Virus record (IMG/VR): IMGVR_UViG_3300033412_000047
Location: 1 to 32,715 of that record
Length of the DNA: 32,715 nucleotides
Source: a virus
Taxonomy: Duplodnaviria; Caudoviricetes
Direction: 5' to 3' (one strand)
Part shown: positions 1 through 32,715 of the stretch, piece by piece
Layout: each line of letters begins with the position of its first letter
How positions within the stretch are numbered: position 1 is the stretch's first letter
Notes under the pieces: model-generated
Database searches by the model: none
What the model saw: only the letters and a program-made list of their open reading frames with translations
What the model was told of the DNA's origin: nothing
Program-made: the position numbers and the translations under genes

Positions 1-561
1 ATCACGAACGCCAGAGACATCACCAAGATTATCAAGTCCGGCCAATCGGTTTCTTTCAACCAAAAGTCGTTCGGGAGAGTTTTTCAACGCTTCCGCAGCA
101 GACAATTTTTCATCTGCGATGCGTTGCTTCTCGTCTGCTGCATATTTTCCGACACCCCAATAATCATTAGCCGTCCGTTCCTTGAAAAGATTTTGGAAAT
201 TCCTGTTAAGGTTTCGATTGTCGGCCACTCCTTGTCTGTATCTCAAAGCATCAGCTGCATTATTGGATTTTATGTCAGCAATATCCCTGTCAGCCTTAAT
301 TCTTTCACCGCCAAGTAATCCCGCCTGCTGTAATGCAGATTGTTTCAACGCCATCGCCGCATCATTTTCTTTTCCGGCTTGTTCGCGTTCTGCCGCAGCA
401 CGGCTCATGCTGGCCGACAGTTCATCACGTTTCAAAGCTAATTCCGCCGCGTGTTCCGCCGCCCGTTGGTGCATCTCTGCCTGAGACAGGCCGATAGAAG
501 CTCCGGCTCTTGCCGCTCCTATAAAATCTGGTGGCCTTAACCAGTCAGCAATAATCGCCAT
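1..561 (-). CDS. Putative internal virion (ejection) protein; runs off the left window edge
   Basis: Not in the ORF track. ATG at 561 (MAIIADWLRPPDFIGAARAGASIGLSQAEMHQRAAEH...) with an open frame to base 1. Ala/Glu/Arg-rich and helical; follows the 568..1137 gene after a 6-nt gap. Confidence 0.6.
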   Translation of the reverse strand, partial: MAIIADWLRPPDFIGAARAGASIGLSQAEMHQRAAEHAAELALKRDELSASMSRAAAEREQAGKENDAAMALKQSALQQAGLLGGERIKADRDIADIKSNNAADALRYRQGVADNRNLNRNFQNLFKERTANDYWGVGKYAADEKQRIADEKLSAAEALKNSPERLLVERNRLAGLDNLGDVSGVRD

Positions 562-567
562 AGATTT

Positions 568-1137
568 TTATGCAAATGCCGAAGCATACGGCATCGGGGT
601 TGATGAACCTGCCGGAGTGAAATAATTCCCGCCATTCGGCTGTGCCGCAGGTTTTGGATTCATTTGGTTCATGTATTTGTCGAACAATTGTTGCGCGTAA
701 CTTTGCGCCGCAGCCGGATTGGGGGCAGAGGCGTCAATCGCATTTTGTGTCGCAATATCCGCCGCGATAGCAGGATTTAATTGGGTCTGACCAAGTGTGC
801 CTGTCAGATTGTTGTAATCCAATAATCCTTGATGAATTTGACCTTCCGAAGTCAGACCAAGACTTTCGAGATAGGCATTGTTTGAAAATCCACTTCCGGG
901 CACTCCGTTAGCCACGCCCATTGAGGCCGCTTTGTTTTGCAACAGATTAATCGTTTCGGGAGACAATCTTCCAGCAAGCTCGTTTCCAACATCGCCGCTG
1001 GCGGTTGAGGTCAACGTGCTATAATTCGGCACGTTATCTTTGAGTTGGTCGTAGATGCTTGGCGGCAATTGGATAGCCCCCGGCACGCTTCCAAATGCGC
1101 CTGAACCGGATTGGGGAGTTGGTGAAATTTGATACAT
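568..1137 (-). CDS. Putative internal virion/pilot protein
   Basis: G/A/S/Q/N-rich, Cys-free 189-aa ORF downstream of tail genes, as for podovirus ejection proteins. Confidence 0.5.
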   Translation of the reverse strand: MYQISPTPQSGSGAFGSVPGAIQLPPSIYDQLKDNVPNYSTLTSTASGDVGNELAGRLSPETINLLQNKAASMGVANGVPGSGFSNNAYLESLGLTSEGQIHQGLLDYNNLTGTLGQTQLNPAIAADIATQNAIDASAPNPAAAQSYAQQLFDKYMNQMNPKPAAQPNGGNYFTPAGSSTPMPYASAFA

Positions 1138-1183
1138 GGTTTTTATATTTGTGGTATCGGCAGCGATATTGTAAATTTATGGG

Positions 1184-1822
1184 ATGCAAAAGCTTTATCT
1201 AAAAGGAAAGTCGTTAAAATATCGTTTAATTGCTCAATGTAAAATAATAGGTGATTGCTGGATTTGGCAAGCATCAAAAGACCGCGATGGATATGGAAAG
1301 TTGAGATTTGAAGGAAAAAGGATTCGCGCTCACCGTGCTTCTTTTTTGGTTCATAATGGGGAAATTCCCGACAATCTTTGTGTCTTGCACAAATGCGACG
1401 TTCCTGCGTGTATAAATCCAGACCACCTTTGGCTTGGAACTCATGCAGACAATTCAAAAGACCGACACAAAAAAGGAAGAACCGTAAAAGGAAATGCAAA
1501 AATAACCCAAGCCATTGCGGACGAGATAAGGTTAATTCGCAATCGAGATAAAATTTCCCAATGGGATATTGCAAATAAATTTGGGGTGACTCAAGCTTGT
1601 GTTTGGAATGTTTTGCAAAATAAAAATTGGAAAACGGAAGGATTTCATCCGACTCCAATCCTTTGCAAAAACAATGCCAAGCTGACAAAATCTCAAGTTT
1701 TAGAAATGAGAAAACTTTCAAAAAATGGAACAAAGCTAAAGGCTTTGAGTCAGCTATTTCCTCAAGTGAAATATCTGACAATTTCTGATATTGTCCATCG
1801 CAGAAGGTGGAAGCATATTTAG
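1184..1822 (+). CDS. HNH homing endonuclease (HNH_3 type) with two C-terminal HTH-like repeats
   Basis: CWIWQ..DRDGYG..RAHR..VLHKCDVPACINPDHLWLGTHADN motif; repeats NAKITQAIADEIR and NAKLTKSQVLEMR; ends WKHI. Antisense to the flanking virion genes. Confidence 0.92.
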   Translation: MQKLYLKGKSLKYRLIAQCKIIGDCWIWQASKDRDGYGKLRFEGKRIRAHRASFLVHNGEIPDNLCVLHKCDVPACINPDHLWLGTHADNSKDRHKKGRTVKGNAKITQAIADEIRLIRNRDKISQWDIANKFGVTQACVWNVLQNKNWKTEGFHPTPILCKNNAKLTKSQVLEMRKLSKNGTKLKALSQLFPQVKYLTISDIVHRRRWKHI

Positions 1823-1830
1823 CCATAAAT

Positions 1831-2847
1831 TCAATAAATTCGACGACTGCCGATACAAGTATCACCAAACGTCTGGTTTTCAAAGACAATCTGGTTTTCA
1901 GGCATTTTTGTTTCCGATTGACGATTCATTTCTCGTATCGCGCTCAATTCCATCGCCTGCGAATCGCCGATGTTCCCCTGCTCCTTCTTTTCGAGGGAAA
2001 TTATCATGTCCCGTATCGCATCTTCGTTATCAATTTGAACCACGTCGTTATCAAATACGAATGGGACGAAATTCAATTTCACCAATGCGGTCACACGCGC
2101 GTTTCCGGTGTTGTTCAAAAGCACACCCACATTTCCCCTACGATGTCCGGTGATTTTGGTGACGATATATTCCGGCGTCGTCTCGCTCGGTTGATAATGC
2201 GCCAAGTCCAAAAGGAATCCTTGAGCCACGTTGAATTGATAACAGTCCAGAACATCATTGGTCGGGTCTTTTATTACTCTGGTCACTCTTTGAAATTCCA
2301 TCGGAGTATCCACCGAAGGATTAGCCAATGTGACCTCAACTCCGTCCTGCCACGTTCCGTCTGAACGTTGTGTTCTGACAACTTGGCCGTTTCCATCAAT
2401 TCCGAACCAAGTGATTTTTTTACCAACATCCGAGGGTTGACGGATGAAAGTTCTTATTTTGAATCCCGTGGTCAAAATTTGATTGAACACCGGAGATGTC
2501 CCTAAAGTTGAAGTGACTATCTCGCCGCAATAACCGTAACGCTGATGATCCAATCCCCATTGATAATACTCCCTATCCATTGGTCTGAAATTATACCAAC
2601 GATTCTGCATCACTGTGGGATTTCCGCAGACATTCAGGGCAAGGATTGTGCTGACACCGCGAGGCCAAACCAAAAGTCCATTCGCGCACACACAGCAATC
2701 AACGACAGCCACGTTGCTCCACCAATCGCCGCGATTCATCAACTGTCGAACGGCTGCATTCGCTTTCAAAGCGAACTCTGTGCTATCGGGACAGGCATTG
2801 GCGATACGACCGCATACGCCCGCCTTCAATTGGGAGAAAACAATCAT
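1831..2847 (-). CDS. Putative head-tail adaptor / tail tubular protein A-like virion protein
   Basis: 338 aa with helical ends around a beta-rich core, within the tail module; SD-like AAGGA upstream. Assigned mainly by context. Confidence 0.45.
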   Translation of the reverse strand: MIVFSQLKAGVCGRIANACPDSTEFALKANAAVRQLMNRGDWWSNVAVVDCCVCANGLLVWPRGVSTILALNVCGNPTVMQNRWYNFRPMDREYYQWGLDHQRYGYCGEIVTSTLGTSPVFNQILTTGFKIRTFIRQPSDVGKKITWFGIDGNGQVVRTQRSDGTWQDGVEVTLANPSVDTPMEFQRVTRVIKDPTNDVLDCYQFNVAQGFLLDLAHYQPSETTPEYIVTKITGHRRGNVGVLLNNTGNARVTALVKLNFVPFVFDNDVVQIDNEDAIRDMIISLEKKEQGNIGDSQAMELSAIREMNRQSETKMPENQIVFENQTFGDTCIGSRRIY

Positions 2848-2939
2848 CTGATGTCCTTATCGCTCATTTAATTTGTATTTTCAATCAAAATCAGCATTTG
2901 GTTTTTCTATCGTTCGGTTTGTGGTTTTTGACAATAAAA

Positions 2940-4253
2940 TTATGTTACAGGCGTAATGACCACGGAAATTTCGGCATGGGTGGCCCCATGACAAACCGAT
3001 ACCGCAACATAAATAAAATCTGGACTAAAACTGGTTGAGAAATCTCCTTCATAAAAGACACTTCCCACAGAAGGCGCGCTGTCGTAAATCACACTCAAAT
3101 TTGTCGAGACCCGTATTTTCGCAAAGCTACCCAATGGGCTTGGATTTACCCCGTAGGCAGAAACATTGCCGTTAATTACAATGTGATAACTTCGCGGGGG
3201 ATTGTCGTTGCAAACCTGTGTCGTAAGAACGGCAATTGTATATCCATTGTCCGATACGTCTGGACTCGTGTAATCAGCGGAAATCGAAGCGTTTCCACCG
3301 GCGGCACTTGACGTGATGGTTGATTTATCCAAAAAGTCACCAGAAACCGGAAACCAAACAAAACTGCTTGGTGGTAATTGGGGGCAATTGGCGTGAAAAG
3401 CGGCGATAGCTGCGGAAGCCGGCGCATCAGCATCCTCTTGAGAAATAATGCTGTGATAAGTGTGCGCGGGGACGGTCAGGTTAGAGCCATCGCAACAAGT
3501 GTAGGATTGTTCATTGTTCCAATAAACCGTTGGACAAGCTGCGGTCGCGGCGTCTATTGCTTGCTGGTTTGCGTCAGCTTGAGAAACAGCAGAGAAGTAT
3601 GTTCTGGCCGCTATGGTTGAATCAGGCGCGAATTCACACGGAACAGTTTGCTGTTCGTTCACCCATCCGCATTGAAGATTTCCATTAGCGACATTGACGG
3701 CAATCAGTTGCCGTAAAAAATTCAGAGCATTATTGTTGGCATCCAGTTGTGAAATGGTGGACGAAAAAATGCCTTCGGTGACAGTGAATTGAAAATTTTC
3801 AAACACAATTCCAAACGGGATATTAGGGCTTCCAATAATGTTGACTGCCGGAAAATTAAGACAGGCCGCAGTAACGGATTGATTTAAAAAAATCGGTTGA
3901 GGCAGCGGATTTATCGGACTGCCGCTGGCGGCATCGCATTGGGCTTGTTGTGCGGCTGCCTGTTGCAACATTCCCTGAACCAACGCTTGAATCTGTTCAA
4001 AAGTTGAACCCACAGGAATTGGAACGGTTATCATGCTCTGACAACCTTGAAATGAGAGCGGTGATTGCGGTGGCGAATTAGGAGATAATGGATATGAAAA
4101 AGTATCAGCCGGAACGGTATAGGGAATCCCATTGATTATGGTCGTATATTCCACGCTCCTTACAACTACGCGATTCAGGCTGTATGCCAAAAGATAATCT
4201 TGAACGGCGTTATTCGGAACGTCGCAACTCATGTTGTCACAATTCTCGCTCAT
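2940..4253 (-). CDS. Virion-module protein with three DUF5977-like repeats
   Basis: Repeats FTVTEGIFSSTISQLDANNNA, STIAARTYFSAVSQADANQQA, LTVPAHTYHSIISQEDADAPA. ATG at 4253 forms an ATGA overlap with the upstream stop. Confidence 0.6.
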   Translation of the reverse strand: MSENCDNMSCDVPNNAVQDYLLAYSLNRVVVRSVEYTTIINGIPYTVPADTFSYPLSPNSPPQSPLSFQGCQSMITVPIPVGSTFEQIQALVQGMLQQAAAQQAQCDAASGSPINPLPQPIFLNQSVTAACLNFPAVNIIGSPNIPFGIVFENFQFTVTEGIFSSTISQLDANNNALNFLRQLIAVNVANGNLQCGWVNEQQTVPCEFAPDSTIAARTYFSAVSQADANQQAIDAATAACPTVYWNNEQSYTCCDGSNLTVPAHTYHSIISQEDADAPASAAIAAFHANCPQLPPSSFVWFPVSGDFLDKSTITSSAAGGNASISADYTSPDVSDNGYTIAVLTTQVCNDNPPRSYHIVINGNVSAYGVNPSPLGSFAKIRVSTNLSVIYDSAPSVGSVFYEGDFSTSFSPDFIYVAVSVCHGATHAEISVVITPVT

Positions 4254-6754
4254 TGTATTTGGCAAAGTGGGGTTGTGAAATCCGGCCTCGATTGCAAACT
4301 CGCCATCAGTTCAATTTTTGTGACGACACAATGACCTTCGACAAAAACTCTGACTTGAGCAAAGTCACCCAGATTTGGCGGCATATCAGTATTCACATTA
4401 CATCCGGCCATGCTCGGATTTCCAAAGCTCATCGGCTTTCGATATTGAGGATTAGTCACATTCGGATCGGTAGATTGTTTCGCGCAAATAGGCCACTTAT
4501 GCCAATCATGCCAGCATGAATCATTGTCCATTCGGTATTGAATCTTGAAATTGACCCGTCCAATTATATCCCGGACAGAAATCGCGCCGTTATCCAATCT
4601 CAAAATTGTTCCGCGATATTTTGTCGTCGCCCCCAAGAAAAACGCAGGGGTTTCAAACGACCACGGGATAGGAATTTTACCGTCGTCAAAATGTTCACTT
4701 CCAGTCTGTAAAAATTCCCATATCTCCAATTTATTTTCAACCGTGTTGACGCAGAAAGCGAATGCGCGTTCAACGCTCTTGAACCGGACTAATTGTAATA
4801 CATTTAATCCCGTCCAAAGCCCGTCAAAGATTGAGGCTGACTTTCCTTGCAAAGATGAAATGGTATCAAAATTCATCGCCATCAATCCCTGCCAATAAAT
4901 TCCATTGGGAGATTGAACCGGATTGCTTGCTACCAGCCAGCGATTATCAAATTCAATGGCTGAATCAAAATTAAGAAAGCTCCTGTTTTCCGAAACTATC
5001 ACTCTTTGCATTTCACGACTGATAGGAGTGTTCCCCCATTTGTTGAAATTGAGTTGCGCGAGAAGCATGGAGCGAAGTTCGCCGGTCGGACAACGGAATA
5101 GAATATCAGAATTTTCATTCGTGACCGCCCATTGACTTGAAGCTCCCGCGCCTTTCAAGGATTGTGTCTCAATCGGAGTGGTAAGATTCTGCCAAGTCGT
5201 CCTATCTGCCGGAGCGTTACAGGAGAAAACATTTTTATTTGTGAAAATCTGTAATGCCCCCTGACCCAAAGCCTTGTCCATCGTGGCCGTGTATAGCAAT
5301 GCGGTTATCGTATCGCCCGAACTTGGGATATTAAATTCACCGCCATTGGCTAACTTCAGATTTTCAGTCACTTTCAAAACTGCGTCTCTCTCATCATAAG
5401 CTGGTGAACCGCTTGAGCCGCCAACGATGTCACCCATGAGGAAAGAAATACCGGATTGACCGGATTGTGCGACTCGACCCATCCCGTAAGTCCCCATTCG
5501 ACCAATCGGAAGTTCGGGAAGATTGTAAAACTTTGAACCCGACTTAACCGAGGTAGAAATATCATCATTCAAATTCTGGACGGTGACTGAATTACTGGCT
5601 ACCGGAGGACTGGTCGCATGGGAAATGACCTGATATTGGCCGCTGTTCAAAAATAAAATCTGTCCATCAAGATTCGTATATTCAGAAACAAGGCTGGCCG
5701 TAGCATTACTTCCAATCGGAGGAACGGTAAAATCAGCCCCTAAAACGCCAGCAACCGCATCAGGCAATGTGCTTCCCAAAAGAATGACGTTTTTTGGAGA
5801 TGCGCCTGAAAAATTTGTTCCATCCTGTTTTAGACCTAAAGTTTTTCTGTCCGCAGATATTGTCTGGATTGTCCAAATACCATCTCCGCCAATCTGAACT
5901 TTATTTCCAATCGCCACATAAGATGGAACTGGCGCGGTAAGAGTAGCCGATTCAGTTGACCAATCAAAAAATGATGGATGCGAAAAAGTTGAGACATAAC
6001 CCAGATTTTGAGGGCGGATGACTAATTGAGTTGAAATCGGCTCTGTCGCTTCTGTGTCACTCAAGTTTTTTAATACAACCGTGTAGGCGGTAGAGTTTCC
6101 ATTCACCTTTGTCACCATGAAATGCGCTGTCCGAATCACGTTTCCCGTGGTGTCAACTTCATCAAGATTCAGGACTGAATTGAGAAGTCCGGTATAAGGT
6201 GCGGCCAAAGTTATATCAACCGTCCCGCCAATCGGAGGGGTTACAAAATCAGCAGAAGTTGTTCCCTGTAAAACAACATCCACTTCCGAACGCCTTGAAC
6301 TCGTTCCATCATAAAAAATGGGAACACTTGAACCGTCATTGATGATTAGCCATCTTTCAGCCTGATCCATCCAGACGGGAGAAAGGTTCGCAGAATTAAG
6401 GTCGCCAGCTATCGTGATTTCTTTTCCAGTAGCCCCATCCGTAGAATTGGGTTCGATAACAAATAATCTTCCCGCGATTGAACAGGCAAGTTGTTCAAAT
6501 CCACCATCTGGCTTGTAATTTGAAGCTCCCTGAAAAAGTCCCTGCTTAAATGCGTCCTGTAAAAGAGAATCAATATCTGCCGAAACTTTTATTTTACGAA
6601 CGGGAGGTCTGTCGGTTGCAAAATCTCCACGAAAGGTTGCGTTGTTGGCGAACGCGCATTGTGATTTTGGAAGTTCTTCTACGGCAACACCGCTATTGCA
6701 CCCCATCTTGAAAGCGGTGCAAACATCGTAAATAATTTTGGGTTGTTCGGCCAC
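4250..6754 (-). CDS. Putative tail tubular protein B / nozzle (P22 gp10 / T7 gp12-like)
   Basis: 834-aa beta-rich protein; size and position fit a podovirus nozzle; central inserted beta domains. Confidence 0.55.
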   Translation of the reverse strand: MAEQPKIIYDVCTAFKMGCNSGVAVEELPKSQCAFANNATFRGDFATDRPPVRKIKVSADIDSLLQDAFKQGLFQGASNYKPDGGFEQLACSIAGRLFVIEPNSTDGATGKEITIAGDLNSANLSPVWMDQAERWLIINDGSSVPIFYDGTSSRRSEVDVVLQGTTSADFVTPPIGGTVDITLAAPYTGLLNSVLNLDEVDTTGNVIRTAHFMVTKVNGNSTAYTVVLKNLSDTEATEPISTQLVIRPQNLGYVSTFSHPSFFDWSTESATLTAPVPSYVAIGNKVQIGGDGIWTIQTISADRKTLGLKQDGTNFSGASPKNVILLGSTLPDAVAGVLGADFTVPPIGSNATASLVSEYTNLDGQILFLNSGQYQVISHATSPPVASNSVTVQNLNDDISTSVKSGSKFYNLPELPIGRMGTYGMGRVAQSGQSGISFLMGDIVGGSSGSPAYDERDAVLKVTENLKLANGGEFNIPSSGDTITALLYTATMDKALGQGALQIFTNKNVFSCNAPADRTTWQNLTTPIETQSLKGAGASSQWAVTNENSDILFRCPTGELRSMLLAQLNFNKWGNTPISREMQRVIVSENRSFLNFDSAIEFDNRWLVASNPVQSPNGIYWQGLMAMNFDTISSLQGKSASIFDGLWTGLNVLQLVRFKSVERAFAFCVNTVENKLEIWEFLQTGSEHFDDGKIPIPWSFETPAFFLGATTKYRGTILRLDNGAISVRDIIGRVNFKIQYRMDNDSCWHDWHKWPICAKQSTDPNVTNPQYRKPMSFGNPSMAGCNVNTDMPPNLGDFAQVRVFVEGHCVVTKIELMASLQSRPDFTTPLCQIQ

Positions 6755-6756
6755 AT

Positions 6757-7614
6757 TTATTGAAGGGCTAAAATTAAATCGTTGGTATGGTCTGCCAATG
6801 AAGCAATAGCGTCAGCCAAATCCATGTTCTGCACAGAAATTATTAGCTCAAATTGACCTTCAACAAATGCGGTGGTAGCAGAGGCTTCGATTGAGATTGA
6901 ATCGGTTGCGCTTCCGGTATTATTTCCAGTAACAGCCGAACCAGCCTGTGCCGCGCCCAAAGCGTAAGTTCCGGCCAATAAAACAACTCCACCAGTTAAA
7001 TTCGTAGTGTTGATTTCAAGGTTTAACGTGGATGCCTTTGCGCCAGTAGTAACAGCTTTTAGACAGCGAACATCAAATTTAAGGATTTTGAATTTGTAAC
7101 CCAATACATAATTCGTAACCAAATCTCCATCAGCGATAACCGCCGCGTCAATATGGAAAGTCAACGTCGAAACCCCAACCCCTGCCGCAATCGTATCGCT
7201 CGCCGTGCCGGTTGAATTGTCGGTCAAAGAATTTGGAAGTGCAGCCGATAATGAAACCGGAGAACCGCTCGGAGAAATAGTTGCGCCAGCCGAGATTGTG
7301 TTTCCCGTCGCCGTATCGCCAGCATAATCCTGAAATTCCAAAACAACCGCCGAAGATGATGGAAAAGAAATGACTTTGAAATGTCCAAAATTAGAACCAT
7401 CGCTGGCTATGACAATCTGATTGACGGCCATCCAGCTTGAGTTAGCAACCAGAGCGGTAACATTCGCGCTTGCTGCGGGGATTACAAAATCGGCTGTCGT
7501 TAATGTGAACGCGTTAATTCCATTCGCCCCTGCTGCTCCGTCCGCGCCATCAGCCCCGGCAACTCCGGGAATATCTACCACAATCGTTTGACCGCAATTA
7601 GGGCAGCAACTCAT
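6757..7614 (-). CDS. Putative tail fibre / virion appendage protein
   Basis: Short collagen-like run (GVAGADGADGAAGANG); Ala/Thr/Gly/Ser-rich beta content; first gene of the leftward virion operon. Confidence 0.5.
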   Translation of the reverse strand: MSCCPNCGQTIVVDIPGVAGADGADGAAGANGINAFTLTTADFVIPAASANVTALVANSSWMAVNQIVIASDGSNFGHFKVISFPSSSAVVLEFQDYAGDTATGNTISAGATISPSGSPVSLSAALPNSLTDNSTGTASDTIAAGVGVSTLTFHIDAAVIADGDLVTNYVLGYKFKILKFDVRCLKAVTTGAKASTLNLEINTTNLTGGVVLLAGTYALGAAQAGSAVTGNNTGSATDSISIEASATTAFVEGQFELIISVQNMDLADAIASLADHTNDLILALQ

Positions 7615-7622
7615 TTGAGGCT

Positions 7623-7716
7623 ACATTAGAATATGATTTATTGTTTGCAACTTAAAAATTAAGGTTAACCGGACTGTCTAATTGTGTTGATTTATTTTCC
7701 AATCACACTTAATATT
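7623..7716. promoter_or_regulatory. Divergent sigma70-like promoters between the tail and packaging operons
   Basis: Minus strand TTGCAA-N16-TAATGT before ATG 7614; plus strand TTGATT-N17-TAATAT just before ATG 7722. Confidence 0.5.
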
Positions 7717-7721
7717 TCGCA

Positions 7722-8396
7722 ATGAAGATTTGCGCATCTTGTAAAACTCCGATGCCAAAGTGTCACCCGAATCGTAAGTTTTGTTCCCAAAAATGCAAAT
7801 TGAAACAATACGACAAGTCATGCAAGGAGTGTCATAACACATTTACCCCAAAAGATAGTCGTGGAATTTTTTGCGGAAAATCATGTGCCGCAAAGTGGAA
7901 AATGAAACAGCCAGAAATTGTCAGAAAAATGATTTCAAATAAAGATTTGAAGGCTGTCGGGTTGTCCATAAGCAGGGCAATAATGAAAAATCCCCAAGAA
8001 AGGTTGAGAAGGAAAAGGCAGTCTAAAATTAATTTTATTCCGGGATGGAAGAAGTTTAATACCAAAATACCGACCCCTTCTGAAAGTGTTCTTTTGGCAA
8101 TTTTCCCAGAATCAATTCACAATTTCAGGATTAATACAGGAAGAAGTTCAAAATTTGAAAAAGTAGCTCATCAATATGTTATTGACGCTGCGTGGCCGAA
8201 CTTAAAGTTGGCTGTCGAGGTGGACGGGTCTTACCATGATTGGAAATCACAAAAGAAAAAAGATTTAGAAAAAGACAATTTTTTGATTTCTAATGGCTGG
8301 ACTGTTTTAAGATTTTCAGCAAGCTCTGTCTTGAATGACGTATTAAAAGTAAAAAAAGAAATAGTTTCTACAATTTTGAAATTAAAAAATGGCTAA
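7722..8396 (+). CDS. Zn-finger plus DUF559/Vsr-like endonuclease (putative homing endonuclease)
   Basis: N-terminal CxxC..FCSxxC repeats; C-terminal YVIDAAW..LAVEVDGSYHD..KDNFL..GWTVLRF; overlaps the terL start. Confidence 0.85.
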   Translation: MKICASCKTPMPKCHPNRKFCSQKCKLKQYDKSCKECHNTFTPKDSRGIFCGKSCAAKWKMKQPEIVRKMISNKDLKAVGLSISRAIMKNPQERLRRKRQSKINFIPGWKKFNTKIPTPSESVLLAIFPESIHNFRINTGRSSKFEKVAHQYVIDAAWPNLKLAVEVDGSYHDWKSQKKKDLEKDNFLISNGWTVLRFSASSVLNDVLKVKKEIVSTILKLKNG

Positions 8397-10188
8397 ATTT
8401 GTAAAATACGGACTGATATGGAATAACTCTGAACCCATTCAAATCGAATTTTGGATGATGCGACAGTCGGATGAATTTTTAAGGAAAAAAAACATCTCAA
8501 GAAGTGAAATCTTCAAAAACGCTGCTCAAATAGTTTGGCCTCACTTGGACTGGCATCGCTGGATGGAATTATGCAACAAAGAAATCCGCCGAGAAGGAGC
8601 TAAAGTCACAGTCATTGCCGGGGCAGGCTCAACCGGAAAAACGGCTGTCGCAGGATGGGAATATCTTTTGGAATACTACGCTTCTCCTGATGATACTCTG
8701 GTTCTTATTTCTTCCACCGATTTAAGCTCTCTTGAAGGCCGCGTCTGGGGTGAGATTAAAATGCTCCACGAAAAGGCGCGAGAACGATTCGATTGGTTGC
8801 CGGGATATGTTTTGGATTCCAAGCATTGTATCACTACCGATAAACTTGAAAAAGATGAATACGATGATGAAGTGAAAGCTCGCGACTTACGAAAAGGCGT
8901 GATGTGCGTTCCAACAATTCAAGGAAATAAAAATGTCGGTCTTGGTAAATGGATCGGAAGAAAGCAGAAACACATGAGATTGATTGCCGACGATTGCACG
9001 GCCATGTCCCCCAATTTTCTTTCAGCATTCGCAAACTTGAACAACAATATTGATTTCCAAGCAATCATTCTTGGCAATCCAAACGACATCCTTGACCCGC
9101 TCGGAATTGCTGCTGAACCAAAAGACGGATGGACAGCCCATCTTGAACCTAAAAAAACGGTTGTATGGGATACAAAATTTTACAATGGTCGCTGCGTCAA
9201 TCTTGTGGGGACTGATTCTCCTAATTTTGATTATCCCAAAAATCTACCCGCAAAATATCCCTATTTGGTAAGTCCTAAAAAAATTGATGAAACAGTCAGT
9301 GGATTCGGAAAAGACAGTTATGAGTATTTCAGCCAGTGTGTAGGAATCTTCAAGATTTCACAGTTAAGCCGAAAGATTATCACCCGCGATTTGTGCAATC
9401 AATTTCACGCTTCGGACAATGCGATTTGGAAAGGGACTCCACGAACAAATATCGCTGCTCTGGATAGCGCATACGGTGGGGATAGGTGTGTGGGTGGTCA
9501 CGCTGAATTTGGTGAATGTGCTGATGGTAAAGTCAGGATTCAATTTCATTTTCCCCATATCGTTCCAGTGGTAATCAATTCAATCAGGCCGATGGCCGAA
9601 GAAGATTCAATCTCTCAATACGAGAAAGATTATTGTGTCTCAAACAATATACCTGCCGCCAATTTCTTTCACGACTCTACCGGAAAGGGTTCTCTGGGAA
9701 CGTCTTTATCAAGAATTTGGTCGCACGACTGTAATCCTGTGGAGTTTGGCGGAACTCCATCATTGCGTCCTGTTTCAATGGACACTTTTATTGTTGATAA
9801 ACAAACAGGTGTAAAAAGATTGAAACGATGCGATGAACACTATTCAAAACGAGTAAGCGAGTTGTGGTATTCATTGAGACTGGCGATTGAGGCCGACCAA
9901 GTTAGGGGGCTTCCCCAAGAAGTCATTGACGAGCTTTGCACCCGCGAATGGGACAGGGTTCAGAATGACAAGATTGAAGTTGAATCAAAGCTGGAATTAA
10001 AAAAAAGAATCCGAAAAAGTTGTGACTTGGGAGATTGGGCTTCATTAATTTTGGAAGGAGCGAGGCAAAGAGGATTTGAAATATCAAAACTGTCTCCACA
10101 AAACCATAATCCCAAAGATGAAGAATACTTTCAGAAAGAGGAGGACGATTGGAACGGCGCAATAAAGGCTGGTCTTTTAAGTCATTGA
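8389..10188 (+). CDS. terL: Terminase large subunit
   Basis: Walker A GAGSTGKT, Walker B LIADD, coupling motif LGNP, RNase H-like nuclease ALDSAYGGD ... DSTGKG ... DLGD. Confidence 0.88.
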   Translation: MAKFVKYGLIWNNSEPIQIEFWMMRQSDEFLRKKNISRSEIFKNAAQIVWPHLDWHRWMELCNKEIRREGAKVTVIAGAGSTGKTAVAGWEYLLEYYASPDDTLVLISSTDLSSLEGRVWGEIKMLHEKARERFDWLPGYVLDSKHCITTDKLEKDEYDDEVKARDLRKGVMCVPTIQGNKNVGLGKWIGRKQKHMRLIADDCTAMSPNFLSAFANLNNNIDFQAIILGNPNDILDPLGIAAEPKDGWTAHLEPKKTVVWDTKFYNGRCVNLVGTDSPNFDYPKNLPAKYPYLVSPKKIDETVSGFGKDSYEYFSQCVGIFKISQLSRKIITRDLCNQFHASDNAIWKGTPRTNIAALDSAYGGDRCVGGHAEFGECADGKVRIQFHFPHIVPVVINSIRPMAEEDSISQYEKDYCVSNNIPAANFFHDSTGKGSLGTSLSRIWSHDCNPVEFGGTPSLRPVSMDTFIVDKQTGVKRLKRCDEHYSKRVSELWYSLRLAIEADQVRGLPQEVIDELCTREWDRVQNDKIEVESKLELKKRIRKSCDLGDWASLILEGARQRGFEISKLSPQNHNPKDEEYFQKEEDDWNGAIKAGLLSH

Positions 10189-10214
10189 CAAACAAGACTA
10201 ACAGGATAAAGATT
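10186..10214 (+). promoter_or_regulatory. Putative sigma70 promoter upstream of the portal cluster
   Basis: TTGACA overlapping the terL stop; TAAAGAT 16 nt later. Confidence 0.4.
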
Positions 10215-10245
10215 CATCTAAAATCGGATTCGCTGAAAAATTGAC

Positions 10246-10578
10246 ATGAAATGGATATTGAAAAGTTTTAATCAGCCGATTCCGGGCAATTATTTCTATG
10301 TCCAGAGGCACGGTATCTATCATACGTTCCCCGCTGTCCCGTTCATCGAGGAGGTGGCGAAAAGTGTTTCCAGTTTTCGCATCGCCAACAAATTACCGCG
10401 TGCCAATCTCGCAGAGTGCCTCGAAGATGTTGACCAGTTCAATTGTGAAGTCAGGAACAATGACCCGAAGTATTGCCGTCAATGCGCCGAAGAACAAACT
10501 TTTGAATCCATCCACGCCAATCATCCGTTCGTCAAAAAATCGTGCGCCAGTTGCGGCACTCCCACAAAGGTAACTTGA
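10246..10578 (+). CDS. Hypothetical Cys-containing phage protein
   Basis: 110 aa with CRQC and CASCG motifs; tightly packed in the operon. Confidence 0.65.
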   Translation: MKWILKSFNQPIPGNYFYVQRHGIYHTFPAVPFIEEVAKSVSSFRIANKLPRANLAECLEDVDQFNCEVRNNDPKYCRQCAEEQTFESIHANHPFVKKSCASCGTPTKVT

Positions 10579-10581
10579 TTT

Positions 10582-10860
10582 ATGAAATTCAGAAAAAAAC
10601 CAGTAATAATCGAAGCCATCACGTTCGACGAACTTGTGGAGCATGGCCGGAACAACGGCGCTAACATTGTCAACGGAATGCCGTGGTCGTTCGACTACGC
10701 AGGACATCCAATCACACATGAGAACGACGACTGCTACCTGATTCCAACGTTAGAAGGAACGATGAAAATGAATCGCGGCGATATGCTAATCACTGGCGTA
10801 AAAGGAGAAATCTATCCGTGCAAAAAAGACATTTTTGACATAACTTACGAAGCCTCTTAA
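10582..10860 (+). CDS. Conserved small phage protein of the KKPV/TLEG/YPCK family (PGDYG-like, function unknown)
   Basis: MKFRKKPVIIEA...IPTLEGTM...GDMLITGVKGEIYPCKKDIFDITYE matches a widespread phage family recognised by motif. Confidence 0.8.
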   Translation: MKFRKKPVIIEAITFDELVEHGRNNGANIVNGMPWSFDYAGHPITHENDDCYLIPTLEGTMKMNRGDMLITGVKGEIYPCKKDIFDITYEAS

Positions 10861-10863
10861 TTT

Positions 10864-13122
10864 ATGCCCAATTGGTCTACATCAGAGCTTGTTTCACAGA
10901 CTATACGCGCTGGCGATCAAGTCGAATTTGCTCGTGGCCGTAATCGCACTCTCATCAACAAGGCGGCGAATAATGACCCGCTGATGGACGAGGAAGAAGC
11001 TAAGCGGGTGGGGATGAAGATTTACAATCGGTGGGGTGAGTTTATGATAACCCTCGCCAACGCCTCGCGTCAGGGTTTAACCAATTTCACTTCGCAAGAT
11101 ACTTATTTCACCGTTTCAGTCCCGAAAGCACCGGAAGAAATCCGCGCTGATATGTCCGGTTTCATCACCGAGACAATCAATGAACTGATGAAGGACGGTT
11201 CACGCCAGATGGAATACTTCATGGTTCATTTCTCAAAATGGAAAGCATGGGCTTCACATGGTATCGCTCCGATGATGTGGGAAGATAAATACAACTGGAT
11301 TCCCCGCACGGTAGCAATTGAAGATTTAAGGATTCCCACCGATACCGAAGTCAGTTTCAGAAATCTTGTCTGGTTCGGTGTGCGAATCTCCTATACTCCC
11401 GGCGAACTTTCGCGCAAGGCATTCTCAAAAGTTAAGAGTAAGTGGAAGTGGAACAAAAAGTCTGTCGCTTCAATCCTGAAAAATATCGAGGAATGTAATA
11501 CCACGATGGCGGAAAATAATTATTCTTGGGACACACAGCCTGAAAAATTTGAGGAGCTTCGGAAGCAGAACGCCGGATATTGGTCTGGGGATGCGATGCC
11601 AACGATTTCACTCTGGCACTTCTACCATCAGGACGATGATAAAAAATGGAGATTAAAAATTGTTCCTGATACCAACGCTTCTGGAAATATCGTTGAAGAT
11701 GGGGATGATTTTATCTGTCAAAGTCAGGGAGCTATTGCTGATAGCTGGCGTCAAATCCTTCACGTTCAATTTGGAGATTTGAACAACAAAACTCCGCTCC
11801 TTTATCATTCAGTCCGGTCTTTGGGATTTTCTTTGTTTGAACCTTGTTATTGGACGGATTTCACCCGTTGCCGACTTTTGCAACATACCCTCGACCAGTT
11901 CAATATTTTACTTCGTGTGACCGATCCGATTGACAAGGCTCGCGCGCAGATTCAGGTTTTTCAAAATTTGGGAGTGGTAAAGCCCGGAGTCAGCTTCATT
12001 CCCGCCGCCGAACGATGGGAAGTTGATGCCGCGCTTCCTGAAAGCACTTTATCACAATTGAAACAATTACAGGCTGAAGCCTCGACCTCCTACACGAGCA
12101 ACATTGATAACGGAACGGCGAGAGAACAAACCGCCTTCGAGGTCGGGGTAAAAGTTCAACAGAATAATTCCATGCTTTCAGGCATGATGTTATTGGCAAA
12201 AGCGTTTGAAAAAACCGCTTCCCAAGAGATTTGTCGCCGTTTCTGCCTCAAAGGAACGGATGATGAAGATGCGATTGCTTTCCAAAAAATGTTCAAGGAT
12301 GCCGGTTATCCTATCGAATGGTTGGATGTCAAAAAGTGGCGCATTGAAATCAATATGCCGCTTGGTAACGGTAATCCGACTATGGCGATGGTTGAATCTC
12401 AAAATATGCTTCAACTCCGCGCATTGGCCGACCCAGAATCGCAACAGGAAATGGCGCACGATGCCGCCGTTCAAATGATTGGAACATCAAGAGCAAAACG
12501 ATTTTTCAATACCAAGAAAAATATCATATCTGATTCTGCGAACGCGGCTGCCAATGCGTTCCCGTTGATGATGCTCGGACTACCCCCACAGATTCCCGAA
12601 GGATTAAATCCCATCCAACAGATTAAAACTTTGCTTGGCCTCTGTGGTGGATATATCGCCAAGATTGAGCAGACGACCAAAGTTCCATCCATGATGGAGT
12701 TGGGCGGATTGCAAAATGTCGCCGCCTACCTGATGAAGTTGGTTTCAGGGATGAAAAACGATACTGCCAATGCGGAACTTTACAAAGAGTTCTCCCAAGA
12801 GTTGAGCCAGTTGAACAACGAGATTAAAAAATTGGCCGCTCAACTCAATTCGTCCATGCAGAAAAATGGGAACGGGATGGCTGATGAGACTCAAGCTAAA
12901 GTCGCTGCAATCAAAGCGACGACAGCGGCAAAGATTGAAAGCCAGATGGAAACGACCAAAGCCAAGCTGAAACAAAAAGAACTTGGTGACATCCAAAAAG
13001 CCCGTCACAAAGAACAAGGATTTATCGGCGAACAAGGCCGCAAAGATGTCCAGACAGTTGCCGAAGTTGGGAGAGCCGCCTTAAAGGATGAATCTCAACC
13101 ATCCGAACCGCCAGCGGAGTAG
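10864..13122 (+). CDS. Portal protein (P22-like, long C-terminal coiled coil)
   Basis: 752-aa helical protein downstream of terL; REQTAFEV motif typical of podovirus portals; Q/K/E/A-rich C-terminal barrel. Confidence 0.75.
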   Translation: MPNWSTSELVSQTIRAGDQVEFARGRNRTLINKAANNDPLMDEEEAKRVGMKIYNRWGEFMITLANASRQGLTNFTSQDTYFTVSVPKAPEEIRADMSGFITETINELMKDGSRQMEYFMVHFSKWKAWASHGIAPMMWEDKYNWIPRTVAIEDLRIPTDTEVSFRNLVWFGVRISYTPGELSRKAFSKVKSKWKWNKKSVASILKNIEECNTTMAENNYSWDTQPEKFEELRKQNAGYWSGDAMPTISLWHFYHQDDDKKWRLKIVPDTNASGNIVEDGDDFICQSQGAIADSWRQILHVQFGDLNNKTPLLYHSVRSLGFSLFEPCYWTDFTRCRLLQHTLDQFNILLRVTDPIDKARAQIQVFQNLGVVKPGVSFIPAAERWEVDAALPESTLSQLKQLQAEASTSYTSNIDNGTAREQTAFEVGVKVQQNNSMLSGMMLLAKAFEKTASQEICRRFCLKGTDDEDAIAFQKMFKDAGYPIEWLDVKKWRIEINMPLGNGNPTMAMVESQNMLQLRALADPESQQEMAHDAAVQMIGTSRAKRFFNTKKNIISDSANAAANAFPLMMLGLPPQIPEGLNPIQQIKTLLGLCGGYIAKIEQTTKVPSMMELGGLQNVAAYLMKLVSGMKNDTANAELYKEFSQELSQLNNEIKKLAAQLNSSMQKNGNGMADETQAKVAAIKATTAAKIESQMETTKAKLKQKELGDIQKARHKEQGFIGEQGRKDVQTVAEVGRAALKDESQPSEPPAE

Positions 13123-13124
13123 TC

Positions 13125-13481
13125 GTGAGTGTCATCAAACAATATCTCGACGGTCTCAAAATCCTTGAGGAATGGTTTCGAGACGACCCGACCGTGGTTT
13201 CAAATGAACTCGCCCAAAATCGCTGCAATACCTGCCTGAAATGTCCAATGAATCAAAGCGGGAATCCCGTCGTTGAGGCTGTGGCTAAAAAAATCAAATT
13301 GGAAATGGAGTTGAAATTGTGCCGAGAGCTTCACGTTGAAGGGATTGAATCTCTAAAAACCTGCCAAGCTTGTTTTTGTTGGACGCCATCGAAAATATGG
13401 TTTCCGATTCAAAACATCCTTCCAAAACAGGCTGATAGGCGTTTATTTTGGGATGGTTGCTGGATTCTTTCCGAGTCGTAG
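13125..13481 (+). CDS. Hypothetical Cys-rich (Zn-binding) protein
   Basis: RCNTCLKCPMN ... TCQACFC..KIWFP ... CW. Confidence 0.7.
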   Translation: MSVIKQYLDGLKILEEWFRDDPTVVSNELAQNRCNTCLKCPMNQSGNPVVEAVAKKIKLEMELKLCRELHVEGIESLKTCQACFCWTPSKIWFPIQNILPKQADRRLFWDGCWILSES

Positions 13482-13499
13482 GATTCTTTCAGATTTTTC

Positions 13500-13529
13500 T
13501 TGCGTTCGTTCGTTCGTTCGTTTAATACT
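13500..13529 (+). promoter_or_regulatory. Putative promoter of the recombination operon with a (CGTT)5 spacer
   Basis: TTGCGT (13500-13505), 17 nt, TAATACT; (CGTT)5 occupies 13503-13522. Confidence 0.5.
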
Positions 13530-13541
13530 TGTCCATTGCTT

Positions 13542-13694
13542 ATGAAAAATTGCAAAACACAAGGCTGTAAAACTCAAATGTCCGATGGTTGTCCTGATTA
13601 CTGCCCGAAATGCCAGATGAGCCGAAAGATGTCCAAACTTGGCAAAAAAAGCTGGAAATCAAGGATGAGAAAACTCCAACAGAAAAATTCTTAA
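13542..13694 (+). CDS. Small basic Zn-ribbon protein (possible regulator)
   Basis: MKNCKTQGC...CPDYCPKC followed by a basic helix; first ATG after the putative promoter. Confidence 0.5.
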   Translation: MKNCKTQGCKTQMSDGCPDYCPKCQMSRKMSKLGKKSWKSRMRKLQQKNS

Positions 13695-13696
13695 TC

Positions 13697-14011
13697 ATGG
13701 ACGCCATAAACCAATCCCTCGAACCGCTCGCCCGACAAGTGTTTGAGCATTTCAAAGGCGAGCATCCTGTTAAAATTTCACTCGAATTGAAAATTGAAAA
13801 TGGGTCTGTTAGAGATGAGCAATACACTCAAAATTACACCCTTATCATTGGAGAAGAAATGCAGGTTTTTTTTGGTAAAACATTCGATGGTGTTTTTGAG
13901 ACTGCCAAACTGGGCTTTAAGACCGTTGATTTGAAGCGGAAGGCTGCTGCTGACAAATTACGCGAGCAAGCTAACGCAATCGAATACGGCGATGCTCCAT
14001 TGCCTGAATAA
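13697..14011 (+). CDS. Hypothetical protein
   Basis: ORF 13610..14011; ATG 13697 lies 2 nt after the previous stop and is the likelier start. Confidence 0.6.
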   Translation: MDAINQSLEPLARQVFEHFKGEHPVKISLELKIENGSVRDEQYTQNYTLIIGEEMQVFFGKTFDGVFETAKLGFKTVDLKRKAAADKLREQANAIEYGDAPLPE

Positions 14012-14014
14012 TTT

Positions 14015-14185
14015 ATGGAAAAAAAAGAAATGTCTTTCGACAAGTGGCTGGAACTTTGTTCAGCCATCGGATTTGCTCAATGGACTTTGCGCGGGATAGC
14101 GGCACAGTCGAGCGATAGTCAGGTTAAACAGGCGGCGAGAGAAGCGGTTCACAAACTTGAAATTGCATTGAAAGAAACTAAATAA
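14015..14185 (+). CDS. Hypothetical protein (56 aa)
   Basis: MEKKEMSFDKWLELCSAIGFAQW...; fills the gap with 3-nt spacers on both sides. Confidence 0.6.
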   Translation: MEKKEMSFDKWLELCSAIGFAQWTLRGIAAQSSDSQVKQAAREAVHKLEIALKETK

Positions 14186-14188
14186 TCT

Positions 14189-14998
14189 ATGAAAAACGCA
14201 AACGAATCCGAATTGCCGACGCAGGCACTTCAAAAACGTGATACCGCTGAAATCTCCGCGACAGCTTCACAAATCCTGACCGTCATCGAGCGCGCGGCGT
14301 CCAACAAGGACATTGACGTTGATAAAATGGAACGCCTTTTGCAGATGCAGGAACGCATCTTGGCGAAGGAGGCCGAGTCTGAATTTAACGAGGCCATGCA
14401 AACTGTGCAGGCTGAAATCCCGCGCATCCTTCGGGACGCTACCAATCCGTCAACCAACTCGAAATACACACGGCTCGAAAGCCTGTTGAAAATCGTTGTC
14501 CCAATTTACACGAAGGCTGGTTTCTCGCTTTCCTTCGGCACGGCTGACTGTCCGGTTCAGGGTCATTATCGAATCACTTGCACGGTTTCACATAAAGGCC
14601 GCGCCGGTTCGCACACGCGCCCGTATCAATGCGACATCCCGGCTGACACGATGGGGATGAAAGGCTCTTTGAACAAAACTGCGACTCATGGCTTCGGATC
14701 AACCATGTCTTACGGTCGCCGATATCTGACTTTGCTCATTTTTAACATCGCCCTGATTAATGACGATACTGATTGCGCCGAGCAGAAAAAGTCAACCAGT
14801 GGCCGAGTGGCTACAGAAGCCACTAAAAAATGGATGCTCGAACAACTTTCCGATATTAAGGAAAAAGCGCACGAATTTGCTATAAACAAATCGTGGGTGA
14901 TGCCCGATGAGCCAATTGAATCGTGGCCTTTAACGCACGTTCCAACCAATAAAACTGAAATGGATTTATTGAGAAAACAAATTCTTCAATCAAAATGA
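14189..14998 (+). CDS. erf: ERF-family single-strand annealing protein
   Basis: DVDKMERLLQMQER N-terminus; SKY..LE; GFSLSF; GSTMSYGRRY ERF signature. Confidence 0.88.
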   Translation: MKNANESELPTQALQKRDTAEISATASQILTVIERAASNKDIDVDKMERLLQMQERILAKEAESEFNEAMQTVQAEIPRILRDATNPSTNSKYTRLESLLKIVVPIYTKAGFSLSFGTADCPVQGHYRITCTVSHKGRAGSHTRPYQCDIPADTMGMKGSLNKTATHGFGSTMSYGRRYLTLLIFNIALINDDTDCAEQKKSTSGRVATEATKKWMLEQLSDIKEKAHEFAINKSWVMPDEPIESWPLTHVPTNKTEMDLLRKQILQSK

Positions 14999-15693
14999 GC
15001 GATTTGAGAACAAGGCTTTTAGTTGCCAGAAACAGGGCGCGAGCAATTCCGGTCGAACCTTTATTGGGGAAAGTTTTTGGTCGGCTAAAAGCAATTAAGG
15101 CATCCGGCAAGAATCTAAACGGAAGCCGATTGGTTTTTTGCGTTTGCCAATGTGGTAAAAAGGTTAAAATACCGACCCATGCGTTAATATCTGGAAAAAC
15201 AAAATCCTGCGGCTGTTTTAGAGATGATTCAACTGCCGCCAGATGTTTTAAGCATGGGTTTAGCTCGCTTCGTGGTGGAAAAGCCCCCGAATATCTCATT
15301 TGGATAGCCATGAAAAAACGCTGCCTAAATCCAAGAGACAAAGACTTTAAGCATTACGGGGGAAGGGGGATAAAAGTTTGTAAGCGTTGGATTGTTTCAT
15401 TTTCAAATTTCATTAACGATTTGGGTCGGCGTCCATCAAAACGCCATTGGCTAGAACGGAAGAACAATTCGCTTGGCTATTCCCCAAAAAATTGCAAATG
15501 GGCTACGATTGAAGAACAGGCTCTAAACACGCGCCGAAACAGGAGAATAATTTTCAATGGTAGAAATCAAGCTCTATCGCAATGGTCTTTTGAATTAAAG
15601 ATTCACCGCACAACAATAGCCACAAGATTGAATCGCGGACTTTCTGTTGAAAAAGCGTTAAGCCCTGTGATTTATCCAATTAAAAAAAGTTAA
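14995..15693 (+). CDS. HNH homing endonuclease
   Basis: GKVFGRL..CVCQCG..SCGC; W.AMK.RC.NP..YGGRGIKVC.RW..LERKNNSLGYSPKNCKWAT.EEQ..N; sits between erf and the exonuclease gene. Confidence 0.9.
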   Translation: MSDLRTRLLVARNRARAIPVEPLLGKVFGRLKAIKASGKNLNGSRLVFCVCQCGKKVKIPTHALISGKTKSCGCFRDDSTAARCFKHGFSSLRGGKAPEYLIWIAMKKRCLNPRDKDFKHYGGRGIKVCKRWIVSFSNFINDLGRRPSKRHWLERKNNSLGYSPKNCKWATIEEQALNTRRNRRIIFNGRNQALSQWSFELKIHRTTIATRLNRGLSVEKALSPVIYPIKKS

Positions 15694-15698
15694 TTATT

Positions 15699-16682
15699 AT
15701 GTTCCGAAATGCAAAAATCGTCGGCGTCGGCGTAAATCCAGAAAACTATCATGAGCAAAAACATGAGCGTTGTTCGCCGGAGTTTGTCATGTCTTCATCG
15801 AGCGCGCGGCTTTTTCTGGAATGTCCCGAAAGATACAAAAACGGATACACCCCGCCAGATTCAGATGCGATGATTTGGGGTAACTTGCTCGACACGCTGG
15901 TTTTGTTACCGGAGCAGTTTGAGTCGCGTTACGCGGTCAAGCCGTTGACTTACAAAAGTGAAAAAGATGGAGTCAAGCCGTGGAATGGGAATAGCAATGT
16001 TTGCAAACAATGGCTCGAAGACCATAAAGATTTGGTCTGTATCAGTAACGAAGATTATCAAAACGCTTTGACTGCCACTAAACGCCTCATGTCTGACGAA
16101 ACAATCGCTGAATTCATAAATTGCAGCGACAAGCAAGTTCATGTCGTCGGAGAATGGTTTGACAAAAAAACTGGCCTTATAATTCCGGTTCAATGTCTTC
16201 TCGACCTCGTTCCGAAAAACGATTCGCCATTTCGCAAAACGGTCGGCGACTTAAAAACGACCCGCAACGCTGGCGTTCGGCAATTCGGGAGATGGTGCTT
16301 TACTGCCGGGTATCATGTTCAGGCAGCATGGGGGATGGATTTATACATGGCCGCAGTCAATCCAAAGATGGTCGAGGATGGAGAGGAACGGTTGAATTGG
16401 AATTTCATTCTGTCAGAAAATTACCCTCCTTATCAAACCGGACGCCGGACGTTATCCGAAGATTTTATTCAAATCGGTCGGCAGACGTATCAACACGCGC
16501 TGAAAATGTATGCGCTGGCGATGAAAAGTGGGAATTGGCGCGGTTACGACATTCAAGATGAATTCACAATCATCGCGCCAGAGCCGTGGCAAGAGTTTTC
16601 GGCTTTAGAGGATGCGATGGAAAATTCTTACATCGAGCGAGTCGAATCCGGTGAAGAAAATCACGACGTTCCAATGCCCTAA
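15699..16682 (+). CDS. PD-(D/E)XK exonuclease (RecE/ExoVIII, DUF3799-like)
   Basis: YH..MSSS..; CLLD...GDLKTT; GYHVQAA motifs; usual partner of ERF. Confidence 0.82.
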   Translation: MFRNAKIVGVGVNPENYHEQKHERCSPEFVMSSSSARLFLECPERYKNGYTPPDSDAMIWGNLLDTLVLLPEQFESRYAVKPLTYKSEKDGVKPWNGNSNVCKQWLEDHKDLVCISNEDYQNALTATKRLMSDETIAEFINCSDKQVHVVGEWFDKKTGLIIPVQCLLDLVPKNDSPFRKTVGDLKTTRNAGVRQFGRWCFTAGYHVQAAWGMDLYMAAVNPKMVEDGEERLNWNFILSENYPPYQTGRRTLSEDFIQIGRQTYQHALKMYALAMKSGNWRGYDIQDEFTIIAPEPWQEFSALEDAMENSYIERVESGEENHDVPMP

Positions 16683-16694
16683 ACCAAACTTGTT

Positions 16695-17588
16695 ATGAGC
16701 GCACTTAAATCAAAATGTTGTGGAGCGGATGTTTATTCAACCGGAGTAGAGGGTTCGTCTACTCTAGGAGATACTTATTGCCGCGTCTGTAAAAAGTCAT
16801 GCGATACTATTAGCTCAAGTGTAGGAATGTCGCCACCCACACCCTTGTTGGAGAGTGGGGAGCTAGAATTACGACAGTTATTATGGCTTCGACATGGCTG
16901 TCCAATTACCGCGCTTTATGGCGACGATGGTGAGATGCAATGCAATAGGTGTCGCATTGATTTCAAACGCGATTCAGCAGCAGATATACTTGCACGTTTT
17001 GAACGAATCAATTTAGACACATTGAAGAACACCCGCCCCACTCCGCCTATTGAGAGTCCGGCGAAATGTCCTCGTTGTGGAACAGAAGGTAAGCATATTT
17101 GTTTGCCGGACGGCAGTATGCCAATGAAACCTATGCCATTATCGGAATGTCAAGAACCCTCCCCCGTAGAGCTTGAAGGGGTGGCGGAGAAGTATGCAAA
17201 GAAGATTTCGCAGCAATGTTATATCGCATCGCGTCAGTGCTTATCGCCAGATACTCCGAGTCCTGCAACTATTTTACCTTTGTTAGTTGAAGCCCTCACC
17301 TCTGTCACCACTCCACTAAAAGAGGAGATTGAGAGGCAAGAATATAGATTAAAGTTCTTCGGTTGGAATCCAAAGAAACAAACTGGCGATGAATTTCTAT
17401 CTGACTTGAATGGTCATATCGAAACCCTCCGCGCTAATTGTGCGGATTTGAAAATTGAGAACGATGAACTTTTTAAGTTTATCAACAGTGAAATGAAAAT
17501 GACTGGAAGTGACCCACGAATTGATAAATTGGAACAGTCAATCAAGTCCGCAATCGCATCCACAACGAAGAAAGAGAAGGGAGCATGA
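16695..17588 (+). CDS. Mosaic hypothetical protein with several Zn-ribbon modules
   Basis: SKCCGA..CRVCKKSC, HGCP..YGDDGEMQCNRC and CPRCG modules joined by Pro-rich linkers. Confidence 0.65.
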   Translation: MSALKSKCCGADVYSTGVEGSSTLGDTYCRVCKKSCDTISSSVGMSPPTPLLESGELELRQLLWLRHGCPITALYGDDGEMQCNRCRIDFKRDSAADILARFERINLDTLKNTRPTPPIESPAKCPRCGTEGKHICLPDGSMPMKPMPLSECQEPSPVELEGVAEKYAKKISQQCYIASRQCLSPDTPSPATILPLLVEALTSVTTPLKEEIERQEYRLKFFGWNPKKQTGDEFLSDLNGHIETLRANCADLKIENDELFKFINSEMKMTGSDPRIDKLEQSIKSAIASTTKKEKGA

Positions 17589-17761
17589 CAACGGTAGCTA
17601 ATAAATATTATCAAAACTATGATGTTTATATTGGTCGCGGCAGTAAATGGGGCAATCCTTTTGTAATAGGAAAAGACGGCGACCGTGATGAAGTTATAGC
17701 TAAATATCGTGAGTGGATTAAGACACAGCCGCAACTTTTATAGGCGTTGCCTGAACTTAAA
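17585..17761 (+). pseudogene. DUF4326-family protein, nonsense-interrupted and truncated
   Basis: YDVYIGRGSKWGNPFVIGKDGDRDEVIAKYREWI..QPQLL*ALPELK, TAG at 17741-17743; the family's C-terminal LxCWC..CH motif is absent. Confidence 0.8.
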
Positions 17762-17765
17762 GATT

Positions 17766-17963
17766 ATGACAGAATCCCTCAACCAACGCTGCGTAGCCCT
17801 TGCTGGCGCGATTGCCGACACCTATCAGGCCAAAGCTGACGTGATTCGCCGGGATTCACAGGAATCAGCGCGGACAGAGTTTTTGGATTGCGAGGCAAGC
17901 CGGATGCGCGCGAAGGCAGAGGATTGGAAAAGGTTTCCCATCCCCTTCCAAACAACATCATAA
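17766..17963 (+). CDS. Hypothetical protein
   Basis: MTESLNQRCVALAG...; ATG immediately after the DUF4326 remnant. Confidence 0.5.
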   Translation: MTESLNQRCVALAGAIADTYQAKADVIRRDSQESARTEFLDCEASRMRAKAEDWKRFPIPFQTTS

Positions 17964-17994
17964 TCAACATCAGACTCAAGGTGATAACATCACA

Positions 17995-18054
17995 CGTTAC
18001 ACAGCGTTACAATGTAACAAAAAGATTGACACCGAAACTAAACTCCGTAAAACT
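17995..18054 (+). promoter_or_regulatory. CGTTACA repeats (iteron/operator-like) plus promoter of the replication genes
   Basis: CGTTACA at 17995 and 18005, inverted TGTAAC at 18013; TTGACA 18026-18031, 16 nt, TAAAACT, then ATG 18057. Confidence 0.5.
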
Positions 18055-18056
18055 CA

Positions 18057-18677
18057 ATGAAAGAAATGAGCCAACTCTATTCGCGGGTGTTCCTTCAGAT
18101 ATTGGACTCCTCAATCGCAGAGGACTTCAAAGTGCGCCATGTCTTTGAGGACTTTCTAAAACTTTGCGACCACAAAACCGGCATATTGGATATGACCCGT
18201 CAGGCTCTATCCCGCCGCCTCAATATCCCAATGGAATTATTGGATGAGGCTATTTCAAAATTGGAATCTCCCGACCCAAGCAGCCGCGACCCAGAGCATG
18301 AGGGGCGCAGGTTGGAGCGATTGGATGAACACAGAGATTGGGGTTGGAAGATTTTGAATTGGGGAAAATACGAATCAGTCAGAACAAAGGCCGATGTTTA
18401 TTTGCGGGTGGCGCGACATCGTGAAAAAGAAAAGAGCGAGAACCCGACCGGAAAGTTTGTGAAGCCCACGCTCGAAGAAATAAAACTTCATTTCTCGGAA
18501 ACTGGACTTCCAATGGCAGAGGCAGAAAAGTTTTTTCATTATTACGAATCGAACGGCTGGAAGGTTGGTAAAAACCCGATGAAGTCTTGGATAAGCGCAG
18601 CGGCAAACTGGAAAAAGAATTATTCGGAAAGAAAATTTACTTCCTCAAGCCCAACAAAAAACCCAACTAAATACTAA
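18057..18677 (+). CDS. Phage replication initiator / replisome organiser
   Basis: N-terminal wHTH (ILDSSI..PDP.SR..EGRRL..GW.ILN..KY), RVARHRE, C-terminal FVKPTLEEI..FFHYYESNGWKVGKNPMKSW domain; abuts dnaB. Confidence 0.8.
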   Translation: MKEMSQLYSRVFLQILDSSIAEDFKVRHVFEDFLKLCDHKTGILDMTRQALSRRLNIPMELLDEAISKLESPDPSSRDPEHEGRRLERLDEHRDWGWKILNWGKYESVRTKADVYLRVARHREKEKSENPTGKFVKPTLEEIKLHFSETGLPMAEAEKFFHYYESNGWKVGKNPMKSWISAAANWKKNYSERKFTSSSPTKNPTKY

Positions 18678-20090
18678 ATGGACTCCGTTTCCGACCAATC
18701 CGCAGCCGCCGATTTAAGGGCGACTCGCCGCCAGCGTTCATCCGGCGCGAGGAACGGTTTGGACCGCTTGCCGCCACATTCGCCGGAGGCCGAGCAAGGC
18801 GTGCTGGGTTGCGCGTTGCTTTCGCCGAACGAATGCATCGGCGAGTGCATCGAGAAATTAAAAGATGGCGGGCAGGAAGTTTTTTACGATTTGCGGCATC
18901 AGACGATTTACGAAACGCTCGCGGAGATGTTCAATTCGCGCGAGCCGGTGGACATCATCACCGTCCAGCAGAAGCTCAAGAACAAGCAATTGCTCGATCA
19001 GATTGGCGGCATCGCGTATCTGTCGCAATTACAGGACGCCGTGCCGAGCGCGGCGAATCTTTCCTATTACCTCGACATCGTCCGCGAAAAATATTTGCTG
19101 CGGAAAATGATTTCGGTCTGCACGGACGTCGTCGGACGCGTTTACGATTACGAAGGTGAAGTGGACGCGCTGTGCGATGAAGTCGAGCGCGACATTTTAG
19201 CGATTGGAAAATCTCGCGTGAGCAACACCGAAACGGGCGTAAAAGAACTTGTCCACGAATCCATCAATCGCATTGAAAAACTGTGGCAACGCAAGGGCGC
19301 GATTTCAGGCATCTCGACGGGAATCCACGACCTCGACAAGAAAACGGACGGCCTGCACGGTGGAGATTTGATTGTGGTAGCTGCTTACCCTTCGGTTGGA
19401 AAGACGAGCCTGTTAATGAATATCGTGGAGAACGTCGTTTTGGATCAAAAACTTCCGGTCGGAATTTTCACCTACGAGATGTCCGGCGTATCGCTTGTGA
19501 CCCGATTTATTTGCTCCCATGCGCGAATCAATCTCCGAAATATCCGTGATGGGATTATTTGTGAAACCGATTTTCCGAAGATAACTCATTCCGCTGGCAG
19601 GATTTCAAATGCACCGATTTATTTTGAACACAACGGCGATTTGAATTTGATGCAACTCCGGGCAAAGGCTCGCCGCTGGAAACAACAATACGGAATCAAA
19701 CTCATTGGCGTTGATTACATCCAAAAAGTGAAGCCGAGCGGATCGAACAAGGGCGATAATCGGGAGCGCGAAGTATCAGCAATATCGGACGGCCTGAAAT
19801 CTTTGGCGATGGAACTTGATTTGCCGGTGATTGCTTTAAGCCAGTTGAATGACGACGGCAAGTTGCGCGAGAGCCGGACAATCGGGCAGGATGCCGATGG
19901 CGTCTGGATGCTCGAACGCGATGACGAAAAAAGCACCGAAGAAGCCGACTTTGTTGACCTGTGGTTACGGAAGCAAAGGAATGAGGAACGCGATGTTTGC
20001 GTGAACCTGACTTTTTTGAAGAAAATCACAAGATTCGAGCAGCGCGAAAACCGAATTATCGCCGACGAAGATGTTCCCAACCACGCATGA
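18678..20090 (+). CDS. dnaB: Replicative DNA helicase (DnaB family)
   Basis: PPHS.EAEQ.VLG N-domain, Walker A AAYPSVGKTS, YEMS, VDYIQ, LSQLN, LRES..IGQDAD, KQRN. Confidence 0.96.
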   Translation: MDSVSDQSAAADLRATRRQRSSGARNGLDRLPPHSPEAEQGVLGCALLSPNECIGECIEKLKDGGQEVFYDLRHQTIYETLAEMFNSREPVDIITVQQKLKNKQLLDQIGGIAYLSQLQDAVPSAANLSYYLDIVREKYLLRKMISVCTDVVGRVYDYEGEVDALCDEVERDILAIGKSRVSNTETGVKELVHESINRIEKLWQRKGAISGISTGIHDLDKKTDGLHGGDLIVVAAYPSVGKTSLLMNIVENVVLDQKLPVGIFTYEMSGVSLVTRFICSHARINLRNIRDGIICETDFPKITHSAGRISNAPIYFEHNGDLNLMQLRAKARRWKQQYGIKLIGVDYIQKVKPSGSNKGDNREREVSAISDGLKSLAMELDLPVIALSQLNDDGKLRESRTIGQDADGVWMLERDDEKSTEEADFVDLWLRKQRNEERDVCVNLTFLKKITRFEQRENRIIADEDVPNHA

Positions 20091-20272
20091 ACGCTATTGA
20101 ATCATTTCGCAAGCTGTATGCGGCCTGTTGCTGGACAGAAAGCCTTGTGACCGAGATGCAAGGCAAAATCAATAATGGAGAATTGATTGATTTGAAAAAG
20201 CTAAACCAGATTCGAGAAAATTTGAACGAGGCCAAACGTGCCGAGCGTGAATTAAGAAAGGCGTTGAAATGA
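20087..20272 (+). CDS. Hypothetical protein
   Basis: ATGA overlaps at both ends. Confidence 0.6.
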   Translation: MNAIESFRKLYAACCWTESLVTEMQGKINNGELIDLKKLNQIRENLNEAKRAERELRKALK

Positions 20273-20445
20273 AATGGATAAAAATAAATCGGAAAAAATT
20301 AGTTAAACGAGGATTTGTGGTCGCTGGTTCTTATCGTGATGGCAAATGGGATACCAGCAGCACGAGTCACGGTGACGGATTTCCAAGATGGGCGGACAGT
20401 GACAGGACGCATTATTGTGTTTTACCAAAACCACCAAAATTATGA
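20269..20445 (+). CDS. DUF551-like small phage protein
   Basis: MKWIKI...THYCVLPKPP pattern; ATGA overlaps at both ends; not in the ORF track. Confidence 0.6.
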   Translation: MKWIKINRKKLVKRGFVVAGSYRDGKWDTSSTSHGDGFPRWADSDRTHYCVLPKPPKL

Positions 20446-20792
20446 TTGCGCCAGACTTATTTGAATCCGCCCACGCACGAAGGATAGACCCGACGACGAG
20501 CCATCAGGCCGCAGCGAGCGTTACCGATTTGACATTAAAACAGCACGACGTTTATGCCATTTTCTTGAAATATAAGCGCGGGGGCAGCGACGGATTAACC
20601 GATGAAGAAATGATTGAGTATTACAACGACGACAGGAACGTATCGGTTCAATCGGAGTCCGGCCTTCGCACTCGACGCAGCGAACTTGTGACCAAAGGCA
20701 AGCTCGTTGACTCTGGCGAACGCCGCAAAACCAAGAGCGGTAGAAATTCGATAGTCTGGAAATTGACAAATGCAGCATTTGCAACCGTATGA
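20442..20792 (+). CDS. Winged-helix DNA-binding phage protein
   Basis: ARRIDPTTSHQAA ... GLTDEE ... RTRRSELV..G.LVDSG..R...SGR..IVW, a common phage family. Confidence 0.75.
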   Translation: MIAPDLFESAHARRIDPTTSHQAAASVTDLTLKQHDVYAIFLKYKRGGSDGLTDEEMIEYYNDDRNVSVQSESGLRTRRSELVTKGKLVDSGERRKTKSGRNSIVWKLTNAAFATV

Positions 20793-20802
20793 AAGGAAAA
20801 TT

Positions 20803-20976
20803 ATGAAACAAACTGACACTGGTTATATCATCAAAAACGGAAAAGTATTTATTTATCCAACTCTTTTCACAACCCGCAGAGAGTGTGTTTTTAGACATTG
20901 CGGACTGACAATAAAACAATTCAAAAAATCATTTACGCACCTCAATGTTGTTAAGGTTCAAATCAAGGAACTGTGA
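20803..20976 (+). CDS. Hypothetical protein
   Basis: AAGGA upstream of ATG 20803; GTGA overlap with the next gene. Confidence 0.55.
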   Translation: MKQTDTGYIIKNGKVFIYPTLFTTRRECVFRHCGLTIKQFKKSFTHLNVVKVQIKEL

Positions 20977-21380
20977 GCAATCCCGGCCTTAAACCATTCC
21001 AATTGAAAAAGCCGTCCAAGAGATTGCCGAAGGCTCGAAAGCCCATCGCCAGAAGCCAGAGGCCGATTCGTAAGCGAACGTCCAAGCGGGCTGCGGAAGA
21101 GGCGCGGTATCGCAAGAGGTCAAAGCAATGGCTGTTTCCTTCCGATGGCGCATTTCGGTTTTGTGAAGGTCATCACGAGAGACTTTTGCCGCCAGTAATC
21201 GCAAATCAGGTTCATCACAAATTTGGCCGCAGGGGTCGTCTGTTAAATTACGAACCGTTTTGGATTGCTGTCTGCAACGATTGCCAAGACTGGATTCACA
21301 ACCGCGAGCCGGATAAAGCGCGTGAACTTGGATTGCTCTGCCCGAAGGGTCAATACAACAACCAATCACTCGCAAAATAG
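20973..21380 (+). CDS. HNH-like nuclease (Ref/Nin-type)
   Basis: Basic N-terminus, FCE..QVHHKFGR...AVCNDCQDWIH..P..A.ELGLL. Confidence 0.7.
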   Translation: MSNPGLKPFQLKKPSKRLPKARKPIARSQRPIRKRTSKRAAEEARYRKRSKQWLFPSDGAFRFCEGHHERLLPPVIANQVHHKFGRRGRLLNYEPFWIAVCNDCQDWIHNREPDKARELGLLCPKGQYNNQSLAK

Positions 21381-21382
21381 CC

Positions 21383-21847
21383 ATGCCAACCTTACCCATA
21401 AACCCGTCAGAGAGCTTTCGCAGGAGAAATCCAACCCTCTATCCATCGTCGCAGGGCGTTAAAACCTCGCCTAACCCCCAAAGCGATCGAAATTCGGCGG
21501 CTTTAAGCAATGTTGAGATTACAACCAACTTCCTGTGCCATCCAACAACTGACGAATTGAAGCTCAACAAAACAGAGCGGGCTTTTCTGAAATACCTTGA
21601 ACTTCTAAACTTTCCGTGGATCGGTGTGCAAAACATCAGCCTTAAAATCGGCAACGACTGCCGCTATGTCTGCGATTTTTGGGCTATCGGATTTGACGGC
21701 GAACTTATCGGTTACGAAACGAAAGGATTTTACAGACCACAGGCGAAAGTAAAAATGGCTGTTGTCGCCCGATTATTTCCGTGGATAAAATTCAAACTCG
21801 TCCGCAAGATTAAAAACGGATGGGATATACAGGATGTGAAGCCTTGA
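21383..21847 (+). CDS. DUF1064-like PD-(D/E)XK nuclease (possible junction resolvase)
   Basis: NKTERAF...RYVCDF...YETKGF...KVK..A..FPW. Confidence 0.7.
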   Translation: MPTLPINPSESFRRRNPTLYPSSQGVKTSPNPQSDRNSAALSNVEITTNFLCHPTTDELKLNKTERAFLKYLELLNFPWIGVQNISLKIGNDCRYVCDFWAIGFDGELIGYETKGFYRPQAKVKMAVVARLFPWIKFKLVRKIKNGWDIQDVKP

Positions 21848-21848
21848 T

Positions 21849-22007
21849 ATGAACGCTGAACCACAATCAAAATCAGTCAAGCCCGCTCAAAGGACGCGAA
21901 TTTTCGGAGGTTCGATTTTTCGAGAGGGTGACACCGAGACGATTCGCGGGATTTCATTTGTTGTGACACATTTTACGAAACGCGGAGTGATTTTGAGGCC
22001 GGTTAAA
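21849..22007 (+). CDS. 5' part of a small phage gene split by the cassette array (3' part at 23817-23840); now fused in frame to cassette A ORF
   Basis: Joining 22007 to 23817 gives ...VILRPVK-QQPEERR* with TGA 23838-23840 overlapping ATG 23837. Confidence 0.7.
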
Positions 22008-22110
22008 CGACGGAACTCATGCACCGGCGACCAAAAACCTATGAACACACCAGACTTTACCGAACAACCCAAAGCGCCAACGGCGGTTGCGTGCAGTGAT
22101 TTTGTTCGGC
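22002..22110 (-). repeat. attC-like site A
   Basis: Minus strand: R'' GCCGAAC, 6 nt, L'' ACTGCACG ... L' CATGAGT, 6 nt, R' GTTTAAC. Confidence 0.75.
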
Positions 22111-22379
22111 GTCCCCTGTGTGACCGAATCAGGGCTGCTTGGAAACCGCGAATCGGATACCACGAACTGATGAACGCTGTGTTCCCATACGCAGAATACC
22201 CGCTGGCATGGCGATACTCACACAACGGAGGCCCGCCAGTGTGCGCTATGGCATTTGGGAAGGCGCTCCGAAAGCTGGGGCTGATGCGATACGACAACAT
22301 AATCTCAGGCACGCCGAATGACGAGCTATGCAACGTGGCGTCAAAAACAAACCAACAACCGAAAGACCAAAAACCATGA
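22041..22379 (+). CDS. Cassette A hypothetical protein
   Basis: ATG inside the attC A loop after an A/C-rich leader; stop overlaps ATG 22376. Confidence 0.7.
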   Translation: MNTPDFTEQPKAPTAVACSDFVRRPLCDRIRAAWKPRIGYHELMNAVFPYAEYPLAWRYSHNGGPPVCAMAFGKALRKLGLMRYDNIISGTPNDELCNVASKTNQQPKDQKP

Positions 22380-22442
22380 GTAAATCAACAGCATCCGAAA
22401 CGAAAGGGGCAAGCCACGTTGCGCATCAGCGACTGGTTAGAG
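22313..22442 (-). repeat. attC-like site B (R' core reads ATT instead of GTT)
   Basis: Minus strand: CTCTAAC cagtc GCTGATGC gcAACGTGGC ... GCCACGTT GCATAGC tcgtc ATTCGGC. Confidence 0.8.
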
Positions 22443-22726
22443 CAAAAAACGACAATAGTCTAATCACGCCAAAGGAACGTGCCGACCGGATAATTCAGGA
22501 CATCCTCGTGAACCATCTGCCGCGAATCGTAGAAGGGCTACACGCTGGATATGTGGATGAGAATCAAATCCTCGTGATGTATGACCATGCCGTGCGCGCT
22601 CGGCTGCTAACCGAACATAAAAGCTCCGAATATGTCGAGGCCATCCAAGCACAAATCGCCAGAATAATCGCTGGCGGCTCAAAAAATGGAAAACTCATCC
22701 GCGAGCAACTGCGCCACTTGCTCTAA
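22376..22726 (+). CDS. Cassette B hypothetical protein
   Basis: MSKSTASETK...; ATG inside the attC B loop; TAA stop lies within CTCTAAC of site C. Confidence 0.7.
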   Translation: MSKSTASETKGASHVAHQRLVRAKNDNSLITPKERADRIIQDILVNHLPRIVEGLHAGYVDENQILVMYDHAVRARLLTEHKSSEYVEAIQAQIARIIAGGSKNGKLIREQLRHLL

Positions 22727-22829
22727 CGACAAGCCGAGCTAACCGCCGCGAACTATCCACGAGCATGAAATCGAAACGCACTACCAAACTGAAAGCGCCC
22801 CGGCGGTTAGCTCCGGCGCATGGTTCTGA
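22721..22829 (-). repeat. attC-like site C
   Basis: Minus strand: TCAGAAC catgc GCCGGAGC TAACCGCCG ... CGGCGGTTA GCTCGGC ttgtc GTTAGAG. Confidence 0.88.
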
Positions 22830-23130
22830 TGCGGTCGTCCTTCGACTACTCGACGACAACCGGCGCATGACGCGGGAACTGCTCGCATACCGGAAGGCGA
22901 AGCGAATCAATGCCGCCCGCCTGCTGCTCTGCAAACTTCGGGCACATATCGAGCCGCACTACAAAGCCGAGCATGGTATCCCGCTCAAATACGATACAGG
23001 CTGGGCGTGGGAGATGGCTGCTTTCATCGAAAACCACTTCCAGAAAATCACCGTGAAACAGATGCGCGAGCATCAGAACGGCACAGCTATGCGGCAACTG
23101 AACGAGAAGGGCAAATATGAACTGCACTAA
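22765..23130 (+). CDS. Cassette C hypothetical protein
   Basis: ATG inside the attC C loop; reads on into the loop of site D. Confidence 0.7.
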   Translation: MKSKRTTKLKAPRRLAPAHGSDAVVLRLLDDNRRMTRELLAYRKAKRINAARLLLCKLRAHIEPHYKAEHGIPLKYDTGWAWEMAAFIENHFQKITVKQMREHQNGTAMRQLNEKGKYELH

Positions 23131-23245
23131 ATGCGGATTACCAATAACACCGGAACACGAAGAGCACGGCAACACGGGCTATCACATAATTTGCCCTTCT
23201 CGTGAAGGGTCGCGCAGCGATGTCCGCATCAGCGACGGGTTAGGC
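23073..23245 (-). repeat. attC-like site D (long, 173 nt)
   Basis: Minus strand: GCCTAAC ccgtc GCTGATGC GGACA ... TGCC GCATAGC tgtgcc GTTCTGA. Confidence 0.8.
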
Positions 23246-23551
23246 GGGAGCGCGAGCGACCGACAACCCGGCGCTGTAGCTGTGCCGTTAGGCGTGAGGA
23301 AAAGCGATCCTGCCGCCGAAGGTGAATTGCAGAGGCGTGTGGAATGGGCTGAACCAGTCTTTGAAGCATTTGTGGCAGAGGTAGCGGCAAAGAAATGGAG
23401 CAATGCTCTAAACCACATCGAGCCACTAATCCGCGAACTCAAACTCTGTGAGCATGATTGCCGCTACCTCGTCGAAGAACGGCGGCGGCTGGCGCTGGCC
23501 AGTGCAACGGCCAGCGAGCGGCTCACGCCTAACGAGAAAGTCCAGCGATGA
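23117..23551 (+). CDS. Cassette D hypothetical protein
   Basis: ATG inside the attC D loop; N-terminal CxxC..H..C; ATGA overlap with 23548. Confidence 0.7.
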   Translation: MNCTKCGLPITPEHEEHGNTGYHIICPSREGSRSDVRISDGLGGSASDRQPGAVAVPLGVRKSDPAAEGELQRRVEWAEPVFEAFVAEVAAKKWSNALNHIEPLIRELKLCEHDCRYLVEERRRLALASATASERLTPNEKVQR

Positions 23552-23657
23552 GCGACTGCAACCACACAACTCTCGAAAGCTGTCTGCGCGCCGATGAGTG
23601 CGCCCAGTGTCTCCGCGAAAGAGCGCCAAGCTCATTCGCTGCGACGGCGGGTTCTCT
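23527..23657 (-). repeat. attC-like site E
   Basis: Minus strand: AGAGAAC ccgcc GTCGCAGC GAATGAGC ... GCTCATC GCTGGAC tttctc GTTAGGC. Confidence 0.85.
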
Positions 23658-23850
23658 GGCGTCAATTCCTCACAAGTGCCCCAAATGCGACGGGCAGGGA
23701 ATCGTCAGCAAGCCGCCGTGGGTGGCAGGGGATGTCCACCAATGGAGCAGCACTGAAACAACATTCCAGTGTGATGTCTGCCACGGCTCAAAAATCATCT
23801 GGAGCAAGCCAGAGAACAACAACCAGAGGAGCGGCGATGAATTGGGATAG
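23548..23850 (+). CDS. Cassette E protein with DnaJ-type zinc finger motifs
   Basis: CPKCDGQG ... CDVCHGS; ATG inside attC E. Confidence 0.7.
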   Translation: MSDCNHTTLESCLRADECAQCLRERAPSSFAATAGSLASIPHKCPKCDGQGIVSKPPWVAGDVHQWSSTETTFQCDVCHGSKIIWSKPENNNQRSGDELG

Positions 23851-24037
23851 ATTCTCCGAAGAACGCGACGACATCGGCTACCTCGACCGACGAGCAGAAC
23901 GCGCACAAGAATTAGCCGACGTTCGCCAATAGCAGGCGCGAGACGATAAAGTTTTGTTCGGCAAAAATCATCGGATGGAAAGTCATGCCGCTGATTTGAA
24001 AGCGGCTCAAGAATTGGATGAACGAAATAAGAAATGA
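23837..24037 (+). pseudogene. Small gene with an internal TAG
   Basis: MNWDRFSEERDDIGYLDRRAERAQELADVRQ*QARDDKVLFG...ELDERNKK*; TAG at 23930-23932; the read-through frame ends in an ATGA overlap at 24034-24037. Confidence 0.55.
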
Positions 24038-24223
24038 AAATTTACTCCGGCATATTGGGTTGGCGTAGTGAGTGCGCCTGTGGGCGGCAGGCCGGAGTCT
24101 TACCGCAGTTGCCGCTCACACCTTCTGAGGCGAAGTCGGGACAGTTCGCTATTCATCTCACACTGTTCAAGTCCCTCACGTTCAATCCACCTGTTGTTGT
24201 GCGTGAGGGGCGATTTTGATTTT

Positions 24224-24928
24224 ATGCGGGAACTGATTTACAGCAACGATTTGATAGGCCAACGTCCGGTTGGAATAACGGATGGCCTTATCCGGCTTGT
24301 TGAAGATTCAACTGGCCGATGCGACGAAATTATCAAGGCGCATCATTACAGCCATAAGACAACCAAAAACAGATTTCTTTCGATGCTGGTGAATGAGGGA
24401 CTTGGAGCTATCCAGCTTGGTTACGGTATTAGGCCGAAAATGAAGCACACAATTTCGGAAGATATTTGTGAAGGAAATTTTTGTGAGTTTGACCGGATGT
24501 GGTTGAGCGATGAATTACCAAAATTCAGCGAAAGCCGGACGATTGGTTTGCTGTTGAGCTATATCAAGCGCGTTCATTCACGGATAAAATTCATCATCAC
24601 TTACGCCGACGAAAGCGCGGGAAACAAGGGAACGATTTACAAGGCGACAAACGCGATTCAGCTTAAATCTTTGGATTGCGATTTTTATGTCTTGCCTTCG
24701 GGCGAAAGAATCCATCCTGTTTCCATGTATCATCGGCATAAGACTCGTTCAAAAGCGTTCGTTCAAAAGCAGTATCCGGGCATCAAGCATATCAAGGGCG
24801 AGTTCAAACAATTCCGATTCCTGTATATTTTGGACAATAAATTGCGGAGGAAGTTTCAAGGCAGAAACGCTGGCGTTCCACGTCAGAGGGATGAGTTCAA
24901 TTCTCATACTCCGCCCCAATTAACATGA
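24224..24928 (+). CDS. mom: Mom-family adenine modification enzyme (GNAT fold)
   Basis: HHYS; QLGYG; EFDRMWLSDELPKFSES..I; IKFIITYADES.G..GTIYKATN; KQFRFLY. Start likelier at ATG 24224 than 24068. Confidence 0.85.
   Translation: MRELIYSNDLIGQRPVGITDGLIRLVEDSTGRCDEIIKAHHYSHKTTKNRFLSMLVNEGLGAIQLGYGIRPKMKHTISEDICEGNFCEFDRMWLSDELPKFSESRTIGLLLSYIKRVHSRIKFIITYADESAGNKGTIYKATNAIQLKSLDCDFYVLPSGERIHPVSMYHRHKTRSKAFVQKQYPGIKHIKGEFKQFRFLYILDNKLRRKFQGRNAGVPRQRDEFNSHTPPQLT
24844..24918 (+). tRNA. Atypical tRNA-Gly(UCC)-like RNA overlapping the mom 3' end
   Basis: GCGGAGG AA GTTT CAAGGCAG AAAC G CTGGC GTTCCAC GTCAG AGGG ATGAG TTCAATT CTCAT ACTCCGC C CCA: full cloverleaf, TCC anticodon, encoded CCA. Confidence 0.85.
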
Positions 24929-25281
24929 CCCGCTCCTTTACAGACCGAGAGCGCGAGCTATTAAAAGCCATGTCACTATTGCCACAGCCATTTACGACCA
25001 GAGATGTTATCGCCGTCGCTGCCGTCCGTTCGTCGGTTCAACATTTCATGGCCGTATTCACCAAACTGAAATTCATCAAACCTGATGGCCTACGATTGAA
25101 ACATAACCAGCCGCAGACCTATTGCCGGACAGATAAATTTCCCGACATGACAGACGAGCCGGTTGCAGAAAAAGAGCCTGCGCCAATCCTCAAGCGAACA
25201 CCCATAGAGGAGGCTTACTGGCAGATGCGTGACAGTTTCAATATCAAGACGAGGGCTGACGATCCGACTATTTATGAGTGA
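24925..25281 (+). CDS. Hypothetical protein (possible winged helix)
   Basis: 118 aa; overlaps both neighbours. Confidence 0.6.
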   Translation: MTRSFTDRERELLKAMSLLPQPFTTRDVIAVAAVRSSVQHFMAVFTKLKFIKPDGLRLKHNQPQTYCRTDKFPDMTDEPVAEKEPAPILKRTPIEEAYWQMRDSFNIKTRADDPTIYE

Positions 25282-25453
25282 GAATTTCAACCAAATCAAA
25301 AAGTGTCCCTGTGGCAAGATGGAATTGCACAAGGCCGATGAATCTCCAATTTGGAAGATGCCGCCGATGTGCTTCAATCCCAGACCGGAGGTTGAAATCA
25401 TTCCGGCAACTTGTCCCGAATGTTCAGCAAATCAAGTGGTGGTGACGGCATGA
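25274..25453 (+). CDS. Small Zn-ribbon protein
   Basis: KKCPCGKMELHKADE...VEIIPATCPEC; ATGA overlap with 25450. Confidence 0.6.
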   Translation: MSENFNQIKKCPCGKMELHKADESPIWKMPPMCFNPRPEVEIIPATCPECSANQVVVTA

Positions 25454-25830
25454 AGTCTATCGGCCAGCTTTCGCCATGCAAATACGCCGAAGTTTTCGGG
25501 ACAGGATATTCCGAATTTAAATCACCGCATGGCATTGACGGTCTGGTAAAAATAACCGGAACTCAAGTTGATTTGTTGTCCGTCATCGCCACGAAAGAGG
25601 GCAGCGGATATTTCAGGAGTTTTATCATCGCATTAAAATCCGAGGCGAATGTCATCAACGTCTGGGCGATTCACAATGACCGGCTGGCAGATGTTCTCAC
25701 CAGATACGGGTTTGTTCCAGTGCGAGATATTTTCTGGGTGAAGGACAGGAACGAGTGGCTTGATGGAATGCAGTGGGTTAATCCAGAACAAACAGCGGAT
25801 GACCAGTTAATCCGAGCAGGAAATTTATGA
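25450..25830 (+). CDS. GNAT-like protein
   Basis: LLSVIATKEGSGYFRSFI (motif A-like) ... NDRLADVLTRYGF (motif B-like). Confidence 0.55.
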   Translation: MKSIGQLSPCKYAEVFGTGYSEFKSPHGIDGLVKITGTQVDLLSVIATKEGSGYFRSFIIALKSEANVINVWAIHNDRLADVLTRYGFVPVRDIFWVKDRNEWLDGMQWVNPEQTADDQLIRAGNL

Positions 25831-26020
25831 GGATCAAGGCCGCAAACAGATACACGACCCATGTAAGGACGGTTTTGAAGGGCGCGGGAATGAACGGCGC
25901 AAGCGAGATGAGCCAAAGGACGATTCCCAAGATGATTGCGGCGATGACCAAAAACAGGATGGCGTGAATAAATCCACCGCTCCCACCGGAAATGATGACG
26001 GCTGACAAAAGGGATTTCAT
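25778..26020 (-). CDS. Small membrane protein (Thivi_2564-like)
   Basis: Two hydrophobic helices separated by APFIPAPFK. Confidence 0.7.
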   Translation of the reverse strand: MKSLLSAVIISGGSGGFIHAILFLVIAAIILGIVLWLISLAPFIPAPFKTVLTWVVYLFAALILINFLLGLTGHPLFVLD

Positions 26021-26115
26021 GGGGTCAAGGTAACAGCCGGTCGAGAAATTAAATATCAGGTGTTTGCCCTAGTCAGAGTGTTTTCAATTCCTGCTCGGTT
26101 TTTACTTTGTTCCGA

Positions 26116-26343
26116 CTATTTCCAGCACATACCAAACGGTGCGCCTTCACCCGTTTGCAGACTGGCATGACTGACCGAAGTGTGACGTTCAAGTTGACGC
26201 CCGTATTGATCGGTCTTGCTTTCATCATCGCTCACCAGAACGATGTTGATGCAAGTGTCGCTCCACACCGCAGTCACCAGCGCGTTATGTTCCTTGCGTT
26301 TGTCGTCAATGAACGTAACCGTATCGCCGATTTGTTTTCTCAT
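26116..26343 (-). CDS. Hypothetical phage protein
   Basis: MRKQIGDTVTFID..HNALVTAVW..CINIVLV..W; ATG at 26343 after an A-rich leader. Confidence 0.7.
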   Translation of the reverse strand: MRKQIGDTVTFIDDKRKEHNALVTAVWSDTCINIVLVSDDESKTDQYGRQLERHTSVSHASLQTGEGAPFGMCWK

Positions 26344-26349
26344 GTTTTC

Positions 26350-26686
26350 CTTTCTATTCCCGGCTTCAGGCCGGAAAGCCAAAGAACAAATTGGCCGGGC
26401 AAGGCGACCCGCGCTGGCTACCGCATAATGCCCGGTAAATTGGTCTGCCGTGTCGGTGTCCCCGATGGCGCGGCAGGATTTGGTTCGCACGTTCCCGAAC
26501 GGTTTTGCAATGGTTCATTCTCGGTGCGTCCGAGATAACGCCTCTCGCCAGTCGTCCGGTATCTTTCCAAAATTGGTTAAAGCGCAGCGGATTCGGCTTC
26601 CAACCAGACCCACCTTCTTTCGGTGTAGATCAATCCGCCGCGCGAGCAAGCAGTTGGCCGGTGCTATAACCGGAGTCCCGCAAGCG
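26350..26686 (-). ncRNA. Structured leader / array of hairpins ending in CCA
   Basis: Successive GC-rich stems on the minus strand, each followed closely by CCA, downstream of a promoter. Confidence 0.4.
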
Positions 26687-26691
26687 TAAAA

Positions 26692-26757
26692 ATTGTATCT
26701 TATCCAAAACCCGGAATCAAAATAAATTTGACAGACACTATCGGGTAGGCGATATGT
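26692..26757. promoter_or_regulatory. Back-to-back sigma70 promoters
   Basis: Minus: TTGATT (26720-26715), 17 nt, TACAAT (26697-26692). Plus: TTGACA (26728-26733), 17 nt, GATATGT. Confidence 0.65.
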
Positions 26758-26785
26758 GCGCCGTGAAAGTCATTGCATACAATTT

Positions 26786-26843
26786 GCCGTCATGCCGTCC
26801 GCAAGGACAAAGCCGCCGCAATGAGCTTTCACAGCATGACGGT
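26786..26843 (+). ncRNA. C4/CI-like antisense RNA
   Basis: Closing stem GCCGTCATGC/GCATGACGGT, GTCC-GCAA-GGAC hairpin; GCAATGA and CTTTCAC are complementary to upstream GTGAAAG-TCATTGC (26763-26776). Confidence 0.6.
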
Positions 26844-27506
26844 TTTCTCTTTCACCGCTCTAGCTGCCGCAGTTGACCAATAAAATGGCCGACTTGCCCC
26901 AGCATGAAGCTGGGATAACCAAGCGCATCGTGCGATAACGTAACACAAGGAGAATCCGCGCCGTTTCACACTTTGACCCTTCCGGCTAACCAAGAGGATT
27001 CACGAAGGATAACCAGCCAAAGGCCGACCGGCTGGGGGAATTATCGAAACCCCGCACACAAGAAGACATCCTTGAAAAATCTTCCTGAAAACCTCCAAAA
27101 AAGGGTTCTCTTTTAAGATGGGAGTCTCAACGAATAAACGTCGAGCCGAAAAGCCCCTCACACCGGCAGGGCGTGGGAGCGGTCAGGCCAGCGAAAAAAG
27201 AGATTCCTTACCATCCACAGAAACACCAGCCTTTCGCCCTTTCGCCCACAGTTCACGCAGGACAAGCCGGACGCATGGCAACGTGACAGAGTAGGGCAGA
27301 ACGCTTAAATCGAATCGTGGAGCGAAATGCGGGATAGACGACACCACAAGACAGGACACAAGAGAGGCCGAATTATAGTTACACAAGTGCGCTTATGTTC
27401 CGTTGGAAACTCACCGAACCATTGCAAATATTGAAGATTTGAAATTGTGAATAACTTTCGTCACTTTTTCAGAAAATGTTTGAAAATACGCAAATTTCGT
27501 AGTGTC

Positions 27507-27839
27507 TCACGCTGGCGGCTCTTGTGGTGTTTCGAGAGGTTGCGCTGGTTGCTGGCGATCTGCCCGGCTGCGTGATTTGACTGCGCCTTGCGTGGGAAAG
27601 GCTTTGTTCCAGAGCCTATCGAGCATTTGAGCAAGCTCGGAGTAACGCTCTTGGCTGTTGCAGTTCTCCATCCATTTCAAAACTTTATCAATCTGCAGCC
27701 GGATTCGCTCTTGGGCTTTGTCAGGAGAACAAGCGGCAATCAAAGCTTGTTTCTTGGCTCGCTTTGAAATTCCGCTTTGTATTCCGCCAAGTCTGCCCTT
27801 TTCCTTTGCGGTTTCTTCGGTAAATGGAGGTGCTAACAT
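27507..27839 (-). CDS. Putative terminase small subunit
   Basis: PFTEETAKEKGRLGGIQSG..RAKK N-terminal motif common in TerS-like proteins, helical core, disordered tail; promoter-like TTGCCT-N17-GAAAACT 6 nt before the ATG. Confidence 0.5.
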   Translation of the reverse strand: MLAPPFTEETAKEKGRLGGIQSGISKRAKKQALIAACSPDKAQERIRLQIDKVLKWMENCNSQERYSELAQMLDRLWNKAFPTQGAVKSRSRADRQQPAQPLETPQEPPA

Positions 27840-27919
27840 CAAGGAAGTTTTCGCATGGGAAAGGGATTGAGGCAAGTATTTTTCTTGACATTCATGGCTC
27901 TATCCCTTAAACGAACCAT

Positions 27920-28225
27920 GTGCAAAGAGAAGATGCCGCTAAAGAATATCAAAAAACCAGTGATAGCCGCATTGGTGAGCAATTAAGTTCTCCACAGGAA
28001 TGGTTTGCTCGTTGTCCAAAAGCATCAGTGTTATTGGAGGCTTTGGAACAATGCTCAAGTCTGCGAGTTTATATGGGTGGAAAGAGTGCTGCTTCTTTCC
28101 GGCTGATTGAAAAATTACTTGCCCATTGGAAAGAAGCTGGCCGTCCTGAAATAACTTGGCAGCAATCCGCACTCCCAATTTCAGATGAGACATATGAGGA
28201 AATTTTGATTCGTCTGCTTCCATAA
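27920..28225 (+). CDS. Hypothetical protein upstream of the transposase
   Basis: 101-aa ORF after a TTGACA box. Confidence 0.5.
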   Translation: MQREDAAKEYQKTSDSRIGEQLSSPQEWFARCPKASVLLEALEQCSSLRVYMGGKSAASFRLIEKLLAHWKEAGRPEITWQQSALPISDETYEEILIRLLP

Positions 28226-28244
28226 AACCTGACCCATAATCACC

Positions 28245-29183
28245 ATGAAAGAACAACCCGACAACGACGAAATCAACCTGACCAAGCTGGCGCAGGACTA
28301 TTCAGACAACGACAAGGCGCGTGAGTTGCTCGAATCAATACGCTGGCCGAAAGGCATCATTTGCCCTCATTGCAATTGTTCGGGTCATTACGTATTAAAG
28401 CCAAGAGCCACAAGCAAAGTTCCGGCGCGTAAAGGGCTATACAAATGTAAAACGTGCTGGCGTCAATTCACTGTCACTGTCGGGACAGTCATGGAAGATA
28501 GCAAAATCCCGCTTGGCAAATGGCTCATGGCGTTCTTTATTCTTGGTTCAAGCAAAAAGGCCATTTCATCCCATCAACTTCACAGAATGTTAGGTGTGAC
28601 GTATAAAACGGCTTGGTTCATGTCCCATCGCATCAGACACGCGATGAAACCGCACCAAAGGCTCTTACAAGGCGTCGTAGAAGTGGATGAGACGTTCTTT
28701 GGCAAGAAGTCGGACGTTCGCACGTCTAAAAGCTCTAAATCATGCGTAGCCGCTCTTGTGGAACGCGGTGGAGAAGTCAGGACAAGAGTCGTTGCCAGTG
28801 TCACCCAAAAGAATATGGGCGCGTGTATTCGTGAGCTTGTGTCAAAGGACGCTATCATCAACACCGATAACCATTCAGCGTATGCCAATCTTGCCGATTA
28901 CAAAGGCCATGACGTTGTGAGCCATTCAACCGAAGGCTTCAACAAAATCACACTCGAAGGCCGCAGGGCATCCGTCAATTACTGCGAATCGTTCTTTTCC
29001 CTGATGAAACGCGGAATAGTCGGAGCATTTCATCATGTTTCCAAAGAGCATCTGCCTAGATATTGCGATGAGTTCGCGTTCAGGTGGAACACAAGGAAAC
29101 ATACGGACGGCGAACGATTTGAAGTGGCTATCGCCGCGATTGAAGGCAAGCGGCTCAAATATAACGACGCGATAGCGCGTTAA
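28245..29183 (+). mobile_element. IS1595-family (ISXO2-like) DDE transposase
   Basis: RWP.G..CPHC..YKCKTC..QFTVTVGT Zn ribbon; HTH with YKTAWFM.HRIR; VEVDETF, TD...Y, N..ESFFSLMKRG..G.FHHVS.EHL.RY..EF.FRWN. Confidence 0.95.
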
Positions 29184-29299
29184 GATTTACGCTTCTTTTT
29201 CTTGGGCAACGGCGGGGTCGAAAGCATCACGCCAGCGATCTGATTCACTGTGAGCGGGTGAAGGCTCAATCCTTTGTTGCGTGGTTTTTTATCGCTCAC
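29180..29299 (-). CDS. 39-aa basic peptide convergent on the transposase
   Basis: MSDKKPRNKGLSLHPLTVNQIAGVMLSTPPLPKKKKRKS; shares a TTAA with the transposase stop. Confidence 0.5.
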   Translation of the reverse strand: MSDKKPRNKGLSLHPLTVNQIAGVMLSTPPLPKKKKRKS

Positions 29300-29404
29300 A
29301 AGTGAATGATTGACTTATTTTTAAGACAATTCAACTTTTCTCTTTCTTGAGATAAAATAATTTACGATTAAGACCGTCAAAGCACCTGAAAAGCCCGATA
29401 AAAT

Positions 29405-29710
29405 ATGACCACAGAAATCATACTTACAAATATCGCTTGTGGAATTATTGGGGGTCTTATCGCCAGCTTGTCCAACCACTTTTTGACAAAAGACAGGGAC
29501 GCAGAAAACCGGAATGCTCCCATAAAGATTAAATTCAGGCTCTTTATTTTGTCCCAAAAAAACAAAATCCCGACTGAAAACTTCCCGCATTTCTATCGAA
29601 CTATAAAACCCGAAATAAAATTGAGAGTTCAAGAATTGAATTTGACCCTGATTTCTTGCGACACTAGGAAAATTGACAGTGCTTGGGACTTATATACAAT
29701 GTTACCCTAA
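29405..29710 (+). CDS. Membrane-anchored cargo protein, possibly truncated
   Basis: N-terminal TM helix (IILTNIACGIIGGLIASLSNHFL); AT-rich. Confidence 0.5.
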   Translation: MTTEIILTNIACGIIGGLIASLSNHFLTKDRDAENRNAPIKIKFRLFILSQKNKIPTENFPHFYRTIKPEIKLRVQELNLTLISCDTRKIDSAWDLYTMLP

Positions 29711-29743
29711 TTGAATCTGTAAACCGGAAAGGAATTGCCGACT

Positions 29744-30283
29744 TTATATAACTGAATCGTATGCGGCGTCAGGGTTGGCTTTGTAGGCTAGTGCTTCGTA
29801 AATTAAGGATATACACTCAAAATGCTGGGAAGGCGTTGCCGCATCCAATGCGAGCATTAAGTCTGACCAATAATGCTGCGAAATTTTGATTCGATTTTTT
29901 AGTTCGATGACCTTATTCCGCTTTGAACAATTTATTGTCGCGCCTTCTAAGGCATCAATGGACAGCGCATACGCAATAATTGCATTTTGGCATTTATACA
30001 ATTTCCCGAATTTATCTTCTGGAAATTGGGTCAAAATTGGTTTTTGGGTGACAAAGTTTGCCGTAAATGCCGCAACCTTTTTGAACGGACTGGATTGATT
30101 CATTCCGCCAGCCCACGGAAATTGGGAATTAACACCCACGACGCCGGTAATCGCTATAATGTTTATATCAAGATGGGGAAGGCCGACAGCATGGCCAAAT
30201 TCATCAATATAACGGCACAAATTAAGAACGTCAGCTTGGTCGCTGCCGCTAAATAAGATGTTAAATTTCTGTGGGGTGCTCAC
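29744..30283 (-). CDS. Hypothetical protein (possible degenerate Fic/Doc-like fold)
   Basis: 179 aa; FPWAGG..SPFKKVAAF...KPI recalls Doc helices but there is no HPFxDGNxR. Confidence 0.6.
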   Translation of the reverse strand: MSTPQKFNILFSGSDQADVLNLCRYIDEFGHAVGLPHLDINIIAITGVVGVNSQFPWAGGMNQSSPFKKVAAFTANFVTQKPILTQFPEDKFGKLYKCQNAIIAYALSIDALEGATINCSKRNKVIELKNRIKISQHYWSDLMLALDAATPSQHFECISLIYEALAYKANPDAAYDSVI

Positions 30284-30507
30284 GCCTTAGCAGGAATAGC
30301 AGCCGACAAAACAGAAAGCAAGTTCTTAGCATTGTTGTGTGCTAATTGCCTTACATCATCTGCATTGACCAGCCGTAAACCGCCATTAGCGTTTGGGAAA
30401 TGAATTTTTTCTTTAGCGACTTCGACAGGACGAGTCCCGCCGATAATTGCAGGGTCAATCGCCCGCAAAATCTTAAATCGTTCCGGTGAATGTGATTTGT
30501 CGCTCAT
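30280..30507 (-). CDS. Small hypothetical protein coupled to the 179-aa gene
   Basis: 75 aa; GTGA overlap. Confidence 0.6.
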   Translation of the reverse strand: MSDKSHSPERFKILRAIDPAIIGGTRPVEVAKEKIHFPNANGGLRLVNADDVRQLAHNNAKNLLSVLSAAIPAKA

Positions 30508-30682
30508 ATTTTTATTCGTTCACAAAACCCTCCATCAGTAACCCCTTTTCCATAAATTGACCAAAAAGTCAACTCAGGTTTGTTAGGCATCGCTACTGAT
30601 TACCGGTTTCGGATGCCGCTAGATTAACAAAGTGCAGCCCGGCGTCAAATCTCAAAAGGTCACATCAACATTTTTTTACATT

Positions 30683-30951
30683 TAAATTCGTTTGATTATC
30701 AACGACTTACAAAATGGCTTTCAAGATAATCCGCATCGCGCTTATGTTTCGTTTTCGCGGCGCGTTCGCTGATGATTGCGATTGTGGATTCTTTGAGCCA
30801 ATAGCGAGCGAGTTTGCGCCCTGTCTTTGGCCGTCCGGCGTGTTCGTATTTTTTCTTAATTGCTTGCATCGGCACAATATGAATCAAAAACAATAGCAAT
30901 GCAACAAAAATCTCACAATCTGCGTAAGTCGTTTATTATCAAACGAATTTA
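30683..30951. repeat. Pair of 28-bp inverted repeats (30683-30710 and 30924-30951)
   Basis: TAAATTCGTTTGATTATCAACGACTTAC vs GTAAGTCGTTTATTATCAAACGAATTTA, 26/28 complementary; each copy is itself dyad-symmetric. Confidence 0.9.
30699..30869 (-). CDS. Small DNA-binding protein (AT-hook plus ribbon-helix-helix-like)
   Basis: AGRPKTGRKLARYWLKESTIAIISERA..DADYLE; promoter TTGCAT-N17-CATATT 6 nt upstream. Confidence 0.6.
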   Translation of the reverse strand: MQAIKKKYEHAGRPKTGRKLARYWLKESTIAIISERAAKTKHKRDADYLESHFVSR

Positions 30952-30965
30952 GATTGATAATTTCC

Positions 30966-30996
30966 TTGCAATACAATTATAGTATGGTAGTATATT
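30966..30996 (+). promoter_or_regulatory. Promoter of the putative early operon
   Basis: TTGCAA, then TGGTAGTATATT, then ATG 31003. Confidence 0.55.
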
Positions 30997-31002
30997 AGCA
31001 AC

Positions 31003-31470
31003 ATGAAAACAGAGTTTGCCATATCGAAGAATTTTCCGATTGCGCCAGAAATGGCAACGGAGATTGTGCGCTTTTGCATTGGCGAAGCTCGACCGATTGC
31101 CGCAAAGTTAAACCGGAATTTGCCACAGCGAATGATTTTCAAAATGACCATCTGCAATAGCTATATGCGATGCGGACGCGCCACGCGAAACACCGGAAAG
31201 ATTTTGAGAGGTCGAGTTTTGCTGCGCGTTGGAAATCACGCCAAAACCTATCTTGAAAAGTATTTGCGCTATCAGCATCGCGCCGATTGTCCGGCTATGA
31301 TTATTGAAGGCAAACTCGAAACGCTTGTGCATTTAGCGGCGCATGAGCTAGGCCACGCCATTTGCGGATTTAGAGGCGACATGACCGGAGAGTATCAGTG
31401 TGAGAGATTCGCGGCGCGTTGCCTTAACAAGTGGCGGGAACAAATGCAAGACCCCGCCTGCATGATATGA
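31003..31470 (+). CDS. Zinc metallopeptidase-like protein (HExxH)
   Basis: LAAHELGHA ... EYQCERFA. Confidence 0.65.
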   Translation: MKTEFAISKNFPIAPEMATEIVRFCIGEARPIAAKLNRNLPQRMIFKMTICNSYMRCGRATRNTGKILRGRVLLRVGNHAKTYLEKYLRYQHRADCPAMIIEGKLETLVHLAAHELGHAICGFRGDMTGEYQCERFAARCLNKWREQMQDPACMI

Positions 31471-31631
31471 CCGAAGCCATGAAACAATTTAACGCGGCCA
31501 TAGAGGAATTTGACAAGCGCACAGGCTTTGATTTTGACAGTGTGACAGACTTGCAAAAAATCGCTGACTATTGCAAGGCTCGCGGCTGGCATGATTTGAG
31601 CAAGACAATTTTAGAATCCATCACCAAATAA
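31467..31631 (+). CDS. Hypothetical protein
   Basis: ATGA overlap; MTEAMKQFNAAIEEF... Confidence 0.55.
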   Translation: MTEAMKQFNAAIEEFDKRTGFDFDSVTDLQKIADYCKARGWHDLSKTILESITK

Positions 31632-31671
31632 CCCCTCGGAGCAATCCGAATAAACAAAAAAGAAAAACAAA

Positions 31672-32030
31672 ATGAAAACTGCTAAACCAATGACAGAAAA
31701 AGACGAGGCAGCTTATGCGCTTCGCAAGCTGCTCAAACGCGGCGCAACTGTTTATTCAATCCTTCGCCATTGCTCAAACAGTGGCATGACTCGCCGGATT
31801 GATTTTTACACCATTAAGGCAAATAAGATGGTTTTCCTTACTGGCTGCATCTGCAAGCTGCTCGGCTATCGTCACGCCTACAAAAAGAGCGGTGGCGGAT
31901 TGGAAATCGGCGGCTGTGGAATGGATATGGGATTCAGTGTCGTTTATGACACGAGCCGGATATTTTCAAAGGCAACAACGAACGCGCCGACAAGGATAGC
32001 GGCTACGTTCTTAACCATGAATGGATTTAA
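31672..32030 (+). pseudogene. Conserved phage protein (GCGMDMGF family) with an apparent 1-nt frameshift
   Basis: VYSILRHCSNSGMTRRI..GCGMDMGF..VY; the family-like ending FKGNNERADKDSGYVLNHEWI* is in the -1 frame after the T4 run at 31963-31966. Confidence 0.6.
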
Positions 32031-32129
32031 CTTTGCCAAGTTCTAGCAGTCTTGGCGGCGCGGAAGTGACTAACGCGCTTTCAGATTGCGGGACGAGTAA
32101 CCGCAAACATTAACCAAACAAAAACTACT

Positions 32130-32715
32130 ATGTGCCAATTCAAATCTGGAATCGTATTGAAATCTGCTAAAGAAAAAGGCGGCTTTCGCTTAATCATGTC
32201 GCCGTGGACAGAATCACACAGCGAACTAATCACCATGTTCAAACTCAATGACGGCAAGATGCTCCATTTTGCTCGCGTTGAATTTTCACCGCCGAATTTA
32301 GACACGGCATGGCAACCGGACACCTACAAGTTGAAAATTGACGAGGACAGGACGCCGGAATGGTTCGACGCTGAAATGAAAGAGAATGTTGCCGACAAGA
32401 TGCGGGATTATATCAAATCCATCATCGTTTCCGGCGATGTTCAGCTTTTGATTGGAGGACAATTTGTAATCGCTCCCAATGCTAAAATTGAATGCGCTCA
32501 CACAATGGTCATAAATGCTATGTGTGGCGGCACGGTCAATTACATCAGGGGCGGCACGGTCAATGACATCAGGGGCGGCACGGTCAATTACATCAGGGGC
32601 GGCACGGTCAATGACATCAGGGGCGGCACGGTCAATGACATCAGGGGCGGCACGGTCAATTACATCAGGGGCGGCACGGTCAATGACATCAGGGGCGGCA
32701 CGGTCAATTACATCA
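32130..32715 (+). CDS. Phage protein with octapeptide (beta-helix-like) repeats; runs off the right window edge
   Basis: MCQFKSGIVLK..SHSEL..ARVEFSPP..DEDRTPEWF then (GGTVN[Y/D]IR)n; not in the ORF track. Confidence 0.8.
   Translation, partial: MCQFKSGIVLKSAKEKGGFRLIMSPWTESHSELITMFKLNDGKMLHFARVEFSPPNLDTAWQPDTYKLKIDEDRTPEWFDAEMKENVADKMRDYIKSIIVSGDVQLLIGGQFVIAPNAKIECAHTMVINAMCGGTVNYIRGGTVNDIRGGTVNYIRGGTVNDIRGGTVNDIRGGTVNYIRGGTVNDIRGGTVNYI
32526..32715 (+). repeat. 24-bp coding tandem repeat, 7 full copies plus 1 partial
   Basis: GGCGGCACGGTCAAT(T/G)ACATCAGG; unit order Y,D,Y,D,D,Y,D,Y. Confidence 0.97.

Follow-up and report, generated by a model that had tools for sequence, protein, structure and literature searches.

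Five integron-type cassettes in an inverted layout in a soil phage-type genome without its own integrase

Introduction

How does a viral genome come to carry a row of integron-type cassettes when it encodes no integrase, and how can the genes in such a row be read when they lie on the strand opposite to that of bacterial integron genes? Both questions are raised by a locus in the window studied here (the whole stretch of viral DNA that was analysed, 32,715 nucleotides). Clusters that hold two or more attC sites with no nearby intI are known as CALINs, and their mobilisation in trans has been proposed (Cury et al. 2016, PMC4889954); that class was defined on bacterial genomes, whereas the present array is viral. 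In phages, 17 such clusters without an integrase were reported in 10,705 genomes, and IntI1 recombined five of the six phage attC sites assayed (Qi et al. 2023, PMC9892861). With 17 phage clusters and IntI1 activity already published, the remark in the initial annotation that attC arrays are rarely described in phages was overstated. The same annotation proposed five cassettes with no integrase in the window. Here we examine the anatomy of the array, its genes, its relatives and the explanations that could account for it.

Results

Anatomy of the array

All five proposed attC-type sites were found on the minus strand (Table 1), clustered within 1.7 kb; a CALIN is a cluster of two or more. Each of the five has an R'' box ending in AAC, spacers of 5-6 nt, pairing L'' and L' boxes with an extra base, and an R' box starting with GTT, which in site B is ATT. 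In all five sites the L'' box is 8 nt long and, on the minus strand, its position 4 holds a G that is left unpaired; read on the bottom strand the extra base is a C, unlike the usual bottom-strand G (PMC5027507). Since a bottom-strand C is also present in 22/49 sites of the likely host group and in 77/107 viral sites, it is a trait of the group. The plus-strand crossovers, between AA and the following C or T, lie at 22008, 22319, 22727, 23079, 23533 and 23817, and from these six points the cassette lengths claimed earlier were reproduced. The claim that R boxes match across cassettes and not within a site also held at every one of the five junctions: the matches between cassettes are 8/9, 10/10, 10/10, 12/13 and 10/10, whereas the R'' and R' 7-mers inside one site agree at 3-4 of 7 positions only.

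Table 1. Features of the cassette array and its surroundings (positions in the window).
Feature	Position	Strand	Description
DnaB helicase	18678..20090	+	Basis of the host-group assignment
Upstream small ORF	21849..22007	+	Cut or fused at the left crossover
attC site A	22002..22110	-	Both spacers 6 nt; G left unpaired at L'' position 4; contains the gene 1 start codon; 41 bits
Cassette 1	22008..22318		311 bp
Gene 1	22041..22379	+	112 aa; frame shared with the upstream ORF (from 21849); 12 homologues
attC site B	22313..22442	-	R' begins ATT; gene 1 stop/gene 2 start overlap (ATGA) in loop; 19.6 bits
Cassette 2	22319..22726		408 bp
Gene 2	22376..22726	+	116 aa; stop is the TAA of the next R' box; 64 other matches
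attC site C	22721..22829	-	Gene 3 start inside; 30.2 bits; fold z -3.0
Cassette 3	22727..23078		352 bp
Gene 3	22765..23130	+	121 aa; no homologue; predicted from layout and frame
attC site D	23073..23245	-	173 nt, long loop; gene 3 stop/gene 4 start overlap 14 nt
Cassette 4	23079..23532		454 bp
Gene 4	23117..23551	+	144 aa; no homologue; predicted from layout and frame
attC site E	23527..23657	-	Gene 4 stop/gene 5 start overlap (ATGA); 24.4 bits
Cassette 5	23533..23816		284 bp
Gene 5	23548..23850	+	100 aa; two CxxC motifs, zinc-ribbon-like (Pfam match below cut-off); 27 homologues
Candidate decayed sixth attC	23811..23900	-	Strong L'-R' half, weak partner arm, R'' absent

A strict scan found four sites in the 2-kb region, whereas 300 shuffled sequences gave 0.007 on average and never more than 1. 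Site A, with its 6-nt spacers, falls outside the strict pattern and was recovered once such spacers were allowed, when the scan returned all five sites together with four isolated matches of lower grade elsewhere in the window. Beyond the GTT, the cassette ends match at 33 of 35 positions, and the real pairing of ends was the best of 120; the null distribution, drawn 200,000 times from real attC flanks, had a mean of 14.8 and a maximum of 27.

A covariance model built exclusively from 38 chromosomal attC sites of the likely host group matched site A (41 bits), C (30.2 bits), E (24.4 bits) and B (19.6 bits), each with the exact coordinates, while site D was missed; the covariance-model check suggested in the initial annotation thus came out for four sites and not for the fifth. 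No further match below E 0.99 was obtained over 56.7 kb spanning the whole record, and an Rfam search of the hairpin sites gave no family. The folding of single strands, also suggested there, gave a mixed picture. In the form in which they sit in the array, site C was the sole one of the four tested (A, B, C and E) that beat shuffled sequences (z -3.0), and A, B and E were not more stable (plus-strand z of -1.25, 0.02 and +1.17). In circular models, in which each site keeps its own R boxes, the recombinogenic fold of the bottom strand has p of 0.04-0.54 for the five sites, with site D at the highest value; the median for comparison was 0.41 in 26 host and 0.42 in 80 viral cassettes. In these circular models the bottom strand had no consistent advantage over the top strand.

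Cassette genes start inside their own hairpins

All five genes lie on the plus strand, which for the attC sites is the bottom strand, opposite to the genes of bacterial integrons. In a typical cassette the top strand carries the gene, which ends no further than its attC, and the array departs from this arrangement. Every gene has its start codon in the loop of the hairpin that belongs to its cassette and continues through the L''-R'' arm, and the next crossover is translated as Asn (AAC or AAT) in four genes, the fifth ending on the crossover TAA. In the AAC frame, the end of the first arm lies at -4, -4, +22, -14 and -4 nt relative to the cassette ATG in sites A to E. The idea that the frame is fixed at the R'' GTT was ruled out, because the five genes differ in it and share only the AAC frame.

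The cargo proteins have no known function: neither Pfam nor PHROG gave a family above cut-off for any of them, and genes 3 and 4 returned no homologue. The family of gene 2 has a conserved domain at about residues 31-84 in its 64 other matches. In the families of genes 1, 2 and 5 many members start at their own Met, without the leader encoded by the hairpin arm. A search with the small ORF upstream of the array was empty, and a promoter scan gave 11 sites against 8.0 +/- 3.1 expected.

The same frame rule in other viral arrays

The layout recurs in other viral loci. A degenerate pattern designed from phage-type arms, which may enrich for the inverted layout, returned 41 loci, including identical or near-identical contigs and four chance-like matches; de-duplication and a neighbour cross-match of at least 7/10 left 80 cassettes from 26 loci. 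When neighbouring pairs were taken without this filter, 4/4 agreement was found across cassettes in 56/73 and within sites in 11/73. A bottom-strand frame spans the cassette body in 58 of the 80 cassettes, but a top-strand frame is open across the body in 43 of the 80 as well, and openness alone is therefore weak; the case rests on the frame bias and on the homologues. Among the 45 viral cassettes with a single frame, 39 have AAC as Asn, six stop at the crossover TAA and none uses another frame. An ATG inside the cassette's own attC was present in 33 of these 45, in every case between -11 and +8 nt from the stop of the AAC frame, and in 20 as ATGA; in a control frame, 12 of the 33 ATGs had a stop within 20 nt. 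The AAC frame is open in only 1 of 26 host cassettes, and stop-start coupling on the bottom strand is seen in 72/107 viral versus 10/49 host sites.

Some viral relatives carry an integrase gene. The search covered 33 records (31 of the 41 loci together with L010 and L022), and an IntI-like gene was found in seven, four of them over the cut-off. At these seven loci the gene lies just past the last crossover and in the same direction as the cassette genes, and in most it is preceded by an AAC-N4-ATT motif, which we read as attI-like. The six full-length viral proteins have 102-105 residues between two conserved motifs, the same length as host IntI. In an integrase tree whose root is distorted by one host row (L145) that is out of frame, five of the six fall into one group (FastTree support 0.97) together with nine short integrases that come from host-group assemblies, and the remaining one is nested among chromosomal integrases.

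Evidence of movement among relatives

Relatives of cassettes 1 and 5 point to exchange at the crossover. Over 212 nt the body of cassette 1 shares 98.6% identity with that of locus L026, and with that of L022 it shares 86%; the neighbours are different ones in each. In L022, cassette 1 is followed by another attC at the AAC crossover, and its two ends are both unlike those in the window, yet complementary to each other at 11/11 positions. Eleven homologues of gene 1 were aligned, and in 8 of them conservation ends at the crossover Asn, beyond which the tails differ; likewise, the five closest homologues of gene 5 switch tail after the crossover Asn, and a cassette-like gene of L010 shares 86% identity with the body of cassette 5. 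The identification of the elements as integron-type cassettes is supported.

A further boundary was found at the R'' box. In L026 the identity runs from this box onward, and the hairpin is a different one, partly decayed. Hairpin A, in turn, has a counterpart with 90% identity over 94 nt among the attC sites of the IntI-encoding phage G321, and that one fronts an unrelated gene body. Hairpins thus appear to be exchanged between gene bodies at the R'' box. Low-frequency recombination of top strands by IntI is known (PMC5027507), and we infer that it may be the cause of the swap. The expectation that gene content changes only at AAC is accordingly right for the neighbours of cassettes 1 and 5 and too narrow in that the R'' GTT is a boundary too. 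As a separate observation, members of the same gene families can be found either with or without a hairpin, and hairpins that are nearly identical stand in front of unrelated genes.

The search for circle junctions proposed earlier gave no excision or circle joint in four contig sets, in which rare variants are lost. The sequencing runs listed include no RNA run, and the three DNA runs possibly derive from the same source DNA and are not independent. No near relative with a gained or lost cassette was available for comparison, because the compared stretches of G001, the complete record, and of L025 are 100% identical to the window. The resolvase-like gene, gene 4 and a 19-nt arm pattern retrieved only the identical record when used as queries, with two further pattern matches that look chance-like; the window had no DNA match in 50,697 GenBank phage records. 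In our sample there were no pairs of near-identical attC sites common to host and viral cassettes.

The right end of the array

Beyond the last crossover lies a candidate sixth site, the L' box of which (23826-23832) is off the crossover of cassette 5 by one extra AAC triplet. On the minus strand its L'-R' half-site ranks first when scored with the host matrix and second when the viral one is used, while the partner arm ranks 83 of 32,695; no stable fold was found for the site, and the attI-like AAC-N4-ATT motif is absent at 23817. The site contains the start of a 31-aa ORF (23837-23932, +). On balance we slightly prefer a decayed sixth attC to a secondary target in a small gene as the origin of this end.

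Genome context, host and integrase

The complete record G001 has 55,519 bp and direct terminal repeats, and it is identical to the window over the compared stretches. The array lies 3' of the DnaB gene and a gene resembling Holliday junction resolvases and 5' of a Mom-like gene, and the plus-strand run that holds it also includes genes for Erf and exonuclease VIII. The scanned ORFs included none that could be assigned to a terminase, portal or capsid family, so phage status rests on the virus class of the record and on its replication and recombination genes. The absence of an integrase claimed for the window extends to the complete 55.5-kb record, in which no match to PF00589, TIGR02249 or PF00239 (tyrosine recombinase, resolvase) and no integrase remnant up to E 10 was found. 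An intI gene and an attI at the head of the array, which would make a complete integron, are both lacking, and the absence of a nearby integron integrase that defines a CALIN holds across the complete record. The source is a soil phage-type genome without its own integrase.

The likely host group is Verrucomicrobiota, as judged from DnaB alone. The N-terminus of this protein is 71-95% identical to its 80 best genome matches, mostly labelled Verrucomicrobiota (subdivision 3 or Limisphaerales) and some otherwise. In the likely host order, that of genome G005, an integron integrase scores over the cut-off in 106 of 301 genomes. From 43 stretches fetched beside these integrases, 11 gave 49 attC candidates, at least one of them probably false, with the same anatomy as the sites in the window and with L'' position 4 being G in 22, C in 18 and T in 9 of the 49.

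Discussion

It is probable that the locus is a row of five integron-type cassettes in a genome without an integrase, with bottom-strand genes that start in their own hairpins, and that the cassettes were moved by an IntI that a Verrucomicrobiota host or a related phage supplied. In this mechanism a borrowed IntI, of the host or of a co-infecting phage, would cut the folded bottom strand at the AAC crossover, and circles would be excised and inserted as in bacterial integrons, phage replication exposing the single strands. The hairpin would at the same time serve as a translation joint: its first arm would end the upstream gene in the frame in which AAC is Asn, and its loop would give the next start. 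The plus-strand operon of the phage could then express any order of cassettes without a Pc promoter, through stop-start coupling in the loops, and occasional recombination at the R'' box would shift hairpins between gene bodies. A co-infecting phage and an own intI that has been lost are both live alternatives to the host enzyme, because related phages encode IntI-like proteins.

The loss of an own integrase is central to the reading that we find the most plausible of the others, though still somewhat less than an even prospect: an ancestral intI with its attI at the right end has been lost and the row is frozen or decaying. The position of the intI-like gene at seven viral loci, just past the last crossover and mostly behind the attI-like motif, is what such an ancestor would predict, and the likeness of site A to the attC of an IntI-bearing phage, the candidate decayed sixth site and the ATT at R' of site B fit as well. 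It is opposed by the absence of any integrase remnant in the record and by signs of recent movement, which is indicated because the cross-matches are near perfect and cassette 1 has a 98.6% copy with other neighbours elsewhere; a fossil integron is moreover compatible with mobilisation in trans. A little less plausible, and in our opinion doubtful, is that a first insertion at a secondary attG-type site, in the 3' end of a small gene of the phage, seeded the array, which then expanded by insertion of attC into attC. Cassette insertion by IntI at GWT sites has been described (10.1101/2022.09.11.507474), and removal of the five cassettes in silico leaves a 60-codon frame from 21849 with a stop that overlaps the ATG at 23837. 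However, such a closure of the frame is about a one-in-three event, the small ORF has no homologue in the search, and the sequence to the right of 23817 has the score of an attC half-site, which suggests that the array was formerly longer.

We consider it improbable that a block of host chromosomal cassettes was captured once by illegitimate recombination with the hairpins as passengers, even though the attC anatomy is common to the arrays of the host group and off-target capture has been raised by Qi et al. (PMC9892861). The AAC-frame rule is followed in a single host cassette out of 26, the cassette bodies of the window match none of the fetched host array loci, and the homologues of genes 1 and 5 that lack the arm sit in viral records. 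More improbable still is a reading in which the hairpins play no part in recombination and act as signals for transcription or translation, or are inverted repeats that arose by chance. The weak folding of A, B and E in their array form and the start and stop codons located in loops could be expected of such signals, but matches between rather than within sites, ends that covary and changes of neighbour at the AAC crossover would not.

Against known systems, the array is a real CALIN in an inverted variant; CALINs in phages and the activity of IntI1 on them are already published, and the layout is apparently undescribed. The clusters of Qi et al. (PMC9892861) likewise have several attC sites in a phage without intI. 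In their model case TJE1 the attC sites lie on the gene strand, whereas here the genes are antisense to the sites and start inside the hairpin; in another of their phages, MW202573, our own scan places the sites antisense to the annotated genes, which goes unremarked in the text of the paper, but the starts that we inspected lie after the site. Cassette genes typically run opposite to intI (Cury et al. 2016, PMC4889954), while in the IntI-bearing viral relatives they run towards it and in its direction. The chromosomal integrons of Verrucomicrobiota resemble the array in anatomy, in spacer lengths and in their cross-matches (mostly 7-11/12), but intI lies beside them and most of their genes are on the top strand. 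Translation of the next cassette is known to be aided by short ORFs in attI1 and attC (PMC8876359), and the likeness is one of termination and reinitiation within a recombination site; those ORFs, however, are separate and on the top strand, whereas here the cassette's own gene starts in the bottom-strand hairpin. We found no description of the inverted layout, with a start inside attC and a fixed AAC frame, for phages in the literature searched, mostly open-access text.

It is conceivable, although we hold the idea only tentatively, that phages of the Verrucomicrobiota group run an inverted integron system with an IntI clade of their own, in which hairpins act as plug-in modules for translation start that are grafted onto phage genes at the R'' box. 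Quite apart from this idea, the array shows phages using integron hardware with a reversed logic of expression, in which the hairpin holds both a start codon and the stop of the gene before it, so that cassettes can be reordered without a dedicated promoter and without broken proteins. Gene families that come with and without hairpins, and hairpins shared by unrelated genes, offer concrete sites at which to study the creation of cassettes, the mechanism of which was called unknown by Cury et al. (2016, PMC4889954). If phages do run such an inverted system of their own, phage genomes would be a birthplace of new integron cassettes, which bears on the origin of the cassettes.

Antisense attC sites in other phage loci

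The arrangement in which cassette genes lie antisense to their attC sites is also seen in the published phage CALIN (an attC cluster lacking an integrase) of MW202573, where a frame that reads through the crossover with AAC as Asn stays open and runs into these attC sites, and, with attC-like sites, around a distant homologue of gene 1 in another fetched locus (table). At L026, the locus carrying a copy of cassette 1, the hairpin preceding the copy (L026:563-668) has a spacer shorter by 3 nt with the reading frame kept, and a 5-nt duplication is located at the far end of the copy, at about 870-880. The shortened spacer and the duplication are signs of decay in this copy.

Features of the window, its complete genome record (G001) and fetched loci (L)
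Feature	Location	Strand	Remark
PHROG 419 small genes	window 10582-10860 and L006:11380-11679		paralogous pair, one genome
Mom-family DNA modification gene	window 24068-24928	+	directly after array
Rfam tRNA match, 36.9 bits	window 24844-24915	+	overlaps 3' end of Mom-like ORF
IS1595-family transposase	window 28245-29183	+	within virus record
24-bp tandem repeat, about 8 copies	window 32526-32715		window end; also spans G001 ends
Sugar-modifying gene cluster and 1951-aa protein	L007:180-3762 and 5320-11175
attC sites of MW202573	L235:2069-2132 and 3670-3738		antisense to annotated genes; published phage CALIN
Distant homologue of gene 1	L032:5001-5279		flanked by antisense attC-like sites of shorter type

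ARAGORN did not call a tRNA at window 24844-24915. The sugar-modifying cluster of L007 comprises a glycoside hydrolase 130-like gene, an aminotransferase, glycosyltransferases and a hexapeptide acyltransferase, and the match of the 1951-aa protein to DarB is weak.

Viral IntI-like genes and host-group attC sites

In seven viral records (G312, G316, G317, G321, G322, G324 and G328; loci L212-L218) an IntI-like gene lies downstream of cassette genes and is co-directional with them, mostly preceded by an attI-like motif common to these loci. Five of the six full-length viral IntI-like proteins form one clade together with short integrases of the host-group assemblies. Among the 49 host-group attC candidates (from arrays that include those of L136, L130, L134 and L232), 25 have a bottom-strand ATG in the loop that is open up to the site end, and stop-start coupling is present in 10. 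These loop ATGs and the stop-start coupling of the host sites may result from swapping of sites with phages.

Follow-up and report, generated by a model that had tools for sequence, protein, structure and literature searches.

Inverted attC cassettes in a phage replication operon: an integrase-less array whose genes are predicted to start inside their own recombination sites

Can a gene cassette function when its gene runs against its own recombination site? Integron cassettes canonically consist of a promoterless gene ahead of its attC and are read from Pc. The question is raised by a 32,715-nt stretch of phage DNA (the window), for which five plus-strand ORFs had been predicted to lie on attC sites of minus polarity. 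The window corresponds to positions 22861-55519 of a 55.5-kb IMG/VR record (G001) that carries direct terminal repeats and is rated complete, and its DNA is present in full in three soil metagenomes, which may be its source.

Sites were called with a detector of the bottom-strand form of attC (a hairpin bounded by AAC...GTT, with spacers of 5-6 nt and a C bulge in its 3' arm), which was later widened to take bacterial sites with 7-nt spacers. Within 1.65 kb (22006-23653) it called five sites, all on plus and none also on minus: attC A (22006-22106), B (22317-22438), C (22725-22825), D (23077-23241) and E (23531-23653). A plus call means that plus is the attC bottom strand and minus the top strand, so that the predicted opposition of plus-strand ORFs and minus attC polarity was borne out. 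Each cassette body carries complementary R boxes at both ends (9, 10, 10, 8 or 12, and 10 nt in the order A to E), with the GTT and AAC triplets of R'' and R' in every cassette apart from the R' box of site B, which reads AAT on plus instead of AAC; the relative L332 has AAC there and the change is a synonymous one of Asn. An attC also has an unpaired spacer and L boxes in which one arm bears extrahelical bases. In 5/5 sites the C bulge lies 8-9 nt from the GTT on the 3' arm of plus, and linked site pairs numbered four on plus, none on minus and none in each of 12 shuffled windows. Folding against shuffles was done for sites A, B, C and E, among which C alone, the best-folding site, did better (z -2.4); site D, 165 nt long and with a 15-bp inner stem in its long loop, was folded without a shuffle control. 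Next to site D there is a second right arm with an R box (23242..23298, the arm at 23277-23298), 48 nt (16 codons) past the first. This arm is complementary over 13 nt to the left arm of D and its R box over 12 nt to the cassette end, and P0042, a relative of ORF4, begins at about the same place; it is likely a remnant of an older attC of cassette D. The right arm of site A is 85% like a Verrucomicrobiae attC over 34 nt, and site B is 76% like a phage attC in locus L147 that is attached to another gene. The detector did not call a further candidate hairpin, which would have been the sixth (21854-22009, 72% complementary), and it was rejected.

The polarity of the sites is fixed by four agreeing lines, namely bulge position, array topology, integrase position and a control with the published array TJE1. 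Bulges on one arm of an attC mark its bottom strand, according to the accessible part of Nivina et al. (2016, PMC5027507). With regard to topology, the last cassette body ends in an unpaired R box of minus polarity (23808-23817) with no hairpin beyond it and no integrase after it, which puts the attI position at the right end of the array. The flank beyond this box lacks the TATT/CATT run typical after several related attI sites and, by eye, is unlike those sites. An IntI motif was found in 17 related loci, 14 of which were kept after dropping three that overlapped, and in 14/14 the gene lies on the called bottom strand just past the array end, as in canonical integrons; five of the 14 are viral (two share one protein). 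On the viral contigs L136, L145, L147, L159 and L161 an IntI-like gene directly follows the array and is co-directional with the cassette genes. The TIGR02249 cut-off was passed by L147, L159 and L161, with L145 just under it. Finally, the strand of TJE1 attC1 cloned as bottom by Qi et al. (2023) maps to minus and the genes lie on plus, and our detector calls the two sites neighbouring attC1 bottom on minus, matching the published strand. Hence the TJE1 array is canonical and the window array is not.

All five ORFs start within an attC, as predicted, 35, 59, 40, 40 and 17 nt inside their sites, and the five attC-encoded peptides quoted in the prediction are all present. ORF1 (22041..22379, 112 aa; cassette A, 22008-22318) encodes a small phage protein whose tail comes from attC B, and ORF2 (22376..22726, 116 aa) occupies cassette B (22319-22726). 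The tails of ORF3 (22765..23130, 121 aa; cassette C, 22727-23078) and ORF4 (23117..23551, 144 aa; cassette D, 23079-23532) come from attC D and attC E, respectively, while ORF5 (23548..23850, 100 aa; cassette E, 23533-23816) belongs to a common phage family with a zinc-ribbon-like CxxC...CxxC pattern. Four ORFs do pass their own cassette end, ORFs 1, 3 and 4 stopping in the next attC and ORF5 in the non-attC flank; ORF2 stops at a TAA inside its R' box. The sequence confirms the predicted ATGA overlaps in site B (22376-22379) and site E (23548-23551) and holds a third, latent one in site A (22041-22044), where the latent stop at 22042 overlaps ATG 22041. Measured in the crossover frame, the offsets are thus ATGA at A, B and E, a 14-nt overlap of the ORF3 stop and the ORF4 start at D, and a 25-nt gap at C (stop 22740, ATG 22765). 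Sites A and B share an A-rich run before the ATGA (22028-22044 and 22364-22379), with no obvious Shine-Dalgarno sequence; it is possibly a common initiation signal. The starts are predicted ones: a further in-frame ATG precedes that of ORF2, at 22328, and ATG 22041 is in frame with an upstream plus-strand ORF (21849..22379), which enters site A one base off the crossover frame and so continues into ORF1 as a possible 176-aa fusion. The array likely inserted into this upstream ORF, the first 53 residues of which have no relative in viral contigs outside the window phage. The sequence collection has ORF1 solely in the 176-aa form, an example, in our reading, of how gene callers misplace the starts of inverted cassette genes. 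Self-promoted inverted cassettes of the toxin-antitoxin type carry their own promoter and a start inside the cassette body. Unlike these, the window ORFs open from inside the attC, and a weak scan of 22041-23850 found no sigma-70-like site.

A CALIN comprises two or more attC sites on one strand, under 4 kb apart and with no intI nearby, as stated in the available part of PMC4889954. The window has five sites on one strand in 1.65 kb, and no tyrosine recombinase was found in G001 with the PF00589 profile or by tblastn with two IntI proteins and one phage integrase. An intI adjoining the array, which a complete integron has together with an attI site and a Pc promoter, is present in the phage loci L147, L159 and L161 and absent from the window phage. 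Canonical cassette genes lie on the top strand and end no later than their own attC, whereas 5/5 window ORFs lie on the bottom strand and start inside an attC. By these sequence tests the window array is a real CALIN and is neither a complete integron nor a set of canonical cassettes.

It would be an ordinary captured CALIN if the polarity had been misread or if the minus-strand ORFs were the real genes. The bulged base is a C on the top strand of textbook attC sites and here it is a C on plus, and minus-strand ORFs do overlap cassettes 1, 3 and 4. However, a C bulge is the norm of this site family, found in 219/235 cases in IntI-anchored bacterial arrays, and the minus ORF 21887..22333 over cassette 1, named in the original prediction as one that would refute it if shown to be real, has four stops in its frame in the relative L333, whereas all five plus-strand ORFs have relatives. 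In the plus frame, ORF1 and L333 differ by 29 synonymous and 6 replacement codons. The second minus ORF at issue, 23182..23442, had no Pfam or PHROG match. This reading is thus largely refuted and we regard it as very improbable.

To place the window among related arrays, two-arm patterns were used, which returned 28 and 19 viral loci as well as 168 bacterial loci from 12/64 parts of the genome collection, many of the latter from Verrucomicrobiota; the first 80 of the 168 were analysed. Viral contigs were also scanned with a one-arm 16-mer. Of the 110 loci obtained, mostly chance hits, L015, L063 and L087 were used outside the window phage; L064 and L070 were dropped after inspection, and L085, L090 and L093, with a matching cassette end and no detected hairpin, were left out. 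Leaving out the window phage, 34/49 viral loci yielded 100 cassettes and 55/80 bacterial loci yielded 235; selection was by the attC patterns of a single family, and the loci have ancestry in common. A bottom-strand ORF spans at least 90% of the body in 81/100 viral cassettes, against 19/235 bacterial ones, where the top-strand ORF is the longer in 191 and the bottom-strand ORF in 43; as open antisense frames are common (a top-strand ORF of this extent in 19/100 viral cassettes), such ORF counts overstate slightly. Of the 81 viral inverted genes, 77 start inside an attC. Furthermore, PHROG matches were obtained for 24/96 bottom ORFs of viral cassettes, mostly to DNA methyltransferases, and for 0/75 top ORFs, and Pfam likewise matched 0/75 of the same top ORFs. 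The inverted class is therefore typical of phages, as had been proposed. The site family itself is not phage-specific and also occurs in sedentary integrons on the chromosomes of Verrucomicrobiota, in Limisphaerales and their relatives; these integrons share the C bulge, a similar right arm and the IntI geometry. These differ from the window in that their genes lie mostly on the top strand (191/235) and stop at or before their own attC (145/157). Cassette lengths show no frame bias in bacteria (81/80/74) versus 25/29/46 in phages. The original prediction had asked whether the same cassettes occur in bacterial integrons; none of the five window bodies was found in the bacterial loci searched, a partial sample. 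One bacterial-labelled locus, L162, sits on a 4.9-kb contig, possibly of a prophage, and its methyltransferase cassette next to IntI is genuinely inverted; several other exceptions, which lie within long arrays on chromosomes, resemble shadows of genes on the top strand. In the Verrucomicrobiae arrays L163 (~15721), L220 (~8579 and ~9042) and L225 (~6689), all long chromosomal ones, a plausible top gene is accompanied by a fully open bottom frame that begins at an ATG within an attC; these double-open cassettes are either shadows or cases in which the host has reused sites of phage type.

The predicted crossover itself lies within the coding sequence. Of the 81 genes in inverted position, 62 run through the terminal AAC and always read it as Asn; another 13 end on the TAA of TAAC and 6 immediately before it. 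All 62 exits are in frame 0 and none in the other frames, the +1 frame being open in 72/100 and never used. When each site is read on in the frame of its own AAC, the earliest stop forms an ATGA with the start codon of that site in 40/77 sites; the two remaining frames give 4 and 6, and permutation gave a mean of 3.8 and a maximum of 11 in 2000. The remaining 37/77 lack an exact ATGA, and the crossover-frame stop is at most 20 nt from the ATG in 72/77. Clustering to 97 bodies left 60 frame-0 exits and 40 ATGA. The reading frame at a cassette's own R'' box is a partly circular measure and was not relied on. Since the exit frame is fixed and the stop is built into the site, a new neighbour gives a gene a new tail (median 9 aa) whose stop should usually be near the next start. 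The predicted effect of reordering on protein tails was supported by relatives, whose tails vary with the neighbour: the eight closest relatives of ORF1 share a common core up to the Asn and then diverge, and those of ORF5 likewise diverge right after it. The accompanying claim that reordering changes coupling was not supported, as the fixed exit frame and in-site stop predict that coupling is mostly kept; the realised junctions are ATGA in 17/33, within 20 nt in 28/33 and over 20 nt apart in 5/33, and two of the four internal junctions of the window are ATGA.

On sequence comparison, then, the geometry and polarity of the array, its coding strand, the fixed exit frame, the stop-start overlap and the variable tails are established. 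The interpretation that we favour, and consider probable, is that of a five-cassette, integrase-less array with its genes on the attC bottom strand, each starting in its own attC and four of the five reading the crossover as an in-frame Asn, and in which every attC likely serves as a stop-and-restart joint of an operon. The fixed frame and the overlaps could instead be unselected by-products of making cassettes from operon genes, and the array a frozen relic. The Asn frame also occurs in canonical read-through genes (8/12 bacterial ones, and orf1 and orf2 of TJE1), so part of the bias may stem from cassette formation; the AAT at site B, the weak folding and the lack of an integrase are signs of decay, and ex-cassettes without attC arms exist (L333, L337). 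Against this, read-through is the rule in phage cassettes (62/81) and rare in bacterial ones (12/157), the ATGA excess within the attC falls in the frame of the incoming, foreign gene, and the diverged attC sites that window cassette A and L332 carry on the same body both retain the ATGA. We therefore think a by-product origin unlikely. It is a point against an active array that the 55.5-kb record has neither an integrase nor a recognisable attI and that 1/4 tested sites folds above shuffles; the array may be partly frozen, and some sites look decayed. In TJE1 (L376, 77-1467), orf1 and orf2 continue past an R box into their own attC, with its AAC read as Asn, and orf3 ends on the box TAA.

Bodies and sites also occur in different combinations. 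The protein P0046, known from protein alone, is identical to ORF3 over 86 residues, from residue 20 (the GTT codon of R'') to 105 (the Asn of R'), and differs at both ends; a second ORF3 relative, P0044, is 52% identical. The body of cassette A recurs at 98.6% in L332 with a much diverged attC, still with ATGA in the crossover frame, and the L127 and L132 bodies are 94% alike up to the AAC and 68% in the attC. In standard bottom-strand excision the attC leaves together with its gene, and P0046, L332 and the L127/L132 pair therefore need another step. As the body ends are complementary, excision at two R'' boxes is conceivable; it would yield a circle of body plus next attC, and ordinary reinsertion would then fix the swap. 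Alternatively, units might be swapped by phage single-strand annealing, with the attC arms as short homologies and a minor part for integrase. The window encodes ERF and exonuclease VIII and no integrase, the bodies change their own attC, unlike in standard excision, and other phages have contigs that agree over part of a loop before switching arm. Yet every body keeps its complementary R-box pair, the bulge bases are kept, the breakpoints fall on the AAC and GTT triplets, and related phage arrays end in an IntI gene, and we judge annealing improbable as the main route. At ~870-1174 of L332, a 5-nt duplication before R' causes a frameshift (ORF of 188 aa), and a non-IntI tyrosine recombinase lies nearby.

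Some relatives of the cargo lack an attC or part of one. Of the 12 relatives of ORF1, L333 lacks 36 nt covering the right arm and keeps the R' codons, and is most simply an ex-cassette. The ORF2 relative L335 is a plain, attC-free gene with 77% identity over residues 33-84, and the ESM Atlas gave no usable match for ORF2. ORF4 has the relatives P0041 and P0042; scans of viral contigs with ORF3 and ORF4 found the window phage only. For the ORF5 family, 39 loci were returned and 33 examined (six near-duplicates were skipped), and in none of these 33 other loci does a called, linked attC lie ahead of the gene, L337 being a decayed cassette by eye. Two cargo genes thus also exist as plain phage genes. 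A tentative extension of the joint interpretation, which we hold to be possible rather than likely, is that ordinary phage genes are provided with attC sites and that bodies (GTT to AAC) and attC sites (stop, restart and N-terminus) are shuffled separately through both R boxes, so that a phage cassette factory would generate combinatorial N- and C-termini with the operon still coupled.

The array sits within a plus-strand replication operon comprising genes for ERF (14189-14998), exonuclease VIII (15699-16682), DnaB (18678-20090) and a resolvase-like protein, followed by a Mom-like gene. DnaB is of host type and, among five genomes tested, closest to two of Verrucomicrobiae (62% and 53-79% identity, against 37-45% for the three others), and we therefore infer a Limisphaerales-like host. 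The order DnaB then array is also seen in L015. Promoter-like sites were found only upstream of the array on plus (8 versus 4.8 ± 2.0 in shuffles, a weak sign), and a weak scan of 20000-25500 found none on minus; Rfam had no match in 21500-24500. A single plus-strand transcript of the replication operon would read through the array, and ribosomes would stop and restart inside each attC by translational coupling. An integron integrase of the Verrucomicrobiota host or of a related phage may insert and excise cassettes, adding them on the right of the array, which is transcribed last and is the side on which related phages have a co-directional intI; the cargo may be taken from ordinary phage early genes. 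An excised or reordered form of the array was not seen in the contigs of four runs, contigs being prone to drop rare forms, nor was a relative with an empty site found in viral contigs. When the two flanks are joined in silico, the stop of the upstream ORF overlaps ATG 23837, which occurs by chance in about one case in three and was not counted as evidence. This ATG opens a short, uncalled plus-strand ORF of 31 aa (23837-23932), with GGAG just upstream, that overlaps the end of ORF5.

Phage attC arrays as such are already known; the inverted, frame-locked layout was not found in the literature searched, from which subscription journals mostly fell outside. The accessible text of Qi et al. (2023, PMC9892861) describes integrase-less attC arrays in phages, rich in methyltransferase cargo like the related arrays here and with sites that recombine with IntI1; antisense genes or starts inside an attC are not described in that text, whereas in the window the coding strand is the bottom strand. 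The portions available of PMC4889954, PMC8618304, PMC11389934 and bioRxiv 10.1101/2022.09.11.507474 hold nothing on an inverted layout. In class 1 integrons, ORF-11 of attI1 and short attC ORFs are translationally coupled to the next gene (PMC8876359, in part); there a short top-strand leader helps a canonical gene, whereas in the window the cassette gene itself starts in the attC, on the bottom strand, with the crossover inside its coding sequence. In the sections of Nivina et al. (2016, PMC5027507) at hand, top-strand attC recombination is of low frequency and the opposite orientation is treated as silencing, with expression from Pc; in the window, by contrast, gene and attC are mutually inverted within the cassette, so that a correctly inserted gene faces attI and intI. 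Turning the gene round and placing the crossover in the coding sequence suits a phage operon and would leave such genes silent from Pc in a host integron, and the layout likely permits genes to be reshuffled without breaking operon translation. The array also has a bearing on the origin of cassettes: the same genes are found free among ordinary phage genes, packaged in cassettes, joined to a different attC and left behind in ex-cassettes. DNA methyltransferases abound in the cargo of related arrays, and the system may therefore amount to a counter-defence library for phages. Directly past the window array lies a DNA modification gene of the Mom family (24068-24928, PF25680). Further right, the window of this integrase-less phage holds an IS1595/ISXO2-like transposase gene (28245-29183), and it ends in a tandem repeat with a period of ~24 nt (32526-32715), its last bases extending beyond the end of G001.

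What the first reader, a model, noticed from the sequence alone, without database searches (positions are those of the whole stretch)
24224..24928. Mom-family DNA modifier with a tRNA-Gly(UCC)-like RNA embedded in its own 3' end
Seen: 24844-24918 folds as a complete 75-nt cloverleaf with a UCC anticodon and encoded CCA, lying within the last 28 codons of the mom-like ORF. It keeps GlyRS identity elements G1-C72, C2-G71, G3-C70, C35 and C36. It deviates at G7.A66 (mismatch), A8, G32/C38 and C73 (bacterial tRNA-Gly normally has U73), and has an A49-U65 pair. Established: Mu Mom makes N6-(1-acetamido)adenine, a glycine-like adduct that blocks restriction; staphylococci use non-proteinogenic tRNA-Gly as donors for GNAT-fold Fem ligases. 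I recall recent work reporting Gly-tRNA as the Mom donor (to be verified). Inference: a dedicated non-ribosomal glycyl-donor RNA co-encoded with its enzyme. RNase P excision would also leave a non-stop mom mRNA, which could couple donor supply to enzyme level.
Basis: partly seen in the sequence, partly recalled or inferred. Interest (0 to 1): 0.85.

Follow-up and report, generated by a model that had tools for sequence, protein, structure and literature searches.

The report
Glycine-carrier tRNA inside phage mom genes
This phage hides a rebuilt glycine-tRNA gene inside the end of its DNA-disguising mom gene; the same RNA family recurs with Mom enzymes across many uncultured phages and likely supplies them with glycine outside the ribosome, though no bench test exists yet.

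Summary
Confirmed. A 75-nt cloverleaf (24844-24918; UCC, encoded CCA) overlaps the last 28 codons of a Mom-family gene. It belongs to an RNA family not found in my literature searches: 100 distinct copies with covarying stems, read in all three frames. It lies at 43 of 92 close Mom loci. Searches on the RNA alone returned mostly more distant Mom subfamilies. Of 27 RNA-bearing virus records checked whole, 22 encode Mom, against 0 of 110 controls.

The family keeps GlyRS marks (C2-G71, G3-C70, C35, C36, mostly G1-C72 and U73). It has lost decoding marks: A8, free U33, paired 32-38, frequent ACC, and a T-stem predicted weak for EF-Tu. Mu Mom's use of Gly-tRNAGly is published (PMC13219725). Best reading: a phage-encoded, likely non-ribosomal glycine donor for Mom (0.7).

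Caveats: no expression or charging data; Mom often lacks the RNA; this copy alone has C73 and a normal-strength T-stem. The non-stop mRNA coupling is untested. Earlier unchecked notes of this scan saw Mom-linked odd glycine tRNAs on other DNA.

The parts
24224..24928 (+). mom-family gene, 234 aa (GNAT-type DNA adenine modifier by homology). The core ends near residue 206. Residues 207-232 are the translation of the RNA.
   Evidence: Pfam PF25680 9e-38; PHROG 1384; Mu Mom 8BV8 E 8e-21. H41, Y42, R91, S104, D129 and Y139 align with Mu H58, Y59, R111, S124, D149 and Y159, and S131 stands at Mu R151 (Mu numbering inferred as chain number + 9). Many homologues stop right after the core.
24844..24918 (+). 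tRNA-Gly-like RNA, 75 nt with encoded CCA; member of the Mom-associated RNA family
   Evidence: Rfam 36.9 bits; family model R1 83.3 bits (this copy was in the training set); fold; the only Rfam tRNA match in the complete 55.5-kb phage record G052.
24844..24850 (+). Acceptor stem 5' strand. It pairs with 24908-24914 (G1-C72, C2-G71, G3-C70, G4-C69); 7-66 is G.A.
   Evidence: 7-66 is unpaired in 20 of 40 protein-first family copies and in 0 of 43 canonical tRNAs.
24853..24868 (+). D arm with an extra C14-G21 pair (5-bp stem), preceded by A8
   Evidence: A8 in 40 of 40 and C14-G21 in 38 of 40 protein-first copies, with one U-A swap.
24870..24886 (+). Anticodon arm; UCC at 24877-24879; G32-C38 closes a 5-nt loop
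   Evidence: 32-38 is Watson-Crick in 37 of 40, with 20 both-side changes in alignment A2.
24891..24907 (+). T arm (A49-U65, U50-A64, G51-C63; T-loop of the usual TTC type)
   Evidence: predicted EF-Tu dG -10.6 kcal/mol, the normal range for glycine tRNA.
24915..24918 (+). Discriminator C73 and encoded CCA
   Evidence: U73 in 93, A73 in 6 and C73 in 1 of 100 distinct copies; CCA encoded in 37 of 100.
24925..25281 (+). Next ORF (118 aa, no family match). Its start overlaps the mom stop, so the RNA probably sits inside a polycistronic transcript.

Best explanation
The cloverleaf is a member of a conserved, Mom-associated family of glycine-tRNA-like RNAs, and it is likely cut out of the mom transcript, charged with glycine by the host synthetase and used as Mom's glycine donor rather than on the ribosome. 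Shown here: the fold and its covariation, the link to Mom, the retained GlyRS identity bases and the lost decoding features. Published for Mu Mom: glycyl transfer from Gly-tRNAGly to N6 of adenine in DNA, which rearranges to 6-NcmdA and blocks restriction. Inferred: transcription with mom; release by RNase P and 3' trimming, with CCA added by the host where it is not encoded; charging; poor EF-Tu and ribosome use, giving a Gly-tRNA pool that translation does not compete for; and activity of this Mom. The RNA is an optional booster, not a requirement.
For: (1) Covariation on a sequence-only alignment of 37 copies: 97.5% of cells paired, and 245 both-side changes against 68.6 in shuffles and at most 45 with slid partners. 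(2) The RNA overlaps Mom ORFs in all three frames (27, 19 and 1 of 47), and identical RNAs follow different Mom subfamilies with the junction at the RNA's 5' end, so selection acts on the RNA, not the peptide. (3) Mom to RNA: 43 of 92 distinct Mom proteins, 38 of 73 clusters at 90%. (4) RNA to Mom: a 3'-half pattern with no anticodon information gave 81 members among 90 loci. Of the 71 members with flanks, 59 overlap a Mom ORF by profile and 2 more by inspection. (5) Whole-record checks: Mom in 9 of 12 and 13 of 15 RNA-bearing records, against 0 of 22, 0 of 39 and 0 of 49 controls, the last carrying canonical tRNA-Gly-type genes. (6) GlyRS marks in 40 protein-first copies: C2-G71 40, G3-C70 40, R4-Y69 40, G1-C72 35, U73 36, C35/C36 40. 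These match the published identity set (PMC10464925, PMC9976931). (7) Decoding marks are lost: U33 25 of 40 against 43 of 43 in controls, G51-C63 7 of 40 against 40 of 43, ACC 16 of 40, and predicted EF-Tu dG -9.7 +/- 0.55 against -10.9 +/- 0.39. Staphylococcal non-proteinogenic tRNAGly is -9.6 (PMC7826273). (8) D-loop/T-loop pairs covary (G.U with A.G at 18:55, U.A with G.G at 54:58), consistent with the L shape that GlyRS needs (PMC10464925). (9) Stand-alone copies lie 2-30 kb from mom in the same record, which fits a trans-acting RNA.
Against: There is no evidence of expression, processing, charging or use. Mu Mom works with all three E. coli tRNAGly isoacceptors (PMC13219725), and 16 Mom-bearing virus records, 5 of them at least 90% complete, have no copy. 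This copy has C73, which lowers charging by E. coli GlyRS more than U73A does (PMC9908026), and a T-stem predicted to bind EF-Tu normally (-10.6). The EF-Tu estimate uses only three pairs and ignores the 7-66 mismatch. This Mom subfamily has Ser at Mu R151, which Mu Mom needs, so its activity and amino-acid specificity are assumed. Five RNA-bearing records show no Mom; all are 3-51% complete. Copies are related by descent, so the counts overstate independence.
Confidence: 0.7

Rival explanations
1. The family is a glycine donor, but this particular copy is weakened or drifting, and the phage relies on host tRNAGly.
For: It is the only C73 among 100 distinct copies. Its closest relative L013 (84% protein identity) keeps U73. 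It is one of 6 of 97 copies with a tight T-stem. The RNA is patchy on the Mom tree (13 changes among 70 tips).
Against: All four stems are intact, with compensatory differences from L013; C35, C36, G1-C72 to G4-C69 and CCA are kept. U73C lowers but does not abolish E. coli GlyRS charging (PMC10464925). The host's GlyRS type is unknown.
Confidence: 0.13
2. The cloverleaf works in cis as a tRNA mimic inside the mom mRNA, bound by Mom or GlyRS or cut by RNase P, to limit a toxic enzyme; it is not used as a donor.
For: In 81 of 82 copies with an upstream Mom ORF the frame runs into the RNA. Three unconserved linkers of 27-47 codons outside fusions stay open while 5 of their 6 other frames hold stops. 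Mu mom is described as a lethal function under tight control (reference title in PMC13219725).
Against: Copies also occur 5' of mom, in the linker of Mom-Mom fusions and up to about 30 kb away. Acceptor-end identity, U73 and encoded CCA are kept. Short linkers hold a conserved Trp, so they are probably protein, and a single origin per lineage could explain the overlap.
Confidence: 0.09
3. It is an odd but decoding phage tRNAGly, or a decoy or nuclease-proof spare against tRNA-targeting defences, that travels with mom because Mom drains the Gly-tRNA pool.
For: This copy has U33, a TTC T-loop, UCC and a tight T-stem. Host toxins that single out tRNAGly exist (TacT, passage in PMC9976931; FaRel2, PMC11559606, search listing only). 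The family never uses GCC (0 of 96 despite 21 changes at position 34), which the donor model does not explain.
Against: Position 33 is A, G or C in 42 of 96 copies and ACC occurs in 21; ACC is not among the bacterial Gly classes in Table 1 of PMC3239215. 32-38 is paired in all four Watson-Crick forms, some anticodon stems have 4 bp, and 7-66 is often unpaired. Canonical tRNA-Gly-type genes show no Mom link (0 of 49).
Confidence: 0.07
4. It is a chance fold or a left-over host tRNA or integration site.
For: ARAGORN at default does not call it, and the Rfam score is modest.
Against: Covariation and the Mom link argue against chance. It was not found in 120 further sampled genomes of one bacterial phylum, so it is not a general host tRNA there.
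Confidence: 0.01

Closest known systems
Phage Mu Mom (PF25680; PDB 8BV8; PMC13219725)
   Same: Homologous enzyme with six of seven checked active-site positions kept; the published donor is Gly-tRNAGly.
   Different: About 28% identity, with Ser at R151. Mu Mom is shown with host tRNAGly, and the passages read mention no phage-encoded donor. Here the gene carries a tRNA-like RNA in its own 3' end.
Non-proteinogenic tRNAGly NP1-NP3 of Staphylococcus aureus, donors for FmhB/FemA/FemB (PMC7826273, PMC3239215)
   Same: Glycine identity is kept, the T-stem is weak for EF-Tu (family mean -9.5 to -9.7 against -9.6), D/T loops are altered, and the partner is a GNAT-type transferase.
   Different: Phage-borne and serving DNA modification. 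It has a different core (A8, C14-G21, paired 32-38, G54.G58, 7-66 mismatch), UCC/ACC/CCC anticodons, and overlaps the coding sequence of its enzyme. No common descent with NP1-3 was tested.
Canonical bacterial and phage tRNA-Gly (Rfam RF00005)
   Same: Cloverleaf, GlyRS identity bases, often encoded CCA.
   Different: Controls have U33 in 43 of 43, paired 7-66 in 43 of 43 and G51-C63 in 40 of 43, score only 33-45 bits on the family model against 66-91 for full-length members, and show no Mom link.

Membership tests
Mom family | Match to Pfam PF25680 above the cut-off and to Mu Mom | tested here: met
   130 bits against cut-off 27; 8BV8 E 8e-21
Mom family | R111, S124, H58, Y59, D149, Y159 equivalents | tested here: met
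   R91, S104, H41, Y42, D129, Y139
Mom family | R151 equivalent (needed in Mu Mom; not shown to define the family) | tested here: not met
   S131; Ser in 69 of 70 aligned homologues
Mom family | GNAT fold in a structural model | not tested
   The structure job had not finished; the fold is inferred from sequence homology only
Mom family | Makes 6-NcmdA from Gly-tRNA | not testable with these tools
   needs LC-MS
tRNA-Gly (GlyRS substrate) | G1-C72, C2-G71, G3-C70, R4-Y69, C35, C36 | tested here: met
tRNA-Gly (GlyRS substrate) | U73 discriminator | tested here: not met
   C73 in this copy; U73 in 93 of 100 family copies
tRNA-Gly (GlyRS substrate) | Processed, CCA-ended and glycylated in cells | not testable with these tools
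   CCA is encoded; no RNA holder listed
Canonical decoding tRNA | U8, A14, A21 core and fully paired acceptor stem (invariants recalled from general knowledge) | tested here: not met
   A8, C14-G21 and G7.A66
Canonical decoding tRNA | Invariant U33 and open 7-nt anticodon loop | tested here: not met
   This copy has U33 but a G32-C38 pair; family U33 is 54 of 96 against 43 of 43 in controls
Non-proteinogenic tRNAGly (works like) | T-stem predicted weak for EF-Tu | tested here: inconclusive
   Met for the family (-9.6, n=97); not met for this copy (-10.6)
Non-proteinogenic tRNAGly (works like) | Genetic link to an aminoacyl-tRNA-dependent transferase | tested here: met
   against controls 46, 73, 81
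Non-proteinogenic tRNAGly (works like) | Measured preference of the transferase and exclusion from translation | not testable with these tools
   needs kinetics

The most novel reading that the evidence does not exclude
Phages make a DNA-modifying enzyme and its private aminoacyl-carrier tRNA from one overlapping message. Cutting out the tRNA removes the enzyme's stop codon, so each transcript gives either enzyme or donor, which balances supply against a toxic enzyme. The RNA acts as a fixed cassette end onto which different Mom enzymes are swapped in frame.
Probability: 0.25. Interest if true: 0.92.

Novelty: new variant of a known kind. Interest (0 to 1): 0.8.

Why it matters
The donor for Mom was identified only recently, and the paper treats it as a scavenged host resource. 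A phage-encoded tRNA family rebuilt for charging but not decoding would be, as far as my searches reach, an undescribed case of a dedicated tRNA cofactor for DNA modification. It would also extend dedicated glycine-donor tRNAs beyond the staphylococcal cell-wall case. It gives one concrete answer to why phages carry tRNAs and shows a class that ARAGORN misses at default. It explains the spurious conserved C-terminal tails of many Mom homologues. It also supplies about 100 natural variants that separate GlyRS recognition from ribosome function. The key claims can be tested with in vitro transcripts and laboratory E. coli.

Tried and rejected
ARAGORN at default found nothing; at lowered thresholds it returned mostly noise. 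Sequencing runs: no RNA holder listed; the one contig laid is near-identical and may be this DNA's source, so it says nothing on C73 or on expression. No sigma-70-like promoter was found near mom (0 found, 2.3 expected), and the upstream region is not conserved in the closest relative, so I make no claim of Com-like control. blastn of the RNA against 50,697 annotated phage records gave only partial tRNA-Glu-type matches. I did not scan the cultured phages with distant Mom matches with the RNA model. The structure prediction never returned. The first tree run gave no answer; the FastTree run is midpoint-rooted and I did not assess support, so I claim no order of gains and losses. I rejected the idea that the RRKFQ-type tail is conserved as protein, because it is read in three frames and is absent where the RNA is absent. 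I rejected A49-U65 as an EF-Tu anti-determinant. The open-linker test is weak, as explained under rivals. L226 (45.7 bits) and three 25-bit matches were not counted as members, and L226 was dropped from the 13 records. Two 3'-truncated matches (L036, L052) count in 43 of 92 but not in the feature tallies.

Full report
1. Observation. The window is part of a phage; the matching IMG/VR record G052 is 55,519 bp with direct terminal repeats and is rated complete. ORF 24224-24928 lies in a run of replication and recombination genes (DnaB, Erf-like protein, exonuclease, resolvase) and is a Mom-family protein (Pfam 9e-38; Mu Mom chain 8BV8 E 8e-21). Rfam calls it tRNA at 36.9 bits, ARAGORN at default misses it, and it is the minimum-energy fold (z -2.56). 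In mRNA context the D, anticodon and T arms stay well formed, while the acceptor stem falls from about 0.55 to 0.14 pairing probability as more flank is added. It is the only Rfam tRNA match in G052.

2. A family, selected as RNA. Many of the 120 listed homologues (of 810 found) end in a tail like the window's, and others stop right after the core. I fetched Mom loci from three collections (two searches returned only the best 80 of 357 and of 231), which gave 92 distinct proteins. A cloverleaf descriptor with no sequence constraint found the same kind of RNA at the end of the Mom core in many of them. On a sequence-only alignment of 37 copies, 97.5% of 801 cells pair, with 245 both-side changes against 68.6 in shuffles and 21-45 with slid partners. 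A covariance model built from these 37 finds the RNA at 43 of 92 loci, or 38 of 73 clusters at 90% identity; two of the 43 are cut by contig ends. Overlapping ORFs read it in all three frames (27, 19 and 1 of 47). Identical RNAs follow two different Mom subfamilies, with the junction at the RNA's 5' end (L004/L201 and L059/L206). The tail peptide is therefore a by-product of the RNA.

3. The link to Mom from the RNA side. Three IMG/VR pattern scans used no anticodon information. Two 5'-half patterns gave 30 members among 55 loci and 10 among 46. A 3'-half pattern gave 81 among 90. Of the 71 members of that scan with flanks, 59 overlap a Mom ORF by profile, 2 more by inspection, 4 have Mom nearby and 6 have none in the flank. 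Most of these Mom proteins are distant subfamilies (E about 1e-8 to 1e-27 to my profile) that the protein-first scans had not returned. For RNA-bearing loci whose flank was short or whose Mom was unclear, absent or not overlapping, I searched the whole record. Mom was found in 9 of 12 (non-member L226 dropped) and 13 of 15 (one record not held). The five misses are 3-51% complete. Controls were 0 of 22 and 0 of 39 records whose pattern match is not a member and 0 of 49 records picked by a canonical tRNA-Gly pattern (49 records from the 121 loci). The RNA was not found in 120 further sampled genomes of one bacterial phylum. The link is one-way: 16 Mom-bearing records, 5 at least 90% complete, have no copy. 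On a Mom tree presence changes 13 times among 70 tips (shuffles 23.5, minimum 15). Placement varies: mostly over the 3' end, but also 5' of mom, in the linker of Mom-Mom fusions, and 2-30 kb away.

4. What the RNA keeps and loses. Tallies from pattern scans are biased at the patterned positions, so I give the 40 distinct protein-first copies against 43 canonical control tRNAs. Kept: C2-G71 40, G3-C70 40, purine4-pyrimidine69 40, G1-C72 35, C35/C36 40, U73 36. These are the published GlyRS determinants (PMC10464925 and PMC9976931, passages). Changed: A8 40; C14-G21 38; 32-38 Watson-Crick in 37, in all four forms (controls 15, all U-A); U33 25 (controls 43); 7-66 unpaired 20 (controls 0); G51-C63 7 (controls 40); TTC at 54-56 in 13 of 38 (controls 41 of 43). 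Anticodons are UCC 21, ACC 16 and CCC 3. With the EF-Tu increments of PMC3239215 (passages and section 9) the family averages -9.7 +/- 0.55 kcal/mol (n=38) against -10.9 +/- 0.39 for controls (n=42) and -10.8 to -11.0 for published Gly classes; staphylococcal non-proteinogenic tRNAGly is -9.6 (PMC7826273, passages). D-loop and T-loop bases covary (G.U with A.G, U.A with G.G), which suggests that the elbow is kept. Over all 100 distinct copies (57 at under 85% identity), 96 have a 7-nt loop with NCC and 4 have irregular loops that still hold CC. None has GCC, although position 34 changes 21 times on an RNA tree. I cannot explain that.

5. This copy. It is atypical in two ways that weaken the case for it specifically. 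It is the only C73 of 100, and U73C lowers E. coli GlyRS charging more than U73A (PMC9908026, passage), without abolishing it (PMC10464925, passage). Its T-stem scores -10.6, the normal range. Its non-canonical marks are A8, C14-G21, G32-C38 and G7.A66. The enzyme keeps six of seven checked active-site positions and has Ser at Mu R151, as do 69 of 70 aligned homologues.

6. Mechanism. Published: Mu Mom transfers glycine from Gly-tRNAGly to adenine N6, any E. coli isoacceptor serves, and the authors note the possible cost of co-opting translation (PMC13219725: abstract, passages, sections 13, 14 and 38). Inferred: the RNA is transcribed with mom, released by tRNA processing, charged by host GlyRS and, being a poor ribosomal substrate, feeds Mom (0.7). 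Rivals: a decaying copy (0.13), a cis-acting mimic (0.09), a decoding or decoy tRNA (0.07), chance (0.01). On coupling: in 81 of 82 copies with an upstream Mom ORF the frame runs into the RNA, the exception being a stop 32 nt earlier in L033, so 5' cleavage would remove the stop codon. Only three long unconserved linkers outside fusions bear on whether that overlap is selected, so this remains a hypothesis.

7. Novelty. Seven searches found no paper on a Mom-linked phage tRNA. Term searches in the Mom paper and its preprint found none. Two supplementary files of the paper were searched without hits and one image-only PDF could not be read; bioRxiv supplements are closed and most subscription papers are not held. 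Rfam has no family for it beyond generic tRNA. Earlier AI notes of this scan (read after I had stated my reading) report Mom-linked odd glycine tRNAs in other phages, and one mentions an RNA embedded in mom. They are unchecked, and I did not test whether their RNAs are this family. One of them supplied the identifier PMC3239215. It works like staphylococcal non-proteinogenic tRNAGly but is a structurally distinct, phage-borne family paired with a DNA-modifying enzyme. I rate it a new variant of a known kind, interest 0.8.

Noticed in passing
L004:3637-3712 with L201:5000-5075; L059:675-750 with L206:4951-5026 (-): Identical RNAs follow two different Mom subfamilies, with sequence identity starting just before the RNA's 5' end and the frame open in each: an enzyme swap in front of a fixed RNA.
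   Followed up: partly
L099/L006, L200/L005, L205, L216: The RNA lies in frame in the linker of a 515-aa fusion of two Mom-like domains; in L099, L200 and L216 a third mom gene lies directly upstream.
   Followed up: partly
family-wide, position 34: No GCC anticodon among 96 copies, although U, A and C interchange about 21 times; unexplained.
   Followed up: partly
L060 near 645; L033 near 704: mom is interrupted while the RNA is intact: an early stop with the rest in another frame in L060, and a stop 32 nt before the RNA in L033. Mutation, assembly error or recoding not distinguished.
   Followed up: no
L277, around 2996-3071 (-): The RNA overlaps only the C-terminal part of a Mom that is joined to unrelated sequence, with another Mom match elsewhere in record G055: a rearrangement or assembly join.
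   Followed up: no
G001, G003, G004, G010, G011, G056, G061, G069: Large phage records with stand-alone RNA copies often hold two or three Mom paralogues.
   Followed up: no
window 28245-29183: IS1595-family (ISXO2-like) transposase gene in the phage.
   Followed up: no
L489:11680-15262 (record G052): A cluster of sugar-modifying genes (GH130-like, DegT aminotransferase, hexapeptide acetyltransferase, weak glycosyltransferase matches) in the same phage.
   Followed up: no
window 24088-24220: Two inverted repeats seen by eye upstream of the mom start; the region is not conserved in the closest relative L013.
   Followed up: partly
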